Positions 1 through 64,000 of a stretch of DNA of 64,000 nt are shown piece after piece. The notes under the pieces were generated by a model. It was not told the DNA's origin. It made no database searches and was given only the letters and a program-made list of their open reading frames with translations. The translations under genes were made by a program, and so were the position numbers. The stretch's first letter is position 1; every line of letters begins with the position of its first letter. The stretch is from Escherichia phage vB_EcoM_G4498, in sequence record NC_054918.1; one strand, given 5' to 3'.

Positions 1-2178
1 TTAGGCCGCAAGGGCCTTCATAGTTTTAGCGATTTGGGAAACTTCATCATCACTCAAAGAGTTGCGATAACCGATGAAGTCGGAAACAATACGGAATTTC
101 TTGGTAAACTCAGCAACCATTTTATCACTGTTTTTTGAAGCATTATTTGATAATACATCAAAAAGATTAGTTACTGTCCAGATGTCATGACCGATGGTAT
201 CTTTTCCACCATTAAAATATACACCGCGCAATGAACTAACTATATTAGCGAGTCGTGTATATTCTTCAGAAACTTCATCTGTACTGAAGTACTTCATCAT
301 AAAATCTAGTTCAGGATACTTGATAATTTTATCAATATATCGTTGAGCTGAACTTGAATAACCTACGTACTTATCATAATCTACATCATCAAAAGCATCT
401 ACATATAAATCACGCAGAGTTTCAAAAATACATTGGCACTGACCGAGTTCTTTTACCTTTTTCTGCAAAAGCGGACGAATAACATAAAACTCATTAATGC
501 CAATAAGATTAGCCATACGAATCAAAATATTCATAGATGGATGACAAAGAGATGTAGTACCATCCATAGAGAAAATATCAGAACGATGCATATACGCTAC
601 ATACCCAGTAATTTCATCTGCTTCTGATGTGAGCGTAAATAATTCCTCTTTTTCCCAGCGCCCGTCTTTAATTTCAAACTTAAATGCTGTAGCAGCTTTA
701 GGACGAGAAGCTTTACTTTTAACTACCTTTGGAATATAGCTTTTAACTAAAGCTTCAATTTCTGACAAATAATGAATGTTAACTTCATCACTTTCAAACA
801 TCGCCATAATATCAGGAAGTAAATCAATCTGCGATTCTACTTCTGGATTAATAAACAGAAGACGCTCATTATGATGAATATTCAAAGTGTTATTAAATTC
901 ACTATCATCTAACGCTCGTGCTAATCCACGAACAATATTAACACGATTTTTAATATTATCAATAACGATATTAATTTTTGTTGTATTAATACCAAACAGA
1001 CGATAACTTGATGCAACGGCTGAAGTTTCATGACTTTGCTTAATGCGCTTCAGTCGAGGGTCAAGATTTACTTCATACACAACTCCTGCATTACATAACT
1101 TATTGTCAGGTTCAAACATGCTCTGCATCTTTTTATATGACAGATTTTTAGTCGTGAATTTGACTGAATTACTAATCATATAATCTCGAGCAGAATATCC
1201 CATCTTCATCAATTCACGATATGTGTGACGAGGAGATGTAGATTCTTTAAATCGTTTTACATCTTCATTAAATGCTTTCTCACTGAGTTCTTTAACTCGT
1301 TCAATAATATTTTTACGAGTACGATCATCTAGTGAAAGAGCTTCGCGTGATGGAGCAATATCAAGCGAACCCATTGGAAACTTAATGTAATTCACTTCAT
1401 TACGAATGCTTAGCCAGTTACGGTCTTTAATAACACCATCGATAGGATAAACAATACCGCCATAGATAGCATATAATCCACCACGATCAGGCCAGTATCT
1501 TTCTGGATTTATGCCGTAATAATCATCAAAATCCGGAAAATAATCAATTTCGCGGTCAAGACCATTAATGATAGCCAAATCTTTGAATGGTCGCATGATA
1601 TAAGAAACTTCATAAGCAAAGTTTCTAAAGTCTTTTTCTTCAACTGGAACTACGATTTCAATACCAGTTTTATCATCTGGACCCATTTCTTTTACGAATG
1701 TAGGTTTAATCTGTGGACCATCACCATCCATGTAAGCTACATAACCACGAATTTCACCTTTATGATACGAAGTAATACTAAATGTATCAGTATAACTAAA
1801 CGGAGATTTAGAACCTAAACCAAACCCGCCAATAAAGTCATTAGATTCAGCCTTAGATGAACTGAAGTATGAATTATATAACCCAGGAGAATTATCATCA
1901 CCCTGAATATCAAAATCACTCATACCCGGACCAAAATCTCGACAAACAAATCGCGGATCTAATCGTCCTGGAACTTGTATGATAAATTTTTCAGGATTTC
2001 CATTAAGTGCATGGGCATCAATCATATTAGTAATTAATTCACGGACTACTGCACGAATCTTGTTTGTATACAAATCAGATGACAGAATTTTAAATACTTT
2101 AGGAGATGCTGTGATGCTAAATGCTTTTGATTTAGAACCATTGCCAAGAATTGTTTCTTTTTCAGTGGTGATAATCAT
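1..2178 (-). CDS. rIIA: rIIA protein, complete 725 aa (GHKL/HATPase-like N-terminus)
   Basis: Full-length ORF. The sequence [20 protein letters not shown]... matches my memory of T4 rIIA along its length. The stop codon is at 1-3. Confidence 0.95.
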
Positions 2179-2188
2179 AATTTCCTCA

Positions 2189-2392
2189 TTAATTCATATT
2201 ACGCTTAATAACTTCAGCAACTTCTAGTAATTCATCTTTAGTTGCAGTGTCGGATTGAATTTTATCTCTAATATCTTTAAAGCGGTTTTTAAATTCTTCG
2301 GCTTCTCCCATATCGAAAAAGCGTTGAATGATTCTATATTCTCGATGAACTGCTTTATCAAAAAGTTCTAAATTTACTTTATATGATTTCAT
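2189..2392 (-). CDS. rIIA.1: small protein at the T4 rIIA.1 position (67 aa)
   Basis: ORF directly upstream of rIIA, with an early promoter at 2418-2447. Confidence 0.7.
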
Positions 2393-2417
2393 TTCAATAT
2401 CCTCATTTGCCCAATTA

Positions 2418-2447
2418 ATTATACCACATCCTTGTGGTAAAGTAAAC
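2418..2447 (-). promoter_or_regulatory. early (sigma-70) promoter
   Basis: Minus strand GTTTAC (2442-2447), 18 nt, TATAAT (2418-2423). Upstream of rIIA.1/rIIA. Confidence 0.7.
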
Positions 2448-4264
2448 TACTGGCTCATCCATTCTTTACGAAGGTCAGCATTATCTCCCATGAGCATTTC
2501 AAAAAGCTCTTTCCAGTTCTCAGGAAGTTTAACAACATCATATACTGGATTTTGAATCATCTCACGATATTCAGATTTTTCCAAAGAGCCAAGTCCTTTA
2601 ATATAACGGATGCTATGTTTAGGTAGAGCATCTTTAGCACTCTCATATTCAGCGACTGTATAAAACCATTCTTGTTTTTTACCAATCTGTGCGATGATTA
2701 CAGGAGTTTTGACAAAGCGAATTCGTCCTTGCTCAAACAGTTCTGGCCAATTACTAAAAAATCCAAGCAGAGAAGGATAAATGCTTCCTAGACCATCATG
2801 GTCAGCATCAGTCATAATAGCAATATTATGATAATTCAAGTTTTCAGCTTTTTCACCGAGAACTAATCCAGTGATTGCGCAAATATCAAACAGTTCTTTG
2901 TTTTTAAGCATGTCAGCATATGACATACCCCAACTGTTGAGAACTTTACCACGTAATGGATAACCACCGTGAAGTTCTTTATCACGAACATCAATAAGAT
3001 ATCCGATAGCCGAATCACCCTCAGTCAAGAAAAGAGTAGTATCAGCATCTTTACCACAAAGATTCGCTTTAATATGTTTATGAACCTTAGCTTTAGAAGC
3101 CTTTTTAGCTGCTTTAGTTTCTGCTGCTTTTTCTGCCGCCAATTTACGAGCCAAAGCAGCTTCAATAATCGGCATTAGAATTGCTTCATTATTTAGAATA
3201 GCGCGTGAAATCTTTTTAGCATCAAGTTGAATATGACTACGAATTTCGCCAAATGGAGAAGTCAAACGCTCTTTAGTTTGAGAATCAAATCGCATGTTTT
3301 TCATATCACGAACAAACATAACGATAGTCAAACATTCTTTAACACGCGCTTTAGTTACATCAATTTTGAACTTACGTTTGATTTGTGGAATAAGGTCTTC
3401 ACAAATATCATCCATAACACAGTCAATGTGATGGCCACCATTCTTAGTGTGAATGTTATTGACGTATGTTAATTGACGAAAACCATCCGGTGAACGACCA
3501 ACCGCAATAGAACAATTTTCTTGTTCTTGAACAATAGCATGCTCATCATATTGGCGTGCATATTTCTTAAAATTGCCCTGAACCTTTTTACCATTAAAGG
3601 TAAATTGAATATCAGGATAAACAACAGCAAGTGTCTGGAGACGATCTAATGTAATGTCAAGATAAACTTGAGATAATTCATTAGTTTCAAATGACATAAA
3701 ATCTGGAATGAAAGTAACACGAGTTCCTTTCCATTTTCCAGGAATAGTTTCCCATGATTTATTTTCCATGCCATTTGAACAACGAACTACAATATTATTT
3801 TGACCATCGCCAGTTTCACCGACAAACATCACAGAAAAAATGTTAGTTAAACTAGAACCAACACCATTCATACCACCGGTGACGCGTTCTTTATCATCAC
3901 CAAAGTTACCACCTGCTTTTGGAATAGTCCACGCAGCAACTGGACCAGGAATTTCTTCACCGGTAGGTGTTTTGACCATCGCTTGTGGAATACCACGACC
4001 GTTATCTTCAACTGTTACTTGATTGTTTTTAATAGTAACATTAATTTTATTTGCGAATTTAAACTTAGTACGAATACCTTCATCTACTGAGTTATCGATA
4101 ATTTCATCAATAAGCTTAACAAGACCAGGTACATACTGAACACTTTCCCATTTACCAAACAGAAAGCGCTCATGCATTTCATTAGCGGAAGAGCCAATGT
4201 ACATGCCGCTACGCTTTTTGATATGTTCAATATCGCTCAGAATTTTAATTTCATTCTTAATCAT
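2447..4264 (-). CDS. 39: DNA topoisomerase II large subunit, uninterrupted 605 aa (T4 39 + 60 equivalent)
   Basis: GHKL ATPase and Toprim motifs. The sequence ...GEKAENLNYHNIAIMTDADHDGLGSIYPSLLGFF... is continuous. ATG at 4262-4264; the track ORF begins one codon earlier at a GTG. Confidence 0.95.
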   Translation of the reverse strand: MIKNEIKILSDIEHIKKRSGMYIGSSANEMHERFLFGKWESVQYVPGLVKLIDEIIDNSVDEGIRTKFKFANKINVTIKNNQVTVEDNGRGIPQAMVKTPTGEEIPGPVAAWTIPKAGGNFGDDKERVTGGMNGVGSSLTNIFSVMFVGETGDGQNNIVVRCSNGMENKSWETIPGKWKGTRVTFIPDFMSFETNELSQVYLDITLDRLQTLAVVYPDIQFTFNGKKVQGNFKKYARQYDEHAIVQEQENCSIAVGRSPDGFRQLTYVNNIHTKNGGHHIDCVMDDICEDLIPQIKRKFKIDVTKARVKECLTIVMFVRDMKNMRFDSQTKERLTSPFGEIRSHIQLDAKKISRAILNNEAILMPIIEAALARKLAAEKAAETKAAKKASKAKVHKHIKANLCGKDADTTLFLTEGDSAIGYLIDVRDKELHGGYPLRGKVLNSWGMSYADMLKNKELFDICAITGLVLGEKAENLNYHNIAIMTDADHDGLGSIYPSLLGFFSNWPELFEQGRIRFVKTPVIIAQIGKKQEWFYTVAEYESAKDALPKHSIRYIKGLGSLEKSEYREMIQNPVYDVVKLPENWKELFEMLMGDNADLRKEWMSQ

Positions 4265-4291
4265 CACTTATCCTCGTTTGGTTTCGGGAAT

Positions 4292-4318
4292 ATTATACTC
4301 CGGTAATCATAAAGCTAA
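4292..4318 (-). promoter_or_regulatory. probable MotA-dependent middle promoter for gene 39
   Basis: Minus strand TTAGCTTTA (one mismatch to the MotA box a/t-a/t-TGCTT-t/c-A), 12 nt, TATAAT. Confidence 0.45.
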
Positions 4319-4334
4319 AGGCCCGAAGGCCTTT
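4317..4334 (-). terminator. UUCG-tetraloop hairpin
   Basis: Minus strand AAAGGCC-UUCG-GGCCUUU. Overlaps the stop of 4334-4594. Confidence 0.6.
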
Positions 4335-4594
4335 TATTTAAAACGAATAGTCGAATCCTTGAAGAATAGTCCAGAACATACTGTTCCTTCTACTTTCTGC
4401 CCAGTAGGTCCAATAGCACGAAATCCAGTATGTTGGAAATCATTTTCAGAACAACCGAACCAGTTATATCCAGTGATTTCAATATTAGTAAAACCGCTTG
4501 AAGACAAAACTTTGGTTGCATTATCAGCATCAGTACATCCTACTAAAGACACTGCTAATACTAATGCCGCGATAGAACGATTAATATATTTCAT
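4334..4594 (-). CDS. predicted lipoprotein (39.1 position)
   Basis: Signal peptide with lipobox ...AVSLVGC. ATG at 4592-4594; an alternative GTG at 4601-4603 overlaps the upstream stop. Confidence 0.6.
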   Translation of the reverse strand: MKYINRSIAALVLAVSLVGCTDADNATKVLSSSGFTNIEITGYNWFGCSENDFQHTGFRAIGPTGQKVEGTVCSGLFFKDSTIRFK

Positions 4595-4599
4595 AATTT

Positions 4600-4971
4600 T
4601 CACTTAAATTTAATGGCTTGAAGAAGACTAATAATTCTCAAGCGACTTCCTTCATCTTTAACTGTAAAAGAAAGAGGGTCACCAGATTTCATAGTGATAG
4701 TGCATTCAAAAGCAAAACCTTCGGGAACTTCTTCGAAGAAGTCAAATTCTTCATCATAAATTAGAACATTACTCTGAAAACTGTGAAGAATTTTTCCGTC
4801 ATTTCCAGATGCTGTACTAATCATTGTAACATTATTACCTTTCATATCTTCAACGATAAATTCGCTTGTAGATATTACAGCATTAATAGAACCATTCCTA
4901 TAAATAGCAGAAAATAGATATTTCTTTTCTTCACCTTCGCGAATGCGATATTTCTTACCGATTTTAAACAT
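4600..4971 (-). CDS. hypothetical protein, 123 aa, with a GoF-like C-terminal motif
   Basis: Intact ORF. EEFDFFEEV resembles EAEFFNEV in the goF product. Confidence 0.6.
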   Translation of the reverse strand: MFKIGKKYRIREGEEKKYLFSAIYRNGSINAVISTSEFIVEDMKGNNVTMISTASGNDGKILHSFQSNVLIYDEEFDFFEEVPEGFAFECTITMKSGDPLSFTVKDEGSRLRIISLLQAIKFK

Positions 4972-4973
4972 AA

Positions 4974-5150
4974 TTACCCTTTAAGTAAGTCGTAAAATCC
5001 GCCATTCACATGCTTAGGGGCAGAGACTAACCGAATAGCAATCCGATGACAATCAGGACATACATCAGTATCTCTTTCAGAAATTTTCTTGATTTTTTCG
5101 TATTCTTTTGCGCAGTCTTTTGATTGACATTTATAATCATAAAGCGGCAT
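4974..5150 (-). CDS. small zinc-ribbon protein, 58 aa (below the ORF-track cutoff)
   Basis: My own translation: MPLYDYKCQSKDCAKEYEKIKKISERDTDVCPDCHRIAIRLVSAPKHVNGGFYDLLKG. It has CxxxxC...CxxC and fills the gap between flanking genes exactly. Confidence 0.6.
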   Translation of the reverse strand: MPLYDYKCQSKDCAKEYEKIKKISERDTDVCPDCHRIAIRLVSAPKHVNGGFYDLLKG

Positions 5151-5152
5151 AA

Positions 5153-5566
5153 TTATTCCTTAAAGTGAGCTTTCAACATCTGATACAAGGACCATGCCTG
5201 TTCATCATTTTCAATAGTAACTTTCATTACAGGGAATTTAGATTGATCAGTTATCGGTGCAGATTCTTCCTGCTCTTCAGCTGCCTGGTATGGATTTTCA
5301 ACTTCATTAAAGAATTCAGCTTCATTCGATGAAAGCCAAATAAAATCTTCATCCAAAATATCTTTACCAGAAGATAGTACTAAATTTCCAGCAAATGACA
5401 TAATTTTAATAGGACGCCCAAGAGCATCCACATCTAAAATTTTAAAAGGATGCATACCTAAACGGCGTGCATAGATTCCGTTATCAGTATGGTCTTTAAT
5501 AAAATTTTCTTGAGCTTGTTTATTTTTAAATTGATACCATTTATTAACTTCAAATTTAATAGCCAT
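5153..5566 (-). CDS. goF: GoF mRNA-metabolism modulator (137 aa)
   Basis: Position after 39.x and size are close to T4 GoF. Recognition is from memory only. Confidence 0.6.
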
Positions 5567-5781
5567 TAATAAATTTCCTTCCAGTAAGTTGTACCATCTT
5601 CAGTGATTTCACGAAATACACCGTAAATTGGTTGTTTATCCCCAACCTTTTCATACACATAAACCGAAGTCAAGTGAGTAAACTTAGCAGTGTGTTCCTT
5701 TTGAACTACTACCAAATCTGGATCGAATAACACATCTTCAAATTCGTCATTAGTGCAGTTCTGAACAATTTTACGTTTCAT
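5566..5781 (-). CDS. cef: Cef, modifier of suppressor tRNAs (71 aa)
   Basis: Size and position match T4 cef. It overlaps the goF start by 1 nt. Confidence 0.55.
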
Positions 5782-5853
5782 TACAATTTCCTCGTTAATT
5801 GAACATTGGAGCGATGCGTTTCAGAAGAGTAGCAGCACCTTTGGCAAATTTTC

Positions 5854-5929
5854 CATTTTATTCTCCAAGTTATTTTCTGTATCAGTAGTTGATATTGATA
5901 TAGTACCATAATCAACTACTGATGTATAT
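5854..5929 (-). repeat. promoter/leader cassette copy A (degenerate) with a 13-bp inverted repeat
   Basis: Arms atcagtagttgat (5881-5893) and atcaactactgat (5911-5923) flank TACTAT (5900-5905). GGAGAATAAAATG leads into an 11-codon mini-ORF. Confidence 0.6.
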
Positions 5930-5952
5930 AGTTTTATGAAAAATTTTAAACT

Positions 5953-6444
5953 TTATGCATAGCGAGCTTTGCTGTAGTGTTTAATCCAACTTTCAGGAAT
6001 GACTTTGTATGTTCCTAAAAATACCGCGTTGTATAACTTAACGCCATCTTCTACCCATTGATCAGTAATGTATGCACACATAGCGCGAGTACGGTTAACA
6101 ACACCTTCCTCACCTTCAGTAAATTCAAACTCATAAGGAGCAACGAACTTGATAGCTTGACCGAGTTTCCACTTAAAGTCTACACCTACATGCGAAGTAT
6201 CAATCGTTTCAATTCCTTTAGCGGGAACAGCTTTCAAAAACGCAGGCTCAAGAAATTTCCATCGAACATAACCAAACTGAGGTTTAGACATTCCATCTTT
6301 AGGAATGATACGCACTTTTACTTCAGAATCTTCATCTTTAACACCATGTTTAAGCTGAATGCTTACGACTTCAACCAATTTTCCTGCTGCTTTAGAACGG
6401 GATTTATCAGATACACGAGCAATTTCACCGATATTAATATTCAT
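5953..6444 (-). CDS. motB: MotB-position DNA-binding protein (163 aa)
   Basis: Size and position match T4 motB. An early promoter lies at 6489-6518. Confidence 0.55.
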   Translation of the reverse strand: MNINIGEIARVSDKSRSKAAGKLVEVVSIQLKHGVKDEDSEVKVRIIPKDGMSKPQFGYVRWKFLEPAFLKAVPAKGIETIDTSHVGVDFKWKLGQAIKFVAPYEFEFTEGEEGVVNRTRAMCAYITDQWVEDGVKLYNAVFLGTYKVIPESWIKHYSKARYA

Positions 6445-6488
6445 AATTATCTCTCACTTGTTAAAAAGATTTTATACTCCGCAGGACC

Positions 6489-6518
6489 ATTATACTCTGG
6501 TCCCAAGAGTTTGTAAAC
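6489..6518 (-). promoter_or_regulatory. early promoter
   Basis: GTTTAC-N18-TATAAT upstream of motB. The -10 sits in the loop of a GGACC/GGTCC hairpin. Confidence 0.7.
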
Positions 6519-6520
6519 TA

Positions 6521-7063
6521 TTAATTCAAAATAGCTACCACTGCACTACGAGGTACTACACTAAAATCACCTGCATGAACAACGTTCAGAAGTTCAACAC
6601 CATCTTCAATCCACTGGTCTGTTACCCAACCACAGACCGAAATAAATGGGGTCTTGATAGCTACAGCACGAGTTAGAAGGTCAGTAGGATCGCATTCTTG
6701 GAAGAGGATAAGCTCTGCTTCAAAGACTATAGTTTTAATTACTTCATCATTATCTAAGCGTTGTGCTCGAATCACATAAGCTTTATTCTTATCATGCCAA
6801 TTACTTTTTGAAAAACTTTTAACCACAAACTCGCCTTCACCCAAAACACTGGTCAATGCTTTATAACCCAAACTTAGTTCAGTAGTTTTAATTTCAGTTT
6901 CAACCAGTTTGTAGGTTTTGCCAATTTCGATGGTTCGAGCAGTCATAAAGGTTTCCTTAATTTCTAATGGTTTAACAAGAGTGCCGTACATGCTTGCTAT
7001 ATCCATATCAAATATTTTATCTATAGGATTTGGGGTGTATTCAGGATTATAATTAAATTTCAT
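6521..7063 (-). CDS. hypothetical protein (motB.1 position), C-terminal domain paralogous to MotB
   Basis: CGWVTDQWIEDGVELLNVVHAGDFSVVP aligns with CAYITDQWVEDGVKLYNAVFLGTYKVIP in the preceding gene. Confidence 0.6.
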   Translation of the reverse strand: MKFNYNPEYTPNPIDKIFDMDIASMYGTLVKPLEIKETFMTARTIEIGKTYKLVETEIKTTELSLGYKALTSVLGEGEFVVKSFSKSNWHDKNKAYVIRAQRLDNDEVIKTIVFEAELILFQECDPTDLLTRAVAIKTPFISVCGWVTDQWIEDGVELLNVVHAGDFSVVPRSAVVAILN

Positions 7064-7065
7064 AA

Positions 7066-7566
7066 TTATCTCATTTCAATAAAATCTACAAGTTCAGCAT
7101 GGGATTTGCGGAACATTACTTGGTGCCCGCCAATGATAACTTGGTCATCTGGCACTTCGTATACAGCAAGATAAAATCCTTTAGAAGATAATTCTTCACG
7201 CTCTTCTCGTGTGAACCATCTCATCATATCATATTCACTAGCGAAAGCAAAATGATAAAGAGCTATAAACCATCCTGGAATATGATATTCTACTCCAACA
7301 TAATCTTTCTTGAACTTAGTATTAATTGCTGTATTAGCGTTTTTAACTAATAGTTTATCTTCATGCGGTACAGGAATTCTTTTATTATTATCGCTATGAT
7401 GCATAAAATTAGGTCTGTCATAACCTACGCGTAATAACCACTCTTCGCTCCATGAATCTATTATACTCCTGTATGGTGTTATTTGAACACAAAGATTTCG
7501 ACGCATTGTTATAGCATCTTCACAATTAAGAATACTAAAAGATGATTCAACACGATAAATTTTCAT
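7066..7566 (-). CDS. hypothetical protein (motB.2 position), 166 aa
   Basis: Start moved to the ATG at 7564-7566 (SD GAGGA). The track start lies inside the early promoter at 7594-7623. Confidence 0.6.
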   Translation of the reverse strand: MKIYRVESSFSILNCEDAITMRRNLCVQITPYRSIIDSWSEEWLLRVGYDRPNFMHHSDNNKRIPVPHEDKLLVKNANTAINTKFKKDYVGVEYHIPGWFIALYHFAFASEYDMMRWFTREEREELSSKGFYLAVYEVPDDQVIIGGHQVMFRKSHAELVDFIEMR

Positions 7567-7593
7567 TTTATTATCCTCAGTAGCTATGGTGTT

Positions 7594-7623
7594 ATAGTAC
7601 CACAACTAACCGAGGAAGTAAAC
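7594..7623 (-). promoter_or_regulatory. early promoter
   Basis: GTTTAC-N18-TACTAT upstream of 7066-7566. Confidence 0.65.
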
Positions 7624-7629
7624 AACTTT

Positions 7630-8313
7630 TTATCGTTTTGTTGGAAGAGACAGAGGATCGCACTCTTCCTCTGACGGAGCATCTTCAAGACCCATAGCAT
7701 ATCGCAAAGCGTACTTCATCATCAGGATGTCTTTCGCACAGTCATGAATAGAATCATGTGCAACGAATCCATCTAAAGTTCCCTTTGGAAGAGGACATGT
7801 GGTCATATCACGAACAAGCAGAAGTGCTTCAATTCTGGTACGAATATCACGCTGATTCCAGAATTTACATGGTTCTAACTTAAATGTGTCAAGCTCATTC
7901 TCAGATACACCATTAAGGCGTTGAATATCACGAATGAGATCGACTAAAATTGGAAAATCAAACGACATTCCACGGCACCAGCCTTGAGATTTCCAAGGAT
8001 CGATATTATGTGCATTGATGTAATCATTAAATTTCGCAATACCGTCGATAGTGCTTACATCTTCATCGGACGGTGCAATATTTTTTCGAGCTTCAGGAGA
8101 TTGATTCTTCCACCATTCGATAGTACTTTTAGTAAAAAGACGATGTCCTTTTTGGCTTTTTAAATCAAATTTGATTTTAATGCCACGTGAAACTAATTCA
8201 TCGAATGTTTCAACCACTTCTGGATTAGGGTCAAAAGCAATTACAGCTAAATCAATAACCGCTGCTTTTTCACCGCTTCCCATTGTTTCAAAATCTATAA
8301 TAAAATCAAACAT
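7630..8313 (-). CDS. dexA: exonuclease A (DEDD-type 3-prime to 5-prime exonuclease), 227 aa
   Basis: N-terminal FDFIIDFETMG Exo-I motif. Size and position match T4 DexA. Confidence 0.85.
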   Translation of the reverse strand: MFDFIIDFETMGSGEKAAVIDLAVIAFDPNPEVVETFDELVSRGIKIKFDLKSQKGHRLFTKSTIEWWKNQSPEARKNIAPSDEDVSTIDGIAKFNDYINAHNIDPWKSQGWCRGMSFDFPILVDLIRDIQRLNGVSENELDTFKLEPCKFWNQRDIRTRIEALLLVRDMTTCPLPKGTLDGFVAHDSIHDCAKDILMMKYALRYAMGLEDAPSEEECDPLSLPTKR

Positions 8314-8555
8314 TAAATTTTCCTCGCTAAATCACGAATTTGACCTACAGTATAGTCTTGAATATAAACTTTATTAATAGGCTCATCAATAAATTTTGCC
8401 ATAGATTCAATATCTTTTTGTATCTCTTCAAGACTGTATACTATCTTTAAAGCTTTTTCGCGAATAGTAACATTATCAGGTCCTGAATTTTCTTGAATGA
8501 CAGCTTTAACATTTGCCATAAGAGATTTAAACTGGTACCAACTTAATTCAATCAT
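8313..8555 (-). CDS. small helical protein (dexA.1 position), 80 aa
   Basis: ATG at 8553-8555 preceded by GAGG. Paralogous to the next gene. Confidence 0.6.
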   Translation of the reverse strand: MIELSWYQFKSLMANVKAVIQENSGPDNVTIREKALKIVYSLEEIQKDIESMAKFIDEPINKVYIQDYTVGQIRDLARKI

Positions 8556-8793
8556 TAATAATCGCCTCATAAAGATAGCTAATTTCGCCTAAAACGTAAT
8601 CATTGATTGTAACAGTTTTCACTTCACCACAAAAGAATTCTAACGCAATTAAATCTCGTTCAATTTCTTCTAATTGAAGCATCAACTTACTAGATTCAAT
8701 TTTTACAGTTTCACGATTTTTACCATGAGCAATTTCATAAATTTCGCTAACTTTATCCTGAAGAAGATAAAACTGATCTTTAGTTATTTCCAC
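8548..8793 (-). CDS. small helical protein (dexA.2 position), about 81 aa, probable GTG start
   Basis: No ATG is available. GTG at 8791-8793 lies 7 nt after GAGGA. Aligns with the 8313-8555 product (QF...LEEI.(K/R)D...(Q/N)DY(T/V)(V/L)G(Q/E)I). Confidence 0.5.
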   Translation of the reverse strand: MEITKDQFYLLQDKVSEIYEIAHGKNRETVKIESSKLMLQLEEIERDLIALEFFCGEVKTVTINDYVLGEISYLYEAIIND

Positions 8794-9040
8794 GAATAGC
8801 TTCCTCAAATTTAATTAGTAATTTACAGACACTTTCATCTAGTGTAATTACCGTATCTGTATTACTGTGATATGATTGTTTTTCAATTCGTTTAATTGCT
8901 AATATAGTATCACTTATAAGATAAAGCTTATGAAGGAGCTCAGCTCCTGTTACCATAACATTAAGATTATCTTGCTTATTAGTATGCTTCCTTATACCAT
9001 CTATTAGACGATTTAAATATTTTGAATTGATGTTAATCAT
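8780..9040 (-). CDS. small hypothetical protein, 86 aa
   Basis: ATG with a GAGGA SD directly downstream of the dda stop. Confidence 0.6.
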   Translation of the reverse strand: MININSKYLNRLIDGIRKHTNKQDNLNVMVTGAELLHKLYLISDTILAIKRIEKQSYHSNTDTVITLDESVCKLLIKFEEAIRGNN

Positions 9041-9046
9041 ATATCC

Positions 9047-10366
9047 TCACACATAAAATACGTCATAACGACCACGGGTAACACCAACATAAAGAAGTTG
9101 TTGAGCCAATTCAGCATCTGCATAATGAATACAAGGCGTATAAATGAAAGCACGGTCTACAGACATACCCTGAGCTTTATGGAATGTTGATGCAGGAAGT
9201 GCTTTCACTTTACTAAACTGTGATTTAGCATCCCAAAAATCACTCCACGGAGCTTTTCCGCCTTTGTTCCAATTTTTATAAGTTTCTGCAGTTTTACCTA
9301 AAAATAGGTTAAACTTATATAGCTCTTCATCAGATGAAATTATTTTAATCTTTTCACGATAATATTCATCATCGCCGTAAGTTTCTACTGTTAAATCCCA
9401 ATGACGAATTAAGTATTCTCCAGGAACACCACGGGCTTTAACAAACGTTGATGTATACTCTGCTTCTATAATACGAACTAATTGTCCGTTATTAAAAATA
9501 ATTTCTGACACAGGCTTTCCATCAATTTTATATGTTTTAATTAATGGTTCCTGCATTACAATAATTTCACCTACAATAAAATCTTTATCAGTTTCAAAAA
9601 TCTTTTTACGAATAATGCTATTTAACTTGTCAACAGATTTATTCGTAAATGCCATCACGCGATTTTCAAACAAATCATCTAGAGATTTGACGATTGAAAA
9701 ATAATTTACCATAAAATCGCGTAAAGCGGTATCACCAGTAAATCCACGTACTCCATGCCCGTCAACAACTTTATCATAAATCCACTTACCGTTACGAACG
9801 TCAGTAGCTACATCAATAATAGGAGCATTACTGCGTTTAACTTCAGTAAGTTCACACTGATAAAAATCTTTGTGTGTAAAGAATGGACTGATATAAGCAG
9901 TATTTTCTCCTGGATCAACAGGTCTAATTTGCTTATTATCACCTATTCCAATTATAGTACACCAAGGTGGAATAGTTGAAAGCAGAATTTTAAATAGCTT
10001 TCTATCATACATTGACACTTCGTCGCAGATTAATACCCTGCATTTAGCTAAATCTGGTACTTCCTTCTGTTCAAAAAGAACGTTTTCTTCATACGTAACT
10101 GGGTTAATTTTAAGAATACTGTGAATAGTACTCGCTTCTTTCCCCGACAGTTTTGAAAGAATCTTTTTAGCTGCATGTGTAGGAGCTGCCAAAATGATAC
10201 CAGTTTCGCCTGTTGATATTAAAGCTTCAATGATGAACTTAGTAAGAGTAGTCTTACCAGTACCAGCAGGTCCATTAATAGTTACATGATGTTTCTTTTC
10301 TTTAATAGCCCTCATAACGATGTTAAAGGCATTTTTCTGGCCTTCTGTCAAATCATCAAATGTCAT
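9047..10366 (-). CDS. dda: Dda DNA helicase (SF1B), 439 aa
   Basis: Walker A GPAGTGKTT. Sequence and length match T4 Dda. Confidence 0.95.
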   Translation of the reverse strand: MTFDDLTEGQKNAFNIVMRAIKEKKHHVTINGPAGTGKTTLTKFIIEALISTGETGIILAAPTHAAKKILSKLSGKEASTIHSILKINPVTYEENVLFEQKEVPDLAKCRVLICDEVSMYDRKLFKILLSTIPPWCTIIGIGDNKQIRPVDPGENTAYISPFFTHKDFYQCELTEVKRSNAPIIDVATDVRNGKWIYDKVVDGHGVRGFTGDTALRDFMVNYFSIVKSLDDLFENRVMAFTNKSVDKLNSIIRKKIFETDKDFIVGEIIVMQEPLIKTYKIDGKPVSEIIFNNGQLVRIIEAEYTSTFVKARGVPGEYLIRHWDLTVETYGDDEYYREKIKIISSDEELYKFNLFLGKTAETYKNWNKGGKAPWSDFWDAKSQFSKVKALPASTFHKAQGMSVDRAFIYTPCIHYADAELAQQLLYVGVTRGRYDVFYV

Positions 10367-10674
10367 CGGAAAGTCCCTGCAATTGGAATACTAACAATAC
10401 GCCCAGTATCTAGAATTCGTTGATATAATCTTTGTGTATCTACATCAGGCTTAACATGTTTAACTTCTATTTTATTAAACCAAAACTTGCGTGGAGTCTC
10501 AACTAGTCTTGGAATTCCCATACCTAAAGCTAGTTTATATTGGTCTTTGAGAGTAGTAAAAACTCTATCAGCAATCTCTCTTTCAAAAAACACAGCAGGA
10601 CGATGTTCATCAAGTGGAACTGGCGCCGTAAATCCGTCTTTGTCTCGGTAAACTATCGCATATACATAAACCAT
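10363..10674 (-). CDS. hypothetical protein (dda.1 position), 103 aa
   Basis: ORF whose stop overlaps the dda start by 4 nt. Confidence 0.65.
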   Translation of the reverse strand: MVYVYAIVYRDKDGFTAPVPLDEHRPAVFFEREIADRVFTTLKDQYKLALGMGIPRLVETPRKFWFNKIEVKHVKPDVDTQRLYQRILDTGRIVSIPIAGTFR

Positions 10675-10675
10675 A

Positions 10676-11422
10676 TTATCCTCGGATAAGTTTAAAAATT
10701 GAACAATTTAGCGGGTATCCTCTTTTCAGTTTAAGTTTATCAATAAAAGACAAATTTTGATACCGCTCTACACCTTGAATAATTTTATCACACATATCAT
10801 ATTGCATTTCTGCTTCTGACAGCTTTTTCACAATTTTCCAATCCGAGCCTTTAAGAAGAACGTTCAATTTAACAACTTCAGCGCCTTCTGCTATGCGAGA
10901 ACCATCAATACGTGCTTTAAGTGCTATAATCCTTAGCTTAATGTCAGAGGTCTGTTTTGATTTAGAAAGCTGAGAAATGTGTTCAATTCGGTTTTCACGT
11001 TTTTTCTGTATAGCTTTAATTTGATTATAAGTCTTTTTGATTTTAGCCCATTTCTTTTCATCTAAATTTAGTTTATGAACTTTTTTCGCAGATGAACGAC
11101 CAATTCGCAAAGCAAATAAATCCCGTTTTTCAATCAACTCTTCTAAAGTATAATCAGAACGAAATGTATTATACTTTTTCTTTACTGCAATAACATTCCC
11201 TTTAATGTATCCAATGTTATTATTAAAACGTTCTAATGATAATTTCTCTCCTTCAATACGATTATCAAAAGGTTCTCCCGAGTAAGCACAAACTTTTTGA
11301 TCTAAAATGTTCTTAATGTAATTGAAGTCTAAGTTAAAATCTTTAGAACGTCTTTTTGCAGATGCCTGAGTATGCTCTAGACGACGTTTAATTTTACGAA
11401 TTTGATTATTAGACAGCTTCAT
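10676..11422 (-). CDS. srd: Srd (sigma-70-similarity protein; reported RNase E modulator), 248 aa
   Basis: Size and position match T4 srd. An early promoter lies at 11459-11488. Confidence 0.7.
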   Translation of the reverse strand: MKLSNNQIRKIKRRLEHTQASAKRRSKDFNLDFNYIKNILDQKVCAYSGEPFDNRIEGEKLSLERFNNNIGYIKGNVIAVKKKYNTFRSDYTLEELIEKRDLFALRIGRSSAKKVHKLNLDEKKWAKIKKTYNQIKAIQKKRENRIEHISQLSKSKQTSDIKLRIIALKARIDGSRIAEGAEVVKLNVLLKGSDWKIVKKLSEAEMQYDMCDKIIQGVERYQNLSFIDKLKLKRGYPLNCSIFKLIRG

Positions 11423-11458
11423 ATTTTTCTCACATCTTACGGACGGTTAACTACTTAT

Positions 11459-11488
11459 ACTATAACATTTTTACCTTAACTTGTAAAC
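11459..11488 (-). promoter_or_regulatory. early promoter
   Basis: GTTTAC-N18-TATAGT upstream of srd. Confidence 0.65.
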
Positions 11489-11545
11489 AACTTTATGTAA
11501 AAATGCTTTAAAACTTTCATGGTATAATGAATCTAAGTCCTTCCA

Positions 11546-12148
11546 TTATAGATTAAATCCTTCAAAATCAAGAGTATAGATAGTGTATGTTGAATACTTT
11601 TTGTACTCATATCTATCTGCAATTCTAAATACACTTCCAGCTGGTATCATTACTTCTTGTTCATCTGAAACTAATTCCATATTACGATAACGATGGCTAT
11701 CTGGAAACTTAAAGTTTGGATTGTATTCTTTACAGCGTAGAGCTTTTATAGCATACTCCTGGAAATTGAATACCATAGGAGCTTTGAATTCAAAAATAAC
11801 TTGTGTGTTATACTCTAAACCGGAAGCAAAATGTAGAGCTATATTTTTATCATATGAAGCTGATACTACTTTATCAAATGTAATAATATCAATTCCTTGA
11901 TTTAATATTTGTTTAGTCTCAGCTGGAACACCTCTCCAAAGAGGTTTATCGTTTGGAACCAAACGAGATTTGATTATTTCATTTAACCAAGTATGGTCAT
12001 CTGGCTTATTAGTAATACAATGAATTAAAAGTTCAATTTCAGATAAATTAAACCCTTCAGAAAGTAATTCTTCACGAATAGAAGCACGCACCGATGCATC
12101 CATTGATTTTATTTTAAAATCTTTTAGTTGCATTACTGAGTATTTCAT
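11546..12148 (-). CDS. modA: ModA ADP-ribosyltransferase, 200 aa
   Basis: R-S-E ART motifs (LWRGV, SASYD, EQEVMIP). Size matches T4 ModA. Confidence 0.85.
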   Translation of the reverse strand: MKYSVMQLKDFKIKSMDASVRASIREELLSEGFNLSEIELLIHCITNKPDDHTWLNEIIKSRLVPNDKPLWRGVPAETKQILNQGIDIITFDKVVSASYDKNIALHFASGLEYNTQVIFEFKAPMVFNFQEYAIKALRCKEYNPNFKFPDSHRYRNMELVSDEQEVMIPAGSVFRIADRYEYKKYSTYTIYTLDFEGFNL

Positions 12149-12768
12149 TCAACTACCTCAATATCATAAACTTTAAATGTTCCAAATGAATCGTGTAATT
12201 TTTCTTTTGAAATAGAAGTTATTTTATACTTTCCAATTGGAATCATCCATTCTTGTTCACGCACAATCATCATTAAGTTATCAGTACGCTCTGAATCTAA
12301 TCCATCAGTATCTTCATACGTGTACTTAAACTCAGTATTAGGAGAAGAAAGTATAATATCGCTGATATGGTCAGAATAATTAAAAGCTTTATTAGTTTTT
12401 AAGCGAAGTATTATTTTAGTAAAATATTCAGCGTAAGAAAAAGAACATGCTGTGAGCAAACTAGTAGTAAATGAATCTACTCTATTCGTTGAAAACACTT
12501 CTCCGACTTGTAAATCTTTAATGAGTTCTTTTGTCGATTTTGATATACCACGATATAGCTGATAAGGCGATTTAGTTAAATGCTTTTTAACGATTTTATT
12601 CAACTGCCGATGAAGAGCTTCATTCTTTTTGGCTTCCATACATTGCCAAAGAACTGACTGCTCAAAGTCAGTAAATTTTTCACAGACCTTTTTATACATA
12701 TCATATTGAAAATCAACGCTTTCAGCTTTTATAGATAACTGTTCAACATCTGCAAGATTAATAATCAT
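12145..12768 (-). CDS. modB: ModB ADP-ribosyltransferase, 207 aa
   Basis: ART motifs (LYRGIS, EQEWMIP). Paralog of modA; size matches T4 ModB. Confidence 0.85.
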   Translation of the reverse strand: MIINLADVEQLSIKAESVDFQYDMYKKVCEKFTDFEQSVLWQCMEAKKNEALHRQLNKIVKKHLTKSPYQLYRGISKSTKELIKDLQVGEVFSTNRVDSFTTSLLTACSFSYAEYFTKIILRLKTNKAFNYSDHISDIILSSPNTEFKYTYEDTDGLDSERTDNLMMIVREQEWMIPIGKYKITSISKEKLHDSFGTFKVYDIEVVE

Positions 12769-12794
12769 GATAGCCTCCGTATACTTCAGAAGCT

Positions 12795-12824
12795 ATCATA
12801 TCATCGTTAGAAAGGAAAGTAAAC
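12795..12824 (-). promoter_or_regulatory. early promoter
   Basis: GTTTAC-N18-TATGAT upstream of modB. Confidence 0.6.
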
Positions 12825-12835
12825 AACTTTTTGAA

Positions 12836-13018
12836 TTATTTTGCCCAGGGAGCCCAAGGCGGAGGGTCAAGATGGTATGAAGCTAGTTCTTCTAGAAGAG
12901 CATCTGGGGCTTCAATTCCATAATTCTGTAATACTATACGGTACTCTTTCTTATAATCACTAGAATCATTCTGGATATTCGTAGAATGATTATCTTCTAA
13001 CATCTCAAATAAATCCAT
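12836..13018 (-). CDS. small hypothetical protein, 60 aa
   Basis: ORF in the operon context after modB. Confidence 0.55.
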   Translation of the reverse strand: MDLFEMLEDNHSTNIQNDSSDYKKEYRIVLQNYGIEAPDALLEELASYHLDPPPWAPWAK

Positions 13019-13026
13019 ATTAATTC

Positions 13027-13497
13027 CTAGCGATAAAAACCAAAGTGACGATTAGCTTCAACAATCTTTCTTTCTTCTTCAGACATTCTCCAGCGTAGTC
13101 CAACATCAAAATGAGCCCAGACCATCTTAACAAATGCGTGTATGTCTTTAATATCTTCAATAATGAATGTTTTACTTTTAAAAGGCTGACTCGCTAATTT
13201 AACTTTATCATCTTCAAACAGGTCAAAAAGACCATATTCATGAGCTCTTTTATAGCCTTTAATAGTTAAAGCTTCAGAAGAAGAAAACGGTGAATCAGTA
13301 TTCTGCAAAATATCTTCAGTATGCTTTATAATTAGAATAATATTTTCTGGATATTTTCTTTCTTTTATATCTTTAATTAAAAAATCCGGATTTTCTGCTA
13401 AAGGAATAATTAATGAGCATTTTTTATCAAGTGTATTTACTGATTTACCTTCTTTAGACATAAATTCTATTGAATAATGTTTTGCTACTTCAATCAT
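13027..13497 (-). CDS. hypothetical protein, 156 aa
   Basis: Intact ORF with same-strand packing. Confidence 0.6.
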
Positions 13498-13654
13498 GGG
13501 ATTTCCTTTTGCCTACTAATGGACCGTCAGGAATTTTGTTTTCCTGAATGTATTTCTCATTTTCTTCCATCATTTTACTACCGATTTTAAGAAGCAAATC
13601 TAACGCTTCATTTGCTTTAGCCTTAGCCTCTTCTAACGTCATGTTCTTGTTCAT
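13490..13654 (-). CDS. small hypothetical protein, 54 aa (not in the ORF track)
   Basis: My own translation: [58 protein letters not shown] overlap with the srh stop; its stop overlaps the next start. Confidence 0.5.
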
Positions 13655-13854
13655 GATTTATCCCCATAGATGTCTCTCATCAATTTAAGCGCTGAGCGCT
13701 CTAATTTCTTTTCTTTCTCAGCACTAATCATTGATTTCATCCATTCTTCTGATTCGTTCTGCATTTCTTTATTTGCCTGTTCAACCCAACCGTCATCAAT
13801 ATACATTGAGTTTGGTCTATTGAACCATTCAAGCATCTTCTTCAGAACTTTCAT
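13651..13854 (-). CDS. srh: Srh (sigma-32-similarity protein), 67 aa
   Basis: Size and position next to mrh match T4. Confidence 0.6.
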
Positions 13855-14314
13855 TCGTTTTACCTAAAACAATAGTAGGAGCATCGTCAAATTTATGAAT
13901 TTTTAGCAAATTTGGATTTAAACTATTCCATAAAGAGGTAATAAAATATGATAGCGCATTTTCTTCCGTAATTATAAATTTATTTCCCTTATCTATTTTC
14001 CAGTCATATATTGAATCATATGAATATAATGGCAGCGGTTTATTATTATAATATGCTTCAGCAACATCAATATAGTTAGATTTAGTAAATGCTTGAATTG
14101 CCATAAATGGAGAATTTTGTACAGTTTCAATAATTCCGATCTTTTTAAGTTTTATTTCAACATCTTCTGGAATTGGCATTGAAATAAAATCTTCTACTAG
14201 ATACATGTCATTGTCATATCTTTTATCAATCATTACTGCTACGGTAATTGGAACATCCTTGACAAACGCCATACTAATACTATTGATAGACATTTCAAAC
14301 AAAATTGCTTCCAT
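13829..14314 (-). CDS. mrh: Mrh (modulator of host heat-shock sigma factor), 161 aa
   Basis: ATG at 14312-14314 after GAGG gives 161 aa, the T4 Mrh size. Confidence 0.65.
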
Positions 14315-14322
14315 AATTTTCC

Positions 14323-14664
14323 TCAATCGCAAGATGTAGATGAACAACTAGAATCACAAGAACTTCCGCATGAATCACCTGCCCATACATGAACAGGAAC
14401 ATTAGTGTCATATGAATCAGAACTAGACTGTGTATTCTGTGTGTTAGATGATGTAGTAGGTACTGACCATCGCCAAGGATTTTTATAATATTCTTGGGCT
14501 TCTTCATAAGTCATAGTAACTGCTTCTACTGTTCCATCTCCCATATAAACATACTCAACTACAGTTAAAGGAAGGTAGTCATTTGAAATAGGAACTACAC
14601 CTTCTCCCGGAGTTGTAGAGAAAAAATCTGTAAAGAAATTTTTAAACCAATTAAAGATAAACAT
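14323..14664 (-). CDS. hypothetical protein with a Cys/Ser-rich C-terminal tail, 113 aa
   Basis: Intact ORF. The tail reads [18 protein letters not shown]. Confidence 0.6.
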
Positions 14665-14870
14665 TACAAAAAGCCTCTTTTGAATTCGACTTGCTTCTCA
14701 CCATAATCATATCGAATCTCTGCATTAAATTCGACAGAACCATCTGCGTACATCATAAATGAATGAACAACAACTTCTGTAGACCATGGTTGCAGTTCAT
14801 ATTTCTTCATTACATGCCGTGAAATGATAATATCTAAATCTTCATTTGGTTTAATCCAACGATTTAACAT
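14664..14870 (-). CDS. small hypothetical protein, 68 aa
   Basis: ORF downstream of the early promoter at 14897-14926. Confidence 0.6.
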   Translation of the reverse strand: MLNRWIKPNEDLDIIISRHVMKKYELQPWSTEVVVHSFMMYADGSVEFNAEIRYDYGEKQVEFKRGFL

Positions 14871-14896
14871 AGTGCTCTCCTCTATAAGATAATTCT

Positions 14897-14926
14897 ATTA
14901 TACCATACTCATTTTGGAAAGTAAAC
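14897..14926 (-). promoter_or_regulatory. early promoter
   Basis: GTTTAC-N18-TATAAT immediately after the soc terminator. Confidence 0.7.
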
Positions 14927-14940
14927 CGTTTAAATGAAAA

Positions 14941-14962
14941 AAGGACTCCCGAAGGAGTCCTT
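14941..14962 (-). terminator. rho-independent terminator after soc
   Basis: AAGGACUCC-UUCG-GGAGUCCUU followed by a U-run. Confidence 0.8.
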
Positions 14963-14966
14963 GAAT

Positions 14967-15212
14967 TTATTCACCAGTTACTTTCCACAAATCTTCATTT
15001 GCAGCAATCCATTCAGTACGTTGATTTTCTTCATATACTGTAGAATATGCTGCTTTTTCTGAAGGGAATGTCTGGTAATGTGCACCAGAAATTTTGTGAA
15101 CGTCAGAATAAAGAGGGAAAGCTACGGAAATTTCCTTTCCTTCAATTTTCTTATTTCCATCTAATTTCTGCTCAAATGTTTTGATATTAACATAACCGCG
15201 AGTACTAGCCAT
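14967..15212 (-). CDS. soc: Soc small outer capsid protein
   Basis: MASTRGYVNIKTFEQKLDGNKKIEGKEISVAFPLYSDVHKISGAHYQTF... matches T4 Soc. Late TATAAATA box at 15243-15250 and a UUCG terminator after the stop. Confidence 0.95.
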   Translation of the reverse strand: MASTRGYVNIKTFEQKLDGNKKIEGKEISVAFPLYSDVHKISGAHYQTFPSEKAAYSTVYEENQRTEWIAANEDLWKVTGE

Positions 15213-15242
15213 GTAATTCTCCTTTTATTTAAATTACATGAT

Positions 15243-15250
15243 TATTTATA
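15243..15250 (-). promoter_or_regulatory. late promoter TATAAATA for soc
   Basis: Exact TATAAATA on the minus strand, 31 nt before the soc ATG. Confidence 0.8.
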
Positions 15251-15280
15251 ATAAATTCTCGCGGCTTTTAAGACGAGCTG

Positions 15281-15799
15281 TTAATAACCTCGGTCTTGAC
15301 GAGCGAAATTTTCAGCATTTTTCAGATAATAAAGTTTAAAGATTTCTTCTGCTGTAAGACCAAGACCTTGAAACATGTTCAGAACAAAATGGAGAATATC
15401 AATCATTTCGAATTTGATTTCTAACTGGTCCTGTGGAGACAAATCAGTAATCAGAGTTTCACGACGTTCACCATGCTGAGCTTTCCACGGCTTCCATACA
15501 GCAGATGCATCTTTTTCGCCATTACTCATACCACCAAGAGAAGTCAGAAGTTCGCGGAATTCATCATCAATATAATCTTTCTGATTACGCAGCCAATCAA
15601 CAACTTCACCTGCAGTAGCCAAATCATCAGGATGACGGTTATATTCAGGTTTATCTTTAGCTAAACGAACTTGCAGAGATTTCTGCATATCAAGCATTAC
15701 CTGCAGCGGGTCTTTTTCATCACCGAGAATATCCCAATATTCATTTTGAGCTTTATCAGCGCCTTCGATCAGTTGACTACATTCGTTGAAATGTGGCAT
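15281..15799 (-). CDS. 56: dCTPase/dUTPase (gp56), 172 aa
   Basis: MazG-like all-alpha NTP pyrophosphatase sequence. Matches T4 gp56 in size and position. Confidence 0.9.
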   Translation of the reverse strand: MPHFNECSQLIEGADKAQNEYWDILGDEKDPLQVMLDMQKSLQVRLAKDKPEYNRHPDDLATAGEVVDWLRNQKDYIDDEFRELLTSLGGMSNGEKDASAVWKPWKAQHGERRETLITDLSPQDQLEIKFEMIDILHFVLNMFQGLGLTAEEIFKLYYLKNAENFARQDRGY

Positions 15800-15800
15800 G

Positions 15801-16451
15801 TTATTTTTCCTTTCTTATGAAGTTTTCTATCATATGTCTATAGCAGATATTAGGATAACCTGCCTTGACAGCTATTTTATTAAATTTTGTGCGCTTAGGT
15901 CTATTATTATAAACCCATAATTCATAAAGCGCATCATAACTATTCCATATTTCTCCTCGCCTAGGATTTGGTAAACCATATCGAGGTGAATTTTTACCGC
16001 TAAATCTTCCTTTTCGGGCTTTACTCATATTAGCCTTGGCTTCATCGGATATAATTTTACCTTTATGAGCTAGACGCATTTTGGCTTTAGTTTCTTCTGG
16101 GGTCTTTTTGCCTTTAATCCATGACGGCTTGCCATATCTAGGATTATTTTCACCCGAGAAAAGAACAGAGTTTTGGATTTTAAGGGTTTCTATTAATCTA
16201 CTTGTTAATTTAACACCTTTATTATATCGCATTAAATTTACAGCATAATGCAATCCTCTCACATCTGGATATATTTTAGTTAATAATCTATGAGCTATAA
16301 AATGCTCACGCGCAGTTAACTCAACAAGATTGTTTTTGTCATCTGCTCCTCCTATACATCTAGGAATTATATGATGGCGTTCTTTATATCCGCCAAGATG
16401 CCGGCATTTAGCTTTTGTAATTAAAGCCGAGTAAATTTTTTGGTAATTCAC
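15801..16451 (-). CDS. free-standing HNH homing endonuclease (Mob-like), 216 aa, GTG start
   Basis: HHIIPR...NLV.LT.REH HNH core. NUMOD3-like repeats (NNPRYGKP, KNSPRYGLP). GTG at 16449-16451 after AAGGA. Confidence 0.85.
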   Translation of the reverse strand: MNYQKIYSALITKAKCRHLGGYKERHHIIPRCIGGADDKNNLVELTAREHFIAHRLLTKIYPDVRGLHYAVNLMRYNKGVKLTSRLIETLKIQNSVLFSGENNPRYGKPSWIKGKKTPEETKAKMRLAHKGKIISDEAKANMSKARKGRFSGKNSPRYGLPNPRRGEIWNSYDALYELWVYNNRPKRTKFNKIAVKAGYPNICYRHMIENFIRKEK

Positions 16452-16484
16452 ATATATCCTTTCAATTCATGGGTTAGTAGATTA

Positions 16485-16510
16485 ATTATACAATAAATAT
16501 ATAAAGCAAT
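16485..16510 (-). promoter_or_regulatory. MotA-dependent middle promoter upstream of the HNH gene and gene 56
   Basis: Minus strand ATTGCTTTA (perfect MotA box), 11 nt, TATAAT. Confidence 0.6.
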
Positions 16511-16521
16511 AAGGAGGACAT

Positions 16522-16722
16522 ATGGTACAAAAATTAATGGCACTTGTTAATGCCATAAAAGGTAATAAGAAACGTATAGCTTTTACTATTTCTGCTATGG
16601 TAGGAATTTTACTCTGGAACTTTATTTTATCACCTGTTGCAATTGCACATGGTATTAATATTCCAGTAGTTACTCTTGATACATTCGTAGATTTAGCATT
16701 TGCTTTAGTTGGGTTAATTTAA
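16522..16722 (+). CDS. small two-TM membrane protein, 66 aa, plus strand
   Basis: Strong SD AAGGAGG 4 nt before the ATG and phage-like A/T-ending codons. Two hydrophobic segments. The 3-prime end overlaps the gene 61 stop convergently. Confidence 0.45.
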   Translation: MVQKLMALVNAIKGNKKRIAFTISAMVGILLWNFILSPVAIAHGINIPVVTLDTFVDLAFALVGLI

Positions 16723-17747
16723 ATCTTAGCATATTTAGATAGCCGCATTTTAGCCATCAACCCCTGGGCAATATTATTTTTCATATATTCCATAATTTGT
16801 TCAGGGGTTGCACCTTCCTTTCTAATCATATCATTAACATCTTTTGATTTCCAGGGAGATTTATCCCAAAACATAACCCTTTCTCCTACATCAACTAATT
16901 TAGTCATTCGCTTGATAGTGTCAGGGTGACGAGGTTCATTATCTAAAACCCACACTCGTCTATCTTTAAATGGAACAACTTCTAGGTCTAATTGACCACC
17001 CGTAATAGCTATACCATTTTCAATAAAAAGTGAATCTATAGGTCCTTCTAGAACATATACATCACCATCTTTAACTCGTTCAACACCGTAAATTTTTGTT
17101 GCCTCAGGATAAGCTTTAATGGTGATATATTTTTGAGGAGCATCTTTCTTTAATGCACGTCCTTGAAAAGACTCAGCTTTTCCATTAGCATTATAAATTG
17201 GAATAACAAGACGAGGCTCAGAAATTTCCTTTTTGTATGTTCCCGGTGCTATGCTATTAACTAATTTAGGCCATTCGGTTGTAAACCAAAGATATTTCCA
17301 TTTATCCTTTGGAATACAACGAGCTTTTACATATTTTATAATTGGATGGTCTTCCGCCAGTTTATCTAATCTAACACATGACGGAAGAGATTTAATTATT
17401 TTCTTCTCAGGTTGCTTAGGAAGTTCTTTAGGTTTTTCTACTGGACGACTTTTACCTTTTTCTTTTCTTATTTCAAAAATATACTCACGATATAAATCAG
17501 GTTCAAACTCCTTTAAATATATTCCGATTGGTGCATGATAGTTACAGTTATAACAATGAATATTTCCTTCATTATTATCGCCGTAATACCATCCACGGGC
17601 TTTATTTTGGTCGGTTTTTGAATCTCCACAAACAGGGCATCTAAACCGTAATTTAAAAGTTGAACTATTATTTACTTGTGTGAATTTAGGTAAATGAGCT
17701 AGCGCACGGTATGCAAACTCATTATCAATCCAAGGTATTGATGACAT
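16719..17747 (-). CDS. 61: DNA primase gp61, 342 aa
   Basis: Zinc ribbon CPVCGDS...CYNC plus Toprim. Matches T4 gp61. Confidence 0.95.
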   Translation of the reverse strand: MSSIPWIDNEFAYRALAHLPKFTQVNNSSTFKLRFRCPVCGDSKTDQNKARGWYYGDNNEGNIHCYNCNYHAPIGIYLKEFEPDLYREYIFEIRKEKGKSRPVEKPKELPKQPEKKIIKSLPSCVRLDKLAEDHPIIKYVKARCIPKDKWKYLWFTTEWPKLVNSIAPGTYKKEISEPRLVIPIYNANGKAESFQGRALKKDAPQKYITIKAYPEATKIYGVERVKDGDVYVLEGPIDSLFIENGIAITGGQLDLEVVPFKDRRVWVLDNEPRHPDTIKRMTKLVDVGERVMFWDKSPWKSKDVNDMIRKEGATPEQIMEYMKNNIAQGLMAKMRLSKYAKI

Positions 17748-17749
17748 TT

Positions 17750-17914
17750 TTACTCTTCTTTTTCTTTAGATTCCTCTTTTTTCTTTTTAGGAATCTGTTC
17801 AGGACCTTTATTTACTACAGCGCCTGATGCTGTTCCAGTAGAGATATTTTCAGGATTACCACCTGAATCTCCAGCGACCATATCTTCTTTGATAAATTCT
17901 TTATATGTTTTCAT
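17750..17914 (-). CDS. small protein (61.1 position), 54 aa, with a capsid-targeting-like N-terminus (not in the ORF track)
   Basis: My own translation: MKTYKEFIKEDMVAGDSGGNPENISTGTASGAVVNKGPEQIPKKKKEESKEKEE. Fills the gap exactly. Confidence 0.55.
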   Translation of the reverse strand: MKTYKEFIKEDMVAGDSGGNPENISTGTASGAVVNKGPEQIPKKKKEESKEKEE

Positions 17915-17915
17915 A

Positions 17916-18542
17916 TTAACCTCTATTCATAAAAGCATTAAAAATTTGGTCATCAATAGAAACATTCACTTTAGACTGTTTTTCTGATGGTAATTCATAT
18001 CCACATATTACAATTTTATGATCAATATCAAAATACACAGAAGCAATATGATTAATGATGTTTTCAGTAAAGTCTAAATCAACATCAATATCTTTTTGAC
18101 CACAGCCCAAAGGATAAATAATGCGAGTAATTCGATTATCTTTAACAAAGATTCCACCGATATACTCTGTGCTGCGTTCAAAGTCTACACGCCGACGAAA
18201 TGAAAAATATTCAGGCTCTTTATGAGCTCGGCTCATAGGACACAACGAGTAACTAGAATAAGAGATGTCAAATCCTACGCCTTCAATATGAGCCAAATTA
18301 TCATGATTAAACCAATTATAATCGTACGCCAAGTCCATTAGATTATAATATGTGAAAGGCACCGGATTAACATCACTAGTCGCAAGCATGTAATTAGCAA
18401 CTGCTATAATTTCGTTGTTTTTAACGAATACAAACCGCGATTGATGCGAATGACCTGGACCTGCGTTTTCACGATTAATGATATAACACTGGGCACCTTT
18501 ATATTTGTACGTGTCTTTGCACTTGTGCATTTGATAAAGCAT
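17916..18542 (-). CDS. adfA: gp61.2-position protein, 208 aa (family reported as AdfA, anti-DarTG)
   Basis: Position between 61.1 and sp and size. The assignment to the AdfA family is from memory of the literature, not from alignment. Confidence 0.5.
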   Translation of the reverse strand: MLYQMHKCKDTYKYKGAQCYIINRENAGPGHSHQSRFVFVKNNEIIAVANYMLATSDVNPVPFTYYNLMDLAYDYNWFNHDNLAHIEGVGFDISYSSYSLCPMSRAHKEPEYFSFRRRVDFERSTEYIGGIFVKDNRITRIIYPLGCGQKDIDVDLDFTENIINHIASVYFDIDHKIVICGYELPSEKQSKVNVSIDDQIFNAFMNRG

Positions 18543-18835
18543 TATTCACCTACCACTTCAGCGATGATATTTTTATTATTGAAGTTTTTATCACAATACA
18601 GAACGTAATTATACTGCATTACACCACCAGACTTAAGCTGTTTTTGTACTTCAGCTTTCATTTCAGGGCGATCACGCTCAACGATATTCATAATATCTGC
18701 TTCAATCTGAGTTTCAACCTCAGTCTGATCTGCGGTCATAGACCATTCACACAAATCTTTATCATAACCTGCCATAGCAGGCTGAGCAGCACAAGAAGCC
18801 AAAGCAAAAATTGCAGCAAAAACAAATTTTTTCAT
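18542..18835 (-). CDS. sp: Spackle periplasmic superinfection-exclusion protein, 97 aa
   Basis: Signal peptide MKKFVFAAIFALASCAAQPAMA. The sequence matches my memory of T4 Sp. Confidence 0.9.
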   Translation of the reverse strand: MKKFVFAAIFALASCAAQPAMAGYDKDLCEWSMTADQTEVETQIEADIMNIVERDRPEMKAEVQKQLKSGGVMQYNYVLYCDKNFNNKNIIAEVVGE

Positions 18836-18863
18836 GATAATCTCCTCAGTAGTTTATGTTTAT

Positions 18864-18893
18864 ATAGTATCTCAATTTCCAACAAAAGTAAAC
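18864..18893 (-). promoter_or_regulatory. early promoter
   Basis: GTTTAC-N18-TACTAT upstream of sp. Confidence 0.65.
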
Positions 18894-19147
18894 TATTTTA
18901 TTTCCTCAAGTTCGTTAATCAATAAAAGTTCTCTGACGCTAAAAACAAAGAAAAATGTGTTCCCATCAACCAGAGCATGACCGCTAATAGAACACCCTCT
19001 GCGGAATTTAGAAACTTCACAATCTAGAACTGTAAAGGGTTTTAATCCTATGACTTTAGCTATGCGTCTATTCAGTTCACAACCACTTGCGAATTTTTCC
19101 AAATCTTCTTCTGATTTAAACTGATATTCTCTATTAACTAGCATCAT
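18893..19147 (-). CDS. GoF-like small protein, 84 aa
   Basis: VNREYQFKSEEDLEKF...RRIAKVIGLKPFTVLD aligns with [16 protein letters not shown]...[13 protein letters not shown] of the goF product. It has its own early promoter at 19179-19208. Confidence 0.65.
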   Translation of the reverse strand: MMLVNREYQFKSEEDLEKFASGCELNRRIAKVIGLKPFTVLDCEVSKFRRGCSISGHALVDGNTFFFVFSVRELLLINELEEIK

Positions 19148-19178
19148 TTTCTTTTCTCCGCGATTAGCTGATAGAATT

Positions 19179-19208
19179 ACTATAACACAACTCTATCAGC
19201 TTGTAAAC
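19179..19208 (-). promoter_or_regulatory. early promoter
   Basis: GTTTAC-N18-TATAGT upstream of the GoF-like ORF. Near-duplicate of 19667-19696. Confidence 0.65.
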
Positions 19209-19210
19209 TA

Positions 19211-19453
19211 CTATTTTACTAGCATCAATAACTGTTTCTCTAACTTGACGATTTTACGAAAGTATCTTTTGCATTGGCGAATCTGCCGCTTCGTAGGGCG
19301 CACAGCAAACTTAATAAATTCAACTCGACCAAATGGAGGACTTTCTTCTGCTGGAATATCTAACACCAATTCCCACGTATCTGCAATAAGTGCTTTGAAT
19401 TGAGTATTTTTCCTGACATTATACGGAGTAGGTTTAAATAAAACAATGTGCAT
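19211..19453 (-). CDS. small basic protein, 80 aa, translationally coupled to dmd (61.4/TifA-position candidate)
   Basis: ATG at 19451-19453 after GAGGA, 1 nt past the dmd stop. Basic C-terminus RPTKRQIRQCKRYFRKIVK. Confidence 0.55.
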   Translation of the reverse strand: MHIVLFKPTPYNVRKNTQFKALIADTWELVLDIPAEESPPFGRVEFIKFAVRPTKRQIRQCKRYFRKIVKLEKQLLMLVK

Positions 19454-19454
19454 A

Positions 19455-19637
19455 TTATCCTCGGCAATCCACTTCGCATACTTTCTTGTCATCAATGAAA
19501 GCTTTAACTAATGCTTTATTAACTTCAGCATATTGAGTAGTAGCCCATTGAACGTCGTCTTTCATCATTGTGATTTCTTTAGTAAACATGCTTTCATTCT
19601 TAAACCACCCCATAAAAACTACCTTTACCAATTCCAT
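19455..19637 (-). CDS. dmd: Dmd antitoxin (inhibitor of RnlA/LsoA), 60 aa
   Basis: MELVKVVFMGWFKNESMFTKEITMMKDDVQW... matches T4 Dmd in size and position. Confidence 0.85.
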   Translation of the reverse strand: MELVKVVFMGWFKNESMFTKEITMMKDDVQWATTQYAEVNKALVKAFIDDKKVCEVDCRG

Positions 19638-19666
19638 AACAATCTCCTCATTTAACCAACAAGACT

Positions 19667-19696
19667 ACTATACCATAGTCCTGTCAGCTTGTAAAC
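19667..19696 (-). promoter_or_regulatory. early promoter
   Basis: GTTTAC-N18-TATAGT upstream of dmd. Confidence 0.65.
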
Positions 19697-21123
19697 TAAA
19701 ATTTTAATTCATTTGCCAAAGCATCTAACTGGGCTCGAGTAGATTCGTTTCTTTGATAGCGATTCTGCTCAGCCTGAATCTGCTGTGAACCTGCTACTTC
19801 GTTAACTTCAGTTGGAGTAGAATCTTGCTCAATTTCTACCCATTTTTGATTTCCTTTTTGAACACCCATCAAAAACTTATTCCATTTATTCTTATCACCA
19901 TATCGTGATTTGATTTGCTTAATGAGTTGTTGTTCAGCAGCTGCTAACTCCTCGGTTTCAATGACCGCAAGCATAAAATCAGCTGTTGCTGGAAGACCAG
20001 CAGATTCTGCAATATCGCTCATGTTAACATCAGAAGAATCCCAAGCTTGTTTACCAACCTGCGCTGCAGTCCAAAGAACAGTTTCGGTTTCAACAGCCAG
20101 AGCACGCAATTCCTCTGCAATAGCTTTAACAGTTGTGTAACTATTTTCTGAATAAACTCTAATGCGGCAAGATTTACAAATACCTAGATAGTCGACAATA
20201 ATGATTGTTGGAACAAAATTCTTCTTGAGCTTCAATTCGTTTAAAAGTGATCGAAATGTATTAGCATCTGCTCCACCGGTAGGATACTGTTTAACGATTA
20301 AACGACCGAGAGTAGATTTCTCACGCCATTTTTCCATTTTTCCTTTATACTCAGCGTAAGAAATATGCCCATCATCAATGTCATCAAGAGAAACATCAAG
20401 CATATTAGCATCAATACGCTTAGCACAGACTTCTTCTGCCATTTCCATGGAAATGTAAAGAACGTTATGACCAAGCTGCAAATAATCTGCTGCCAATGAA
20501 CACAATCCTAATGACTTACCAACGTTAACGCCAGCCATTAAAACGTTCAGTGTTCCAGTCTCAGCTCCGCCTTTAGTAATTTTGTTTAGAATTCTGAGTT
20601 TAAATGGAACCTTACGAGCTTTATTCATATAAGATAGCCAACGCGCTTCGTAGTCATCCATCCAGTCATGACCAACGTAGCTATCAAATGAAATTGATAA
20701 TGCTTGCCGCATGATGTCAGGAATAGCACCAACATCCGGCATTTTCTTATTTCGTTTTTCCGGAGGAAGCTCAGCATTAGTTTGAATTTCGATTATTTTA
20801 GACGTAGCATTAAACATCGCCCTTTGCTGAACATATTTTTCTGTTTCTTTTACTAACCAGCTGTGGTCTTCCGGAGAATCAGCCAGTTTTGAAATAAGTG
20901 TTTTTACACCAGAATATTCTGTTTCAGTAAATGAACTATTTTCTAATGCAACATTTAACGCATTAATAGATGGAACGCTATGATACTCATTAACATGAGA
21001 TTTAATTAATTTGAATGTATTTTTAGCTGGACCACTTTCAAAATATTCTGAATCCATATATGGCCAAACTTTTGAAAAATAAGCTTGATCAAATATGAGA
21101 TGAGAAAGAATAATTTCTACCAC
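19696..21123 (-). CDS. 41: replicative DNA helicase gp41, 475 aa
   Basis: DnaB-family Walker A GVNVGKS. Matches T4 gp41. Confidence 0.95.
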   Translation of the reverse strand: MVEIILSHLIFDQAYFSKVWPYMDSEYFESGPAKNTFKLIKSHVNEYHSVPSINALNVALENSSFTETEYSGVKTLISKLADSPEDHSWLVKETEKYVQQRAMFNATSKIIEIQTNAELPPEKRNKKMPDVGAIPDIMRQALSISFDSYVGHDWMDDYEARWLSYMNKARKVPFKLRILNKITKGGAETGTLNVLMAGVNVGKSLGLCSLAADYLQLGHNVLYISMEMAEEVCAKRIDANMLDVSLDDIDDGHISYAEYKGKMEKWREKSTLGRLIVKQYPTGGADANTFRSLLNELKLKKNFVPTIIIVDYLGICKSCRIRVYSENSYTTVKAIAEELRALAVETETVLWTAAQVGKQAWDSSDVNMSDIAESAGLPATADFMLAVIETEELAAAEQQLIKQIKSRYGDKNKWNKFLMGVQKGNQKWVEIEQDSTPTEVNEVAGSQQIQAEQNRYQRNESTRAQLDALANELKF

Positions 21124-21132
21124 ACTTACTCC

Positions 21133-21483
21133 TTAAAAGAATTTAAATTTTTTCTTTGACCTTTTATTAAATGCATCTTGTAGTTGCATTGTAATACATT
21201 TTTCTACATGAGGAGCTAACTCAGCTTTTCTTTCTTGGTCAAGAACAGCAAAGTCCATTACAACCTTTCCATCAACCCAATCCAGTTTAGTTACATACAC
21301 TATATGTGTAGAACCATCTTCTAGTTTAATGACAATCTCCTGGATAACATTTTCCATAGCGGATTTAATTATCTTAAGAGACTCATTAAAAAGACGTTCT
21401 TTTCTTTCTTCTTCCCCCTCCGAAGAGGGGGATTCATCGATAATTTCTAGATCTAAATCTAAATCTAAATCATCTTTATTCAT
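21133..21483 (-). CDS. 40: gp40 head-vertex assembly chaperone, 116 aa
   Basis: Position between uvsX and 41. The ATG at 21481-21483 overlaps the last uvsX codons. Confidence 0.7.
   Translation of the reverse strand: MNKDDLDLDLDLEIIDESPSSEGEEERKERLFNESLKIIKSAMENVIQEIVIKLEDGSTHIVYVTKLDWVDGKVVMDFAVLDQERKAELAPHVEKCITMQLQDAFNKRSKKKFKFF
21414..21431 (-). other. 7-bp GC-rich UUCG hairpin inside the gene 40 coding sequence
   Basis: Minus strand CCCCCUC-UUCG-GAGGGGG, encoding SPSSEGE, about 45 nt downstream of the uvsX stop. Confidence 0.6.
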
Positions 21484-22657
21484 TAAATTCTTCCATATCA
21501 CTTAACTGTTCGAGGTCAGTTTCTAAATCAGCAGCTGATTTACTTTTACTTTCTGGAGATTTAAATTTTTCAACCTTTGAGTTAATCAATTCATCAACTT
21601 CAGCTTCAACAATTTCATTGCTATCAATAGCACCTAACTGATAAGCACGTTTAATAGCATCTCGGAATGGTTGATGCTTAAATAAAGGACCCCAGAATGT
21701 AGTGCAGTTGGTATCTTTTGCACGCCAAGATTTTTCTTCGCGAATCATCTCACCGGTTTCTTCATCAAGAAATTCACGAGCATACCAACCGTTCTTAGGT
21801 TTTACCACGAATCCTAATTCTAGAGCCATATCTAACAATCCAGAATAAGGATCGATACCACCGTCAAATTTAACATCAATAAAGAATTTACTTTTTTCTT
21901 TAACGGTACGAGATTTTTCTACATTTAGAACAAATTGATACCCCTGAAGATCAGAACCATCTTTAATCTGGCGCTTACCGATAATGAATACGGTATCAGC
22001 TGAATACATTACGCCTGTACCACCTGTCATCACGGTTTTACTAAACATTTCAATTGTTTCAATTGTATGGTTAACCGCAACGCACGGAATATTTTTAATG
22101 CTAAAATAAGGAGTAACAATACGGAATAATGACTTCAGTGATTTAGCACGAGTCATATCTGCCACAGATTTTTCATTCAAGGCATCTTCCGTTTCTTTCT
22201 TAGAAGCCATATTACCGATTGAGTCGATGAATACAATAACCTTTTCACCACGCTCAATAGCTTCAAGCTGGTTCACCATATCAATTTTCAGTTGTTCAAC
22301 TGACTGAATCGGCGTATGAATTACTCGTTCCGGGTCAACTCCCATGGATCGCAAATAAGCTGGAGTAATACCAAATTCACTATCATAGAATAGACAAACC
22401 GCGTCAGGATATTTGTTCAAATATGCCGCAACCATAGTCAAAGACATATTTGATTTAAAGTGTTTAGAAGGCCCTGCGAAAATAGTTAAACCAGACTGCA
22501 TACCGCCATCAATCGCACCAGAAATAGCAATATTAAGCATTGGAATTTTTGTACGAATTACATCCTTTTCATTAAAGAATTTAGATGTAGTCAGTTCAGC
22601 AGTCATTTTAGAAGTGGAAGCTTTAATCAAACGGGATTTTAAATCTGCAATAGACAT
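21476..22657 (-). CDS. uvsX: UvsX recombinase (RecA/Rad51 family), 393 aa
   Basis: Near-identical to my memory of T4 UvsX (GPSKHFKS Walker A and the acidic C-terminus). Confidence 0.95.
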   Translation of the reverse strand: MSIADLKSRLIKASTSKMTAELTTSKFFNEKDVIRTKIPMLNIAISGAIDGGMQSGLTIFAGPSKHFKSNMSLTMVAAYLNKYPDAVCLFYDSEFGITPAYLRSMGVDPERVIHTPIQSVEQLKIDMVNQLEAIERGEKVIVFIDSIGNMASKKETEDALNEKSVADMTRAKSLKSLFRIVTPYFSIKNIPCVAVNHTIETIEMFSKTVMTGGTGVMYSADTVFIIGKRQIKDGSDLQGYQFVLNVEKSRTVKEKSKFFIDVKFDGGIDPYSGLLDMALELGFVVKPKNGWYAREFLDEETGEMIREEKSWRAKDTNCTTFWGPLFKHQPFRDAIKRAYQLGAIDSNEIVEAEVDELINSKVEKFKSPESKSKSAADLETDLEQLSDMEEFNE

Positions 22658-22711
22658 TCATTTTTTTCCATAGGCATCATTATATTTTCCTCACTGGTTA
22701 AAGATAGAGTA

Positions 22712-22737
22712 ATTATAACACAATAAATTTAGGCATT
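22712..22737 (-). promoter_or_regulatory. probable middle promoter for uvsX
   Basis: AATGCCTAA (one mismatch), 11 nt, TGTTATAAT extended -10. T4 has a well-known PuvsX middle promoter at this position. Confidence 0.5.
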
Positions 22738-23578
22738 AATCAACTGCTATTGGATGAATAGCATTAAACTTATGAAATGCTTCTGATTTTTCTTTACGCG
22801 AAACGCACATGCGAAGAACCTTTAATGGCTCGTCTTCTTCACCCAACGATTTTCGTTTTTCAATATTAGAAGTTTTCCAACGAGCTTGCTCTGGAAACTC
22901 TCTATTGATTTGCTCAAGCGCTCTATTATGTTTAGAATTACTACGAATTGAACTGCACCCTCCAGGAGCTTGTGCTTTTCCAGATACAACCAGATATTTG
23001 AACAAGGCCAAATGCGGATAACCTTGATTAATTAAATTGAGAAATGCATACATATCTTCGCACAAATCAATTTTTCCATACCCAATTTGTTCTGTCGTAA
23101 GTTTTCCAAGGTCATACCATGTATTCGTGAATCCATATGAATTTTCACGATAATTACCCCAAGATGAAGTAATTTTAAAAATTGGTAGGCGAGCATGACC
23201 GTGATAATACCCACAATCCATGGCATCTTCGACGTATTGAATCAATTCATAGAACTGTTCACGAGTCAATTGATTGACTTTATCCACACAACGACGATCA
23301 TCTCTTTTTCGCATTGAACTCATACGAATAGTAGTATCATCGTCAATCATCCAGATTCGTTGACCTGCATACATATCAGTAATTGCTTTACGAGTACCGG
23401 CAATTCCATTAACATCATCAGGAATAGTTACAATTTTAGCTTTAGACCCATAGGCATCATAATAAGCTTTTTCTTCATGTTCACGTACTACGATATGAGG
23501 TTCATAATCAGTCGGAAACATATCAAGGGCAGAAACTGCCCCTACACGTTGATAGCTCGGAATTACGAATTGAATCAT
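22736..23578 (-). CDS. GT-A-like glycosyltransferase, probable beta-1,6-glucosyl-HMC-alpha-glucose transferase (beta-alpha-gt) of T2/T6 type, 280 aa
   Basis: DxD motif IWMIDDDTTI. Sits where T4 has beta-gt but is unrelated to my memory of the T4 beta-gt sequence. Confidence 0.65.
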   Translation of the reverse strand: MIQFVIPSYQRVGAVSALDMFPTDYEPHIVVREHEEKAYYDAYGSKAKIVTIPDDVNGIAGTRKAITDMYAGQRIWMIDDDTTIRMSSMRKRDDRRCVDKVNQLTREQFYELIQYVEDAMDCGYYHGHARLPIFKITSSWGNYRENSYGFTNTWYDLGKLTTEQIGYGKIDLCEDMYAFLNLINQGYPHLALFKYLVVSGKAQAPGGCSSIRSNSKHNRALEQINREFPEQARWKTSNIEKRKSLGEEDEPLKVLRMCVSRKEKSEAFHKFNAIHPIAVD

Positions 23579-24216
23579 TTAAGTGCCTTACATTTGTCAA
23601 AATGGTATCTTGTCATATTTGGCCCACGTCCTTTTAGTCCGCAATGCGGACATATTTTTTCTATCAAATTATGAGGTTTTCCTTTACGATTTTTAGACAT
23701 CGTTTCTTTAATTATTTTAGCTTTTTCTACGCCAAAAATTTCTTCATAAGTTTTACCAGAATTTTCCTTGGCTCGATTTATAATTCCATATGCCTGCTCA
23801 TTTTTACCATACATTGGATTACCTTCGCCTTTCATTCTTTTAGAATGATCAGGACGCTTGATTCCACGAAAGGCATTTCCGCACTTATATCTTTCTTCTG
23901 GAGATAGTTTTTTACCGTACATTCCATTTAATTTGCCTGGAAAACTTCCTCCCCATGCTTCATTCTTTAAATTATATGAATCCGGACAATTAGCAGCATC
24001 TAAACAAGTTAAAATAATTTCTTCAACCTGTCTAAACATTGGTCCTTCATATAATATTTCTTTATTAAAGGATTTTATTCCATATTTCTTTTTAGCATGT
24101 TGCCAAACTACACCCGAACCATCATAATTCGGGTTGTGACCATCATGACTTCCTATATACCACTTTTTAGTTTTAGGATGTTTATACTTATAAACATGCG
24201 GCACATTTACTTCCAT
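23575..24216 (-). CDS. free-standing GIY-YIG (Seg-like) homing endonuclease, 213 aa
   Basis: VYKYKH-x6-KWYIGS GIY-YIG motif. NUMOD3-like repeats. C-terminal CPHCG...NMTRYHFDKC zinc finger. Confidence 0.8.
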   Translation of the reverse strand: MEVNVPHVYKYKHPKTKKWYIGSHDGHNPNYDGSGVVWQHAKKKYGIKSFNKEILYEGPMFRQVEEIILTCLDAANCPDSYNLKNEAWGGSFPGKLNGMYGKKLSPEERYKCGNAFRGIKRPDHSKRMKGEGNPMYGKNEQAYGIINRAKENSGKTYEEIFGVEKAKIIKETMSKNRKGKPHNLIEKICPHCGLKGRGPNMTRYHFDKCKALK

Positions 24217-24947
24217 TTTCCAGTATAATCCTTTTTAGCAATATGAGTCTCACCGGTGTTCCACCAATGGTCAACTAAATAAAACTGATTTTCGTACACA
24301 TGAAGACTTCCAACGTTCCATATAATAGAACCTGCTTTATATTGCCGCGATGGGTCGCCTGCATTCAAATCAGATACTAATTTATCTAGTACGTATTTTT
24401 GCCAAGCATAATCATTACGATAGCCTGCCCAGCAATCATTGCTTCTCATGCTAACAACCGCATTGACTTTCTTATCACGAATCAGGTACTGTACTGTATT
24501 AGTACACATGAAATCTGACATACCATCTTTATTGTAGTCAAATTGCATGGATGGACGAGTATAAATCATGATACCACGCCGAGAATCAGGATTTTGACCA
24601 AGTTCAGCTAAACACATATCATACTGGGCATAGTTATCTTCTGACCAAATAGCCCAACCATAATTCGAGTTAATTTCGCCTTTAGAAGATGCTACCTGCT
24701 GCCAAATCTTTGGTGTTTCACCTGGAATATCTTTAACAAACAAGCTCTTAGATTTATACCATTCAAGTTCACGCTGAATGTATTCATCATTAAGAGCGCC
24801 AAAAATAAACGGTTCATCTGCTACAAATGATGCGCCAATAATTTCAATAGTTTTAACACCAGTTTTATCAACTACGAAATCTTTTTCTTTTAATGCAAGC
24901 CCCAAATGAAGACGGATTTCTTCAACTGTCATAGAGTCACTAATCAT
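24207..24947 (-). CDS. 42: dCMP hydroxymethylase gp42, 246 aa
   Basis: Thymidylate-synthase-like sequence. Matches T4 gp42 in size and position. Confidence 0.95.
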   Translation of the reverse strand: MISDSMTVEEIRLHLGLALKEKDFVVDKTGVKTIEIIGASFVADEPFIFGALNDEYIQRELEWYKSKSLFVKDIPGETPKIWQQVASSKGEINSNYGWAIWSEDNYAQYDMCLAELGQNPDSRRGIMIYTRPSMQFDYNKDGMSDFMCTNTVQYLIRDKKVNAVVSMRSNDCWAGYRNDYAWQKYVLDKLVSDLNAGDPSRQYKAGSIIWNVGSLHVYENQFYLVDHWWNTGETHIAKKDYTGKWK

Positions 24948-24954
24948 TTAAACC

Positions 24955-25104
24955 TCAATTGATACATTCATATTTAACTTGTAACAGTAATAAACCCCAA
25001 CCTAAAATAATAGTTGGAATCATAAGAGGAACCGTTACACTATAGTATATACTTATTATAATCATCAAGATTAAAAGCAACACTGTTATAATTTTGCTTT
25101 TCAT
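24955..25104 (-). CDS. small membrane protein, 49 aa (not in the ORF track)
   Basis: My own translation: MKSKIITVLLLILMIIISIYYSVTVPLMIPTIILGWGLLLLQVKYECIN. ATGA overlap with the imm stop. Confidence 0.5.
   Translation of the reverse strand: MKSKIITVLLLILMIIISIYYSVTVPLMIPTIILGWGLLLLQVKYECIN
25055..25080 (-). promoter_or_regulatory. possible middle promoter for gene 42
   Basis: TTGCTTTTA, 12 nt, TATAAT. Lies inside the 49-aa ORF. Confidence 0.4.
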
Positions 25105-25352
25105 TCCTTCTCTCTGATGATAATTACCTGGTTTGGTTGTGCAGACTTTTTAGTTTCACCCGCAATTGACCAAATAAATGTAATAAACCAACCAATAATT
25201 GACCAGTTAAACAGTAAAGACGTGAAAAAGATTCCTACTGTCGATTTTGACCCACGCATCAAAGCAATAAACCATGGAAGCATGTATATAATAATAGCCA
25301 ACACGCCTGAAACTAAAACCATAAAAATTGAACCTGCTACTAAAGTTTCCAT
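25101..25352 (-). CDS. imm: Imm superinfection-immunity membrane protein, 83 aa
   Basis: Two-TM 83-aa protein. Size and position match T4 Imm. Confidence 0.85.
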   Translation of the reverse strand: METLVAGSIFMVLVSGVLAIIIYMLPWFIALMRGSKSTVGIFFTSLLFNWSIIGWFITFIWSIAGETKKSAQPNQVIIIREKE

Positions 25353-25359
25353 GTTTTCC

Positions 25360-25740
25360 TCACTTAGTCAAATTTTTTACACATGAATTATAAGAATTCA
25401 CTACATACTCCATCGGAGCATTTTTACCAGTACGCCATTGGTAATTATTAGCCCAATTAGCCCAAATTTCGGCGCAGTAGTTTTCAATTTTTTCTTCGTG
25501 TGTAATTACATCAGAATTACGATATGCTTGAGCAGATTCATCTGGACGAATAGCTTCGTCAAAATTCGCCTGCATTTGTTCGACTGTTTGCTTTGGAGCT
25601 TCTTTATAACACTTGACATTAGGATTATAAAATTTGCTTGAACAGTTTACAATTTTTCCTGCATCAGACTGATTTACTACCGGTCCTTGAGCTACACAAC
25701 CAGTAAGACCTAATGCAATAACCAAAATAGCGATTTTCAT
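25360..25740 (-). CDS. predicted lipoprotein (imm.1 position), 126 aa
   Basis: Lipobox LGLTGC after the signal peptide. Confidence 0.65.
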   Translation of the reverse strand: MKIAILVIALGLTGCVAQGPVVNQSDAGKIVNCSSKFYNPNVKCYKEAPKQTVEQMQANFDEAIRPDESAQAYRNSDVITHEEKIENYCAEIWANWANNYQWRTGKNAPMEYVVNSYNSCVKNLTK

Positions 25741-25750
25741 AATAATTTCC

Positions 25751-25987
25751 TCAAATGCAAGTAGTAATTACTCCAGTAGTGCTTATGCAGGTATTACCCA
25801 TTTGCACACCTAAAGATCCATTTGTATTCACATGAAGATTATCATCAATTTTAACTGATATTTTACCATTAGTGTGAATAACAGTGCTAGATTCAATCAC
25901 AGGTTGAGTATCATTTTCAACACTAACAAATGGAACTGCTGCTAATGCAACTAAACAAACTGCTAAGCATCCCATAACAATTTTCAT
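25751..25987 (-). CDS. small secreted/membrane-anchored protein, 78 aa
   Basis: Start moved to the ATG at 25985-25987 (MKIVMGCLAVCLVALAA...). The upstream track codons are the promoter/leader cassette. Confidence 0.6.
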   Translation of the reverse strand: MKIVMGCLAVCLVALAAVPFVSVENDTQPVIESSTVIHTNGKISVKIDDNLHVNTNGSLGVQMGNTCISTTGVITTCI

Positions 25988-26054
25988 TTTATTCTCCAAA
26001 TCCGTATCAGTAGTTGATAGTTGTATAGTACCATGGAAGAACATTCTTGTAAAC
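25985..26054 (-). repeat. promoter/leader cassette copy B
   Basis: Minus strand GGTACTATACAACTATCAACTACTGATACGGATTTGGAGAATAAAATGAAA. Confidence 0.75.
26025..26054 (-). promoter_or_regulatory. early promoter
   Basis: GTTTAC-N18-TACTAT. Part of leader cassette copy B. Confidence 0.65.
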
Positions 26055-26140
26055 AGTTTTGTGAAAATTTTTTAGGGAATTCTAAATGTCCAGAATCATC
26101 TGTTTTTCATAAGTATAGATTTATATTACTTGTATGAAAA

Positions 26141-26158
26141 AGGGACCCGGAGGTCCCT
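26141..26158 (-). terminator. terminator hairpin after gene 43
   Basis: AGGGACC-UCCG-GGUCCCU followed by UUUUC. Confidence 0.7.
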
Positions 26159-26170
26159 AGATTTATTCTA

Positions 26171-28867
26171 TCAGCCAAACAGGAAGTCTAACGAAGCTTT
26201 TTCTTCATAGTCCATACCAGCCGATTCACACATGCCCGCAAGCGGTTTAACAAACGATTTTTGGAACAAAGTTGAGTAGTCAATCCAAGACAGTACGTCA
26301 GAACGAATTTCTTTTGGAAGTTCTGTACCCGACGGCCAAGCAATGCATTTGTCACCAAATGGATTTCCTTCACGCAATGGAAGAACCATTACTTTATTTC
26401 CATCCAAAATTGGAGCTACACCTAAACCGCTAACAGCTCGACGATAAGTTAGCACACCACGAATATGGAACGGACATTTAAATCCTGGCCAACCTTTATC
26501 ATCATATTTCGCTATATCGTTCGCAGTTTTTACTTCAGCAATAACTTTATAGTCAAGTTGACGATATTCTTTCTCGAAGTTCTTGTAATATTCTTGGACA
26601 GACTCTTCACCTTCCTGAAGAATACGACGAATACTTTCTTCGAGAGCTTCTTGGACCGCTTTAGGCGTTGAACTTTGCTGAGTTTCCATACCCATGATTT
26701 TTAGATGCGGTTCAGCAAATCGCTTATCTTCCATATCATAAACGTTCAGAGCATAACGCTTTTTCGCTTTCCAAAATCCACCAACACCCTTTGAACCAAG
26801 TGGAGGGCAAGAAATAGCTTCACGGTCCATATGCATCAGATGCTCGCGGTTATTCATATAATCACATAACTCACGATATGCAACATCAATCATAGGTTCC
26901 ATCTTTTTCTTACCGAACTGATTCATGAATTCAACTAAATCGTTCTGCTCTTTGAATCGGTCAAGACCAACTTTTTCAATAACTTTATCTACACAAACAT
27001 ATACCGAATCAGTATCACCTGCTGCGATGAAATCTTCACCATTAGTTCCGCATACTTTATTCAGATATTCATTAATTTTACGAGCAATCCACTGAATACC
27101 GACTTGGCCGAAAATTGTGATAGCAGTAGCATTTCGCAGATCATAATAACGGAAATGAATATTACCAAGAGCACCATAAAGACTATTAATGAGAATTTTA
27201 CGGTTCAGCTGATTTGTGTTAGCAAGTGTAGCTGCTTTTTCACATTCTTCAATCAAACTATTGAGAACAGATTCAGTATAATTCGATAGTTCATTTAAGA
27301 AATCATCACTGAACTTAACATATCGTTCAACTTCAGGTTTAGTTGAACAAGACCCTGCGCCTTTCATAATAATCTTTTTAATAGCTTCGGCATTCATTTC
27401 TTCAGCGAACATTTTCTTTTTCCAATCTTTACGCTGGAAAAATACTTTAGCGATTTCCTTTGGAATGATACCTTCTTGATGCTTATCATACATCCATCCA
27501 TTCGGAGAACAAGAATATTCATCACTTGGTTTAGGAGCTGTTCCTGCGATATATTCATGAATTGGATGAACTTTAAACTGTCCACGAATAGTCTCAGGAC
27601 TAATGTTAACCTGACGAATAATGCTCGGATACAGAGACGTCAAGTCAAAACTCATAATATATCGACGAGCAATTGGTTTAGGTTCAAACACAAATGCACC
27701 CGGAAAACTCTGTTTAACGTGCGAACCTTGTTGAGGAATAACCTTGTGTTCACCTTTCAATGAGTTAAAAATAATAGCATCCCAAGTTTTAATAGGACTC
27801 ATTACACCAGAAAAAGGCATTTTAGCGTAATAAGACATACTTAAAACTAGATCGATAAACCCGCGAATTTTATCAATTGCTTGAACTGATTCTACGTCAA
27901 TGATGTTATAACTAATGTATCGTTGATGATTAGTCTCACGAAGTTTATTAATAGGACCGTCGTATGGTAATTTACCTTTTTTGGTTTCATGTTGAGCAAC
28001 TGATTCCAAAGAGAATGACGGCAAATTAGTAAAAGCGAATTTCTTGTACAAATCTAAATAATCAAGAATAGATACGCCATCAATAGAATAAATTTCTTTG
28101 CTACCGTACATATTTTGAATTAGTTTAGATTTTACTCGACCGATTGGAGAGAAGCGTTTCATACTGCGTTCACCTAGAATCATTTTAACACGATTCATGA
28201 TATACGGAACGTCAAACCCCTCAATATTCCAACCAGTAAAAATAGCAGGTCGTTTCTGTTCCCAGAGATTAATATATTCCATGAGCATATCACGCTCATT
28301 ATCGAATGGCATATAAATTACTCGGTCAAGAATTTCTTGAGGAACTTCATCACCACCTTCACAGTCAAGCTTAGCAGCTAACTTTGCATCCCATTTTGAT
28401 ACTGAACCGTACATTGAATTCAAAAGGTCGAAAACATAAAAACGGTCATCAATTGAATCGTAATGAGTGATAGCATCAATTTCATATTCAGCTTTCATTG
28501 GGTCAGGAAATTTATCACCAGTAACCTCAATGTCGCAGTTAGCTACACGAACAAATTTTCGGTCATAAACAATTTCTGAACCATACGTATCACTGATATA
28601 AGCGAGTTTAAAATCGTTCATACCGAGAGCTTCGAGACCGATGTCTTCCATTCGTTTCATCCAATCTCGAGCATCTTTCATTGATGGAAATTTTTGAGGA
28701 GCACAGTTTTTACCATAGATGTCTTTGTACTTTGACTCTTCCTTACAATGTCTAAACATAGTTGGAAGATATTCTACTTCACGAGTACGTTCCTTTCCGT
28801 TTTCATCAATATAACGTTCAACAATGTTATTTCCGACTGTTTCGATAGAGATATAAAATTCTTTCAT
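26171..28867 (-). CDS. 43: DNA polymerase gp43 (family B), 898 aa
   Basis: Exo and Pol motifs (DIE, SLYPS, YGDTDS-like AAGDTDS). Length matches T4 gp43. Confidence 0.97.
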   Translation of the reverse strand: MKEFYISIETVGNNIVERYIDENGKERTREVEYLPTMFRHCKEESKYKDIYGKNCAPQKFPSMKDARDWMKRMEDIGLEALGMNDFKLAYISDTYGSEIVYDRKFVRVANCDIEVTGDKFPDPMKAEYEIDAITHYDSIDDRFYVFDLLNSMYGSVSKWDAKLAAKLDCEGGDEVPQEILDRVIYMPFDNERDMLMEYINLWEQKRPAIFTGWNIEGFDVPYIMNRVKMILGERSMKRFSPIGRVKSKLIQNMYGSKEIYSIDGVSILDYLDLYKKFAFTNLPSFSLESVAQHETKKGKLPYDGPINKLRETNHQRYISYNIIDVESVQAIDKIRGFIDLVLSMSYYAKMPFSGVMSPIKTWDAIIFNSLKGEHKVIPQQGSHVKQSFPGAFVFEPKPIARRYIMSFDLTSLYPSIIRQVNISPETIRGQFKVHPIHEYIAGTAPKPSDEYSCSPNGWMYDKHQEGIIPKEIAKVFFQRKDWKKKMFAEEMNAEAIKKIIMKGAGSCSTKPEVERYVKFSDDFLNELSNYTESVLNSLIEECEKAATLANTNQLNRKILINSLYGALGNIHFRYYDLRNATAITIFGQVGIQWIARKINEYLNKVCGTNGEDFIAAGDTDSVYVCVDKVIEKVGLDRFKEQNDLVEFMNQFGKKKMEPMIDVAYRELCDYMNNREHLMHMDREAISCPPLGSKGVGGFWKAKKRYALNVYDMEDKRFAEPHLKIMGMETQQSSTPKAVQEALEESIRRILQEGEESVQEYYKNFEKEYRQLDYKVIAEVKTANDIAKYDDKGWPGFKCPFHIRGVLTYRRAVSGLGVAPILDGNKVMVLPLREGNPFGDKCIAWPSGTELPKEIRSDVLSWIDYSTLFQKSFVKPLAGMCESAGMDYEEKASLDFLFG

Positions 28868-28903
28868 AGATATTCCTTAGTTTATAGCCCGAGTTATTAG
28901 GCT
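28865..28903 (-). promoter_or_regulatory. gene 43 translational operator (gp43 autoregulation hairpin plus SD and ATG)
   Basis: Minus strand AGCCU-AAUAACUC-GGGCU hairpin (28886-28903), followed by AAGGA and the ATG. The 8-nt loop AAUAACUC is the classic T4 operator loop. Confidence 0.8.
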
Positions 28904-28925
28904 CTTGATATATTATACTCCAAAT

Positions 28926-28943
28926 AAGGGGCCGAAGCCCCTT
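28926..28943 (-). terminator. UUCG hairpin after regA
   Basis: AAGGGGC-UUCG-GCCCCUU. Confidence 0.65.
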
Positions 28944-28945
28944 GC

Positions 28946-29314
28946 TTAATTACCAATCGTATATTTAGGAACGAGTTTCCATTCATGTTTTTGTTTAAAA
29001 GAAATAACTCGGAAGTTATTAGTTAAATCTTTCATAAAAGTTCTTTGACCAGGAACGATTTCAATCAGTCCCCAATCTTCTAATAGCCATGCAATCGAAT
29101 CACGACGAACTTCATCTTCTTCTGTCATTTCAACTTGGCGACCATCCATACGAAGCATTTCTTTAAAATGAACGATATAGTATAGTCCTTTTTTCTGAAG
29201 AATATGACAGGACTGATACAGAACTTTATCTTTATTATTAGCAATTCCCATACGAGTCAAAGTTTCTTTTACTTTCAGAAAATCTTCAGGTTTTTTAAGA
29301 GTAATTTCAATCAT
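28946..29314 (-). CDS. regA: RegA translational repressor, 122 aa
   Basis: MIEITLKKPEDFLKVKETLTRMGIANNKDKVLYQSCHILQKKGLYYIVHFKEM... matches T4 RegA. Confidence 0.95.
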   Translation of the reverse strand: MIEITLKKPEDFLKVKETLTRMGIANNKDKVLYQSCHILQKKGLYYIVHFKEMLRMDGRQVEMTEEDEVRRDSIAWLLEDWGLIEIVPGQRTFMKDLTNNFRVISFKQKHEWKLVPKYTIGN

Positions 29315-29315
29315 T

Positions 29316-29879
29316 TTACCATTCCAATGCTAGTTTTTTGAGTTGTTTCTGTTCTTTTACGTTCTTAGTCACTTCTTTCAAAAAATCATCCGTGACTAAA
29401 CCTTTTAGTTCTTTTAATACTAAAGGAAGTTTTCCATTTTTAGTAAGAATTGATTTATAGTTAATTGCATCATTTGTATTAACTTGATACCGCTTAGCAA
29501 GTAACCTAATAATCAATACTTCGGTGGAATCTTCAACCAGTTTTGCCCATTTACCATATCTTTTACCACGAGGAACTGCAGCCATTAGATAATTAAAATG
29601 AGCTTCATCACTTAAACCTGATCCAATTAAATTCATAGCATATACAGCTGGCATGCACTCTGGAAATTGTGATAATGCATTTTCAACCATGAATTTTGAA
29701 TAATCTTTTTGAGCAATAGAGCATTTAGTTTTATTATTAATAGCTCCAATTATTTCAAAAAACTCATTTTCAGCTTTTTCTTTAAAAGAATCAGCAGCGG
29801 ATTGGACAGCTGTCCAATCTTTTGAATACCAAGCAACTTGATGCTCGTTTAATTGAATATCATCTTCAAATAAGCTCAT
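29316..29879 (-). CDS. 62: clamp-loader small subunit gp62, 187 aa
   Basis: Start at [22 protein letters not shown] (ATG 29877-29879), as in T4. Confidence 0.9.
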
Positions 29880-29880
29880 A

Positions 29881-30840
29881 TCACTTCCACTGCATTTCAC
29901 ATGCTAATTGAATGAAAAGATAAGCTAAATGCAATTCAGTATTAGCTGCAATTCCATGATACTGATTATTTTCACCAACAATTTCGTACATACGAATAAT
30001 ACTTTGTGGAGTTACGCGTGAATAGATTTCTTCGGCAAGTTTACCCACGAACCACGAATAATCAGCCGCATATTTTGGTGCTAAAGCTCTGAGTTGTTTA
30101 ACATCTTTATTTTTGAGAGACTCAAGAACATCATCAATAGCACCACGATCGTTAGTAACCAGTGATAAAATACCAGCATCCAAAACACCTTTAGATGAAT
30201 AACTATCGAGCTCGCCAATAGTTTTACGAAAATCAGGAAAATTCTTTTTAACCAAAGCTGCTACAACTTTCATATCAGCTATAGCAATTCCTTCATGCTT
30301 GCAGATTTCAGTCAATCGACGAATCATCTGCTTCATCATTTCAATTTTATCTTCATCAGTTGGTTGACCGAATGTAATAACTCGGCAGCGTGACTGAAGC
30401 GGTTTAATAATACCATCAATATTGTTAGCAGTAATAATAATACTACAGTTTGAACTATAAGCTTCCATAAAGGAACGAAGATGTCGCTGAGACTCTGCTA
30501 GCCCTGAACGGTCAAATTCATCAATAACGATTACTTTTTGACGACCATCAAATGAAGCGGCACTGGCAAAATTAGTCAAAGGACCACGAACGAAATCAAT
30601 TTTACAATCTGATCCATTCACAAACATCATATCAGCATTTACATCATGACACAATGCTTTTGCTACAGTTGTTTTACCTGTTCCTGGAGAAGGAGAATGA
30701 AGAATAATATGTGGAATCTTACCTTTACTTGTAATAGATTTAAAGGTTTCTTTATCAAAGGCGGGAAGAATACATTCATCGATAGTAGATGGACGATATT
30801 TCTGTTCAAGAATGTGTTCTTTTTCATTTACTGTAATCAT
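29881..30840 (-). CDS. 44: clamp-loader ATPase gp44, 319 aa
   Basis: Walker A SPGTGKTT. Start at [17 protein letters not shown] (ATG 30838-30840) after GAGG. Confidence 0.95.
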
Positions 30841-30853
30841 AATTTCCTCATTC
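30826..30853 (-). promoter_or_regulatory. probable RegA-binding translation-initiation region of gene 44
   Basis: Minus strand GAAUGAGGAAAUUAUGAUUACUGUAAAUG matches my memory of the gene 44 RegA operator. Confidence 0.5.
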
Positions 30854-30874
30854 AAGTTTTAGTGTAAATTATAA

Positions 30875-30888
30875 AGGGCCGAAGCCCT
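30875..30888 (-). terminator. UUCG hairpin after gene 45
   Basis: AGGGC-UUCG-GCCCU followed by UUAUAAU. Confidence 0.6.
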
Positions 30889-30891
30889 CTA

Positions 30892-31578
30892 TTAAAAATC
30901 GTGGGTAGAATCAGCTTCAAGAGCTACTACATAATTCGCGTGTTCACCTTCAAATTTAGCAGCGCCTTGTTTACCTTTTGCCCAGAGCAGAAGTTTATAA
31001 TTTCCTGGTTGCATTTTCATATTTGCCATATTGATAATGAAATTAAATGTATTTTCACCATCATAATCACCAAGAGTCAAAGAATATTTAACACGGGTCA
31101 GAGCAGAATCTTCTACTTTATTAAAACCGTTAATTACGATTTTACCTTCTTTTACCGTGATAGCAATTGTATCAATTTGCAGACCACGAGATACACGCAA
31201 CAGTTGTTGAAGGTCTTCAGCTTTAATTTCAGTAACAACAGATGCTACCGGGAATGGAATTGGTTTATTAGGAGCAACTACTGTACTCGGATCGGCTGCT
31301 GGCCAAAAAATTGTTGAACGAGCATCAGCAATTTTAATATTTCCATCTTCTGACTGGGAAATTTCTGCATCATCATTAACTAGCGACAGAATACCGAGAA
31401 AACCGTTCAAATCGTAAATTGCTACATCAAAATCAATAACGTCAGAAATATTTGCTTCCGCATAAGTTGTACCATTAACTGCGCGAGTCATAATAAATTG
31501 ACCGGATTTAAGCATAATACCGGAGTTAATAGTAGCGAAATTTTTAAGCAGAGCAGTAGTATCTTTAGACAGTTTCAT
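30892..31578 (-). CDS. 45: sliding clamp gp45, 228 aa
   Basis: MKLSKDTTALLKNFATINSGIMLKSGQFIMTRAVNGTTYAEANISD... matches T4 gp45. Confidence 0.95.
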   Translation of the reverse strand: MKLSKDTTALLKNFATINSGIMLKSGQFIMTRAVNGTTYAEANISDVIDFDVAIYDLNGFLGILSLVNDDAEISQSEDGNIKIADARSTIFWPAADPSTVVAPNKPIPFPVASVVTEIKAEDLQQLLRVSRGLQIDTIAITVKEGKIVINGFNKVEDSALTRVKYSLTLGDYDGENTFNFIINMANMKMQPGNYKLLLWAKGKQGAAKFEGEHANYVVALEADSTHDF

Positions 31579-31609
31579 GTAATTTCCTTCAATTCAAATG
31601 AGATTTAAT

Positions 31610-31634
31610 TTTATAACTAATTTAATAAAGCAAT
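31610..31634 (-). promoter_or_regulatory. probable middle promoter for gene 45
   Basis: ATTGCTTTA (perfect MotA box, overlapping the rpbA stop), 10 nt, TATAAA. Confidence 0.5.
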
Positions 31635-32023
31635 TAACGATTAAAATCAGCCGCAATTGTTTCCGCAACAATTTGAGCAGCAACAATTAGACGTTCATCT
31701 GCATTACCACAATAATCATCTTCAAGGCGTTCACCACATGAAGTCATAATAAATTTAGCACCGGCGTTTAGGGATTCTGTAGTATGTTTGCGCATTAGTT
31801 CAATCCATTTATTACTTACTTCACGATCGATAGCTTCATAATACGCATGACGAGCAGGTGCAGATTTAATTTTGTTCTGAATAACTTCCATTGCGTTATC
31901 AGAAAGAGACAAAACCCATGCTCGACGAATTTTATTTTGGTTTTGTGGATTTGATTCAGAACGCACGTGTTTTGGCTGAATATCTTTTACGTCAACAGTA
32001 TAATTCACAGTAATTTTAGTCAT
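31634..32023 (-). CDS. rpbA: RpbA RNA-polymerase-binding protein, 129 aa
   Basis: Size and position after 45 match T4 rpbA. Confidence 0.8.
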
Positions 32024-32032
32024 AATACACCT

Positions 32033-32224
32033 TTAGTCATAATAATCAGTAACAGTCCAAGCTTCATTTCTATTGGACATTATTTTTGTATATTCTGCTT
32101 TAAATGCATTCCTAAGCATAGATTCAGTAACTATATGCTCTTCATTAGAAAAATTATTTCTCAGAATATATCGTTTTATTTCAGGAATAGTTAATAGATG
32201 CTGTCCAGTTGAATATTCTGCCAC
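32033..32224 (-). CDS. small hypothetical protein (45.1/45.2 position), 63 aa, GTG start
   Basis: GTG at 32222-32224 lies 4 nt after GGAGG. Confidence 0.55.
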   Translation of the reverse strand: MAEYSTGQHLLTIPEIKRYILRNNFSNEEHIVTESMLRNAFKAEYTKIMSNRNEAWTVTDYYD

Positions 32225-32234
32225 AGTTCCTCCG

Positions 32235-32242
32235 TATAAATA
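32235..32242 (+). promoter_or_regulatory. late promoter TATAAATA for the plus-strand HNH endonuclease gene
   Basis: Exact TATAAATA on the plus strand, 34 nt before the ATG at 32276. Confidence 0.7.
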
Positions 32243-32275
32243 TGTTTATCACTCGCTGTATCAAAAGGATATGTT

Positions 32276-32992
32276 ATGAATTATAAACTAATTTATGAAA
32301 AGTTAATCTCTAATGCTAAATCTCGAAAACTTGATTGCTATACTGAATCTCATCACATTATACCACGCTGTTTAAACGGTAGTGATGATGCTTCAAACTT
32401 AGTAGATTTAACGCCAGAAGAGCACTATGTAGCTCATCAACTTTTAGTAAAAATTTATCCTTCTGAACCAAAATTAGTCTATGCTGCTAACATGATGACA
32501 GTTTCCACGAAATACGCTAAACGCAACAATAAAACTTTCGGTTGGATTCGTCGTAAACTCTGGGAAATAGAAAAGAACAAAGAATTCTCCCAGGAGACAC
32601 GAAAGAAAATGTCTGATGCAGTAGCTAATAAAGCAAGACTAACTTGTCCTCATTGCGGTAAGTCTGGATTAAGCGGGAATATGAATCGTTGGCATTTTGA
32701 TAACTGTCCAAATCACCCTAATCCTAAAGTTAGACCACCATTGTCTAAAGAACACAGAAATAATATCTCAAACGGGCTTAAAGCAATCGTTCTTGAAGAA
32801 ACATCCTGCGAATTCTGTGGAATGATAGGCAAGAAATGCGTTATCGCAGCGCATAGAAATTTCTGCAAGAAAAATCCAAATGGACGCAAGAAAACTGAAA
32901 AGACTGGTACTTGCGTCCATTGTGGTAAAGTTACCACTTTCGGAAATTTATCAAGATGGCATAATGATAACTGTAAATATAAACCTAGCTAA
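32276..32992 (+). CDS. free-standing HNH homing endonuclease with three C-terminal zinc-finger repeats, 238 aa, plus strand
   Basis: The N-terminus is paralogous to the 15801-16451 product (MNY..IY..LI..AK.R.L..Y.E.HHIIPRC..G.DD..NLV.LT.(R/E)EH). Exact late promoter TATAAATA at 32235-32242 and an AAGGA SD. Confidence 0.85.
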   Translation: MNYKLIYEKLISNAKSRKLDCYTESHHIIPRCLNGSDDASNLVDLTPEEHYVAHQLLVKIYPSEPKLVYAANMMTVSTKYAKRNNKTFGWIRRKLWEIEKNKEFSQETRKKMSDAVANKARLTCPHCGKSGLSGNMNRWHFDNCPNHPNPKVRPPLSKEHRNNISNGLKAIVLEETSCEFCGMIGKKCVIAAHRNFCKKNPNGRKKTEKTGTCVHCGKVTTFGNLSRWHNDNCKYKPS

Positions 32993-34673
32993 TCTTAGCT
33001 AAACTAAATCTACCAACTTTTTCCATCTGAATATGCTGACCATATTCTTGTGGGTCATGGTCTTTATGCGAAATTATGAAGAAGTTGGTATCCTTCAAAC
33101 CATCTAAAATTTTAGCTACATTTTTAATACCTTCAGCATCAAATGCACCGTCATATACTTCATCAAGAAATAAACAGCTTATTTTAACACCTGAAACTTT
33201 TTCAGCAATATCACGCCAAGTAAATAAAAGAGCAATATCAATTCGCGCTTTTTCACCTTGACTGAATGAAGCATAACTAAAATCTTCACGACCACGGGAT
33301 TTAATTGTCTCATTAAATTCTTCATCTAATGTAAACACATAATCCGCTTCCATTATTTTAAGATAATGGTTAATCTGCTTATTAAATAATGGAATGTACT
33401 TTTTAATAATAGCACCTTTAATACCAGAATCTTTGAGCATATCAGTCAAAATTCCTCGGTGGTATTTTTCCATTACTAAATTAGTTTTTGTCTTAACAAT
33501 TTTATCAAGTTCTTCTTGAAGCAGTGCTATTTCATCAGCATGGTCAATAAACTCAGAAGATGCTTTTTCTATAGCTGCTTTAACTTTTTTAGCTTTATCT
33601 ACTGTCGTGATTAGAGATTGCTTTTTATTGCGAATATCATTTGCCAACGACTGCTGGGTTTTAATATTATCTCGGTATTCATCAACAAGAACTTTTAAAT
33701 TATCACGATGTGTTGAAAGCTGTTCAAACGAATGCGTGCATTCAGAAACTTTATCTTTAATTTTAGAAACAACTTTATCACCGGAACTTAATTGCGACAA
33801 ACAGGTTGGACATAATCCACCTTCGTGATACATATTAATGACTTTATTATATGAGTCAATTTTTGATTTAATTAAAACTGCTTCTTGACCGATTTTATTA
33901 AATGCATCAGTCGGGTCTTCATCCAAAACAATATTAACTAATCTTTCATTAGCTTCTTCTATTTCCGATTTTAGCGTTCTAGCTTCTTTTGCCAAATCAT
34001 CGTACATATTTTGCAGACGAGTAAGATTGTCACCCGTTAATTTTTTCTGGCGTTCAACGTTATCATTATATATTTTAATTTGTTGGATAATACTATCTTT
34101 TTTAACATCAAGCACTTGGTTTTGTGAATTTAATTCACGTATTAGTGCTTTATTAAGCTTATCCATTTCAGCTAATGTTCCTACCTCAAGCAGGTCTTCC
34201 ACAAGCTTTCTTCGCGCAGGGGTCGACAAACCCATGAAAGGGGTATACCCTGCTGTACCAAGGACAACAATCTGCTTGAAACTGGCATATGACATTCCGA
34301 TAAGCTGTTCAAATTCTGCTTGGAAATCTTTACTGCTGGCAGATTCATTAAGACGTGTACCGTTAACGGTGATTTCGAAAACGTTTGGTTTTTGTCCTCT
34401 TTTGATATAGTACTTTTTCTCATCATATTCCATCCACAGTTCAACTAAAAGTTCTTTCTTATTTGTGCTGTTTATTAATTGACCTTTCTTTACATCACGA
34501 AATGGTTTGCCAAAAAGCCCAAATGTGATGGCTTCTAACATAGTAGACTTACCACCGCCATTTCGGCCAGTAATAAGAGTTTTTTGAACCTTATCTAGTT
34601 GAATGTCAATAGGATTTCCACCTACTGACATTATATTTTGATACCTAACTCGGTTTAGTTTAAAATTCTTCAC
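32985..34673 (-). CDS. 46: gp46 recombination nuclease subunit (Rad50/SbcC-like ATPase), 562 aa
   Basis: Walker A GRNGGGKST, a coiled coil with a CPTC zinc hook, and a signature/Walker B near the C-terminus. Confidence 0.95.
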   Translation of the reverse strand: MKNFKLNRVRYQNIMSVGGNPIDIQLDKVQKTLITGRNGGGKSTMLEAITFGLFGKPFRDVKKGQLINSTNKKELLVELWMEYDEKKYYIKRGQKPNVFEITVNGTRLNESASSKDFQAEFEQLIGMSYASFKQIVVLGTAGYTPFMGLSTPARRKLVEDLLEVGTLAEMDKLNKALIRELNSQNQVLDVKKDSIIQQIKIYNDNVERQKKLTGDNLTRLQNMYDDLAKEARTLKSEIEEANERLVNIVLDEDPTDAFNKIGQEAVLIKSKIDSYNKVINMYHEGGLCPTCLSQLSSGDKVVSKIKDKVSECTHSFEQLSTHRDNLKVLVDEYRDNIKTQQSLANDIRNKKQSLITTVDKAKKVKAAIEKASSEFIDHADEIALLQEELDKIVKTKTNLVMEKYHRGILTDMLKDSGIKGAIIKKYIPLFNKQINHYLKIMEADYVFTLDEEFNETIKSRGREDFSYASFSQGEKARIDIALLFTWRDIAEKVSGVKISCLFLDEVYDGAFDAEGIKNVAKILDGLKDTNFFIISHKDHDPQEYGQHIQMEKVGRFSLAKIS

Positions 34674-34933
34674 AAAAGATTCCTTTTAATGTATCTTTTA
34701 GACCATTCTATCATATCATCATAATCTAAAAAGTATTCATCAAATTCAGCCATGCAAACAACGCCTTGTGCTGTTTTTGATGTAATATAAATTATTCCAA
34801 CATATCTAGAATCTTCTTCGGTATAATCAATGTTTGCTATGAATTCATCATTAATGTCAAATGTCGAAAACTTCACAGTATGCATCCTTAATACAAGATA
34901 CAGCCATATCTCGTAATGATTTAGGTGTGTCAT
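34670..34933 (-). CDS. small hypothetical protein (46.1 position)
   Basis: ORF between 47 and 46. The true start is uncertain (alternative ATG at 34883-34885). Confidence 0.5.
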   Translation of the reverse strand: MTHLNHYEIWLYLVLRMHTVKFSTFDINDEFIANIDYTEEDSRYVGIIYITSKTAQGVVCMAEFDEYFLDYDDMIEWSKRYIKRNLL

Positions 34934-35120
34934 TATCTAAAATGTTGAAGTTAAAAGATACAGCCCAGTCAGTGCAGACTGTAACCTTTTTAATACAATT
35001 ATCTTCAACCTCTAACGGTTCAAACCAATATTCAATAATTTCTTTATGCCCAATATCATCTTTTACTTCGCATTCAAAATGCTGACTCATCATAACATTT
35101 TTAAATTCATCAAAAGTCAT
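34857..35120 (-). CDS. small hypothetical protein (46.2 position), 87 aa
   Basis: ORF overlapping the gene 47 stop by 4 nt. Confidence 0.55.
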   Translation of the reverse strand: MTFDEFKNVMMSQHFECEVKDDIGHKEIIEYWFEPLEVEDNCIKKVTVCTDWAVSFNFNILDNDTPKSLRDMAVSCIKDAYCEVFDI

Positions 35121-36136
35121 TGTGTTGCCTCTACATATAGCTGATTTGCATATTGAATAAGTGCTTCACGGTCAGAATCGGTGATGTCTGGAATTGCATT
35201 AATGTATTCTTCCATCAACGTCTGAAGAGATTGAACTTCAACTTCTTCACTGTCATCTGACTCGACAGAGTTATCAATTTTTGACACAACTCGTAATGAA
35301 TGCACAACTTTTTCTAGTTCAGATTCGAACTTCGTTAGATTTTTGTCTACTTCAGTTACTATAACACGTACTGATAGATTTGTAAAATCTTTATAGTCAA
35401 TTTTTCCTTTAAATGGATAATGAATTCTACGATGCCAGGTAGTGTTGTTTGGAATAAATTCCATTCGTTCTGTTTCTGTATCAAACATCCAGAACCCGCG
35501 AGGGTCATTCTCGTCACCTGCAGTTAGTGTCCATGGTGTCCCAATATATCTGACGTTAGCAGCCTCAGAAATAGTATGGAAGTGACCAGACCACACCTCT
35601 TTATAAGTCTTAAGGAAATCAGGTTCAAGACCATGAGATTTCATTCCTTTATAAAAATAAAATCCATTCAGCTCCCAGTGACCAACACAAAAAGAAGCAG
35701 AAGAAGTTTTTATGTGCTCGAGAATTTCACCAGTATTTTCTTCACACATCCAAGGAATTAAATCAATCAAACATCCGTCAAAATCTACTGTAGTAGGCTT
35801 ATCATATACTTTAACATTATGATATTTAGCCAAAAGCTCAGTAGAGGCATTTGGAGTTAAAGTATTTTTAAAGTGCATATCATGGTTTCCTACAACAGTA
35901 TGTAGGGTAATACCAGCATCATCAAGCATTTGAACTATTTCACGAGCGAACTCCATAGTTTTATGCGTGATTGCTTTTCGCACATCAAAAATATCGCCGT
36001 ATTGAATCCAGGTAGTAATTCCATTTTTCTTAGAATATTCTATCGCTTGCTTAATTCCATCCAACTGAATGGATTGAACCCATTCATCATCGGCTTTAAC
36101 ACCTAAATGCCAATCACCTAAATTTAAAATTTTCAT
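35117..36136 (-). CDS. 47: gp47 recombination nuclease subunit (Mre11/SbcD-like), 339 aa
   Basis: Metallophosphoesterase motifs (GDWH, GDIFD, GNHD, GHFH). Matches T4 gp47. Confidence 0.95.
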   Translation of the reverse strand: MKILNLGDWHLGVKADDEWVQSIQLDGIKQAIEYSKKNGITTWIQYGDIFDVRKAITHKTMEFAREIVQMLDDAGITLHTVVGNHDMHFKNTLTPNASTELLAKYHNVKVYDKPTTVDFDGCLIDLIPWMCEENTGEILEHIKTSSASFCVGHWELNGFYFYKGMKSHGLEPDFLKTYKEVWSGHFHTISEAANVRYIGTPWTLTAGDENDPRGFWMFDTETERMEFIPNNTTWHRRIHYPFKGKIDYKDFTNLSVRVIVTEVDKNLTKFESELEKVVHSLRVVSKIDNSVESDDSEEVEVQSLQTLMEEYINAIPDITDSDREALIQYANQLYVEATQ

Positions 36137-36273
36137 ATATCAAGAACCGTCATTGAAATGCAAAATAAAATTATTGAAATAAATCCATCTGGAGTGCTAA
36201 AGAACCCAATCCAACATGCTCTAGTGAATAGATAAAATGCAAGAAAAAGTATCACATATCCAAGAAATATCAT
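36133..36273 (-). CDS. small membrane protein, 46 aa (47.1 position; not in the ORF track)
   Basis: My own translation: MIFLGYVILFLAFYLFTRACWIGFFSTPDGFISIILFCISMTVLDI. ATGA overlap with the gene 47 start. Confidence 0.45.
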   Translation of the reverse strand: MIFLGYVILFLAFYLFTRACWIGFFSTPDGFISIILFCISMTVLDI

Positions 36274-36298
36274 TATATCAAACTCCGTATAAAGCTAA
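36272..36298 (-). promoter_or_regulatory. probable middle promoter for genes 47/46
   Basis: TTAGCTTTA, 12 nt, TATAAT. Same cassette as 4292-4318. Confidence 0.45.
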
Positions 36299-36314
36299 AG
36301 GGCCGAAGCCCTTT
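36297..36314 (-). terminator. UUCG hairpin after a-gt
   Basis: AAAGGGC-UUCG-GCCCUUU. Overlaps the a-gt stop. Confidence 0.65.
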
Positions 36315-37515
36315 ATTTTGTAATAATGTCAAACTGTTCTTTAAAACAGAAGCTTGAATCTTGGTGCTGATACAAAAATTCATATGCTTTTTCTCGCTCA
36401 CGGTCATAAAGAGCTCGGTCAGATGACAGTTCTTTAATACGTTCAAACGCTGATTCCATATCATTTTCATCAAACCAAATGATACCGCTATCATGCGAGG
36501 TCAAAGGAGTATTATCAACACGGAATTTTAAATTTTCGCCAGTAGATTTCCAAAATACCGGAATTGTTCCACATGCACCAAGCTCGAGATGAGTATATTC
36601 TAAAGAGCGCTGTAGATATTTTTTATCCAACTTACTCAACTGATAACCAAATCCGGATTTACTCATACGTTCAAGCATTTCGCTATTTACATAACGATCG
36701 AGAATTTGCGTTGGTAAATTAGGAGCAATTTTAATTTGGTCTACTTGATGAAGACGATAATACTCGTATGGAATTCCTTTTTCTTTAATAGGAATGAACG
36801 CTGGAGAACGTTCCAGACCTTCCATAATAGTACTTAGTCCTGCAGGTTTAAGATGTTTTTCGTGAAAATCAAACATCTGATAAAAACCTTTCCATGTAGT
36901 CGTACGACCAATCCAACGGTTGACATTCATGTTAATTTCAGAAACATCTTTCCAGTAGGTTGACCGAACCTTCGCAATATCCATAGGAGGCTGAAAGTTA
37001 TATACGGTCGGCGCTTCTTCAATATCATCAAACAGAGAAACAGTTTCTGGATACCATTCTTTCATCAGAACTTTATTAAAATCACCATTATCAGAATGGC
37101 TAAAAATAACATCAGCTCGACGAACAGTTTCTTCTAATCCCAAATTTCGACGCAAAGAAAGAGAAGAATGGTCATGTTGATAAACTACAACACGAACCGA
37201 AGGTTTAATGTTATCAATAATTTTTTTATAGTTATTAATAGTGTCTTCTTCAACTGAAGTAGCAGGAACTGAATTGATAATTAGAATATCACAATCATTT
37301 ACCAGCTTAAGTGTTTTATCGTATTCTTTTGCCAATAAAACCGGAATTGAAAATGATTTATAATCATGCGCACAGTTACGAGTAAATGATTTATCTTTGG
37401 CATAAACCAAAGTTACTTCATGACCATTTTTAATAAACCAATCACGTTGCTCGAGTGAGAATTTTGTTACACCACAACCTTCAAGACCTCGAGCCATAAA
37501 AATACATACTTTCAT
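36313..37515 (-). CDS. a-gt: DNA alpha-glucosyltransferase, 400 aa
   Basis: M(K/R)(V/I)CIFMARGLEGCGVTKFSLEQRDWFIKNGHEVTLVYAKDKSFTR... closely matches T4 a-gt. Confidence 0.95.
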   Translation of the reverse strand: MKVCIFMARGLEGCGVTKFSLEQRDWFIKNGHEVTLVYAKDKSFTRNCAHDYKSFSIPVLLAKEYDKTLKLVNDCDILIINSVPATSVEEDTINNYKKIIDNIKPSVRVVVYQHDHSSLSLRRNLGLEETVRRADVIFSHSDNGDFNKVLMKEWYPETVSLFDDIEEAPTVYNFQPPMDIAKVRSTYWKDVSEINMNVNRWIGRTTTWKGFYQMFDFHEKHLKPAGLSTIMEGLERSPAFIPIKEKGIPYEYYRLHQVDQIKIAPNLPTQILDRYVNSEMLERMSKSGFGYQLSKLDKKYLQRSLEYTHLELGACGTIPVFWKSTGENLKFRVDNTPLTSHDSGIIWFDENDMESAFERIKELSSDRALYDREREKAYEFLYQHQDSSFCFKEQFDIITK

Positions 37516-37539
37516 TTAATATCCTCTTTGTTTTGGTTT

Positions 37540-37565
37540 ATTTTACCAAAAATTTATAAAGCAAT
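37540..37565 (-). promoter_or_regulatory. MotA-dependent middle promoter for a-gt
   Basis: ATTGCTTTA (perfect), 11 nt, TAAAAT. Confidence 0.55.
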
Positions 37566-37566
37566 A

Positions 37567-37584
37567 TAGGAGCCGAAGCTCCTA
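37567..37584 (-). terminator. UUCG hairpin
   Basis: UAGGAGC-UUCG-GCUCCUA. Contains the stop of 37582-37755. Confidence 0.6.
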
Positions 37585-37755
37585 TCCGCATAATACGCCA
37601 TACAAAGGCTCATTAGAACTTCTAAATTTTATGCGCTTATATGTTATAGTTCCTTCTGCTTTAGCTTTATCATAAGACTCTTTAAAGCGTCTCATCATTT
37701 CCTCTTTAGAGGAACGAATTTTATTATAATCTATTTCAGAAGTCTGGATGTTCAT
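37582..37755 (-). CDS. small hypothetical protein, 57 aa (not in the ORF track)
   Basis: My own translation: MNIQTSEIDYNKIRSSKEEMMRRFKESYDKAKAEGTITYKRIKFRSSNEPLYGVLCG. The stop lies inside the UUCG terminator stem. Confidence 0.5.
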   Translation of the reverse strand: MNIQTSEIDYNKIRSSKEEMMRRFKESYDKAKAEGTITYKRIKFRSSNEPLYGVLCG

Positions 37756-37758
37756 CTT

Positions 37759-37962
37759 TCATAACTGCCACCATTTTTTGACTTGATAAGAATCAACCCA
37801 CACTTTCATATTAGGGTCTGCTCTTACAATAGGAGGATTAACTTCTTTAATTGAACTATCATGGTATTCTTTTTCAGAAATTTTCACACAAAGATGACCA
37901 TTCAAAGATTCAGTAAATCCTGCATTAATTTTAAGACGCTTGAATTTTACGTGTGTAAGCAT
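37759..37962 (-). CDS. small hypothetical protein, 67 aa
   Basis: ATG at 37960-37962 after GAGGA. Confidence 0.55.
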   Translation of the reverse strand: MLTHVKFKRLKINAGFTESLNGHLCVKISEKEYHDSSIKEVNPPIVRADPNMKVWVDSYQVKKWWQL

Positions 37963-38248
37963 CAATCATATCCTCAATTTGCGATCTAGTAGTCTTCCAA
38001 AGAATACTGATGAGTTCATCGTTATATGGCTGTTTTAGAATATCCCGACTTTTCTTGATAGCATATTCGTATTGAGCAAAATTATTATTTTCAGCCGCAA
38101 TCTGAGCATGCTTATAAAGACGATTCAGTTCGCGTTTGTTTTTAGACAATAACTTATTTGCTTTTCTTTCTGCTTCAAGACGGTTCTTTTCTTCAATAGA
38201 AGAAATAAGCTTTTCCACTTCATCATTAATTTCGGGTTTATCAATCAT
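37931..38248 (-). CDS. hypothetical helical protein, 105 aa
   Basis: Intact ORF with operon packing. Confidence 0.6.
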   Translation of the reverse strand: MIDKPEINDEVEKLISSIEEKNRLEAERKANKLLSKNKRELNRLYKHAQIAAENNNFAQYEYAIKKSRDILKQPYNDELISILWKTTRSQIEDMIDAYTRKIQAS

Positions 38249-38249
38249 A

Positions 38250-38468
38250 TTATTTCTCTAATATAAAATAAAAATCATCATCTGTTAAATGATACCTGTA
38301 ATTTAATTCTACACCATTAGATTTAAAAGCGGTATCATACGGATTTTCTGGATCAATATCAATGTCAAGAGCTAAAACTTCCCTGAGATACATTTTAAGT
38401 AAATAGGGAATAGCTTCAACTTCAGGTATTTCTTCCAAGAATCCGGAGAGGTTAATCGTTAGCCTCAT
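38250..38468 (-). CDS. small hypothetical protein, 72 aa
   Basis: Intact ORF immediately downstream of gene 55. Confidence 0.6.
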
Positions 38469-39009
38469 ATAAAAAATCCAAACTAGGAGAATCGTCTACA
38501 ACACTTTTCTTTTCAGCCCCCGGTGTTCTATAGGTTGATTCTTCGTAATGCGTCATTTTATCATAGATGTCTTGAATAAAAGTTTCATCTACTAACGCAA
38601 CCATATCGTCGTCACGGCTGTCATAGACATTGTGAACGAAGTAACTATATTTCTTTGCAACTTCCTTACGTTCTTTTTTAATACGTTGGACGAATGCATT
38701 AAAACAAGCTTGAGTTATATATGCATGTGGGTTTTTATATTTCGTTTCATCAAAATTGTGAAGCCCCTTAATAGAAGCTTCTATACCATCTGCAATCATT
38801 TCTTGTTTCCAAGACTGGGTGTATCCTGAAAAGTTGAAACGTTTAGATAAGCCTTCTGCAATAAGCATAATGGCTAATCCGATAGTATCATTCTGACGAA
38901 CTACTTTATTTGGGTCTTTATTATTTGCTAATTCTGTTTTCCAATCAATAATAGCCTGTAAAAGCTCTTTATTGTTTACGTAATTATATTTAGGCTTAGT
39001 TTCTGACAT
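38452..39009 (-). CDS. 55: gp55 late-transcription sigma factor, 185 aa
   Basis: [41 protein letters not shown]... matches T4 gp55. ATG at 39007-39009 after GAGG. Confidence 0.95.
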
Positions 39010-39087
39010 TTTCACCTCTTAGCTCAATTCATAGATCTATTATATCATAATATTTGAAGATCTATCTTAAAGCATAGAGGATATCAG

Positions 39088-39357
39088 TTATCTAAGTAAG
39101 CAGTATGCTTGGAACACTTTCTCCATCATCTTTTTAAATTCATGAATATCTATATAATGACTAGTTAAATCAGCATGATATAAAAAGTCTAAAAACTTTT
39201 CATGTGTGCTAACATATTCACTTTCATTTAATTCAGAAACATGACTTTCCCAATATCCAACACCAGTCTTATTTGGGAAAAATGAAATTTTCATATATTG
39301 GTCAACATAGAAAATGCCATAATTTTCAATAGTAATAGAAATATTAATAAATTTCAT
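39088..39357 (-). CDS. hypothetical protein (55.x region), 89 aa
   Basis: Intact ORF. Confidence 0.55.
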   Translation of the reverse strand: MKFINISITIENYGIFYVDQYMKISFFPNKTGVGYWESHVSELNESEYVSTHEKFLDFLYHADLTSHYIDIHEFKKMMEKVFQAYCLLR

Positions 39358-39569
39358 ACATTCATCAACTTAGCCGCTTCGAGAGCTGCATCTAGTGAAT
39401 CAAATTGGTCAACATATTCAATCAATTCGCCGTAATTAGCATATAACCACCATTGGCTAAATTCATACTCAAGGATGAATCCGTTTCCTTCAATTTGAGT
39501 TAAACCAATGCCATTTGTATTTACTTCATATCCAGCAAGACGCAAATCGTTAATAAGAGCTTCGTTCAT
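39354..39569 (-). CDS. hypothetical protein (55.x region), 71 aa
   Basis: Intact ORF with a 4-nt overlap with the downstream gene. Confidence 0.55.
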   Translation of the reverse strand: MNEALINDLRLAGYEVNTNGIGLTQIEGNGFILEYEFSQWWLYANYGELIEYVDQFDSLDAALEAAKLMNV

Positions 39570-39571
39570 AA

Positions 39572-39898
39572 TTATACCTTAGCAATTTTCAGGTCTGCAA
39601 ATTTTTTCTTGCGTTGATTTTTCATGCGACGAATAGTTTTATCGGAAATTTCATGCTTTTGATAAGCTTTAGATTCTACACCAAAAGCTTTAACATCAAA
39701 TTCTGACAAGATATATTGAACCAACAATTCACGGACAGTATTGCGTCCAATCTTCTGATCATTCTGTTTCATCGTCTGATGAAGCTCTTTTTCCCATTTA
39801 TCCAAAATTTGAGGAGTTACAATATCGCCTTTTTCTAGCAAAGAAACTACTTTATCGTATGCGTAAGAATTGATGGCGTTTTTAATTTGAATAGTCAT
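39572..39898 (-). CDS. hypothetical protein (55.x region), 108 aa, basic C-terminus
   Basis: Intact ORF. Confidence 0.6.
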   Translation of the reverse strand: MTIQIKNAINSYAYDKVVSLLEKGDIVTPQILDKWEKELHQTMKQNDQKIGRNTVRELLVQYILSEFDVKAFGVESKAYQKHEISDKTIRRMKNQRKKKFADLKIAKV

Positions 39899-39936
39899 AC
39901 ATTATCCTCAATTGCGTTAAAATTTTATTATCCAAA

Positions 39937-39952
39937 AAGGGCCGAAGCCCTT
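39937..39952 (-). terminator. UUCG hairpin
   Basis: AAGGGC-UUCG-GCCCUU followed by a U-run. Confidence 0.65.
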
Positions 39953-40151
39953 AGCTAAACTTTTTGGCACCCTTCCAGCCTTCATACATCATTGCGGCTG
40001 ATATTAATATTGCTCCTGAGCAACTTGAATATTTGTGATTCCAAAACCAGTTTAGAAAAACTTCGTCATCAATACCTTGTGCTATCATATTTTCAAAGAA
40101 CTGACGACGAGCTTCGGCAATTCGCTGCGATAATTTAGATTCAGGATTCAT
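39951..40151 (-). CDS. hypothetical protein, 66 aa
   Basis: Intact ORF. The stop lies within the UUCG hairpin at 39937-39952. Confidence 0.55.
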   Translation of the reverse strand: MNPESKLSQRIAEARRQFFENMIAQGIDDEVFLNWFWNHKYSSCSGAILISAAMMYEGWKGAKKFS

Positions 40152-40283
40152 TTAAATTTTCCAATTACCGTTTTCATCAATGAATTTAATCCAGTCATTT
40201 ACTGACCACTTAGTTGTATCGCCTTTTGGAGTAACATTTAAAGTATATAGCCCTTGCTTAAAAAGCATTCGTTTGATATTCAT
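40152..40283 (-). CDS. small hypothetical protein, 43 aa
   Basis: Start moved to the ATG at 40281-40283 after GAGG (MNIKRMLFKQGLYTLNV...). Confidence 0.45.
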   Translation of the reverse strand: MNIKRMLFKQGLYTLNVTPKGDTTKWSVNDWIKFIDENGNWKI

Positions 40284-40290
40284 ATTTTCC

Positions 40291-40584
40291 TCAGCTGTAA
40301 CGATAACACTCGTTTGATTTACGTTTAGCAACTCGTTGAGAAGTATTATAATCAAAATCATCGTCAATGTAAACTGATTTTTTCAACTTTCTTACTTCAC
40401 CACGTAATTGGCGATTTAGCTCATCTTTAACTTCTGAATCAATACCTTTCATTCTACGCCATTTATCTGAGCGAAAAATGTTTTCAACCATATCTTTATG
40501 ACTTACACCATCAGGAGCTTTACGCTTTCCGAAATAGTCATAATCACGTACTTTTAAATCTTTACGACGATACGTTTTACCCAT
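40291..40584 (-). CDS. highly basic hypothetical protein, 97 aa
   Basis: Start at MGKTYRRKDLKVRDYDYFGKRKAP (ATG 40582-40584), overlapping the upstream stop. Confidence 0.55.
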   Translation of the reverse strand: MGKTYRRKDLKVRDYDYFGKRKAPDGVSHKDMVENIFRSDKWRRMKGIDSEVKDELNRQLRGEVRKLKKSVYIDDDFDYNTSQRVAKRKSNECYRYS

Positions 40585-40759
40585 GGAGTTTAATTTCCTT
40601 AGCAACTGAACTAAATACAGCACGGTCACAAATCATGTGTTTATGTAACTTAAGTATAAGATAATAAACATCATAACCATTTACGTAAGTAACGCGAACA
40701 GCATTACCATTAATAAGATAATACTGTCCCTTTTTAATTTCTTTATCAATCATAACCAT
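40577..40759 (-). CDS. small hypothetical protein, 60 aa
   Basis: ORF downstream of the early promoter at 40790-40819. Confidence 0.55.
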   Translation of the reverse strand: MVMIDKEIKKGQYYLINGNAVRVTYVNGYDVYYLILKLHKHMICDRAVFSSVAKEIKLHG

Positions 40760-40789
40760 ATCAATTCCTCAAAGGCAATTCATGTGTTA

Positions 40790-40819
40790 ATAATACCACA
40801 GTTTGAGCTCGCTGTAAAC
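40790..40819 (-). promoter_or_regulatory. early promoter
   Basis: GTTTAC-N18-TATTAT upstream of 40577-40759. Shares the upstream ttcacaaagtt element with 26054+ and 52940+. Confidence 0.55.
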
Positions 40820-40900
40820 AACTTTGTGAAAAATATTTTAGGGAATGATAAGAAAGGAACGATAGCTTAGAATGGTAATATACAGAATGTGAGAAAGAAA

Positions 40901-40913
40901 GGCCCAGAGGGCC
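40901..40913 (-). terminator. short GC hairpin after nrdH
   Basis: GGCCC-UCU-GGGCC followed by UUUCUUUCUC. Confidence 0.45.
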
Positions 40914-40917
40914 CGTC

Positions 40918-41226
40918 TTAATCTTCTATGATATCTCTATCATATCCAAGTGAAATGAGAGTTTCTTTGAAGTGTTTAATGTTCTTTTGTCTAGAATCAT
41001 TAATGAAAATGACTGGATAACGAATGTTAAGAGATGTGAATCCAGCTCGTTTAGCAAGAGATACAATCAGTGGACGATCATACTCAATCTTACCATTATT
41101 TGTAAGAACTTTATAGAAAGTAAAAGGAGCATTGAGCTCCTTTAGAAGTTTTGTAACTGATTGACATCCAGGACAACGACCTACTTCATCTGGAATTCCA
41201 TAGACTTCAATCTTATTTTGTTTCAC
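40918..41226 (-). CDS. nrdH: NrdH glutaredoxin-like protein, 102 aa
   Basis: CPGC redox motif. Size and position match T4 NrdH. Confidence 0.85.
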   Translation of the reverse strand: MKQNKIEVYGIPDEVGRCPGCQSVTKLLKELNAPFTFYKVLTNNGKIEYDRPLIVSLAKRAGFTSLNIRYPVIFINDSRQKNIKHFKETLISLGYDRDIIED

Positions 41227-41228
41227 AA

Positions 41229-41441
41229 CTATTCCTTACTAAGAGCAGCATTCAGCTTGTTAGTAATTTTATCCAGACGCTCATTGAACTCACTAGAAGA
41301 TAATCCCTTTTCTGGAGAAATCAAACTAATCACGAAAAATATAGCAATAAAAGGAATAAGGAAAATAGCTCCAACTGCCATAAACAGAAAGAATGTTACA
41401 GTTGTAAGAAAATCAGCTAAACCTTTACGAAATTTATACAT
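41229..41441 (-). CDS. small membrane protein, 70 aa
   Basis: Long hydrophobic stretch FFLFMAVGAIFLIPFIAIFFVISLI. Confidence 0.55.
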   Translation of the reverse strand: MYKFRKGLADFLTTVTFFLFMAVGAIFLIPFIAIFFVISLISPEKGLSSSEFNERLDKITNKLNAALSKE

Positions 41442-41556
41442 ATTTTACCCTTAATTAATTAACCAAGCATTGATAAGCACTAAACTATACTGCGAATAAA
41501 ATTCTGGACCAAAATGAAAAATCATATCATTTATAGTATCCATAATGTAATTCAAT

Positions 41557-42027
41557 TTAATCATGTTTCCACACCCCATCGGTATTTGACCAAAGTCGCT
41601 GATTATCTGATCCTCGCCACAGCTTTTTAGTCGGAAGATTTTTCTCATACTTCCCATCAATAATAACATCAACATATTTAAGCATTTCTAGTTGTTTAAT
41701 ATCTTCAAACTTATATCCTGTCCACAACCAAATGCTTTTATTGGGATAAAGATTTTTTACTGTTTGAACAATGCAATGAATAACATCTCGATTGTCAGGA
41801 TAGAGAGGGTCTCCTCCAGTTATAGTTAATCCTTCTATATAATCATTATTCAAACATTCAATCAATTGTTCTAGTGTTTCACCAGTGAATGGAATACCAT
41901 TTCTAGCATTCCATGTTGATTTATTATAACACCCTTCACATTTATGCAAACAACCTGTAACGAAAAGAACGACCCTGCAACCAGGGCCATTCACAAAATC
42001 GCAAGGATAAAATCTATCATAATTCAT
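41557..42027 (-). CDS. nrdG: NrdG anaerobic RNR activase (radical SAM), 156 aa
   Basis: CxxxCxxC cluster motif GCLHKCEGCYN. Size matches T4 NrdG. Confidence 0.92.
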   Translation of the reverse strand: MNYDRFYPCDFVNGPGCRVVLFVTGCLHKCEGCYNKSTWNARNGIPFTGETLEQLIECLNNDYIEGLTITGGDPLYPDNRDVIHCIVQTVKNLYPNKSIWLWTGYKFEDIKQLEMLKYVDVIIDGKYEKNLPTKKLWRGSDNQRLWSNTDGVWKHD

Positions 42028-43841
42028 TGGTGCTTAACCCTATGCATGATTTCTTTATTTTTACCGAGATTAAATCCGCGTTCGTTCGGATTTCCCAAAT
42101 AACCGCATGTTCTTCTTATGGTATTCATCTTTTTAGGATCAGTTTCTCCACAAATAGAACAAACAAATCCGTTTTCAGTAGGAATCATTTCATGGGTACT
42201 TCCGCATGTAAAACATTTATCTACTGGCATATTAACACCAAAATAATCTAAATGTTGTGCAGCATAATCCCATACAGCCTCAAGACCTTTTAGGTTATTT
42301 TTCATATCAGGAAGTTCAACATAAGAAATGTGACCACCTGTCGCAATGAAATGATATGGCGCTTCACGAGAAATCTTTTCAAACGGAGTAATATTTTCTT
42401 CTACTGAAACGTGGAAACTGTTAGTGTACCAGCCTTTATCGGTAACATCTTTTACACTTCCATATTTTTCTGTATCAAGTTTACAGAAGCGGTAACAAAG
42501 GTTTTCAGCAGGAGTCGAATATAAACTAAAAGCAAATCCGGTTCTTTCAGTCCACTGTTTAAGATGAGCATTCATTTTAGTTAAAATTTCTTGTCCAATA
42601 TCACGACCGACAAGAATATTCAATTCGTGAATACCAATGTATCCCAAAGACACTGAACTTCTGCCGTTTTTAAATAACTCAATTATATCGTCATCAGGTT
42701 TAAGACGAACCCCGAATGCACCTTCTTGGTAAAGAATAGGAGCAACAGTCGCTTTAACTCCTTTTAAGGAACTAATTCTACACATCAAAGCTTCAAAACA
42801 CAGATCCATTCGTTCATTAAATAGCTCAACAAATTTCTGCTCATTGAATTGAGTTCCAATATAAGAATCTAATGCGATGCGAGGAAGATTCAATGTTACA
42901 ACACCAAGATTATTACGTCCATCAAGAATTTCATTACCGGTTGAATCTTTCCACACACTCAAAAAACTGCGGCAACCCATTGGAGAAACAGGAATAGATG
43001 AACCGGTGATAGCTTTGTTATTCTTAGCCGAAATGATGTCAGGATACATTCTTTTGCTTGCACACTCTAAAGCAAGCTGTTTAATATCATAGTTAGGATC
43101 GTCTTTATAAAGATTAACACCTTCTTCAACGAACATAACAAGCTTAGGGAAAATAGGAGTTATCCCATCACGACCAAGACCTTTAATACGATTTTTCAGA
43201 ATTGCTTTCTGAATCATTCGTTCAGTCCAGTCAGTTCCTGTACCAAATGTAATTGTTACAAAAGGTGTTTGTCCGTTTGAACTAAAGAGAGTATTTACTT
43301 CATATTCATAAGCTTGGAATGCATCGTATACATCTTTTTCTGTTTTAGATTGAGCATAATTTAACGCATCAGCGATTTGCCATTTTTCTGCATCCTCAAT
43401 ATGTTTTGCATAGGTGCGTTTAACATAAGGAGAAAGTACTTTATCTACATTAGCAAAAGTCGTTCCGCCGTATTGATGGGAAGCAACCTGTGCAGTAATT
43501 TGTGCCATAATTGCAGTAGCAACACCGATTGATTTAGGAGTTTCAATCTGTGCATTACCAAGCTTAAATCCATTCTCAAGCATTCCTTTTAAATCTACTA
43601 AACAACAATTAGTAAATGGAAGAGCAGGGGAATAATCAATATCGTGGAAATGGATAATTCCGCTTTCATGCGCTTTCATAATAAAAGACGGGACCATATT
43701 TTTGGCAATGTGTTTAGACACAATACCAGCCATAAGGTCCCGTTGAGTTGGAAAAACACGAGAATCTTTATTAGCATTCTCATTCAAAAGGTCTTTATTA
43801 GTTTTATGAATCAATCCTTCAATTTCTTTTTCAATTGTCAT
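42024..43841 (-). CDS. nrdD: NrdD anaerobic ribonucleotide reductase (glycyl radical enzyme), 605 aa, intronless
   Basis: Continuous 605-codon ORF with the C-terminal glycyl-radical region RRTCGYLG and a Cys4 motif. Confidence 0.95.
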   Translation of the reverse strand: MTIEKEIEGLIHKTNKDLLNENANKDSRVFPTQRDLMAGIVSKHIAKNMVPSFIMKAHESGIIHFHDIDYSPALPFTNCCLVDLKGMLENGFKLGNAQIETPKSIGVATAIMAQITAQVASHQYGGTTFANVDKVLSPYVKRTYAKHIEDAEKWQIADALNYAQSKTEKDVYDAFQAYEYEVNTLFSSNGQTPFVTITFGTGTDWTERMIQKAILKNRIKGLGRDGITPIFPKLVMFVEEGVNLYKDDPNYDIKQLALECASKRMYPDIISAKNNKAITGSSIPVSPMGCRSFLSVWKDSTGNEILDGRNNLGVVTLNLPRIALDSYIGTQFNEQKFVELFNERMDLCFEALMCRISSLKGVKATVAPILYQEGAFGVRLKPDDDIIELFKNGRSSVSLGYIGIHELNILVGRDIGQEILTKMNAHLKQWTERTGFAFSLYSTPAENLCYRFCKLDTEKYGSVKDVTDKGWYTNSFHVSVEENITPFEKISREAPYHFIATGGHISYVELPDMKNNLKGLEAVWDYAAQHLDYFGVNMPVDKCFTCGSTHEMIPTENGFVCSICGETDPKKMNTIRRTCGYLGNPNERGFNLGKNKEIMHRVKHQ

Positions 43842-44311
43842 TTTAAACTCTTTCTAAGCTGCTTCTTAAATGAAGCTATTAACTGTGTTTTAGTGTCAGA
43901 TTCATTATATTCAAATCCTCTTTGAAGCATCTCAGCCATCATTTCCTCTTTTCCTAAACGAGAAAATTCCTTTGATTTATCTCCAACAAAGTTAGGGTGA
44001 ATATTATTTTGGGTGTAATCGGATTTTAAGTAAGTAAGTAAATTTTCTAACCATTCAAGATAATCAACACCTTGTCCCTTTAAGCCAGAACGATTAAATT
44101 TATGCTTCATTTGACCTTCTGCGGCATTGCATAGATTACAAAGCAATCCACGCACCTTTCCTGCTTTTGGTCCATTTAATTCATGGTCATGGTCGAGGTG
44201 ATTAGCTTGAACATCAGGATTTAGTTCTCGTTGGCAAATTAAGCATTTACCGTTTTGTGCATTATAAAATTTTTGTTTTTCTTCTTTATATAATTTGCCA
44301 GTCAATAACAT
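43838..44311 (-). CDS. 49: endonuclease VII (Holliday-junction resolvase) gp49, 157 aa
   Basis: MLLTGKLYKEEKQKFYNAQNGKCLICQRELNPDVQANHLDHDHELNG... matches T4 gp49. Confidence 0.95.
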   Translation of the reverse strand: MLLTGKLYKEEKQKFYNAQNGKCLICQRELNPDVQANHLDHDHELNGPKAGKVRGLLCNLCNAAEGQMKHKFNRSGLKGQGVDYLEWLENLLTYLKSDYTQNNIHPNFVGDKSKEFSRLGKEEMMAEMLQRGFEYNESDTKTQLIASFKKQLRKSLK

Positions 44312-44317
44312 AATAAA

Positions 44318-44342
44318 ACCCTTACCTTAAATAGATAAGGGT
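44318..44342 (-). promoter_or_regulatory. hairpin abutting the gene 49 start
   Basis: ACCCUUA-N11-UAAGGGU, followed by UUUUAUUAUG. A hairpin that regulates initiation of the long gp49 form is described for T4. Confidence 0.45.
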
Positions 44343-44353
44343 ATTTATTATTT

Positions 44354-44839
44354 TCAAGTATTGTAAAACATTTGATGCAATCGCTTATATTGCTGAATCA
44401 TTCGGTCAGAAAAAGAAATTTGAGTTTCAAGCCATTCAATGTATTCTGCAGCAGCTTGCATCAGGTTACCTTCATAGCCATCGTTATTTTCTTGTGCAGC
44501 TAATTTAGCTAATGCGTATGAAATACGTTCACCTTGAAAATCGGCTTTAGGCTTCTGAACAACTTGATTAGTTCGCTCTACAACTTCTTCAATTTCGCCA
44601 TTTTCGACTGATTCAGTATTCCACAAACACCAATACGTAATTGGCTTATCGTAGATGTTAATAATCTTTCCGTCGGAAAGTTCAATTTCAATAATTCCAG
44701 TATCAGGTTCTATATCATCTTCGCATTCTTTTGCAAGTTCACGAACTTTAAAGACAGTACCTGCACTAAGTTCCGGCCAGTAATTACACAGCCCTGTATC
44801 AGCACGATTAATTCTAAACCACTTATCTACTGTAATCAT
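44354..44839 (-). CDS. pin: PinA inhibitor of host Lon protease, 161 aa
   Basis: ATG at 44837-44839 after GGAG gives 161 aa, the T4 Pin size. Position next to 49. Confidence 0.7.
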   Translation of the reverse strand: MITVDKWFRINRADTGLCNYWPELSAGTVFKVRELAKECEDDIEPDTGIIEIELSDGKIINIYDKPITYWCLWNTESVENGEIEEVVERTNQVVQKPKADFQGERISYALAKLAAQENNDGYEGNLMQAAAEYIEWLETQISFSDRMIQQYKRLHQMFYNT

Positions 44840-44879
44840 GTCCCATCTCCATATCAATTAAATCATTTATCGTTGGTTC

Positions 44880-44909
44880 ATTATATACTGTTTCTTCATC
44901 AGTGTAAAC
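44880..44909 (-). promoter_or_regulatory. early promoter
   Basis: GTTTAC-N18-TATAAT upstream of pin. Confidence 0.65.
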
Positions 44910-44962
44910 CGGTTCTTCCGACTCTGGCTCTACAGTTTCCCATCTAGCCGCCCACCAAGGTT

Positions 44963-45283
44963 TTATAGCGTAATCCATTCTCGTACTGTCTGAGTTACTA
45001 CACGTTCTCGAAGCTCGACTAGTTCAACAGTCGGAACTGCATAATACCAGTCAGAATGATAAGAACCCGAACGGCATTCATTTACGGAAACATGTACGTT
45101 ATGTTTTGGACTAAAATAAACACACTGACGATATTGACATTTGCCGTCTTGCACCCAGTCTTCTATTTCGACAGGTTTAAGATAATCGGAAAAATCGAAA
45201 TCATAGTTTTCTGAAAATGCATCATGGTCTTCAATGATTTCACTCAGAACTGCATCAACATCTAATTTATTTTCAGTATTCAT
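44963..45283 (-). CDS. hypothetical acidic protein, 106 aa
   Basis: Intact ORF. Confidence 0.6.
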   Translation of the reverse strand: MNTENKLDVDAVLSEIIEDHDAFSENYDFDFSDYLKPVEIEDWVQDGKCQYRQCVYFSPKHNVHVSVNECRSGSYHSDWYYAVPTVELVELRERVVTQTVREWITL

Positions 45284-45293
45284 TTTTCACCAA

Positions 45294-45464
45294 TTAATTT
45301 CGCAATTTATTAAGTTCTTCATAATCAATCCAGGATTCTAATCCTGATGGCAAATCAGATTCAATTTCCCAAAGAAGTTCTTCAATTTTATGAAGACGAT
45401 CTAGTTCTTCAGCAGGAATAGTAACCACTGACGGAGCTCTTGCTACATTAATATCGTAAATCAT
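45294..45464 (-). CDS. small hypothetical protein, 56 aa
   Basis: Start moved to the ATG at 45462-45464 (MIYDINVARAP...), just after the upstream stop. Confidence 0.5.
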   Translation of the reverse strand: MIYDINVARAPSVVTIPAEELDRLHKIEELLWEIESDLPSGLESWIDYEELNKLRN

Positions 45465-45466
45465 AT

Positions 45467-45682
45467 TTACCCCAGTTTGACCATACAATCGCCGTATTTC
45501 CACTTAGAAATAGACTTTTCACCATTAGAATAATAAACTTCAAGTTTAGCACGATTATTTTTAATTTGAATAACCTTTGCTGCCATCAAAGTTCCATACC
45601 CATAATAAACTGCAACTTCATCACCTACATATACCGCGCTTCCGCGGTAATCGTGAATATAGTCAGTTCCTTCGAGCATCAT
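45467..45682 (-). CDS. small beta-rich hypothetical protein, 71 aa
   Basis: ATGA overlap with the nrdC stop. Confidence 0.6.
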   Translation of the reverse strand: MMLEGTDYIHDYRGSAVYVGDEVAVYYGYGTLMAAKVIQIKNNRAKLEVYYSNGEKSISKWKYGDCMVKLG

Positions 45683-45942
45683 TTAAAATATTCTCGCAGT
45701 TGGTCAAATCCACCAATATGACTTCCATCAGGAGCAAATACCTGGGGCATTGTCAAGCCGATTTGAGTATCACGACCTAATTTAGTCAGAAGCTCAGCGA
45801 TTTTCTCATCATCAAAAACACCTTTTTCCGGCATAATGTTGATAAATTCAAACGGCTGTTTCTTCACGATCAAAAGACGTTTTGCATTATCGCAATACAC
45901 ACATTTATGAATGTTACTATCATAACCATATACTTTAAACAT
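45679..45942 (-). CDS. nrdC: NrdC phage thioredoxin/glutaredoxin, 87 aa
   Basis: MFKVYGYDSNIHKCVYCDNAKRLL... CVYC active site. Matches T4 NrdC. Confidence 0.95.
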   Translation of the reverse strand: MFKVYGYDSNIHKCVYCDNAKRLLIVKKQPFEFINIMPEKGVFDDEKIAELLTKLGRDTQIGLTMPQVFAPDGSHIGGFDQLREYFK

Positions 45943-45943
45943 A

Positions 45944-46186
45944 TTATTCCTTAATTCCTAGTACTTGTTTAAAAGTCTCGTCGTAATCAAGACTTTGGCC
46001 CGTTTGTTCTTTATGTTTGTATATAATATCACTTACTTCTGATAGCATATTTTTATATGAACGAGTTAAAGCAGATTTAAGCACGCTGTATCTATCAGGA
46101 AATTTACCATGTTCATTATAATAAGCTATTGCTAATTCACGGACTGCCTTTTCAGCAGCCTCCATATATTCTTTACGCTTGGTCAT
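45944..46186 (-). CDS. hypothetical protein, 80 aa
   Basis: Start moved to [20 protein letters not shown] (ATG 46184-46186). Confidence 0.55.
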
Positions 46187-46490
46187 TTTCTTCTCGGTCA
46201 AATCGGTGTTTACAATGGCGACATTTATAACGAAGATTACTAGTCTGCCAATGGACCAATTGCACCTGTTCAGTTCCACATTCAGGGCAATTAGGAACGT
46301 TTTTAGAAGCACGTTCGCGACGTTCAACCATAACCATAATGGCATCCCAAGCAGGAGGTTTAAAGTCTAAATCGTCACAACCATGAATCTTTCCACGCAT
46401 TTCCAAATCGTCTTCTTCACCAGCCATAATAATTTTAATTAGACTAGAATTACTTGAAGCTGCAATGTCTTCTAATAGACGCTTTTTCAT
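46173..46490 (-). CDS. zinc-ribbon protein, 105 aa
   Basis: CPEC...CRHC motif. Confidence 0.6.
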
Positions 46491-47416
46491 TTCAATACCT
46501 CAATAGCATTACGTAAACCATTTGCTTTTGCATTAAGAGCTTTTAACAATTTGGTGTGTTCTGCAATTTGGGCTTCAACTTCAATCAAACGAGCATTGAG
46601 ATATTCGCGTTCTTCACTCAGATTATCAACCTTTTCTACTTTAGGCTCTTTTACAACTGTCTTATATGTATTAGGGTTCTTCAGTTTAATTAGAATGCGT
46701 GAACTGTATAACATTGAACCATTATTTTCGGTTTCGTCATACATTTCTACTACATCCATAATTTTTAACATCATGCGGAGTTTATAAGACAACGAACGAA
46801 TAGTTTTGTTGTGCTTATTAATTTCTTTAGCTGTCATGGTGCCGAGATTACGTGAGTAATAATAAGGAACCTGGATATTAATTAATACTGATGAACCACC
46901 TGGCTTGTGTGTTACTTCATCAGCAATAACCCAGTCCTTAACATGAACTGTATTTGTACGGTCATCACCCGCGGTAAACAGTTTGCGAGCATGCTTAAAA
47001 AGCATATTCACTTGGTCATTGAATTGACAAGCAAATTTATCAGCAAATTTAGTTTCAGGAATGGTAGATAACCAATCAGCCAAATGGGTCTTTTTAACAT
47101 CGTTAACAATAGTAAATTCAACCAAATCGGTTATAGATGTCGCAGATTTAACAAAGTTCGGCTTCATAAAGTTTTTAATGTTATCGTGAGCTACAGTAGA
47201 AGATAACATACGAGAACGTTTAAACCATTCAAGCAAATTGCCTAACGAATGAGAATAAGCGTTTTGAGTATCTTTACAGATATGATTTTCCTGGCTAACA
47301 TATTGAAGGAAATCACGAAGAATATTATTGATTACTGCTCTGTGTCCGATCTGATAATTACGATGTTTAGTAATAAGACTGTCAAAATAATCAATATAAT
47401 GTTTACGAGTTTTCAT
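46487..47416 (-). CDS. coiled-coil-tailed protein family member 1, 309 aa
   Basis: Globular N-terminal region plus a roughly 45-aa heptad-like C-terminus. The N-terminus TRKHYIDYFDSLI resembles member 2. Confidence 0.7.
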   Translation of the reverse strand: MKTRKHYIDYFDSLITKHRNYQIGHRAVINNILRDFLQYVSQENHICKDTQNAYSHSLGNLLEWFKRSRMLSSTVAHDNIKNFMKPNFVKSATSITDLVEFTIVNDVKKTHLADWLSTIPETKFADKFACQFNDQVNMLFKHARKLFTAGDDRTNTVHVKDWVIADEVTHKPGGSSVLINIQVPYYYSRNLGTMTAKEINKHNKTIRSLSYKLRMMLKIMDVVEMYDETENNGSMLYSSRILIKLKNPNTYKTVVKEPKVEKVDNLSEEREYLNARLIEVEAQIAEHTKLLKALNAKANGLRNAIEVLK

Positions 47417-47470
47417 GTTCTTCTCACTTGGTTAATGATTTATACTCCGAGCCATCCTTGGCTTTAAATT

Positions 47471-48472
47471 TTACTTAATTAACTGTAAAGCCTGTTCTAA
47501 ACGATCAAGACGATTAACAGATTCTTCCCAAATCCTTTTAGCCTGCTCATATTCTTTCTGCGCTTTATTAGAAATTTCTAGAACTTCTTTATAAGCTTTT
47601 TCTAATGCAATAACTTCTGGACGAATTTCTACCTGTTCAGGTGAATCATCAAGACATTCCATTAGTTCCTCAAGGGTAGTTTCTTCTTTAGGAGTATTCA
47701 CAATTTCATCACATTTTTGTTGGTAAATTTCTTTATTAGTCGGTGAGTACGCACACTTTACTTCACGAAGACTAATTATAATTTTATATCCTTCCCATCC
47801 ACACATATTTTTGAAAGGATATGTATGAATACTTTTTACAGTTTCCATACAGCCCAAAGCCGTCTCTAATTGATGAGTTATAGTGCTAGCAATTGAGAAA
47901 AATTTATTAATGTTCTTTTGATTAGCTGCTGGTGTAAAAAATCCATAATTCACAAAAATAGCTACTTTATTTTTATCAAGCTCATATTCTTTTACGATAA
48001 TCATATCAGAAGCCAAAGGATGAATTTGACGATAATCGCCATAACATAATTTAGAAGCTGATTTTAGAATTTGTCCTTTGAAAAGTCTGAAATTACTAAT
48101 CCAACGACGAGTAAAAATATTCTCAGGGTCTTCTTTGATATTAAGATGATAAGAATTAACATCACCGAACCAATTATATCCTACTACATCTTTGGTTCGT
48201 TTAATTTCTTTCCCAAAATTACCAAGAATATCCCGATTAACCAAATATGAAAGAAGACGAGATCCTTTAAAGGTTTTCTTAATGGCATCTTTATTTGTAC
48301 GACTAGAAATTTCATGAACTTCATGAATAAATTTGCCGGAAGAAACAATACTTGCATCAATATTATTGAGCCATTGATTGATAATAGAAAGAACACTATT
48401 TTGGCCAAACAGCGGTATAACTTTATCATCAATAACGCTATTGAATGATTTGATATATTCGTTACGAGTCAT
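47471..48472 (-). CDS. coiled-coil-tailed protein family member 2, 333 aa
   Basis: Start moved to MTRNEYIKSFNSVI (ATG 48470-48472, SD GAGGAG). The track start lies in the promoter at 48501-48530. Confidence 0.7.
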   Translation of the reverse strand: MTRNEYIKSFNSVIDDKVIPLFGQNSVLSIINQWLNNIDASIVSSGKFIHEVHEISSRTNKDAIKKTFKGSRLLSYLVNRDILGNFGKEIKRTKDVVGYNWFGDVNSYHLNIKEDPENIFTRRWISNFRLFKGQILKSASKLCYGDYRQIHPLASDMIIVKEYELDKNKVAIFVNYGFFTPAANQKNINKFFSIASTITHQLETALGCMETVKSIHTYPFKNMCGWEGYKIIISLREVKCAYSPTNKEIYQQKCDEIVNTPKEETTLEELMECLDDSPEQVEIRPEVIALEKAYKEVLEISNKAQKEYEQAKRIWEESVNRLDRLEQALQLIK

Positions 48473-48500
48473 ATTAATCTCCTCAGTAGAAAGTAAGAAC

Positions 48501-48530
48501 ATTATACCACATCCTTGTGGCGAAGTAAAC
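48501..48530 (-). promoter_or_regulatory. early promoter
   Basis: GTTTAC-N18-TATAAT. The spacer is nearly identical to the promoter at 2418-2447. Confidence 0.7.
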
Positions 48531-49549
48531 TAGTTCAGTGCATTTAGTGCGTTGTTCAGTTTAGAACGTTGCTTCGTGAGATTTTTGACTTTTTCTTGAG
48601 CTTTTTCTAGCATCTTTTCAGCTTCTAGCACTTCATTGGTCGCTTTAACGAGTTCATCATCTACTGCCTTGATAGACTTCTCAATCGCATCCGCGTGCCA
48701 TTTTTCAACAGGTTTAAGACTCGGATTTTCAATAGGAAGAAAATTCACTTTATTGAATTTCCATGCATCTTTATTGCCTGAACTATACATCCAAAATTTA
48801 GGATCGTTTGATGAGTAATTAGATAAATTTAAGTTATCTTGCACTTCTTGCTTTTTCTCTTGCGGGACTTCATCCTTTCTCAAAAAATCGTATTTAAATG
48901 AAACGATCATATCAAGTTCATATGTTGTTGTATGTTCCCAATTTCGCTCAAAACGAGGTAAAATCTTAGAATGAACAGCGGCAACAACATCCATATACTT
49001 AAATGCTTCTGTCAACTGCGATTTAAGGCATTCGCAAATTGAAAGAGAATTTTTTGTATTAGGTTTAAAGCTAATTCGTGCAGTTCTATTATTTTCTTTT
49101 AATGGTCTTACTTCCATCTGAAGAGTATAACCATCAAATTTCAGGTTCTTTAAGTTAATGTCAGAACCTTTTAATCGACTAGCCGTCGACAAAATTTGCT
49201 TTAATTGTTTACGGAATAGAGCAATAAATCTCCATTCAATACGATAATGATTTGGATTGAAAAATCCAGATGATAAATCGACCTTACTCTGACCAACACC
49301 TTGAACAAACAGAGGATTTTTATAATCAATAGTTTTACAGAAATCGGTGAGCTGCTCACGAGCAGTCATTTGTGTAATATACCCCGCTTTACTAAAATGA
49401 CGTAACCATTCACTGCTATTCATATATTTAAAGTGAATATCACGATTAACTTTATCAGGGTCTAAATTATTTTGGCACAAAAATGTCATAACATCACGAG
49501 TATAGCTGGCATTACGAACCATATCTTCAATTTGAGAACGAGTTTTCAT
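48530..49549 (-). CDS. coiled-coil-tailed protein family member 3, 339 aa
   Basis: Same architecture; C-terminal coiled coil ...EKMLEKAQEKVKNLTKQRSKLNNALNALN. Confidence 0.7.
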   Translation of the reverse strand: MKTRSQIEDMVRNASYTRDVMTFLCQNNLDPDKVNRDIHFKYMNSSEWLRHFSKAGYITQMTAREQLTDFCKTIDYKNPLFVQGVGQSKVDLSSGFFNPNHYRIEWRFIALFRKQLKQILSTASRLKGSDINLKNLKFDGYTLQMEVRPLKENNRTARISFKPNTKNSLSICECLKSQLTEAFKYMDVVAAVHSKILPRFERNWEHTTTYELDMIVSFKYDFLRKDEVPQEKKQEVQDNLNLSNYSSNDPKFWMYSSGNKDAWKFNKVNFLPIENPSLKPVEKWHADAIEKSIKAVDDELVKATNEVLEAEKMLEKAQEKVKNLTKQRSKLNNALNALN

Positions 49550-49557
49550 GGTGTTCC

Positions 49558-50445
49558 TTAAGATTTAAGTAAATCAACAATTTTAATTAACTTTTCACGC
49601 TCAGATTTAGCTTTACTACTCAATCCAGATAGTCTGAAAATTTCATCGTCATACTGTTGAATAGAAATATTCAGCTCTTCAATTTGCTTATTAAAATAAT
49701 CAATTTGCTCAGAATGTTTTTCATTACTGCGAACTGGTACAGGTTTTGTAGGCAATTTAGTTAAACTGGATTCATCCGGGCGATAAATTAAAATACAACT
49801 TGAACCAATCGGGCATTTAGCACCAGACACATATTCTAATGTTCCGGCTTCTTTTAAAACTTCAAAAGCTAAACAGAGATGATGCCCCATATTAACATAA
49901 TCTGTAGAGCGAGCTCTGACGTAATAATCATCGCCGCGAATACTAAATTTAAAGCATTTAAGGTCTTCTGTATTATTGGTCTTAAAAATCATTTGTTTAT
50001 CTAGACCTTTAGCTAATCGAGCGCCTAATGCTAATAATCGTCGTTGATTTTCCCACAAATCTGCGATCATTTGGTCAAATGATAATTTCGGCATTAGTCG
50101 ACCGTAAAGATCATAGCCTTTATTATAATTGCGAAGAATTTCACTTGCATTAATACGAGACAATGCTCCAATTTTATTAAGGGCTTTCATAATGCGATTA
50201 GATAAACCCATTCCAGACCCGTTTGTTCGCTGTAAATGTTTTTCTAATCCAAATCCAATATCAACTTTAAACTTATCTAAAATTTCTGCATGAACATCTC
50301 TGTCAATAACATTCAAATCCAAAGTTGGGTTAAATCTATGAAAAAATTTATCTGGCTCTCCACGACGAAGTACAGTCCATTCATTCAATTTTTTATTAAC
50401 TAAAGATTTAATTACTGCATTGACATTATTAATTACTACTGACAT
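49558..50445 (-). CDS. coiled-coil-tailed protein family member 4, 295 aa
   Basis: ATG at 50443-50445 after GAGG (MSVVINNVNAVIK...). C-terminal coiled coil. Confidence 0.7.
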   Translation of the reverse strand: MSVVINNVNAVIKSLVNKKLNEWTVLRRGEPDKFFHRFNPTLDLNVIDRDVHAEILDKFKVDIGFGLEKHLQRTNGSGMGLSNRIMKALNKIGALSRINASEILRNYNKGYDLYGRLMPKLSFDQMIADLWENQRRLLALGARLAKGLDKQMIFKTNNTEDLKCFKFSIRGDDYYVRARSTDYVNMGHHLCLAFEVLKEAGTLEYVSGAKCPIGSSCILIYRPDESSLTKLPTKPVPVRSNEKHSEQIDYFNKQIEELNISIQQYDDEIFRLSGLSSKAKSEREKLIKIVDLLKS

Positions 50446-50452
50446 ATTTTCC

Positions 50453-50860
50453 TCACTCAATTTCAATTTTACTAAATACGCAGAATATGATGGAAAAGAC
50501 TATATAAGCACCGCATACAGATTGAACTAATACCATTCCAAAGAACCAAACAATATTATCAAACAATGTCTGTTTTACGTCGAAAGGACGTAAACTTACA
50601 GTAATATTATCGCCTTTTTCTATTGATGAATACATCTCTGGGGAAATATATTCGCTAAATCTATAACCGTCTTTGAGTTCATATACGGCAATAAACGATA
50701 AACTAGACCCCTTTCCTTGAGTTCCTGTAAGGGTATTAACTACAGTAACATCATAATCTTTATAATGCATATAATCATTAATTGCGTAATAACCATATGC
50801 AATTACTATACATAAACAACATATCAATAAATTCAATCTTTTAATTATCAACTGTTTCAT
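50453..50860 (-). CDS. membrane protein with N- and C-terminal TM segments, 135 aa
   Basis: Hydrophobic segments LNLLICCLCIVIAYGYY and IVWFFGMVLVQSVCGAYIVFSIIFCVF. Confidence 0.65.
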   Translation of the reverse strand: MKQLIIKRLNLLICCLCIVIAYGYYAINDYMHYKDYDVTVVNTLTGTQGKGSSLSFIAVYELKDGYRFSEYISPEMYSSIEKGDNITVSLRPFDVKQTLFDNIVWFFGMVLVQSVCGAYIVFSIIFCVFSKIEIE

Positions 50861-50915
50861 AATAATCTCAATTAAAAGGGCTTAGAACCATTATACCATC
50901 CTTGGTATAAAGCGG

Positions 50916-51443
50916 TTATGCGAGTACCGTCTTTAACCGTTCTTCAAACTTCCGAAGAGTATTTTGGCGTTCAGCTCTTTGCTTTTTGTAAGTTTCAATA
51001 CGCTCTGAAATGAGAGTGTATCGTTCATTTACTGATTCTTTCATAAAATCAGGAATTTCACGAGAAGCTTTAATCTCGTCAAATTTATCAATAACAGCTT
51101 GCTCTTCAGCAATTAAGTTATCATACATCAAAATATCTTTCTTGATGAACTCAATATCTTCTTGAGTTACACGAGATAATTTAGATGCTTTATCCTTTTT
51201 GTACTGTTCGTTAGTATCACGAGACCAGTGTAATGTACGATTTTTATTCATATTCTTGTAAATTTCTACAATACCAATCTCATCGATAATAACGATCCAA
51301 TTCCAACGGGATTTGTAAATTTGTCCTCCATCAACAGTGATTTCACCTCCGATTGAGATGTCATTAAAGAACTTGCTTTGTGCTTCAGATTTAAATTTAC
51401 CATCATTGTAGTTTACCAAGTTGAAAATATCTTTAGCATTCAT
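50916..51443 (-). CDS. hypothetical protein with a helical/coiled C-terminal half, 175 aa
   Basis: Start at MNAKDIFNLV (ATG 51441-51443). The upstream track codons are the promoter/leader cassette. Confidence 0.65.
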   Translation of the reverse strand: MNAKDIFNLVNYNDGKFKSEAQSKFFNDISIGGEITVDGGQIYKSRWNWIVIIDEIGIVEIYKNMNKNRTLHWSRDTNEQYKKDKASKLSRVTQEDIEFIKKDILMYDNLIAEEQAVIDKFDEIKASREIPDFMKESVNERYTLISERIETYKKQRAERQNTLRKFEERLKTVLA

Positions 51444-51501
51444 TTTCTGTTCCTCCGTAGTTGATAGTTGTATAGTACCACAGAGGAACGGTCTTGTAAA
51501 C
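51441..51501 (-). repeat. promoter/leader cassette copy C
   Basis: GGTACTATACAACTATCAACTACGGAGGAACAGAAAATGAAT. Shares the first ~22 nt after the -10. Confidence 0.65.
51472..51501 (-). promoter_or_regulatory. early promoter
   Basis: GTTTAC-N18-TACTAT. Leader cassette copy C. Confidence 0.65.
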
Positions 51502-51503
51502 AA

Positions 51504-51806
51504 CTAAAAGAAACTTCTTTCACAATTTTTTCCACTGAACCACGCACTCACTGCTTTCTTAGTCTCAGGAGCAGTGTTATCCATAAACCATTCAAAGGCA
51601 GCCTTTTTATGATTCTGGAGGGCTTCTCGGGCTTTAATCTGCTCACGGTCTATTAACACTAACATATGAGCCTTTCTTGTCACCAGGGGCTTCTTATGAT
51701 TTTTTGAATACTCCCAATCATTTGTCCATCGCATCGTTGTTGCGAATTGAAGTACAGCTTCCTTAATCTTAGTTTCGTAAATTTCACGAGCCTTTGAGTA
51801 TAACAT
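51504..51806 (-). CDS. hypothetical protein, about 100 aa
   Basis: ATG at 51804-51806 lies 5 nt after GGAGG (MLYSKAREIY...). Confidence 0.55.
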   Translation of the reverse strand: MLYSKAREIYETKIKEAVLQFATTMRWTNDWEYSKNHKKPLVTRKAHMLVLIDREQIKAREALQNHKKAAFEWFMDNTAPETKKAVSAWFSGKNCERSFF

Positions 51807-51907
51807 CACTACCTCCATTTACCAGTTTAATTCTAGTCATCTTTTTGATGGCAGTCCATATAATCTATTTCTGAACTGCCTTTTTGTCATAGAAATCCTC
51901 TTATGAA

Positions 51908-52876
51908 TTATTTCAGAAGAGTAACCTCAGCGATTTCTTCCCAACCGTTTTTGTCGGTCATAATAAAGTCAGCAAGATAAAGCGCAGTACGCAGTGAAAC
52001 ATTGCGTAAACGATTAACATTGACTTTCATCCATGATAATGCTTTATAAGTTTCTTCATCAGAAAGACCACGCTTTTGCATCATGTCAGTTGAAAGAATA
52101 ACATCTTCAACCCTGACCATAATTTCTTCATTAGTGTGAACACCCAAATCCAAATAAACTGAGCGGGACACTAATGCTTGTAAATGTGGAGCAAGTTTAG
52201 TACCACGGTCTAATTCGCGGTCAATGTCAACGTTTGTGATAAAAACAATCGTTCCTTTAAATTCAAACTCACGCTCAATGCCTTTTTCTTCTAAGTAAGA
52301 AGATGCAGTGCTCCAGCAGACTTTACGGGTCTCTCCAGTGTCCAGAGCAGCTTTCAGAAGATTAAGAATGTCCATATCAGAGAAAACATCCACATCATCA
52401 ATCAAAAGGACAGAATTCTCTTCACGATTATTCCAGAGCTGTTCATAAAGACCGATACCAGAGATTTTACCGTTAATGCTTTTATATTCAATGTATCCAA
52501 TATCATTTGCTTTATTTAAAGCTTTATCTAAAGAATACGTTTTACCAATGCCTGCTGCGCCAGAGATAATTAATGAACGAATGTTTCCGTTAATAATACC
52601 ATTCGTCATCATTCCCATAACATTAAATCTTTTATTAATACGGGTTTTCATATCTTCATATGATTCTTTAACTTCTTCAACTTTTACGCCATCATATGAA
52701 ATGTCTGATTTGTAAACCCAAACACCGCGACGTTTACCGTCAATTTCAACAAAAACTTTACCATCTCCTTGTGCATCTACCGGAGCATTATCAGGGAACC
52801 ACTCACCTAAGAGTTCAAAAGTTCCAGAGATTTCTTTACCGAAGTAGATACCCTTATTGATAGTTACAGTTTTCAT
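51908..52876 (-). CDS. AAA-type ATPase (nrdC.10 position), 322 aa
   Basis: Walker A SGAAGIGKTYS and Walker B VLLIDDVD. Start at MKTVTINKG (ATG 52874-52876). Confidence 0.75.
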   Translation of the reverse strand: MKTVTINKGIYFGKEISGTFELLGEWFPDNAPVDAQGDGKVFVEIDGKRRGVWVYKSDISYDGVKVEEVKESYEDMKTRINKRFNVMGMMTNGIINGNIRSLIISGAAGIGKTYSLDKALNKANDIGYIEYKSINGKISGIGLYEQLWNNREENSVLLIDDVDVFSDMDILNLLKAALDTGETRKVCWSTASSYLEEKGIEREFEFKGTIVFITNVDIDRELDRGTKLAPHLQALVSRSVYLDLGVHTNEEIMVRVEDVILSTDMMQKRGLSDEETYKALSWMKVNVNRLRNVSLRTALYLADFIMTDKNGWEEIAEVTLLK

Positions 52877-52940
52877 TTTATTCTCCAAATCCGTATCAGT
52901 TGATAGTTGTATAGTACCATAAAGCTTTATGCTTGTAAAC
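52874..52940 (-). repeat. promoter/leader cassette copy D
   Basis: GGTACTATACAACTATCAACTGATACGGATTTGGAGAATAAAATGAAA. Differs from copy B by a 3-nt deletion. Confidence 0.75.
52911..52940 (-). promoter_or_regulatory. early promoter
   Basis: GTTTAC-N18-TACTAT. Leader cassette copy D, just after the terminator at 52971-52988. Confidence 0.65.
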
Positions 52941-52970
52941 AACTTTGTGAAAAAATTTTGAAATAAAAAA

Positions 52971-52988
52971 GGGAGCCCGAAGGCTCCC
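52971..52988 (-). terminator. rho-independent terminator after the nucleotidyltransferase gene
   Basis: GGGAGCC-UUCG-GGCUCCC followed by UUUUUUAUUU. Confidence 0.8.
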
Positions 52989-52990
52989 TA

Positions 52991-54004
52991 TCATTTATAA
53001 TAACTTCGATGGTTTTCAAGATAGACCTTCTCAAGGAAGTCATCCCAGAAACCCATGTCAACTTTTTGTTGCATACCGTTCTTAGAAGCTTCAGTAGATG
53101 CTGCTTCTACTTGATCGACCACATCTTCCAAAAACTCTTGAACCGTTTTAAATGGATGTTTACCCAACTTCACGTCGAGAATAAATGGAGCATCTTGGAG
53201 TGGATAAATCAAGTCGCCAGTTTTGTAAATTTCCAATAGTTGAAGTCCACCACGACAAGCATGACTCAGAGCTTTCCAGTCAATACCTTCGTTGGCTTCG
53301 GCCTTACGAGCGCGTTCACCGTATTCAGCATCTAATTTGTTCAGTGACTGCTTAAGCTCAATAAGAGAAAGCGTTGTCTGATATTTACGACCCAACACAG
53401 TGTAAAACGTCTGTGGGCCTGTTTTCTCATGATTATGAAACACCCATTCACAGAATTCGTTTTCTGGAAGACGATGCTTAATATCTTCAACTTTAGTGCG
53501 ACGCTGCTTAATAGAACCATCTTCTTGGTAATCAATCCATTGCTCAGGGATTTGATTAACTACTTTCAATACATCACGTAATGCAGCCAAACGAGAACCC
53601 TTGACACCGTATTTAGAAGCTTGCTTACGGACATATCCTAAATAGGATTTCATGTTAGTCGTATAAAAACGAGAACGGTTGTCTTGAATAAACTTCCACA
53701 CATCAGGCAAATCAGATTTAACCACTAGCTCAGGTGGAGTGTGAAGCATATCTAATGCTACAGTTTCACCATCTGCTGCTAATTTAAAGAAATATTTAAG
53801 ACTGTATAGTTCATGGTCAATATCATCTTTAGTGTTTTTAGATGATGTGTTGTTAGTGTTTTTACTCATGTGCTCTTTGACATTTCCGATAAGAATATCA
53901 CGAGCAGGAGGAACAAAAATTTCTTTAAAATCTACATCAGATTCTGGGGTAGAAGTTCCATAAAGATGACTACCAAAATAGCTTTTCATTACTGTTTTCA
54001 TCAT
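52991..54004 (-). CDS. Pol-beta-superfamily nucleotidyltransferase (nrdC.11 position), 337 aa
   Basis: N-terminal GSHLYGTSTPESDVDFKEIF matches the GS-x(9-13)-DxD NTase signature. ATGA overlap with the upstream stop. Confidence 0.65.
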   Translation of the reverse strand: MMKTVMKSYFGSHLYGTSTPESDVDFKEIFVPPARDILIGNVKEHMSKNTNNTSSKNTKDDIDHELYSLKYFFKLAADGETVALDMLHTPPELVVKSDLPDVWKFIQDNRSRFYTTNMKSYLGYVRKQASKYGVKGSRLAALRDVLKVVNQIPEQWIDYQEDGSIKQRRTKVEDIKHRLPENEFCEWVFHNHEKTGPQTFYTVLGRKYQTTLSLIELKQSLNKLDAEYGERARKAEANEGIDWKALSHACRGGLQLLEIYKTGDLIYPLQDAPFILDVKLGKHPFKTVQEFLEDVVDQVEAASTEASKNGMQQKVDMGFWDDFLEKVYLENHRSYYK

Positions 54005-54462
54005 TCAGCCTTATATTCAATAACAGGACATACTTTAGCTTTACGAGCTTTTAAAAATTCGACGATAATCGATTTCTTGGGTTGAATAGGAGGTAAACCT
54101 TTATACGCTCTATCAATATTTTCTACGTGTAAAGCATAATCCTTTTTCCATTTATAATCTTTATATTTTTCATGCAAATGTGCAGGAATAACAAATGAAC
54201 CGATAATAAGTAAAACAACCAAAAGCGCAAGTATAAATGCCGATGGAAGAAGAGTCCATAAACTACCGAAAATAAGCCAACGATGTAGGCTTTCTGCACA
54301 AATAATTGTTAGCCCTACGAGTATAGCACATCCAAAAATAGAAACGAAAAATGTAGGAATGGCAATAGACCAAAAATATGCGCATAGTGTCTTAGGTCGT
54401 TGCCATTCATCGTTAAACAATTTGAATAATTTATAATGCCAAGAGTTTTCATTAATAATCAT
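54001..54462 (-). CDS. multi-pass membrane protein, 153 aa
   Basis: Three hydrophobic segments. Confidence 0.65.
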   Translation of the reverse strand: MIINENSWHYKLFKLFNDEWQRPKTLCAYFWSIAIPTFFVSIFGCAILVGLTIICAESLHRWLIFGSLWTLLPSAFILALLVVLLIIGSFVIPAHLHEKYKDYKWKKDYALHVENIDRAYKGLPPIQPKKSIIVEFLKARKAKVCPVIEYKAE

Positions 54463-54464
54463 AA

Positions 54465-54986
54465 TTATCCTTTCATTGAAGGCGTAACAGTTGTTAAATA
54501 CTTAATCATAGCTTCAGCTTCTGATTTTGATAATGAAATTTCTCCATTGTTTTGACGAATAGAAATAAAATCCGGATGACGGTCACCACCAGCTTTTAAA
54601 ACACACATATAAGTATCAACTTCATCTTCAATATTTGAAATGATTGAAGCAGTTCCACATGAATGCGGTTTTTGATAAATCAATGCAGCCTTTCTTCCGC
54701 CATTTGACTGTTCATAAACTTTTAATACATCAAACAAATCACTTCTTTTATCAATAGCTAAAATGTTATTTTCATCTTCAATGTTAAATCCTTCGGATAC
54801 TTCATAAAGTGTCACCCATAAATCGCCAATATCAATAACAGCGTTCACTTTTCCATGATTTTCAAGAGCATGACAAATTTTCTTGATTTCGTCATAACTC
54901 ATTTTAATAATATCATCTCCTTGAATAAGAAAGATGTCATTTTTAAATTCAACACGAATTAAACCACTTCCACTTGAAATAAACAT
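54465..54986 (-). CDS. hypothetical protein, 173 aa, paralog of the next gene
   Basis: C-terminus ISLSKSEAEAMIKYLTTVTPSM aligns with VTFTKDEAIALKTYLDSVIPTM. Confidence 0.65.
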   Translation of the reverse strand: MFISSGSGLIRVEFKNDIFLIQGDDIIKMSYDEIKKICHALENHGKVNAVIDIGDLWVTLYEVSEGFNIEDENNILAIDKRSDLFDVLKVYEQSNGGRKAALIYQKPHSCGTASIISNIEDEVDTYMCVLKAGGDRHPDFISIRQNNGEISLSKSEAEAMIKYLTTVTPSMKG

Positions 54987-54992
54987 ATTTCC

Positions 54993-55535
54993 TCACTTTG
55001 AAATCATAGTTGGAATGACAGAATCAAGATAAGTCTTTAGCGCAATAGCTTCGTCTTTGGTAAATGTGACAATATGTGCTCGAGAATCATCATTTTGGCG
55101 AACAAGTACGACATCGCCATCTTCATAAGAAGTCTTGACATCCAAAGTCGTAGTATAGTTTGCAGCTACTGGATTAATAATGTTAGCACCGCGATCTTTA
55201 GCCCATTGAAGTTTAGCCTTTTCGGGTGTTTCGACTGTTTCAGATTCTAAGAATTCTTTCACCTTGGCAACGAATGTTGCCCAATTGTTGATAGAAAGAC
55301 ACATAAATTCAGTTTCAATATTACCGCCGTAAAGGCCACGATAAAAACGAACTTGGAGGTCGCTTGTAATATTAGTTACACCGGTAACTCCTGAGGGAGC
55401 ATAAGATAAAATCGCAGCCAGTTCCATAGGAAGAATAGTAATACTATCGTCTTCCTGCGTCAGAACGTATACATTATCACGTTTTTCGATAACCAGGTCA
55501 CCGAACAAATCAGTTGTTTCAATTACAGCTTTCAT
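54993..55535 (-). CDS. hypothetical protein, 180 aa, paralog of the previous gene
   Basis: ATG at 55533-55535 (MKAVIETTDLFGD...), just after the upstream stop. Confidence 0.65.
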   Translation of the reverse strand: MKAVIETTDLFGDLVIEKRDNVYVLTQEDDSITILPMELAAILSYAPSGVTGVTNITSDLQVRFYRGLYGGNIETEFMCLSINNWATFVAKVKEFLESETVETPEKAKLQWAKDRGANIINPVAANYTTTLDVKTSYEDGDVVLVRQNDDSRAHIVTFTKDEAIALKTYLDSVIPTMISK

Positions 55536-55536
55536 A

Positions 55537-55722
55537 TTATTTACCAATTAAAGTTTCAATATAAGAATCAAGATTTACTTTAGCTTCTTCCATAAGAGTT
55601 TTGTATTTAATCTTGTTAGCATGTCCGGAGAAAGCTGATTCATCAATAATTGTTGATGTATGAACAGCTTTACTATACGTCTCAATTAATTCTCTTAATT
55701 TAAAAGCCTGCTCACTTGTCAT
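55537..55722 (-). CDS. small helical protein family, 61 aa
   Basis: MTSEQAFKLRELIETYSKAV... Member of a repeated 57-67-aa family. Confidence 0.6.
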   Translation of the reverse strand: MTSEQAFKLRELIETYSKAVHTSTIIDESAFSGHANKIKYKTLMEEAKVNLDSYIETLIGK

Positions 55723-55826
55723 TACATACTCCTCTGAATCATATCAATAATGTTGTTTACCAAATTATAAGTAAACATTGGGTAATTATATTGAATCATC
55801 ACATACACAACAAACAAAACTTTCAT
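55722..55826 (-). CDS. very small hydrophobic peptide, 34 aa (not in the ORF track)
   Basis: My own translation: MKVLFVVYVMIQYNYPMFTYNLVNNIIDMIQRSM. SD AAGGAG and a TAATG overlap with the next start, downstream of the promoter at 55855-55884. Confidence 0.35.
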   Translation of the reverse strand: MKVLFVVYVMIQYNYPMFTYNLVNNIIDMIQRSM

Positions 55827-55854
55827 TCTCTTCTCCTTGGCAGTTGACAAGATT

Positions 55855-55884
55855 ACTATACCATAACCTTGCCAACTTGTAAAC
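55855..55884 (-). promoter_or_regulatory. early promoter
   Basis: GTTTAC-N18-TATAGT. Confidence 0.6.
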
Positions 55885-55886
55885 CA

Positions 55887-56060
55887 TTAAATGACGTTTT
55901 CGATAAAATTCTGAAGCTTTGTATGAGCATCAACCATGATTTTCAATTCTTCTTTAGCGAAAGCCGTACCTCTTTCCCGAGCAGAATACTCATAGTCAGA
56001 AACTGCATTAGCATATTCTTCAATTAGCTTCATTAAAAACATCTGCTTTTCAGTTTTCAT
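55887..56060 (-). CDS. small helical protein family, 57 aa (not in the ORF track)
   Basis: My own translation: MKTEKQMFLMKLIEEYANAVSDYEYSARERGTAFAKEELKIMVDAHTKLQNFIENVI. The start overlaps the upstream stop. Confidence 0.5.
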   Translation of the reverse strand: MKTEKQMFLMKLIEEYANAVSDYEYSARERGTAFAKEELKIMVDAHTKLQNFIENVI

Positions 56061-56244
56061 TATTCCACCTAATCATTTCAAGATATTGAACTAACTTAGC
56101 TTTGGATTTATCCAAATCCTTTTTAGCTGCTTCTATACCGTCGTATGAATATCCTTCACAATGCTCAACTGCTAATTGATATGAATCTATTTCAATATCA
56201 CGTGCTAATTTAATGATTTTTTCAAACTGTTCACGTGTTAGCAT
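56050..56244 (-). CDS. small helical protein family, 64 aa
   Basis: MLTREQFEKIIKLARDIEIDSYQ... Confidence 0.6.
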   Translation of the reverse strand: MLTREQFEKIIKLARDIEIDSYQLAVEHCEGYSYDGIEAAKKDLDKSKAKLVQYLEMIRWNNEN

Positions 56245-56246
56245 AC

Positions 56247-56450
56247 TTAAACTCTCGTATTATGATCGATAATTTCATCAAGAAACATATCTAACGCTTC
56301 TACAGCATTATTAACTTTATCTTCAAGTTCTTCAATACTTTTATTTGCAATGCCTGACGAAAACCAAGCAAAGTCACTAAGTTCCTCGTCTGCTTTACGA
56401 ATTAAAGCTACTAATTCCTTAATTTTATCTGCTTGTTCGATACTAATCAT
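56247..56450 (-). CDS. small helical protein family, 67 aa
   Basis: Start at [20 protein letters not shown] (ATG 56448-56450), with a TAATG overlap. Confidence 0.55.
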   Translation of the reverse strand: MISIEQADKIKELVALIRKADEELSDFAWFSSGIANKSIEELEDKVNNAVEALDMFLDEIIDHNTRV

Positions 56451-56638
56451 TATTCCACCACATATGAAAGAGAGAATATTGCACACGCCATGTGAGTTGC
56501 AACTTCATCACACATATTATAACGTTTCTTAAGAAGTTCTACAAGTTCTTCACTAGTAACTTCATCCATGTCGACGAAAAAATCACCATTAATGATGACG
56601 TAGATATTTCCTTCTTGATTGAGTGCTTCAATTTTCAT
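56450..56638 (-). CDS. small hypothetical protein, 62 aa
   Basis: Start at [10 protein letters not shown] (ATG 56636-56638), downstream of the promoter/leader cassette. Confidence 0.55.
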
Positions 56639-56696
56639 GATGTTCTCCTCTTTATCCGATAGTTGTATAGTATCACAGCTCAAACGGAAAGTAAAC
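56636..56696 (-). repeat. promoter/leader cassette copy E
   Basis: GATACTATACAACTATCGGATAAAGAGGAGAACATCATGAAA. Confidence 0.6.
56667..56696 (-). promoter_or_regulatory. early promoter
   Basis: GTTTAC-N18-TACTAT. Leader cassette copy E, just after the terminator at 56712-56729. Confidence 0.65.
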
Positions 56697-56711
56697 CGGT
56701 AAAATGAAAAA

Positions 56712-56729
56712 AGTCTCCCGAAGGAGACT
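56712..56729 (-). terminator. rho-independent terminator after the rI.-1-position gene
   Basis: AGUCUCC-UUCG-GGAGACU followed by UUUUUUCAUUUU. Confidence 0.8.
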
Positions 56730-56733
56730 AATG

Positions 56734-57120
56734 TTATTCGAGGGAAAGAAGATACTTACTCTGATAAAACATTCCAGTAATATCATCTATCGTGCTTTGG
56801 ATGGCTGGAGGCATTTCTTTATAAATGCTGTTAGATTGGTCTAGTATGCGATCAATCATTTTAATTGTGTCGGTAGGAAGTTTACTGGCATCTGGAATTG
56901 AAGGTGTGTATTTTCTACCAGAATACCCCAAATATTGCTCACCAAATTTATCAATCAAATCTGGCAACTCGGAGAAAATAAAATCGTATGCTTTGTGTCT
57001 AGCATAATTTTTAGTTTCAAAATGTGCAGAATGAAAATAAGCTTGTGCAGCCATTAATAAACCTAAGTATTCATCTGCCTTTGAAGGTTTTCCACTTTGT
57101 GAAAAGTCGCTGAATTTCAT
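56734..57120 (-). CDS. hypothetical protein (rI.-1 position), 128 aa
   Basis: ORF overlapping the rI stop by 4 nt. Confidence 0.65.
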
Positions 57121-57410
57121 TCAGTCTCCAATTTAATGTTCATAATTCTAGCGTATGATTGTGCCATCTCCGCGCCTCGTTCTATACATTCAAAATCAGA
57201 AGAGCACGGGTCATTTTTATAGGTCGTTCTCATAAAACTATAGAACTGTTCAGACGATTCTACGCTTTTATTTTCAAAAAGCATATAAACGTGCCTAATA
57301 CCAGATTCCATAAATTTATCAAAATGAGGATCGACATTCGCTTCAATCGATGGAGATAAAACAAATGACAATCCTAGCATGGCAAAAAGTGCCGTTGCTT
57401 TTAAGGCCAT
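57117..57410 (-). CDS. rI: RI lysis-inhibition antiholin, 97 aa
   Basis: MALKATALFAMLGLSFVLSPSIEANVDPHFDKFMESGIRHVYML... matches T4 RI. Confidence 0.92.
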   Translation of the reverse strand: MALKATALFAMLGLSFVLSPSIEANVDPHFDKFMESGIRHVYMLFENKSVESSEQFYSFMRTTYKNDPCSSDFECIERGAEMAQSYARIMNIKLETE

Positions 57411-57422
57411 AAAGGCCTCCTA

Positions 57423-57635
57423 TCATTTTTGTCCTGTATTTACTTTATGCCGATGCACGGCCTTAACTTTATCAAGGTATTTTTCAAAATTTCGCAATCT
57501 AGTATAGTCTGCCGGAGATTGGTTGAGTGATACTTCTCGACGCAAAGCTGAAATGATATTTCCAACTTCCCTACGAATTTCATCTAATTGAAGCACAGTA
57601 AGATTGCGAAGTTGCTTTTCAGTTAATTGTAGCAT
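57423..57635 (-). CDS. small hypothetical protein (rI.1 position), 70 aa
   Basis: ORF downstream of the late TATAAATA box at 57661-57668. Confidence 0.6.
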
Positions 57636-57660
57636 ATATACCCCTTTAGTTAGATAAACC

Positions 57661-57668
57661 TATTTATA
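57661..57668 (-). promoter_or_regulatory. late promoter TATAAATA for rI.1/rI
   Basis: Exact TATAAATA on the minus strand, 26 nt before the 57635 start. Confidence 0.7.
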
Positions 57669-57677
57669 ACTTTTGCA

Positions 57678-58259
57678 CTAACCGAGCTTTTTAGTTAATT
57701 CATTCCAATGTTTTCTACACAAAGAAACATAAATTTCATCACCAATACAGATTTGATTACCTTCTTTAACTGGTGTTCCATCTTCCATTAATCGAGCTGT
57801 CATAATCGCTTTTTTACCACAATGACAAACTGCCTTTAGTTCAATAAGTTTATCTGCAATCGCTAAAAGTTCTTTAGAACCTTCAAATAATTTTCCAGCG
57901 AAATCAGTCCTTAGCCCATAAGCCATAACAGGAACATTATATGTATCAACAATTCGGCTCAATTGATGCACCTGTTCAGTTTTTAAAAACTGAGCTTCAT
58001 CTACAAATACGCAATGAATATCTTTTTGTGCTTCAGCCCATTTATAGAACTCGAAAATATCCATATCATCTGTAATAATATTCGCTTCCTGCTTAATTCC
58101 AATGCGAGAAACGACTTCACAGACAGAATCGCGAGTATCAATAGCAGGCTTAAGAACTAATACACTCATTCCACGTTCTTTATAATTATGTGCAGCAGTC
58201 AAAAGAGAAGCAGATTTTCCAGCATTCATTGCTGCATAAGTAAAAATTAAACTCGCCAT
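57678..58259 (-). CDS. tk: thymidine kinase, 193 aa
   Basis: P-loop YAAMNAGKS and C-terminal zinc motifs CHCGKKA / CRKH. Matches T4 Tk. Confidence 0.95.
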   Translation of the reverse strand: MASLIFTYAAMNAGKSASLLTAAHNYKERGMSVLVLKPAIDTRDSVCEVVSRIGIKQEANIITDDMDIFEFYKWAEAQKDIHCVFVDEAQFLKTEQVHQLSRIVDTYNVPVMAYGLRTDFAGKLFEGSKELLAIADKLIELKAVCHCGKKAIMTARLMEDGTPVKEGNQICIGDEIYVSLCRKHWNELTKKLG

Positions 58260-58268
58260 ATCACCTTC

Positions 58269-58454
58269 TTAAAGCGTATTCACATAAGCTATTAATTCAT
58301 TTTCTTTCTTATCAAACCGATCAGCAAATTCTTCCTGCTGTTCGGGAGATAGCGGGCCGTATTCATCATAAAAGGTGTTTGCTTCTGTATGCTCATCTAG
58401 AAGTTCATGGATAAGCTCAAACAATTTATCTTTTTGTTCTTTGCTTAGACTCAC
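58269..58454 (-). CDS. small helical acidic protein, 61 aa, GTG start
   Basis: GTGA overlap with the upstream stop. Resembles the 55537-56450 small-protein family. Confidence 0.55.
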   Translation of the reverse strand: MSLSKEQKDKLFELIHELLDEHTEANTFYDEYGPLSPEQQEEFADRFDKKENELIAYVNTL

Positions 58455-58627
58455 AGTATGTCAATCCCCAAAAGTTTTAAAATGACTCGTTTCTGATTCA
58501 TAACCGCTACGATTGAATGACCGTTAGGGTCTTTTTGACCCGATCCAATTATAAATCCTTTTTGTGCAGAAAGTTCAATCAAAACATCAAGTTCACGTAA
58601 TAATTGATATTTTAAATCATCATTCAT
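58451..58627 (-). CDS. small hypothetical protein, 58 aa (not in the ORF track)
   Basis: My own translation: MNDDLKYQLLRELDVLIELSAQKGFIIGSGQKDPNGHSIVAVMNQKRVILKLLGIDIL. ATGA overlap upstream. Confidence 0.5.
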   Translation of the reverse strand: MNDDLKYQLLRELDVLIELSAQKGFIIGSGQKDPNGHSIVAVMNQKRVILKLLGIDIL

Positions 58628-58830
58628 TTTGGTTTACCTTCTTTAACGAAATCAGGATAAGGATAAAATCCCGAATAAAATCCTTCACCTTTATGATTGA
58701 TGCATCCTTTATTAGAACAATAGCACCAATAATCGAAATCACAAGCCATTTCATCATTACATAAAGCAAAAACAACAGGCCATTTACACTTTTCACAATG
58801 GGCATTTTTAAGAATACTAGTTTGGCTCAT
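58624..58830 (-). CDS. Cys-rich small protein, 68 aa
   Basis: Start at MSQTSILKNAHCEKCKW (ATGA overlap). Eight Cys plus His residues suggest a zinc-binding fold. Confidence 0.55.
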   Translation of the reverse strand: MSQTSILKNAHCEKCKWPVVFALCNDEMACDFDYWCYCSNKGCINHKGEGFYSGFYPYPDFVKEGKPK

Positions 58831-59039
58831 AACCATGTAACCTTTAAGCAATATTCTTCTACGTGCTGTTTACGACCTTTCTTATCAATAAAGGTATATT
58901 CAACGAATGTTCCAATGTAGTCTTTATCTACATCATGTGGACTATTAATTGGACATTTAGTACGGCAAATGCGTTCCCATTGACGAATAATTACTGCTTT
59001 ATTCTTTGGGTCATATGGATGTGGATAATGTATATTCAT
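58827..59039 (-). CDS. small hypothetical protein, 70 aa
   Basis: Start at MNIHYPHPYDPKNK (ATGA overlap with the macrodomain gene stop). Confidence 0.55.
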   Translation of the reverse strand: MNIHYPHPYDPKNKAVIIRQWERICRTKCPINSPHDVDKDYIGTFVEYTFIDKKGRKQHVEEYCLKVTWL

Positions 59040-59503
59040 AATAATGGTTCCCAATCAACAATCACAATTTCTAATTTAGAGGAATATGCATCTAAAATCC
59101 CCTCAATAATATCCCAGTTCCCTTTACCTATGCCTGCACCAATCCTAGGCATATAGATTGTAGGTTTAATCAGTTTATTTTCACCAAACTCATTTAATTC
59201 TAACATACAATTCATTAAAGCGGAATACTCAAAATTTGGCCCTGGTTGAAATTGAGTATAAAGGTTGAAGCAATACGCTTTATGAGTCCTAAAGTATTTT
59301 TCATAGACTGAGTAAGAACCGAGTTTAGTTACATCACCCCATTCAGTCTGTAATTTATCAGCTTCCAAAATTTTAGGGAAAGCTTTGGTTAATTGACCCG
59401 CTACGCCTGAACCCATAGTATGAAAACAATTACATCCATGCGCAATATTTTTACCTTCAGCGAAAAGGGCGACAATATCGCCCTTGATATATTTTACAAT
59501 CAT
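59036..59503 (-). CDS. macrodomain protein (TARG1/OARD1/DarG-like ADP-ribose binding or hydrolase fold), 155 aa
   Basis: By-eye match to the TARG1-type macro pattern: IKGDI...AHGCNCFHTMGSGVAGQL...CFNLYTQ...IYMPRIGAGIGKGNW...IVIVD. Confidence 0.65.
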   Translation of the reverse strand: MIVKYIKGDIVALFAEGKNIAHGCNCFHTMGSGVAGQLTKAFPKILEADKLQTEWGDVTKLGSYSVYEKYFRTHKAYCFNLYTQFQPGPNFEYSALMNCMLELNEFGENKLIKPTIYMPRIGAGIGKGNWDIIEGILDAYSSKLEIVIVDWEPLL

Positions 59504-59847
59504 CTAGTACTCAATCCTCGATTATAAGAATCTACCAAACGGTCAACCATTGAATGACAAGCGGCTTTATCTTTCTCCTCCGCAACTGAGCATTCTAAGG
59601 TATTCCACTTTTTAGCATATCGTTTTAATAATGTATCGTTTTTGTATCTGCTTGATTTATCTCTTTCTCCGTCTTTATATGCATATATTAATTTCTGTGC
59701 AAATTCAGCTTGGCATGCTTTATTTTTCCCACAATAATCTGCCGCAGTGCGGTTTACATATTCTCTAATTTCAGTATATGATGTATCTGCTGATGCAGAA
59801 GCAGAAAATGAAATTAATCCTATACATAAAACCAAAATTTTAGTCAT
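59500..59847 (-). CDS. vs: Vs (valyl-tRNA synthetase modifier), 115 aa, with a signal-like N-terminus
   Basis: Size and position match T4 vs. Confidence 0.6.
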   Translation of the reverse strand: MTKILVLCIGLISFSASASADTSYTEIREYVNRTAADYCGKNKACQAEFAQKLIYAYKDGERDKSSRYKNDTLLKRYAKKWNTLECSVAEEKDKAACHSMVDRLVDSYNRGLSTR

Positions 59848-60385
59848 TTACTATTTCCAAAAGTTTATTATTTTTAAGGTAATTAGCCTTTTCTAGGACT
59901 TCAGAAGCATATTTAGAACCTGCTTTAACATTCCATCCCGAATTATAAGAGGATATTGCTTTTCTTATATCGCCCTTATGTATATTTAACCAATAAGAAA
60001 GTTCAATGTACGCCCAGGAAGCTGAATTGGATCGTTTATTCAACATTCTTTTTATTTCAGCATCAGTCATATTATAACCAAGTTCCTTAACTCTCGCTCG
60101 CATAGTAGGCAAATAATTTTGGAACATTCCGTAGGCGTGATGCTTTGGTTTAGATTTTAAATTAACTCCGCCAGAGCTTTCTTGCCATAAAATGGCTGCC
60201 ATTATATGACCTAATCCGCTCTTGTGGATATTTTTGTGTGTTTTATATTTTCCATCCTTAGAAAATTGTTCCCCGAATTGATACGCGTAACGCATGTTAT
60301 CGAGTTGGACATTACTGAAAGTATGCTCGGAGCTATGTGCCATCATTGAAATGGCCAATAGACCAGCGAGTAGTGCTTTTCTCAT
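59840..60385 (-). CDS. secreted lytic-transglycosylase-like protein (vs.1 position), 181 aa
   Basis: Signal peptide plus the SLT-like motif AILWQESSGG...YGMFQ. Confidence 0.65.
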   Translation of the reverse strand: MRKALLAGLLAISMMAHSSEHTFSNVQLDNMRYAYQFGEQFSKDGKYKTHKNIHKSGLGHIMAAILWQESSGGVNLKSKPKHHAYGMFQNYLPTMRARVKELGYNMTDAEIKRMLNKRSNSASWAYIELSYWLNIHKGDIRKAISSYNSGWNVKAGSKYASEVLEKANYLKNNKLLEIVND

Positions 60386-60392
60386 GCTTACC

Positions 60393-60854
60393 TCATTGAG
60401 TTTTAATTACTGCTTTAGAAGCCTTTCCTGGTAAACGACGACTGTTAATAATTGCCATCCTACATTGAAGCGACGGGTCTTTGAACTTCTCATTAGGTTT
60501 ACAAACTGTAAATCCGAGCCAAAGATTTCCATCTGTGATTTCTAAACGTCCAGGACGATATTCAACCCCATCAATAAAATCCTCGTCAATGTCAGGACGC
60601 GGAGGCATACTTAGGAATTCATTAACTTCTAAAACATGGTCTTTTATTTTATGGAATAATTCAAAAACGTATGTCTCATCAATCTCCCGTTGAATTGCGC
60701 GATCAAGAAGATGCTGAGAATATTTTAGATGAAACGATGAGACTCCTGCTGCTTTTGATGCCTCACGAATCTCATTGTTAATTTGACGAAACTCCGACTC
60801 AAAGTGACGACGAAGCTTATTTCGACGGATAAAAACTTCTGTATTGATAGTCAT
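60393..60854 (-). CDS. regB: RegB sequence-specific endoribonuclease, 153 aa
   Basis: MTINTEVFIRRNKLRRHFESEFRQINNEIREASKAAGVSSFHLKY... matches T4 RegB. Confidence 0.93.
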   Translation of the reverse strand: MTINTEVFIRRNKLRRHFESEFRQINNEIREASKAAGVSSFHLKYSQHLLDRAIQREIDETYVFELFHKIKDHVLEVNEFLSMPPRPDIDEDFIDGVEYRPGRLEITDGNLWLGFTVCKPNEKFKDPSLQCRMAIINSRRLPGKASKAVIKTQ

Positions 60855-60881
60855 GTTGTTCTCCTCTTAACTGATAGAAAA

Positions 60882-60911
60882 ATTATACCACAGTCAAGAG
60901 GAAAAGTAAAC
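60882..60911 (-). promoter_or_regulatory. early promoter
   Basis: GTTTAC-N18-TATAAT upstream of regB. Confidence 0.7.
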
Positions 60912-60913
60912 AG

Positions 60914-61192
60914 TTATTCTTTAAATCTAATCAATTTATTCATAGACTTTGAAACTTCTGCACGAACCTCATGTAGATTTTTGAGCTGTTCAAGACGCTG
61001 CGTATAGTAAGCAATTTCATCTTCTTCGAGACAGTCCTGTGAATCTTCTTTAAGATAACGTGCATAGTCCTGAAAAGCGTTACGAACTACTTCCTGGAAA
61101 TCATCAAGACTTTGAATTTTCTTAGGAGCAGCAGATACACGACGAGGGGCAGTATAATACTCATAACCAAACCCTGCGCTTAATTGAGCCAT
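60914..61192 (-). CDS. hypothetical protein (vs.3 position), 92 aa
   Basis: Start at [13 protein letters not shown] (TAATG overlap with the vs.4 stop). Confidence 0.55.
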
Positions 61193-61458
61193 TAGTATTT
61201 TTCCTCTGGTTGGAACACTGCACGACAAGCCCACATACTGGCTTCTTTGAGTTTCGTTTTAGCAATAGTTAACTGATCGAGGCTTTCAGCATAATTCTTC
61301 GCGAATTCACAGTCTTCACAATTATCTAGTGCTTCCCAGAATTCATCGTATAAAGCGTCAAAGATAAGTCCTAAACGAACTTCAGCGTCTTTGATTGCAT
61401 TCACTTTACCGATTTTCTCTTCAGTATGTGGCTTATAACCCTTAATATCTTCAATCAT
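61192..61458 (-). CDS. acb2: Vs.4 / Acb2-family cyclic-oligonucleotide sponge (anti-CBASS), 88 aa
   Basis: Start at [25 protein letters not shown]-terminal ...[16 protein letters not shown] is the family hallmark as I recall it. Position matches T4 vs.4. Confidence 0.7.
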
Positions 61459-61672
61459 ATTTGACTTCCTCACCAGTACATAAATCATATTCAACTAAAC
61501 GAATGGGTTCATGAATGCCATATCCCTGAACAGAAATTTCTGTCGTAGGATAAATTCCATCAATATCACCCATATTCCACGCTTCATTAAATTGCTGTTC
61601 GCCTGAATTACTAAACCACTCGGCGAAAGCATTTAGCACATCTTCAGAACCTTCAATAATTATCTTTGCCAT
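61451..61672 (-). CDS. small acidic hypothetical protein (vs.5 position), 73 aa
   Basis: Intact ORF, overlapped at both ends. Confidence 0.6.
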   Translation of the reverse strand: MAKIIIEGSEDVLNAFAEWFSNSGEQQFNEAWNMGDIDGIYPTTEISVQGYGIHEPIRLVEYDLCTGEEVKYD

Positions 61673-62034
61673 TACAAACTCTCGGTAAAGGTACGAGCGA
61701 TAACGTCGCGCTGCTGTTCCGGAGTCAGAGAGTTAAAGCGAACTGCATAACCGGATACACGGATGGTCAGCTGCGGATATTTTTCCGGATGCTTAACTGC
61801 ATCTTCCAGAGTTTCACGACGCAGAACGTTAACGTTCAGGTGTTGACCACCTTCAATTTTAACTGTAGGCTGTGGCTCAATTTCAATTTCACGGGCATGC
61901 AAACCATAGAAAATTTCTGGGTCTACAAAAGAGTCCTCTTTAAAGGTTTTAGAAACGATAATTCGTGCTTGAATACCATCTTCAAAATAAATAGTACCTT
62001 TATGTGTTCCTTCAAGAATTTGATATGCTTTCAT
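61672..62034 (-). CDS. vs.6: autonomous glycyl-radical cofactor (GrcA/YfiD-like; vs.6 position), 120 aa
   Basis: The C-terminal ~60 aa, [59 protein letters not shown], carries the RVSGY glycyl-radical signature. As I recall, it is identical to E. coli GrcA. Confidence 0.85.
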
Positions 62035-62041
62035 ATAAACC

Positions 62042-62371
62042 TCAATTAGAAAATAAATTTATCCAGGATTGTTCTTTAATTAAAAATGGCTCAGAATCAT
62101 ATGCCATTAAACTTTGGGTAATTAACCCTTTAAAAGGTCCATCAATAAATTCCATGGTAAAATATGGAATTTTATTCATTAGCCGTGCATTAGGAGCAGT
62201 ACATAAAACTCTGCATCCTTTGAATACACCTTTTTGTAATTTGTATTGCTTGGGATAAAATTCGCTCAAAATGTTATTATTTGCTAAAATTTCAAAATGA
62301 TTCACCAATTTATTTTTAATAGTTTTTGGCGAAAAATAAAGATATTCGAAAAGCTGAGTGTCTGTCATCAT
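62042..62371 (-). CDS. hypothetical protein (vs.7 position), 109 aa
   Basis: ATG at 62369-62371 overlaps the upstream stop (ATGA). Confidence 0.55.
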
Positions 62372-62907
62372 TGCATTCCGATTATGAAAAACTGTGGACG
62401 AGTAATACCACCAATGCAACAGTTAATATTACAGCAGTGGTGTACAGTGTCAATATGGACACTATAAATCTTATCCATATCAGGAGATTTGACAGGCTCA
62501 TCAATTATATATAAAATTCGCGAAAGCGATAAACCTCTGAACTTGCTTCCTTTATTACCAATAAAACTGCGCACAGAATCAGTAAATAAACGAAAACGTA
62601 TATCATCATTAGAATAACGCGAAAATTCCTTTTTAATGTTATTTGCAGAAATTTTAGCGTAAGCTGAAGTATTAGAAAGAACAATAACTGTTCCGCCATC
62701 ATATAACCAATTAGCAGCAAAATTAGTCACAGCAATTGATTTACCGGATTGACGTCCACCATCTATACGAAGTGTGCAATACTGTTTAAGTAAGTCTTCA
62801 AATGGTGGGATATAATCGTTTTTACAAATTTCTTCTACTCTAGCATCAGAATGGTGTGTAAAAGCATTCATCAGGGATAGATAAGGACCAGTTAAAAATG
62901 TTCTCAT
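62368..62907 (-). CDS. P-loop NTPase (vs.8 position), 179 aa
   Basis: Walker A DGGRQSGKS and Walker B ILYIIDEP. Start at MRTFLTGPY (ATG 62905-62907) after AGAGAGAATAAA. Confidence 0.65.
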   Translation of the reverse strand: MRTFLTGPYLSLMNAFTHHSDARVEEICKNDYIPPFEDLLKQYCTLRIDGGRQSGKSIAVTNFAANWLYDGGTVIVLSNTSAYAKISANNIKKEFSRYSNDDIRFRLFTDSVRSFIGNKGSKFRGLSLSRILYIIDEPVKSPDMDKIYSVHIDTVHHCCNINCCIGGITRPQFFIIGMQ

Positions 62908-62940
62908 TTTATTCTCTCTAGGTTTGGGCCATTCCGTGGC

Positions 62941-62975
62941 GCATGAATTGTCCATTTCTGTATTTACCCATTACC
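62941..62975 (-). repeat. 35-nt element following an internal-protein gene (copy 1)
   Basis: gcatgaattgtccatttctgtatttacccattacc. 33/35 identical to 63577-63611. Confidence 0.8.
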
Positions 62976-63048
62976 GCACTTGGGCTCGACCTTATTACAT
63001 GTTGGCGGGAATCCCTCACAAAATCATGAGGTCCAGGTTGTTCCCATG

Positions 63049-63522
63049 TTATTTGAACGATTTAACGTACTGAATAGAACCTTTACTATTCACAAAGGCA
63101 ATTTTACCATTTTTGTTATACATAGTAGCAGTACGTTGATAACCGTAAGTTTGTTTACCAGATTGATAACCAACTAATGCGAAATTATCTTCACCCATTT
63201 TATTCTGTTTAGCGCGAATGCGTTCATGACCATGTGCCATAAGAACCTTAGCATCACCAGTTGCAATGGATCGACGAGTTTTTTCATCTTCAGCTGTATT
63301 AACAAAGTCGTCAAATGAATCAAATTTAGCATGAGATTTATTATACAGTTTTCCATCTACTGCATAATTATATCCTTGTACATCCATCTCAACTTCTGTA
63401 CCATCATCTAATACAGCAGTAATTTTCTGTCCTTTTTTAAATTTCAAAAGATCAGTAAAAGATTCAGCAATAATTTGAGAATTAATAGCTGCCTCAGTAA
63501 TAAATTCTTGATATGTTTTCAT
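63049..63522 (-). CDS. capsid-targeted internal head protein (IP family), 157 aa
   Basis: The N-terminus MKTYQEFITEA is the T4 internal-protein capsid targeting sequence with a prohead-protease site. The body does not match my memory of IPI/II/III. Confidence 0.75.
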   Translation of the reverse strand: MKTYQEFITEAAINSQIIAESFTDLLKFKKGQKITAVLDDGTEVEMDVQGYNYAVDGKLYNKSHAKFDSFDDFVNTAEDEKTRRSIATGDAKVLMAHGHERIRAKQNKMGEDNFALVGYQSGKQTYGYQRTATMYNKNGKIAFVNSKGSIQYVKSFK

Positions 63523-63563
63523 GTATATCCTTTAAATGTAAATAGTTTTATTCTTTAAGTTTT

Positions 63564-63589
63564 GGACAATTCACACGCATGAATTGTCC
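63564..63589 (-). other. perfect 10-bp stem / 6-nt loop hairpin between the two IP genes
   Basis: ggacaattca-cacgca-tgaattgtcc. Confidence 0.7.
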
Positions 63590-63611
63590 GTTTCTATATT
63601 TACCCATTACC
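63577..63611 (-). repeat. 35-nt element following an internal-protein gene (copy 2)
   Basis: gcatgaattgtccgtttctatatttacccattacc. Its low-coordinate end forms one arm of the perfect 10-bp hairpin at 63564-63589. Confidence 0.8.
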
Positions 63612-63630
63612 AGGTTCGAACTCGGCTTTA

Positions 63631-64000
63631 TTAAGAATTACCGCGGGCTGCATTAGCAACGGCGTAAGCGTACTGAACATTAGCGTCTTTAAACGTACCT
63701 TTAGAGGTATCTATTTCTGCCCTAAAGCCGCCTTTAGTCATAACATCGGCAAATTCTTTACGGAAAGCCATTGCATCAAGACTTCTCCATGATGATTTGT
63801 GCTTGGCAAATTCAAGACCTGCGAAGTTGACAGCTTTAGCCAATTTATTATCAATGACCCATTTACCGGCTTTAGGCACAAACTTCGGGCCTTTTTGTTT
63901 AGAGAACAGTTTTAAATTCCAGCGACGAAGGTCACTGTCGGCTTTAACAAAAGCTGCGTCTAAGTTACTAGCAACAACATCTTCAATATGAGCAAATTTA
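63631..64000 (-). CDS. 3-prime part of a gene running off the window end (probable second internal protein)
   Basis: The frame stays open from 63879 to 64000 (...KFAHIEDVVASNLDAAFVKADSDLRRWNLKLFSKQKGPKFVPKAGKW...). The track start is an internal GTG. Followed by the same 35-nt element that follows the IP gene. Confidence 0.6.
   Translation of the reverse strand, partial: KFAHIEDVVASNLDAAFVKADSDLRRWNLKLFSKQKGPKFVPKAGKWVIDNKLAKAVNFAGLEFAKHKSSWRSLDAMAFRKEFADVMTKGGFRAEIDTSKGTFKDANVQYAYAVANAARGNS

Follow-up and report, generated by a model that had tools for sequence, protein, structure and literature searches.

Gene content and promoters of the locus

The window (the whole 64-kb stretch analysed from Escherichia phage vB_EcoM_G4498, NC_054918.1) carries six minus-strand open reading frames between positions 46487 and 51443, identified as nrdC.3 to nrdC.8; the phage is a Tequatrovirus. 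They encode 309, 333, 339, 295, 135 and 175 aa, and the coordinates and lengths given in an earlier sequence-only reading, which sized the first four, are correct. The array at 46487-50445 consists of nrdC.3, nrdC.4, nrdC.5 and nrdC.6, which we treat as family members 1 to 4. nrdC.3 (46487..47416, 309 aa; phrog_1435, E=2.6e-115) and nrdC.4 (47471..48472, 333 aa; phrog_1435, E=4e-166; homologues carry PF26897) fall within one subfamily, PHROG 1435. nrdC.5 (48530..49549, 339 aa) matches PF23882 (DUF7235) with E=1.8e-126 and is the orthologue of T4 NrdC.5, its product being 93% identical to NrdC.5 of T4 GT7. nrdC.6 (49558..50445, 295 aa) matches phrog_2257 with E=1.4e-152, and its homologues carry PF26899.

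Two further genes complete the locus. nrdC.7 (50453..50860, minus strand, 135 aa; phrog_2547) has Kyte-Doolittle peaks at residues ~3-29 and ~103-134, in keeping with the two-transmembrane protein proposed from sequence. It lies outside the family and gave no match with the family HMMs. In Mosigvirus, Dhakavirus and Gaprivervirus it is missing from this position. nrdC.8 (50916..51443, minus strand, 175 aa) had been put forward as a fifth gene with a similar helical tail. Its heptad-rich C-terminus holds up (rank 4 of 60), but membership of the family does not: against all four families HHalign returned P of at least 0.077, and no family HMM matched. This gene evolves slowly, with a dN/dS of 0.03.

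For nrdC.4 and nrdC.6 the shorter start codons are supported at the sequence level, because orthologues begin MTRNEY and MSQAIN and because, for nrdC.4, the alternative ATG (48502) lies upstream of the point, 48501, at which a putative early-type promoter stops. This T4-early-type promoter upstream of nrdC.4 (48501..48529, minus strand) is composed of TTTACT, a 17-nt spacer and TGGTATAAT. A second match to the pattern lies 5' of nrdC.8 (51472..51500, minus strand). Across the window this pattern occurs 11 times, always on the minus strand, whereas 0.55 matches would be expected by chance. The predicted nrdC.8 promoter probably also drives nrdC.7, nrdC.6 and nrdC.5, co-transcription being suggested solely by gaps of 55, 7 and 8 nt.

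Domain architecture and common ancestry

Each of the four proteins consists of an alpha/beta head of ~220 residues, a variable linker of 15-55 residues, which the models suggest is probably disordered, and an amphipathic helix of ~50 residues. The parts are clearest in NrdC.5, whose AlphaFold2 model (pLDDT 70.8) has a globular alpha/beta head at residues 1-225 (48875..49549, minus strand), a probably disordered linker at residues 226-281 (48707..48874, minus strand; pLDDT 24-49) that is the least conserved segment of its family (0.66), and a terminal helix of ~8 heptads at residues 283-338 (48536..48703, minus strand; pLDDT ~87-93). In NrdC.6 a lone helix is likewise modelled at residues 245-294 (49564..49713, minus strand); in both models the terminal helix is 50-56 residues long and follows a low-confidence linker. 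From heptad analysis and alignment to these two proteins, tail helices are predicted at residues ~262-309 of NrdC.3 (46490..46633, minus strand) and ~284-333 of NrdC.4 (47474..47623, minus strand).

The heptad-like C-terminal tails described from sequence are present in all four proteins, as ~7 unbroken heptads in one register. Hydrophobic residues occupy 86-94% of the a/d positions (94% in NrdC.5, 86% in the other three) as against 38-46% overall. The 60 open reading frames in the window that reach 120 aa were ranked by the best 28-residue heptad score within their last 60 residues, the score being our own heuristic and distinct from COILS or Marcoil. The top five were exactly the five genes named in the sequence-only reading, with the nrdC.5 tail scoring highest in the window. 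For the nrdC.3 tail, the heptad score lies at the 99.8th percentile. Within each subfamily the C-terminal helix is the best-conserved part. In the nrdC.4 family, for example, mean pairwise identity is 0.68 in the tail and 0.54 in the head, and the nrdC.3 tail is nearly identical between alleles that are otherwise 60% identical. Between subfamilies, tail-only profile comparisons gave P of 6e-4 to 0.2, not clearly better than comparisons with nrdC.8.

The four genes are diverged tandem paralogs sharing one fold, as had been proposed in part. This conclusion draws on co-linear motifs, profile-profile scores, bridging homologues, secondary-structure order and converging Foldseek lists. In a combined alignment all four proteins contain, in the same order, an N-terminal M(K)TR, K-x-G-x-L-S-x3-A-x3-L-x2-F, W-x2-F-x6-IL-x-SAS(R/K)L-x2-G-D, QL-x2-AL-x-M, P-x-PV and a terminal L-x2-AL-x-L-K. 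The N-terminal motif that had been noticed in members 1 and 2 is real and belongs to a full-length homology, BLASTP aligning nrdC.3 and nrdC.4 at 24% identity over 226 aa. With enriched family alignments HHalign gave P=9.5e-14 for nrdC.3 against nrdC.4, P=3.9e-6 for nrdC.3/4 against nrdC.5 and P=0.007 for nrdC.5 against nrdC.6, while nrdC.4 against nrdC.5 reached P=4.6e-5 across 225 co-linear columns; reversed-template controls lay at 0.075-0.74. NrdC.5 is ~12-24% identical to its paralogs.

Because the sequence link of nrdC.6 is weak by itself (HHalign P 0.004-0.04), its placement relies on intermediates and predicted structure. Among the bridging sequences, P0237 scored 2e-8 with the profile of nrdC.5 and 1.7e-8 with that of nrdC.3/4, and P0235 scored 1.4e-12 with the profile of nrdC.6 and 1.1e-6 with that of nrdC.5; P0240 and P0243, like P0235, gave a match to the nrdC.6 profile and a weaker one to that of nrdC.5. 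The curated PHROG profiles agree, in that phrog_26858 links phrog_1435, phrog_2351 and phrog_2257. The NrdC.6 model, built from its own family alignment only, matches NrdC.5 in core secondary-structure order (H-H, H-H, beta-hairpin, H, beta-hairpin, linker, long helix). Foldseek searches with either model retrieved overlapping lists that converge on one set of uncharacterised T4-like phage proteins of 280-370 aa, and the NrdC.5 model retrieved JS10 nrdC.6 with E=7.6e-5. Model confidence is moderate (pLDDT 71 for NrdC.5 and 77 for NrdC.6) and TM-scores between subfamilies are low (0.3-0.5); the resemblance of the NrdC.5 model to other subfamilies is partly circular, since the alignment used to build it had those subfamilies merged in.

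The members and their relatives are held in PHROGs 1435, 2351, 2257 and 26858 (also 12512, 23608, 25705 and 33957), all labelled 'unknown function', the relatives coming from phages of Klebsiella, Enterobacter, Edwardsiella and Pectobacterium and from other T4-like phages. Whereas the databases keep these families separate, the present evidence merges them into one superfamily. The suggestion that interchangeable heads are mounted on a common scaffold does not survive the HHalign, AlphaFold2 and Foldseek comparisons, as the heads are homologous and of one fold, not unrelated modules; gene duplication and divergence is a simpler description than head shuffling. An apparent head swap in phage ACG-C40 was rejected, being a deletion.

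Distribution and sequence variation

With 26 representatives among 1.84 billion proteins, the family is a narrow one, restricted to T4-like phages. A single copy occupies the syntenic site in the more distant genera Kanagawavirus, Marfavirus and Mosugukvirus, and the T-even group has three (Mosigvirus, Dhakavirus, Gaprivervirus) or four (Tequatrovirus). The array is a lineage-specific duplication of a single ancestral gene adjoining nrdC.2. Between genera, family members are 22-52% identical, with the exception of nrdC.3, which has 76% identity to the Mosigvirus allele; the corresponding figure for nrdC.8, nrdC.10 and nrdC.11 is 67-83%. Values of dN/dS are 0.20-0.28 for nrdC.3, nrdC.4 and nrdC.5 (0.28 for nrdC.3 and 0.20 for nrdC.4) versus 0.02-0.05 for neighbouring genes. 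Gene-wide dN/dS is below 1 in every family member, so that positive selection is not demonstrated. Within Tequatrovirus nrdC.6 is under fairly strong purifying selection (dN/dS 0.07, 95-100% identity), a pattern more in keeping with a conserved target than with an arms race.

nrdC.3 is a divergent island, with 62-76% nucleotide identity to T6 against a background of ~97%, and is nearer to the Mosigvirus allele; it is a replaced allele within an otherwise 97%-identical background. Among its alleles the first 45 residues and the tail are retained, while the mid-head diverges by ~50%, a pattern that speaks to some degree for a constant frame bearing a variable specificity surface. Natural deletions and one natural fusion show the family genes to be dispensable, as they are for growth on laboratory hosts.

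Proposed counter-defence role and alternative readings

The sequence-only reading knew of no function for these genes, which is outdated for nrdC.5. T4 NrdC.5 counteracts Dsr1, a SIR2-TPR defence protein of E. coli ECOR17 (Srikant, Guegler and Laub, eLife 2022, PMC9391042). A T4 deletion clone regains the ability to plate on MG1655 with dsr1 from ECOR17 when nrdC.5, termed an early gene in that report, is supplied in trans (PMC9391042). At least one member is therefore a counter-defence factor, which is in line with the guess of inhibitors or binders. Neither the paralogy nor the structure of NrdC.5 figures in that report. nrdC.3, nrdC.4 and nrdC.6 are its adjacent remote paralogs with the same head-linker-helix architecture; they differ in belonging to other Pfam/PHROG families (PF26897, PF26899) and are candidates by sequence.

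Two published systems are close in kind. DSAD1 is a non-enzymatic phage protein that binds and inactivates the SIR2 NADase DSR2 (PMC10973363, PMC11087589, PMC11290490), and by analogy NrdC.5 may act on Dsr1 in the same manner. We found no relation in sequence or fold between the NrdC family and DSAD1, and the targets differ, as DSR2 senses the tail tube protein whereas the TPR sensor of Dsr1 recognises the major capsid protein (PMC12803255). The T4 anti-toxin-antitoxin island dmd-tifA-adfA and accessory host-range genes such as ipIII (PMC9391042) are likewise small, dispensable, clustered early T4 genes that disarm strain-specific defences, diverge among T4-like phages and are gained or lost by microhomology recombination. 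However, those neighbouring genes are mutually unrelated in sequence, unlike the paralog expansion of nrdC.3 to nrdC.6 with its one fold and coiled-coil-type tail.

With moderate confidence, we read the array as an expanded family of stoichiometric, tail-oligomerised, binder-type proteins that neutralise host immune proteins. Encoded in an early-promoter region of a T4-like genome, the proteins would owe target specificity to the diverging head, while coiled-coil self-association of the conserved tail would give two or more heads a high-avidity grip on an oligomeric or multi-site target; stoichiometric binding would then neutralise the immune protein. Both oligomerisation through the tail and direct target binding are putative, and the long amphipathic helix could alternatively dock onto a partner protein. 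Counter-defence is favoured because of the NrdC.5 rescue, fast divergence, nrdC.3 allele replacement, dispensability and early-type promoters. A binder is favoured because conserved columns among 29 diverse members are nearly all hydrophobic, the sole invariantly charged position being a K/R (R125 of NrdC.5), because Pfam and NCBIfam gave no significant enzyme or other functional-domain match, and because no solved structural relative was found. An enzymatic role, whether in offsetting NAD+ depletion or in modifying a target in the host, is very improbable. Dsr1 is itself an NADase, and NARP pathways let phages counter the loss of NAD+ enzymatically, but the domain searches gave no enzyme hit, the family has no conserved polar or catalytic constellation and the structure search returned no enzyme match beyond generic sandwiches.

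The four genes could be unrelated, with helical C-termini acquired by chance or independently and a likeness that is compositional. Pairwise BLASTP recovers the nrdC.3-nrdC.4 pair only, Pfam and PHROGs hold three or four separate families, and nrdC.8 has a heptad-rich tail without homology; against this, the co-linear head motifs, profile scores far beyond reversed controls, bridging sequences, secondary-structure order matching from independent alignments and overlapping Foldseek lists leave that reading largely refuted. It is doubtful that related tails join all four proteins into one hetero-oligomeric, multi-headed machine. The tails do share length, register and a similar end motif (L-x2-A-L/I-x2-L-K), and the genes lie side by side with early co-expression probable, but matches between their tail-only profiles are weak, other genera have just one or three members, and plasmid-borne nrdC.5 alone restored infection, though paralogs may have remained in the phage. 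A weightier possibility, still on the unlikely side, is that counter-defence is confined to NrdC.5 and that its paralogs bind host or phage housekeeping factors for takeover. Host-takeover factors are common among T4 early genes, nrdC.6 is highly conserved in Tequatrovirus, and NrdC.5 is the one member with functional data, counter-defence having been shown genetically for it alone. However, nrdC.3 and nrdC.4 evolve as quickly as nrdC.5, nrdC.3 has undergone cross-genus allele replacement, nrdC.3 to nrdC.5 are lost together in natural phages, and copy number differs between genera, all of which is typical of accessory host-range genes.

On the counter-defence reading, NrdC.3, NrdC.4 and NrdC.6 would share the role established for NrdC.5. 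Since NrdC.5 disarms Dsr1, nrdC.3, nrdC.4 and nrdC.6 are good candidates for anti-immunity factors as yet undiscovered.

The nrdC.3 to nrdC.8 locus and its transcription signals

Positions 46487–51503 of the window share 95–99% identity with hundreds of T-even phages. The genes nrdC.3 to nrdC.8 are located here on the minus strand, downstream of endonuclease VII, pin and nrdC. They comprise nrdC.3 (46487–47416, 309 aa), nrdC.4 (47471–48472, 333 aa), nrdC.5 (48530–49549, 339 aa), nrdC.6 (49558–50445, 295 aa), nrdC.7 (50453–50860, 135 aa) and nrdC.8 (50916–51443, 175 aa). Re-reading of the ORFs confirmed the coordinates, lengths and tail sequences that had been quoted for the array genes in the sequence-only reading, and nrdC.7, described there as a membrane protein, does contain two hydrophobic segments.

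A pattern search for T4-early-promoter-like sequences (TTTAC, N14–17, TGNTANNAT) gave 11 matches in the window, all on the minus strand, where 0.55 would be expected by chance. These are found at positions 2418, 7594, 12795, 14897, 26025, 40790, 48501, 51472, 52911, 56667 and 60882, and three of them are upstream of nrdC.4, nrdC.8 and nrdC.10. Because the gaps following nrdC.8 are only 55, 7 and 8 nt, to nrdC.7, nrdC.6 and nrdC.5 respectively, these four genes are likely to be co-transcribed. Directly after nrdC.11, at 52970–52989, there is a strong GC-rich hairpin (AGGGAGCC-TTCG-GGCTCCCT) that is bidirectional and carries a T-run on the minus strand; it is likely an intrinsic terminator between nrdC.11 and nrdC.10. 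The latter (51908–52876) encodes a P-loop protein with weak AAA/STAND-like matches, and nrdC.11 (52991–54004) an RlaP-type nucleotidyltransferase (PF10127, 2e-11). They form a conserved pair under strong purifying selection, with 78–82% identity across genera where present and dN/dS of 0.03–0.05; the Gaprivervirus locus gave no match to nrdC.10.

In many deposited GenBank genomes nrdC.1 to nrdC.11 (46173–54004 of the window) are called "thioredoxin". Scans of Pfam and NCBIfam found no thioredoxin or glutaredoxin match in nrdC.3 to nrdC.8, nor did a Pfam scan of nrdC.2 and nrdC.9 to nrdC.11. A thioredoxin identity is thereby ruled out for nrdC.3 to nrdC.8, and the label is an annotation artefact that has spread from the gene symbol.

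Relationship of the four heads and their C-terminal tails

The only pair that BLASTP connects is nrdC.3 with nrdC.4 (24% identity over 226 aa), and these two share PHROG 1435 (full-length matches to phrog_1435, E=2.6e-115 and 4.2e-166, respectively); homologues of nrdC.4 carry PF26897. The product of nrdC.5 matches PF23882 (DUF7235) over residues 1–339 with E=1.8e-126, as well as phrog_2351, while none of nrdC.3, nrdC.4 and nrdC.6 reaches the PF23882 threshold, two nrdC.3 alleles giving E=0.035. Over its full length nrdC.6 matches phrog_2257 (E=1.4e-152), and its homologues carry PF26899, so that Pfam and PHROGs both hold nrdC.5 and nrdC.6 apart.

The four genes are nevertheless very probably diverged paralogs with a single fold, a conclusion drawn from five lines of evidence: shared motifs, profile comparison, intermediate sequences, the order of elements in structural models, and the Foldseek match lists of those models. 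In a combined alignment co-linear motifs are present in all four, for example EWFKRSRMLSSTVAHDNIKNFMK / KTFKGSRLLSYLVNRDILGNFGK / RHFSKAGYITQMTAREQLTDFCK / KALNKIGALSRINASEILRNYNK and, as a second motif, MLFKHARKLFTAGDD / QILKSASKLCYGD / QILSTASRLKGSD / RLLALGARLAKGLD. HHalign comparison of enriched family alignments joined nrdC.3 to nrdC.4 (P=9.5e-14), nrdC.3/4 to nrdC.5 (P=3.9e-6, 87% probability) and nrdC.4 to nrdC.5 (P=4.6e-5 over 225 columns), all well clear of the reversed-template controls (P 0.075–0.74). Direct comparison ties in nrdC.6 only weakly (P 0.004–0.04; 0.007 from nrdC.5 and 0.004 from nrdC.3).

An exhaustive HMMER search with a merged profile recovered only 26 proteins among 1.84 billion representatives, and full-length intermediates were included among them. 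Three such homologues were each matched by more than one subfamily profile: P0237 gave 2e-8 with that of nrdC.5 and 1.7e-8 with that of nrdC.3/4, P0235 gave 1.4e-12 with nrdC.6 and 1.1e-6 with nrdC.5, and P0239 gave 3.4e-6 with nrdC.5 and weaker values with nrdC.3/4 (0.004) and nrdC.6 (0.017). The curated PHROG profiles gave the same network of links with phrog_26858 as its hub, and the single-copy genes of phages Marfa and CIP9 were each matched by two or three subfamily profiles.

Fold comparison covered AlphaFold2 models of NrdC.5 and NrdC.6, by element order and Foldseek matches, at moderate pLDDT (71 and 77). The NrdC.6 model, built from its own family alignment only, has the same core order of secondary structure as NrdC.5: two motif-bearing helix pairs, a beta-hairpin, a helix, a second beta-hairpin, a linker and a long helix. 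When searched against BFVD, the NrdC.5 model matched the NrdC.6 of phage JS10 (E=7.6e-5, probability 1.0) and uncharacterised proteins of 280–370 aa from T4-like phages of Erwinia, Klebsiella, Serratia, Yersinia, Pectobacterium, Citrobacter and Aeromonas, although its likeness to other subfamilies is partly circular, the model having been built on the merged alignment. Beyond its orthologues, the Foldseek list of the NrdC.6 model overlaps with this one (PM2, Mineola, fHe-Yen9-01, CBH8 and PS2) and additionally contains Enterobacter and Acinetobacter phage proteins. TM-scores between the subfamilies are low, in part owing to the free orientation of the tail.

The tails themselves follow a single heptad register across the last 48–56 residues of each of nrdC.3 to nrdC.6, with 86–94% hydrophobic residues at the a/d positions over about seven heptads, against 38–46% overall. 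When the 60 ORFs in the 64-kb window with 120 aa or more were ranked by the best 28-residue heptad score within their last 60 residues, the top five were nrdC.5, nrdC.6, nrdC.3, nrdC.8 and nrdC.4; the score is our own heuristic, neither COILS nor Marcoil. These are exactly the five genes to which the sequence-only reading had assigned a heptad-like C-terminal helix, a coincidence that cannot be chance. For NrdC.5, AlphaFold2 gives one unbroken helix at residues 283–338 (56 residues, pLDDT ~90) preceded by a low-confidence linker at 226–281, and for NrdC.6 one helix at 245–294 (50 residues) after a linker at 227–242. The tails therefore have the unbroken heptads and hydrophobic a/d core, over at least four to five heptads, that are expected of a coiled coil, with the long helix predicted for NrdC.5 and NrdC.6. 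By the Harbury rules, their a positions (beta-branched residues or Leu) and d positions (Leu or Ala) would be compatible with a dimer. Sequence searches found no solved relatives of the family, only sub-threshold matches of the family profile to GCN4-type and trimeric coiled-coil peptides, all in the tail. Within each subfamily the tail is the best conserved part and the linker or head the least; profile comparisons of tails by themselves are too short and too compositionally biased to discriminate homology.

The fifth gene, nrdC.8, had been grouped with the others because of its similar helical tail. The tail stood up (fourth of the 60 ORFs), but membership of the family did not: nrdC.8 matches none of the nrdC.3 to nrdC.6 family HMMs, its HHalign P against these families is at least 0.077, and its evolutionary mode differs. 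In T4 strain GT7, nrdC.8 has a 1-nt length difference from the window and a longest matching ORF of 109 aa, which suggests a frameshift in that laboratory strain or a sequencing error. A weak match of nrdC.3 to the N-terminal SAM-like domain of tyrosine recombinases (Pfam E=0.017, NCBIfam E=5e-4) was treated as noise, since it is confined to the window allele and missing from the other three nrdC.3 alleles.

The earlier proposal of a diverged tandem family is thus borne out for nrdC.3 to nrdC.6. Their paralogy and common design were not found in the literature searched or in the family databases. Three Pfam families without known function (PF23882, PF26897 and PF26899) and several PHROGs would accordingly be brought together into one superfamily.

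Copy number, divergence and allele exchange

Kanagawavirus CIP9 contains one member of the family, located directly upstream of its nrdC.2 homologue, and Marfavirus Marfa and Mosugukvirus PM2 each contain one at the same site. Three members are present in Mosigvirus PNJ-6 (nrdC.6-, nrdC.5- and nrdC.3-like) and in Dhakavirus dhabil and Gaprivervirus RZ (nrdC.6-, nrdC.5- and nrdC.4-like in both), and four in the Tequatrovirus genomes of the window, T4 and T6. With copy number varying by genus in this way, the array is a lineage-specific expansion.

Family members are 22–52% identical between genera, nrdC.3 being the exception with 76% identity to the Mosigvirus allele; for nrdC.8, nrdC.10 and nrdC.11, which flank the array, the values are 67–83%. 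When the window was compared to T4 and T6, dN/dS was 0.28 for nrdC.3, 0.20 for nrdC.4, 0.21–0.23 for nrdC.5 and 0.07–0.08 for nrdC.6, and 0–0.05 for nrdC.8, nrdC.10, nrdC.11, nrdC and endonuclease VII. That nrdC.6 is better conserved cautions against assuming an arms race for every member. The highest dN/dS of the region (0.31–0.45) belongs to nrdC.7, which Mosigvirus, Dhakavirus and Gaprivervirus all lack at this position; Mosigvirus has a 40%-identical homologue elsewhere in its locus, and PM2 has a gene annotated as nrdC.7 near nrdC.2.

The end of nrdC.2 together with nrdC.3 (46251–47250) forms a sharply bounded island with 62–76% nucleotide identity to T6, whereas its flanks are 96–99% identical. 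Within nrdC.3 the window allele has 82–92% nucleotide identity to Mosigvirus and only 60% amino-acid identity to the T4/T6 allele, a closeness which implies that alleles have been exchanged across genera. Divergence of about 50% in mid-head separates the nrdC.3 alleles, which hardly differ over their first 45 residues and their tail.

Exchange of whole heads between members was considered as well. In phage ACG-C40 a 100% match to the nrdC.3 tail only would fit a head swap, yet the annotated locus (L002, 6805–7216) shows a simple deletion that begins early in nrdC.5 and ends late in nrdC.3, taking out nrdC.4 entirely and the greater part of the other two genes. A head swap is likewise ruled out for the homologue P0120, an in-frame NrdC.5::NrdC.3 deletion fusion with its junction at a shared 8-nt microhomology, AAGTGAAT (48743 and 47006 in the window). 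Judging from these deletions, the nrdC.3 to nrdC.5 genes are dispensable. A metagenomic contig (L007) carries a 173-aa ORF, P0241, in which an unrelated 115-aa N-terminus is joined to an exact NrdC.5 tail (DAIEKSIKAVDDEL...NALNALN). Its head may truly have been replaced, or the ORF may be a chimera created in assembly, and a contig of only 803 nt is not to be trusted on the point. In the 378-aa NrdC.6 of Shigella phage Sf25 (P0122), about 83 residues that cover the second half of the head and the beginning of the tail are duplicated internally in tandem.

Published anti-Dsr1 activity of NrdC.5 and a proposed mode of action

The sequence-only reading knew of no function for the family, which does not hold for NrdC.5. 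When Srikant, Guegler and Laub (eLife 2022, PMC9391042) evolved T4 on cells with toxIN, clones arose that had compensatory deletions. One evolved clone no longer plated on ECOR17, deletion of dsr1 in ECOR17 restored plating, and dsr1 on a plasmid protected MG1655 against this clone; T4 NrdC.5 neutralises the Dsr1 defence, as established by trans-complementation (PMC9391042). The text of that paper does not state the extent of the evo 3 deletion, which bears on whether nrdC.5 acts without its paralogs. According to a 2026 preprint (PMC12803255), Dsr1 has a TPR sensor in common with Avs7, and its trigger is the phage major capsid protein. Literature searches found no other paper on nrdC.3, nrdC.4, nrdC.5, nrdC.6, DUF7235 or anti-Dsr1 activity, and no Dsr1 antagonist besides NrdC.5. 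Because the NrdC.5 of the window is 93% identical to that of T4 (GT7), it presumably neutralises Dsr1 as well. The array is therefore a real and partly known feature, made up of paralogs of a known phage counter-defence protein, the other members of which are uncharacterised.

No enzyme domain was recognisable in the family with Pfam and NCBIfam, NARP-type NAD+-reconstitution included, and the conserved columns are hydrophobic apart from one basic position, with no conserved catalytic residues. Such a pattern favours a binder over an enzyme. A protein that self-associates by its tail and presents two or more heads would be expected to look like this, with a globular head on a flexible linker, variable in length, and a conserved amphipathic heptad helix; the arrangement would raise its avidity for an oligomeric or multi-site immune protein. 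From the binding argument and the architecture we therefore propose that the family members form oligomers and inhibit host immune sensors or effectors stoichiometrically. We infer that they would bind their targets directly and oligomerise through their tails, and that NrdC.3, NrdC.4 and NrdC.6 would also act in counter-defence, NrdC.5 acting on Dsr1 and its paralogs on other, perhaps related, targets.

A bolder version, which we consider improbable, would make the array a combinatorial anti-sensor toolkit. Each head would fit a different TPR capsid-sensor protein of the Avs7/Dsr1 type, with effectors that differ (NADase, nuclease or kinase), and the conserved tails would form both homo- and hetero-oligomers, giving a multi-headed particle that blocks several sensors at once. 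If this were true, the family would be a general antagonist of capsid-sensing pattern-recognition receptors, and the gene duplications in T-even phages would mirror how such receptors diversified in E. coli.

The array establishes no new principle; it provides a concrete lead in a model phage and a structural handle on an unexplained anti-Dsr1 activity, namely the hypothesis of NrdC.5 as an oligomeric binder with specificity in the head and avidity from the tail. If NrdC.3, NrdC.4 and NrdC.6 share this design, they are three cheaply testable counter-defence candidates in the best-studied phage, and the diverged natural alleles of nrdC.3, along with head and tail swaps, offer a rational route to mapping specificity. 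Which of nrdC.3 to nrdC.6 a therapeutic Tequatrovirus phage carries or lacks, and in which allele type, may help to predict its host range among E. coli strains with Dsr1-like defences. As a superfamily expanded specifically in the T-even group, the family is a clean case of gene-family expansion in a phage accessory region.

What the first reader, a model, noticed from the sequence alone, without database searches (positions are those of the whole stretch)
59036..59503. TARG1/DarG-like macrodomain gene embedded in the tk-vs operon
The 155-aa product reads like a TARG1/OARD1-type macrodomain. It has N-terminal IKGDI, then AHGCNCFHTMGSGVAGQL (glycine-rich phosphate loop), then CFNLYTQ, then IYMPRIGAGIGKGNW (second glycine loop). 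By-eye alignment to human TARG1 puts Gln and Gly/Lys where I recall the TARG1 catalytic Lys84 and Asp125 (numbering from memory), so it may bind ADP-ribose or use a different mechanism. DarG antitoxins and TARG1 remove ADP-ribose from DNA thymidine, and the same window encodes two ADP-ribosyltransferases (modA, modB). A phage macrodomain could therefore act as a DarG mimic against DarT-type or other ART-based defences. Alternatively it could edit the phage's own ADP-ribosylation or RNAylation marks. It is translationally chained (ATGA overlaps) to four tiny ORFs and vs. I do not know of a described function for this gene.
Basis: partly seen in the sequence, partly recalled or inferred. Interest (0 to 1): 0.75.

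Follow-up and report, generated by a model that had tools for sequence, protein, structure and literature searches.

The report
Phage T4 tk.4/adfM anti-DarT macrodomain

Summary

Gln84 sits where TARG1 has Lys84 and DarG has Lys80, and Gly126 sits where TARG1 has Asp125.

The main hypothesis, a DarG mimic against DarT, is already published. The HIDEN-SEQ preprint (bioRxiv 10.1101/2025.11.20.689424) found tk.4 as the only T4 gene needed on a DarTG2 host. A clean knockout sensitised T4, and the gene was renamed adfM. No biochemistry on the T4 protein exists in the papers I could search.

What I add:
- Gln84 is invariant in 85 phage and 82 bacterial relatives.
- This matches Streptomyces SCO6735, a lysine-less macrodomain that cleaves thymidine-linked ADP-ribose and needs its Gln85.
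- T4 AdfM is therefore a different subfamily from the Lys-type PhiKZ AdfM and from DarG.
- Its bacterial relatives are single-domain. No DarT was detected beside them, in a low-sensitivity search.

Verdict: already known, low-to-moderate interest.

The parts
59036..59503 (-). tk.4 / adfM coding sequence, 155 aa, single macrodomain
59390..59443 (-). Residues 21-38: loop 1, motif AHGCNC...MGSGVAGQ. Contains His22 (59438-59440) and the macrodomain Asn25 (59429-59431).
   Evidence: N25 is invariant and H22 nearly invariant in 85 relatives. They align with SCO6735 H24/N27 and with TaqDarG N22 and PhiKZ N23. N27S in SCO6735 and N23A in PhiKZ AdfM reduce activity.
59252..59254 (-). Codon CAA for Gln84, at the position of TARG1 Lys84, DarG Lys80 and SCO6735 Gln85
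   Evidence: hhalign. Invariant in 85 phage-type relatives and in 82/82 bacterial relatives. SCO6735 Q85A/E is inactive.
59114..59149 (-). Residues 119-130, PRIGAGIGKGNW: glycine-rich phosphate-binding loop. G126 aligns with TARG1 Asp125. K127 is not conserved.
   Evidence: K127 is Gly in 67/82 bacterial relatives and in most phage relatives. The family consensus GAGIAGGDW resembles SCO6735/BT1257 GCGLAGGxW.
59500..59847 (-). vs (valyl-tRNA synthetase modifier). Its TGA stop overlaps the tk.4 ATG (ATGA).
   Evidence: PHROG 1256, 1.7e-39; T4 annotation.
59840..60385 (-). vs.1 (lytic-transglycosylase-like), upstream in the same chain, 8-nt overlap with vs
60393..60854 (-). regB endoribonuclease gene, first gene of the chain
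60882..60910 (-). Sigma-70-type promoter-like site (TTTACT-17-TATAAT with TG) upstream of regB. This is the candidate early promoter for the regB-vs.1-vs-tk.4 chain (inferred).
   Evidence: 10/12 match. The number of sites in the region is not above chance, so this is only a candidate. No MotA-box middle promoter lies on the minus strand nearby.
58827..59039 (-). tk.3, 70 aa. Its ATG overlaps the tk.4 stop (ATGA).
   Evidence: PHROG 2008, 1e-41; T4 annotation.
58624..58830 (-). Small Cys-rich ORF, 68 aa, ATGA overlap with tk.3. Lies in the 58260-58826 stretch that lacks close DNA similarity to T4.
   Evidence: PHROG 2306.
58451..58627 (-). Small ORF, 58 aa, ATGA overlap
   Evidence: PHROG 3452.
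58269..58454 (-). Small ORF, 61 aa, GTG start, GTGA overlap. The DNA is 69% identical to the T4 tk.2 region.
   Evidence: PHROG 653.
57678..58259 (-). tk, thymidine kinase, last gene of the chain, with its own Shine-Dalgarno sequence

Best explanation
This is the ortholog of phage T4 tk.4, recently renamed adfM (anti-DarT factor, macrodomain). It is probably made early in infection as part of the translationally coupled regB-vs.1-vs-tk.4-tk.3...tk gene chain. When the host's DarT2 toxin attaches ADP-ribose to thymidines in single-stranded phage DNA, which blocks replication, the 155-aa macrodomain most likely binds the ADP-ribose and hydrolyses the thymidine-ribose bond, restoring the DNA. The catalytic lysine of DarG and TARG1 is absent, so it probably works like Streptomyces SCO6735. 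In that enzyme an invariant glutamine (here Gln84), held by the conserved Asn (Asn25), positions the distal ribose and a bound water starts the cleavage. Shown here: gene identity, fold, class and active-site make-up. Shown in the literature: loss of tk.4 makes T4 sensitive to DarTG2. Inferred: the enzymatic step, the Gln-based mechanism and early expression.
Against: I found no biochemical assay or catalytic mutant of T4 Tk.4; the preprint itself says hydrolysis 'seems likely'. The genetic evidence is a preprint. SCO6735's DNA-binding lysines K34 and K89 are not conserved (S32 here, and a different loop after Gln). Sequence similarity to SCO6735, DarG and TARG1 is about equally remote (hhalign E 2e-15, 1e-12 and 2e-14), and Foldseek ranks SCO6735 itself only 36th. 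SCO6735 Q85A also blocks DarT by direct interaction, so protection without catalysis is possible. T4 DNA carries modified cytosines (general knowledge), so how DarT2 recognises its TNTC motif there is unclear.
Confidence: 0.8

Rival explanations
1. Tk.4 protects mainly without catalysis. It binds and inhibits DarT2 directly, or shields ADP-ribosylated DNA as a reader, and does not hydrolyse the mark.
For: The catalytic Lys of DarG/TARG1 is missing. Inactive SCO6735 Q85A inhibits DarT in vitro more strongly than DarG K80A or TARG1 K84A. ALC1's macrodomain, also Gln-bearing in the alignment, is known from general knowledge as a binder and not an enzyme.
Against: Q84, N25, H22 and both glycine loops are invariant across distant phage and bacterial relatives that face different or no DarT partners. 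That pattern fits an enzyme active site better than a toxin-specific interface. Tk.4 lacks the DarG C-terminal DarT-binding domain: it is 155 aa and scores 30 bits against the DarG equivalog cut-off of 250. SCO6735 with the same residues is a fast hydrolase.
Confidence: 0.1
2. Tk.4 is an ADP-ribose-1''-phosphate phosphatase, or another small-metabolite ADP-ribose-processing enzyme, as the legacy 'phosphatase / A1pp motif / Poa1p-like' annotation says. On this view the DarTG2 phenotype would be indirect.
Against: The only phenotype found is specific to a DNA-thymidine ADP-ribosyltransferase defence. The annotation is an inherited domain name, not an assay. Poa1p has Ser, not the family-invariant Gln, at position 84. 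A metabolite phosphatase gives no obvious route to DarT2 resistance.
Confidence: 0.05
3. Tk.4 edits the phage's own ADP-ribosylation or RNAylation marks laid down by Alt, ModA and ModB on host proteins. The DarT2 effect would be a side activity.
For: modA and modB are in the same window. TARG1-class enzymes, including SCO6735, also remove protein-linked ADP-ribose.
Against: tk.4 was dispensable on plain E. coli K-12 and became important only with DarTG2. Alt and ModA/ModB are arginine-specific transferases, and macrodomains are not known to cleave arginine-ADP-ribose (general knowledge of these families, not tested here). tk.4 is about 47 kb from modA/modB and is not linked to them.
Confidence: 0.05

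Closest known systems
Phage T4 Tk.4 = AdfM (anti-DarT factor macrodomain), HIDEN-SEQ preprint, bioRxiv 10.1101/2025.11.20.689424
   Same: The same gene: 154/155 residues identical, and the same position between vs and tk.3. Its function against DarTG2 is shown by transposon sequencing and a clean knockout.
   Different: One substitution (A139T). In this phage the stretch between tk.3 and tk carries three small ORFs where T4 has tk.1 and tk.2, giving four small ORFs in all between tk.4 and tk against three in T4.
SCO6735 (Streptomyces coelicolor, PDB 5e3b) and BT1257 (Bacteroides thetaiotaomicron, PDB 2fg1/2afc)
   Different: Only 23-29% identity. SCO6735's DNA-binding K34 and K89 and its longer mobile loop are not conserved. 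SCO6735 is a bacterial, DNA-damage-induced protein and not a phage counter-defence.
DarG (DarG2) antitoxin macrodomain (T. aquaticus 5m31/5m3e, M. tuberculosis 5m3i)
   Different: Gln84 replaces catalytic Lys80. There is no C-terminal DarT-binding domain and no adjacent darT. The score is far below the DarG family cut-off (30 against 250 bits).
PhiKZ gp104 AdfM (chimallivirus DarG2-like antitoxin; Cell Rep 2026, PMC13309987)
   Same: A phage-encoded single macrodomain that counters DarTG2. Removal of DarT2 ADP-ribose from DNA is shown in vitro. It carries the same name.
   Different: A different subfamily. PhiKZ AdfM is a clear DarG-type protein with the PTK lysine (9e-25 to MtbDarG). Tk.4 aligns with it over only 23 residues by BLASTP (E 0.005), and it is the weakest of the four hhalign comparisons. 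This points to independent acquisition.
Human TARG1/OARD1
   Different: The Lys84/Asp125 dyad is replaced by Gln84/Gly126.
T4 AdfN (gene 30.3, NADAR) against DarTG1
   Same: A phage-borne, stand-alone hydrolase proposed to be co-opted from the antitoxin side of DarTG. [quoted passage not shown]
   Different: An unrelated fold, specific for guanosine-linked marks, and with no effect on DarTG2.

Membership tests
Macrodomain superfamily (Pfam PF01661) | Profile match above the curated threshold | tested here: met
   27.7 bits against a cut-off of 22, E 2.8e-6, covering profile positions 2-113 of 118.
Macrodomain superfamily (Pfam PF01661) | Three-layer alpha/beta/alpha macro fold matching solved macrodomains | tested here: met
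Macrodomain superfamily (Pfam PF01661) | Binds ADP-ribose | not testable with these tools
   Both glycine-rich loops and the conserved Asn are present, but binding needs an experiment.
ALC1-like / TARG1-like macrodomain class | Closest structural and sequence relatives are TARG1, Poa1p, DarG, SCO6735/BT1257 and not MacroD, viral or PARG types | tested here: met
TARG1/OARD1 orthologs | Catalytic Lys84-Asp125 dyad | tested here: not met
   Q84 and G126 occupy these columns. The TARG1 numbering was verified.
DarG (DarG2) antitoxin | Catalytic Lys80 in the macrodomain | tested here: not met
   Q84 aligns with K80.
DarG (DarG2) antitoxin | Second, C-terminal DarT-binding domain (protein of about 330-400 aa) | tested here: not met
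   The protein is 155 aa and matches only positions 2-147 of the 338-position NCBIfam DarG model, scoring 30 bits against a cut-off of 250.
DarG (DarG2) antitoxin | Encoded in an operon with darT | tested here: not met
   Its neighbours are vs and tk.3. No DarT2-like ORF was found beside 80 bacterial relatives, though that search had low sensitivity.
DarG (DarG2) antitoxin | Neutralises DarT2 | not testable with these tools
   Reported genetically for the T4 ortholog. Not tested here.
SCO6735-type (Gln-type) DNA ADP-ribosyl hydrolases | Gln at the Lys84/Lys80 position, held by the loop-1 Asn | tested here: met
   Q84 aligns with Q85 and N25 with N27; both are invariant in the family.
SCO6735-type (Gln-type) DNA ADP-ribosyl hydrolases | DNA-positioning lysines K34 and K89 and the extended mobile loop | tested here: not met
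   S32 lies at the K34 column. The loop after Q84 is shorter and has no aligned Lys.
SCO6735-type (Gln-type) DNA ADP-ribosyl hydrolases | Hydrolyses thymidine-linked ADP-ribose on ssDNA | not testable with these tools
   Needs an enzyme assay.
Poa1p-type ADP-ribose-1''-phosphate phosphatase | Residues probed in the solved mutants (His23, Ser30) | tested here: inconclusive
   H22 matches His23. Thr29 lies at the Ser30 column, and is Thr in 56 of 82 bacterial relatives. I could not find the Poa1p structure paper in the library.
AdfM as defined on T4 (tk.4) | Orthology to T4 tk.4: near-identity and synteny | tested here: met
   154/155 identical, located between vs and tk.3.
AdfM as defined on PhiKZ gp104 | DarG2-type sequence with the PTK lysine | tested here: not met
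   BLASTP aligns 23 aa, E 0.005. Gln against Lys.

The most novel reading that the evidence does not exclude
T4 AdfM is not a stripped-down DarG. It belongs to a separate, very widespread clade of stand-alone Gln-type macrodomains with the signature HGCNC...NxYTQ...IGAGIAGGDW. The clade is found in about 5.6% of sequenced phage records and in many bacterial chromosomes. On this reading its members repair thymidine-linked ADP-ribose on DNA by a lysine-independent, water-mediated mechanism. Phages would then have acquired anti-DarT2 macrodomains at least twice (Gln-type in T4-like phages, Lys-type in PhiKZ-like phages), and some bacteria would pair the Gln-type enzyme with a NADAR to cover both thymidine and guanosine marks, as T4 does with adfM and adfN.
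Probability: 0.55. Interest if true: 0.45.

Novelty: already known. Interest (0 to 1): 0.25.

Why it matters
The gene shows how T-even phages stack enzymatic erasers against DNA ADP-ribosylation defences: AdfN for guanosine marks and AdfM for thymidine marks. That story is already in the literature.

What is still open, and directly testable, is the chemistry. The T4 enzyme lacks the lysine that defines DarG and TARG1 catalysis. It carries instead the invariant glutamine that was previously studied only in Streptomyces SCO6735.

If confirmed, this would extend the lysine-independent mechanism to a large phage and bacterial clade. It would also show that the two proteins now both called AdfM arose independently. 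The widespread 'phosphatase' label on this gene in phage genome records would then need correcting.

Tried and rejected
1. Lys127 in GIGKGNW as a relocated catalytic lysine. Rejected: it is Gly in the 85%-identical relative P0004, in most phage relatives and in 67/82 bacterial relatives.

2. Bacterial 'MAG' homologs as evidence for a cellular origin. P0073 and P0113 turned out to lie on T4-like phage contigs, with Rnl1, a Dda-like helicase, PNKP and dCMP deaminase as neighbours.

3. A DarT partner next to bacterial relatives. phmmer with P. aeruginosa 505 DarT2 against all ORFs of 70 aa or more in the fetched loci found nothing at E up to 1. A single-sequence search has low sensitivity. Neighbour clustering showed no universal partner.

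4. A middle (MotA-box) promoter for tk.4. None lies on the minus strand nearby. The sigma-70 scan of the region is at chance level overall.

5. Rfam scan of 57000-61500: no hit.

6. The Poa1p structure paper, sought for its catalytic residues, is not in the searchable library. Only the PDB titles were used.

7. JACS 2026 (PMC12879935), the Iyer/Aravind virus survey (PMC9503650) and the CmdTAC paper do not mention Tk.4.

8. I could not measure active-site distances in the model, because the coordinates are not exposed.

Full report
**What is there**

The window is a T4-type (Tequatrovirus) phage genome segment. The stretch 57600-60900 is 97.5-99.5% identical to many Escherichia and Shigella T4-like phages, whose records annotate thymidine kinase, vs, regB and a 'macro domain protein / phosphatase / Poa1p-like / tk.4' gene.

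The ORF at 59036-59503 on the minus strand starts with ATG and encodes 155 aa. It differs from T4 Tk.4 (NP_049723) at one residue, A139T. It is 100% identical to the protein of Escherichia phage 121/2022-2B.

**The gene chain**

On the minus strand the order is regB, vs.1, vs, tk.4, tk.3, three further small ORFs, then tk.
- The vs stop and the tk.4 start share ATGA.
- The tk.4 stop and the tk.3 start share ATGA.
- Two more ATGA junctions and one GTGA junction follow.
- tk then has its own Shine-Dalgarno sequence.

All four small ORFs match PHROG families of unknown function, so they are conserved phage genes. T4 itself has three small genes here. The interval 58260-58826 is not closely related to T4.

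A sigma-70-type promoter-like site lies upstream of regB (60910..60882). No MotA-box middle promoter lies on this strand nearby. Early expression from upstream is therefore an inference. There is no Rfam match in 57000-61500. modA and modB are in the window at 11546-12768.

**It is a macrodomain of the TARG1/DarG/Poa1p/SCO6735 class**

- Pfam Macro is above its gathering score.
- PADLOC DarG scores 1.2e-9.
- The NCBIfam DarG equivalog gives 30 bits, far below its 250-bit cut-off.
- PDB sequence hits are BT1257 (1.3e-9), Poa1p (2.5e-6), T. aquaticus DarG, SCO6735 and TARG1 (3-6e-4).
- An AlphaFold2 model built on 85 relatives has pLDDT 95 and pTM 0.91.
- Foldseek puts TARG1, Poa1p, BT1257 and DarG on top.

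**The active site**

I verified my recalled TARG1 sequence against the PDB and its numbering. I rebuilt the T. aquaticus DarG, BT1257 and SCO6735 macrodomain sequences from printed alignments.

Profile alignments of the Tk.4 family place Gln84 on TARG1 Lys84 and Gly126 on Asp125. They place Gln84 on DarG Lys80 and on SCO6735 Gln85, with HGCN matching HVCN.

Gln84, Asn25, Tyr82 and Asp49 are invariant in 85 mostly phage relatives. They are also invariant in 82 relatives recovered from the bacterial-genome scan. None of these four residues, nor Asn80 (82/82 in the bacterial set, nearly invariant in the phage set), was part of the search patterns. Lys127 is not conserved, so it is not a substitute catalytic lysine.

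**What is already known**

The HIDEN-SEQ preprint of November 2025 reports three things:
- tk.4 was the single significant T4 gene depleted on a DarTG2 host.
- A clean knockout sensitised T4 to DarTG2.
- The protein resembles M. tuberculosis DarG.

It named the gene adfM and stated that enzymatic removal of ADP-ribose 'seems likely'. It contains no enzyme assay and no catalytic mutant.

Earlier work had shown that T4 lacking adfA and adfN (gene 30.3) stays DarTG2-resistant, and had predicted a further factor. A Cell Reports 2026 paper independently named PhiKZ gp104 AdfM. It showed in vitro removal of DarT2 marks and reduced activity in N23A.

**What the sequence adds**

SCO6735 lacks the TARG1 and DarG catalytic residues. 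Its Gln85 to Ala or Glu mutants are dead and N27S is nearly dead. It cleaves thymidine-linked ADP-ribose on DNA efficiently and protects Streptomyces from DarT. A water-initiated mechanism has been proposed for it. BT1257, the best PDB match of Tk.4, is a close homolog of SCO6735 (4e-51). Tk.4 shares the His/Asn/Gln set and the G-x-G-[IL]-[AG]-x-G-x-W loop. It does not share SCO6735's lysines K34 and K89 or its longer loop.

PhiKZ AdfM, by contrast, is a plain DarG-type protein with the PTK lysine (9e-25 to MtbDarG). It aligns with Tk.4 over only 23 residues by BLASTP. The two proteins called AdfM are therefore different subfamilies and were probably acquired independently.

**Distribution**

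tblastn finds relatives in 2845 of 50,697 phage records. These include T4-like, rV5-like and roughly 86-kb Escherichia phages, roughly 157-kb Salmonella/Escherichia phages, and Pseudomonas, Vibrio, Acinetobacter and other phages.

A scan of bacterial genomes found at least 527 relatives. In the best 80 loci the gene is a single-domain ORF of about 147-172 aa. No DarT2-like neighbour was detectable, though that search had low sensitivity, and there is no universal partner.

In two Ruegeria genomes and one Bacteroidales MAG the gene directly follows a NADAR gene. This mirrors T4's unlinked adfN plus adfM pair. Five Rhodobacterales loci have an overlapping endonuclease/exonuclease/phosphatase-family gene downstream.

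**Rivals**

- A non-catalytic DarT2 inhibitor or reader is possible, because SCO6735 Q85A inhibits DarT. Invariance of the active-site residues across hosts argues for catalysis.
- The legacy 'phosphatase' label rests on a domain name and on similarity to Poa1p. It does not explain the DarTG2 phenotype.
- Editing of ModA/ModB marks is unsupported. The gene is dispensable without DarTG2, and those transferases are arginine-specific (general knowledge, not tested here).
- Tk.4 evidently does not neutralise the mRNA ADP-ribosyltransferase CmdT, since CmdTAC defends robustly against T-even phages.

**Verdict**

The residual interest lies in the lysine-less, Gln-type active site and in the independent origin relative to PhiKZ AdfM and DarG. 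Both are testable with simple enzyme assays and point mutants.

Noticed in passing
window 58260-58826 (minus strand ORFs 58624-58830, 58451-58627, 58269-58454): The stretch between tk and tk.3 is not closely related to T4. Only 58278-58453 shows 69% nucleotide identity, to T4 tk.2. The stretch holds three small overlapping ORFs (one Cys-rich, 68 aa) where T4 has tk.1 and tk.2. All three match PHROGs of unknown function. It looks like a swapped cassette in a hyperplastic region.
   Followed up: partly
L021 4463-4993, L047 4481-5020, L069 4520-5014 (bacterial loci): In two Ruegeria genomes and a Bacteroidales MAG, a NADAR-domain gene (Pfam 1.5e-37) lies immediately upstream of the Tk.4-like macrodomain gene; in L047 and L069 the two overlap. 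This is a linked pair equivalent to T4's separate adfN and adfM, and may be a two-enzyme DNA ADP-ribose repair module.
   Followed up: partly
L023, L028, L044, L068, L075 (about 5420-6680 in each locus): In five Rhodobacterales-type loci an endonuclease/exonuclease/phosphatase-family gene (Pfam PF03372) directly follows the macrodomain gene, with a 4-nt overlap in three of them. This hints at a DNA-repair context. Three Verrucomicrobia loci have a DUF72 gene downstream.
   Followed up: no
L002/L005 and L003/L008: Contigs deposited as Bacilli and Culicoidibacterales MAGs carry T4-like phage genes around the macrodomain gene: Rnl1, a Dda-like helicase, PNKP, dCMP deaminase and spanin. They are phage contigs binned into bacterial MAGs.
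   Followed up: yes
window 59500-59847 (vs): The gene just upstream, vs, was the most strongly depleted T4 gene in minimal medium compared with LB in the same HIDEN-SEQ preprint. Its product has an N-terminal signal-peptide-like hydrophobic stretch, which is odd for a tRNA-synthetase modifier.
   Followed up: no
window 11546-12768: modA (98.5% identical to T4) and modB (96.2%) are adjacent and overlap by 4 nt. The HIDEN-SEQ preprint lists a ModA ortholog of phage Bas37 in its figure for a Mokosh-expressing host.
   Followed up: no
window, whole: The MotA-box pattern TGCTTNA-N11-13-TANNNT occurs 16 times, against 4.8 expected by chance. Most occurrences are on the minus strand between 16 and 44 kb, consistent with T4 middle promoters. 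None lies near tk.4 on the coding strand.
   Followed up: no

Follow-up and report, generated by a model that had tools for sequence, protein, structure and literature searches.

Repeats around ip4 in Escherichia phage vB_EcoM_G4498 as a probable partial duplication of the vs.8 leader, and a conserved three-helix motif in its intact copy

The window analysed is a 64,000-nt stretch of the genome of Escherichia phage vB_EcoM_G4498 (NC_054918.1), which is of the Tequatrovirus (T4-like) type and has VEc74 (97.2%), ECML-134 and Shfl2 as its closest records. The locus considered here lies at the end of the window (62,368-64,000), where the order along the minus strand is ipIII, copy 2 of a 35-nt repeat (35-mer), ip4, copy 1 of this repeat and vs.8, with vs.7 and vs.6 following. 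Gene identities are based on PHROG matches, tblastn with T4 proteins and the annotation of relatives. The features are as follows:

62368-62907, minus strand: vs.8 (179 aa from MRTFLTG; ATG at 62907); phrog_1488, E = 4e-79
62908-63048, minus strand: complete vs.8 leader (141 nt), read as non-coding; phage-wide matches
62928-62940, minus strand: small hairpin GCCA-CGGAA-TGGC, then CCC and the vs.8 ribosome-binding region; stem invariant across T4-like genera
62941-62975, minus strand: copy 1 of the 35-mer; 3' strand of the core closing helix, linker and conserved AUGGA..AUG block
62959-63013, minus strand: three-helix core with conserved junction strands; covariance model R1, 68.6 bits, E = 2e-23
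63014-63031, minus strand: 5' hairpin of the leader, CCTCATGATTTTGTGAGG
63049-63522, minus strand: ip4 (ipIV-type internal protein, 157 aa); phrog_3155, internal virion protein, E = 4e-101
63523-63545, minus strand: conserved translation-initiation leader of ip genes, CTATTTACATTTAAAGGATATAC, directly 5' of the ip4 ATG
63564-63589, minus strand: perfect hairpin GGACAATTCA-TGCGTG-TGAATTGTCC; 5' arm (mRNA sense) within the 35-mer
63577-63611, minus strand: copy 2 of the 35-mer, within a putative degenerate partial duplicate of the vs.8 leader (about 63546-63630)
63631-64000, minus strand: 3' part of ipIII, truncated by the window end; stops TAATAA, stop at 63631

Both ip4 and ipIII match internal-protein families in PHROG. 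The C-terminus of ipIII matches phrog_5341 (internal virion protein, E = 8e-68), and the part present in the window is 93% identical to residues 72-193 of T4 IPIII (tblastn). The N-terminus of ip4, MKTYQEFITEA, is of the capsid-targeting leader type MKTYQEF.. of T-even internal protein genes, and its homologues are annotated as Ip4 or ipIV in RB14, T2, PST, and Shfl2; the translation leader preceding it recurs before ipII and ip4 in T4, RB14, SA21RB, and JE01. The vs.8 product, which carries a Walker-A-like GGRQSGKS, is 94.5% identical to residues 38-219 of T4 Vs.8 (tblastn), and the PHROG profile of this protein begins at the methionine of the window's MRTF.

The first-pass annotation, made from the letters of the window, had described a 35-nt element lying 3' of both internal-protein genes. 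The element is real: its copies differ at 2 positions (33/35), no third site in the 64 kb matches with three or fewer mismatches, and 0 matches are expected from 100 shuffles. The looser similarity observed beyond it extends over 58 nt at 81% in an ungapped comparison (62940-62997 vs 63576-63633), and once gaps are allowed the homology takes in the greater part of each intergenic region, beginning at the stop codons and reaching the ribosome-binding region that follows. Both copies have GGGTAAATA on the minus (coding) strand, and we agree with the earlier view that this is no canonical late promoter. In this phage ip4 is bounded by direct repeats. The reading of the element as a flank of ip genes fared worse.

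Copy 1 is a part of the leader, about 140 nt long, that T4-like enterobacterial phages have before vs.8. A search with the 141-nt leader matched 1112 phage records in part or as a whole, 555 of them with coverage of at least 80%, and the T4-like loci inspected nearly all have the leader upstream of vs.8, the one exception being the Jiaodavirus-like contig L039. Among the first 16 sequences examined, copy 1 was identical at 35/35 positions in 15, T4 having one mismatch. Every Tequatrovirus locus fetched has this 35-mer upstream of vs.8, and the gene before the two varies: it is ip4 in SA21RB, RB14, NBEco003, and T2, denV in T4, JE01, and VIPECOOM01, and a remnant of ipII or ip4 in W143. The 35-mer is thus not always found beside ip alleles in T-even genomes; it belongs to a conserved sequence that is unrelated to the boundaries of these genes. 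As for copy 2, no more than 14 of 50,697 phage records contain it, and SA21RB, having the same ipIII-ip4 order, does not possess it.

In the mRNA sense the leader consists of the 5' hairpin, the core of about 45 nt, a linker, a hairpin GCCA-NGGAA-UGGC and the ribosome-binding site of vs.8, and the core overlaps copy 1 by 9 nt (GGTAATGGG), which end the former and open the latter. In the various T4-like genera, the stretch equivalent to the 35-mer comprises the 3' strand of the helix, a variable linker and the conserved block AUGGA..AUG(Y)GCCA-NGGAA-UGGCCC. Other genera have a longer 5' hairpin, the inner helix of which differs on both sides (ACG-UCG-CGU vs AAC-AAU-GUU, by eye), and in Mosigvirus and Jiaodavirus GTTTAC-N17 boxes, candidates for early promoters, occur 3' of the core, with -10 positions that are not conserved. 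In T4 the 35-mer falls within the annotated vs.8 coding sequence. Since the N-terminal extension of the T4 type is closed by a stop codon in the window, the frames differ in other phages, and the PHROG profile starts only at MRTF, the stretch is best read as a non-coding leader, and the first 40 residues of T4 Vs.8 as annotated are probably such a leader as well.

The core, which usually has a variable 5' hairpin before it, is built of a closing helix, which covaries, two hairpins (CCU-GURRNA-AGG and one of 2 bp) and the invariant junction strands UCGA and GGUAA. This segment shows more than 90% nucleotide identity among otherwise unrelated lytic phages, and a 40-mer of it was matched in 1205 records. 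The carriers include the T4-like Jiaodavirus, Karamvirus, and Mosigvirus, rV5 of the rV5-like Vequintavirus (in a 344-nt unannotated gap upstream of a tRNA cluster), the 45-kb coliphage Ivi (in a 337-nt gap), Pseudomonas phage KIL1 (Flaumdravirus; inside the tRNA cluster), Rheinheimera phages of Barbavirus and a Vibrio myovirus. The core often sits in an extended gap without annotation, in some cases close to a tRNA cluster, and has the same orientation as the genes around it. In an alignment of 21 diverse sequences, from which the covariance model R1 was built, 82% of cells are paired in the three-helix fold vs 25-44% with slid partners; 8 of the 11 pairs change on both sides, and the observed covariation score was reached by 0 of 500 shuffles. 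A second alignment, with metagenome sequences, did not change the picture. The closing helix covaries clearly, being CC/GG in T4, GC/GC in Ivi, GG/CC in Karamvirus, and AUUUCUC/GAGAAAU in Rheinheimera phage, and a C-G pair is replaced by U-A between two related contigs.

Rfam 15 has no family at the window end (nothing beyond chance at E up to 10), and at the rV5, Ivi, and KpV477 loci it finds nothing except their tRNAs. Blastn of the core against 5,426 E. coli genomes was negative, as was a search of 185,579 reference genomes of bacteria and archaea for an exact pattern of 23 bases, and a literature search by sequence found no paper containing the motif. A tRNA or tRNA-like origin, at which GGTTCGAACC in copy 2 could hint, was rejected, ARAGORN predicting no tRNA in the window. 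Comparison with the hammerhead, pistol, and twister ribozymes, and likewise with RNase P P10-12, the RfaH ops site and the hexaloop of the 23S GTPase center, gave a fit of a few bases only, with no support from Rfam. We see about even chances that the core is a structured RNA domain outside Rfam and might represent a new class of phage RNA, such as one with ribozyme or aptamer function, or one that engages a host factor as a decoy or processing signal; in this case the repeat noticed at first would mark a second copy of the core that has decayed.

The state of copy 2 accords with decay. The search with the ipIII-ip4 intergenic region matched 465 records in only 479 places, and 14 records cover at least 80% of it; seven of these 14 were inspected base by base. 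In all seven, copy 2 directly follows the stop codons of ipIII, the gene after it being ipII in W143, JE01, and VIPECOOM01 and ip4 in the window, VEc74, and ESh24 (TB004 is unannotated here). In SA21RB, where copy 2 is absent, only 41 nt separate ipIII from ip4. The core model R1, whose only match in the window is copy 1, does not detect copy 2 there, and gives only 11.4 bits (E = 0.8) to copy 2 of W143, JE01, VIPECOOM01, and TB004. Both the core motif and the small hairpin are missing from copy 2, and the conserved AUG has become ACG. In structure copy 2 is a chimera: the 3' end of ipIII (TAATAAAGCC...) is joined to a piece of the vs.8 leader that runs from GGTAATGGG to ...AGAATAAAA, and this in turn to the generic translation leader of ip genes, CTATTTACATTTAAAGGA. 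Its 5' part can be aligned in two about equal ways, either without gaps against the core, at 63%, or with an internal deletion of the 5' hairpin and the core. On these alignments we regard copy 2 as a degenerate, partial duplicate of the vs.8 leader, restricted to a small clade. Its other variants differ from copy 1 at 4-8 positions, vs 2 in this phage: in the loci inspected, positions 7 and 9 equal copy 1 only in the window and VEc74, and position 16 only in ESh24. Such mosaicism relative to copy 1 suggests gene conversion, and conversion from copy 1 would explain the 33/35 identity in this phage.

We therefore favor, with a probability of roughly 0.65, the explanation that the two 35-mers are an intact and a decayed partial copy of the vs.8 leader, i.e., paralogous pieces of recombinational origin, and not a signal specific for internal-protein genes. 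Copy 1 would be the resident, intact leader, which may have been duplicated by short-homology recombination in the course of shuffling of ip and denV modules in the hyperplastic region between e and vs.8. The near-identity of the 35-mers in this phage would result from patchy gene conversion by copy 1. The element in copy 2 may at present serve mainly as an intercistronic spacer with a stable stem-loop, which could act as a barrier to decay or processing on a polycistronic ipIII-ip4-vs.8 mRNA.

The variability of this interval is in line with such a history. The loci fetched show e-ipIII-ip4, e-ip4, e-denV-ip4, e-ipIII-ipII-denV and still other orders, in agreement with the hypervariability that the first-pass annotation had noted for T-even phages. 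In W143, JE01, TB004, L008, and L009 we found scars joining an ip leader to the last codons of ip4, which is consistent with a deleted ip4. In L039, a 100-aa ip gene stands between the full leader and vs.8 and is flanked by direct repeats of GCCAAGGAATGGCCCC, the small-hairpin sequence of the leader; it appears to be an independent parallel for duplication of leader sequence around an inserted ip gene. Microhomology-mediated deletions removing ipIII, a gene needed on some hosts, have been described (PMC9391042). Taken over the gene orders and junctions, the case for shuffling at short homologies in the e-to-vs.8 interval is strong.

As to denV, the T4 order is vs.8-denV-ipII-ipIII-e, with denV between vs.8 and the ip genes as the first-pass annotation had it, and the gene is indeed missing from the window (tblastn with T4 DenV, best E = 3.8), which ends inside ipIII. 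The position of denV varies between phages, and at the DNA level it was found in only 67 phage records; in W143 or NBEco003 it lies between ipIII and e, an interval beyond the end of this window, where the annotation of the closest relative, VEc74, contains no gene of denV size. The likeness to T2-type phages was also borne out, T2 having ipIV and no denV. Since the T2 order is e-ipIV-leader-vs.8, the phage studied has an ipIII of the T4 kind next to an ipIV-vs.8 arrangement of the T2 kind, copy 2 being situated where the two parts meet.

The repeats had been interpreted as what cassette exchange by recombination would leave behind. Of this reading, the shuffled locus and the direct repeats around ip4 stand, and the role of the element at ip boundaries does not. 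In its strict form, by which the 35-mer would be a dedicated recombination signal bracketing ip alleles and mediating their exchange, it agrees with the presence of repeats on both sides of ip4, the high variability of the locus, the L039 gene lying between leader-sequence repeats and the precedent of the published PeSL model (PMC2839356). We nevertheless consider it unlikely: copy 1 remains with vs.8 also when denV or a gene remnant is its neighbor, the ip4 carriers SA21RB, PST, RB14, T2, and NBEco003 have one copy only, copy 2 is confined to 14 records, and the recombinant expected from deletion between copy 1 and copy 2 (ipIII-hybrid-vs.8) is absent from the phage collection.

The hairpin of copy 2 has been preserved. 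Its arms (63564-63573 and 63580-63589) are complementary at 10/10 positions, just as stated in the first-pass annotation, the stem being 10-11 bp long, and the folded RNA has -15.0 kcal/mol (z = -4.7; 0 of 200 shuffles as stable). Copy 1 forms a different, weak fold of -5.1 kcal/mol, and its lack of a partner arm was confirmed insofar as it has only a degenerate one (6/10 ungapped identity to the 3' arm of copy 2). A stem of 9-11 bp (-9.1 to -15 kcal/mol) is retained in 7/7 copy-2 sequences inspected, with a compensatory A-U to G-C change in ESh24. Over 111 nt the window and VEc74 differ only at 63574, 63575, 63578, and 63579, which amounts to an inversion of the 6-nt loop, and W143 and TB004 differ by a loop inversion likewise. 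The imperfect palindrome GGACAATTC..GGAATGGCC of copy 1 has a perfect counterpart in copy 2, and all four substitutions of the 3' arm relative to copy 1 raise complementarity. This perfection would be explained equally by selection on the RNA structure and by templated (quasi-palindrome) correction. Correction of quasi-palindromes and inversion of hairpin loops by template switching were reportedly observed in T4 rII by Ripley and co-workers. The substitutions toward complementarity and the occurrence of the loop in both orientations in near-identical phages resemble that system; the resemblance is one of sequence pattern, and a stem of this kind would equally be expected from selection at the RNA level.

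The hairpin could also belong to a weak late promoter, the gp55-RNA polymerase starting about 6 nt after (G/A)(G/A)TAAATA; with such a start, a late ip4 or ipII mRNA would begin 2-3 nt before the hairpin, and this geometry would place a stabilizing stem at the very 5' end of the message. Internal proteins are needed late, and copy 2 reads AGATAAATA in W143, JE01, VIPECOOM01, and TB004 and TGATAAATA in ESh24, so that all five have GATAAATA, a 7/8 match with one deviation from the late consensus. Single deviations from TATAAATA are present among 50 listed T4 late promoters, and more than one deviation occurs in only 2 of the 50 (PMC2988020). However, the box of the window, GGTAAATA, deviates from TATAAATA at the -10 region twice, at -13/-12, and an identical box occurs in copy 1 before vs.8, within a counterclockwise early/middle block; TATAAATA itself is absent from the region. 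The promoter scan revealed no promoter-like site within 63523-63633 or 62908-63048, GTTTAC of early promoters is lacking in copy 1 and copy 2, and neither promoter nor terminator scans gave anything above chance at either copy. A late promoter is improbable in the phage studied.

Even less probable is the suggestion, also made in the first-pass annotation, that the hairpin is a transcription terminator or a processing site of RNase III or RegB. One terminator-like site did appear in the scan, formed by the hairpin on the plus strand with the tail TTTCTATATT, but a single such site corresponds to the shuffle rate (mean 1.0), and the genes here are all on the minus strand, where AAAACTT comes after the hairpin. 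In the mRNA, AAAACUU comes after the stem (tail AAAACTTAAAG) and a U-tract is lacking, GGAG does not occur on the minus strand of 63523-63633, and the hairpin ends 41 nt before the ATG of ip4; it is therefore no intrinsic terminator, RegB site or trap for the ribosome-binding site. A stem of 10-11 bp is, besides, short for RNase III.

The weakest alternative, a small coding ORF with the frame VMGKYRNGQFM, could draw on the facts that both 35-mer differences are synonymous (third codon positions of one frame), that a 33-aa ORF exists at 62918-63019 and that T4 vs.8 is annotated from an upstream ATG spanning the element, but we reject it as scarcely credible, given that the start codon is not conserved (ATA for ATG in W143-type copy 2, GTG at the start of the window's copy-1 ORF), the frame is broken differently among phages (in KpV477 it stops after two codons), rV5 and Ivi are conserved at the nucleotide level with non-synonymous changes, and no PHROG matches, the Vs.8 profile starting at MRTF.

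Among known systems, the closest to the leader-derived repeats are the PeSL (promoter-early stem-loop) cassettes of T4-type phages. PeSL-like elements occur at the two internal-protein loci of T-even phages, and the plasticity of these loci has already been attributed to PeSL-mediated shuffling by conserved promoter/stem-loop elements (Arbiol et al. 2010, PMC2839356; Comeau et al. 2014, PMC4122927). In T4 (ipIII-ipII) and in T2 and RB14 (e-ipIV), an early promoter GT(T/C)TAC-N17-TA(G/C)TAT precedes the ip gene and overlaps the hairpin GAATTGTGA / TCACAATTC; this element is the PeSL-like IP-associated one treated in PMC2839356, which cites Repoila 1994. Like the PeSL cassettes (PMC2839356; PMC4122927), the copies described here are short conserved intergenic elements with a stem-loop, located in the hyperplastic region, repeated around a dispensable gene (here, the variable ip4), and in both cases plausibly a product as well as a substrate of module-shuffling homologous recombination. 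The adjacent stable stem-loop is present in copy 2 (-15 kcal/mol), copy 1 having only the weak, different hairpin. The differences are that copy 2 lacks the early-promoter hexamers (no GTTTAC, no sigma-70-like match) and the U-tract, and that it comes from the vs.8 leader and not from the ipII/ipIV promoter family of T4, T2, and RB14. Copy 2 could thus be likened to the stem-loop half of a PeSL without its promoter half. Another comparison is with T4 gene e, where an inhibitory hairpin in early transcripts is bypassed by late promoters (PMC3014915). The copy-2 hairpin similarly separates a gene from the read-through transcript that arrives from upstream of it, and adjoins a TAAATA-containing box; it differs by its distance from the ip4 ATG, the ribosome-binding site not being sequestered, and by the non-consensus box.

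In general, the finding on the repeat is a corrective one: we deal with a duplicated piece of the vs.8 leader and not with a cassette signal specific for internal-protein genes. The repeat is real yet ordinary in kind, a further example of short-homology rearrangement, by partial duplication of a leader, in the known hyperplastic region between e and vs.8 of T-even phages. That internal-protein loci have conserved elements between their genes, and that these take part in module shuffling, has already been published. As this region holds denV and injected internal proteins, IPI and IPIII among them with anti-defense activity, its shuffling bears on host range. What is new is the covarying three-helix motif in the leader, common to unrelated lytic phages, for which neither an Rfam family nor a description was found. 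Being near-invariant across these phages and absent from the bacterial genomes searched, the core is a good candidate for a new functional RNA. It is this motif that has the larger potential value, and it is directly testable in T4, the best-studied phage.

A core motif of about 45 nt with three helices, whose stems covary, lies in the non-coding leader of vs.8 and is common to T4-like and rV5-like phages, Barbavirus, Flaumdravirus, a Vibrio myovirus and a 45-kb coliphage. Searches of E. coli genomes and of bacterial reference genomes gave no hit to the motif, and no Rfam family matched it. The sites of the motif and of features of the vs.8 leader are as follows.

Core motif and features of the vs.8 leader in the window and in other phage loci (L-numbers)
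Window 62959-63013, minus strand: three-helix core motif, core ACCUGUAAUAAGGUCGAGCCCAAGUGCGGUAAUGGG
L016 (rV5) 2493-2547: three-helix core motif
L017 2489-2543: three-helix core motif
L021 1489-1543: three-helix core motif
L022 1492-1546: three-helix core motif
L020 1494-1547: three-helix core motif
L023 (Karamvirus) 1490-1544 and 1604-1656: tandem core-motif copies; likewise in L042 and L071
Window 62905-62955: short upstream reading frame M-D-(N/E/Y)-(S/L)-C-A-(T/K)-E-(W/R)-P...; homologous positions in L004 (T4), L025, L041, L046 and L047
L004 (T4) 2290-2413: N-terminal extension of vs.8, corresponding to window 62908-63019

The two copies in the Karamvirus genomes are about 110 nt apart. 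In rV5, GAGTTCCCCTTAGAGGGCTTGATAG is found upstream of the core motif (L016, about 2620-2650, minus strand); its opening may resemble the CRISPR repeat of the E. coli type I-E system (GAGTTCCCCGCGCCAGCGGGGATAAACCG), and it could form a small hairpin similar to that of the repeat.

At window position 63000, vB_EcoM_G4498 alone carries T (A in the mRNA sense); every other sequence has G there, which is C in the mRNA sense. The substitution disrupts the central base pair of the core's CCU/AGG hairpin, and with it the covariance-model score drops from 75.8 bits to 68.6. The change could be private to this phage or reflect an error in sequencing.

The short upstream frame starts with a conserved AUGGA. 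Its end overlaps the vs.8 start (AUGA) in T4, L025 and L047, it stops a few nucleotides ahead of that start in L041 and L046, and in the window it is joined in frame to vs.8; the frame is missing from KpV477, VR5 and L045. The same stretch contains a pair of conserved GGA motifs separated by about 20 nt, of which one lies in a hairpin loop; the arrangement resembles that of CsrA-type binding sites, here putative.

As to the start of vs.8 itself, the T4 RefSeq CDS (219 aa) begins about 120 nt 5' of the conserved MRTF start and runs through the structured leader. In the window, the frame of this extension is a separate 33-aa GTG ORF ended by TAG. The annotation of the first 40 residues of T4 Vs.8 is probably artefactual. 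Vs.8 (window 62368-62907) has a Walker-A-like GGRQSGKS and weakly matches the large-terminase ATPase region (phrog_2, E = 7e-6), which suggests that the protein is a P-loop NTPase.

Sequence rearrangements near the ip genes involve the following sites.

Features of the internal-protein (ip) gene region
Window 63574-63579 and L011 (VEc74) 3052-3057: copy-2 hairpin loop in opposite orientations; also L005 versus L015 (the W143/TB004 pair)
L039 (Jiaodavirus-like contig) 9880-10452: 100-aa ip gene (MKTYKEFITEA...)

The loop occurs as TGCGTG or CACGCA in intergenic regions that are otherwise identical, a difference which is a flip-flop inversion of the palindrome loop. Elsewhere in the window (17750-17914, minus strand), a 54-aa ORF starting MKTYKEFIKE, with an internal-protein-type, capsid-targeting N-terminus, lies directly upstream of a 342-aa ORF whose sequence marks it as the putative gene 61 primase.

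In L039, the ip gene separates vs.8 from its complete leader and is bracketed by direct repeats of GCCAAGGAATGGCCCC; this arrangement is an independent parallel to that of the window. Just 5' of the vs.8 leader in L005, L012, L013, L015, L008 and L009 stands ..ATATTTACATT(C/T)AAATAA.., in which, by eye, a generic ip-gene leader is joined to the apparent final codons and stop of ip4. This junction looks like a scar left by the deletion of ip4.
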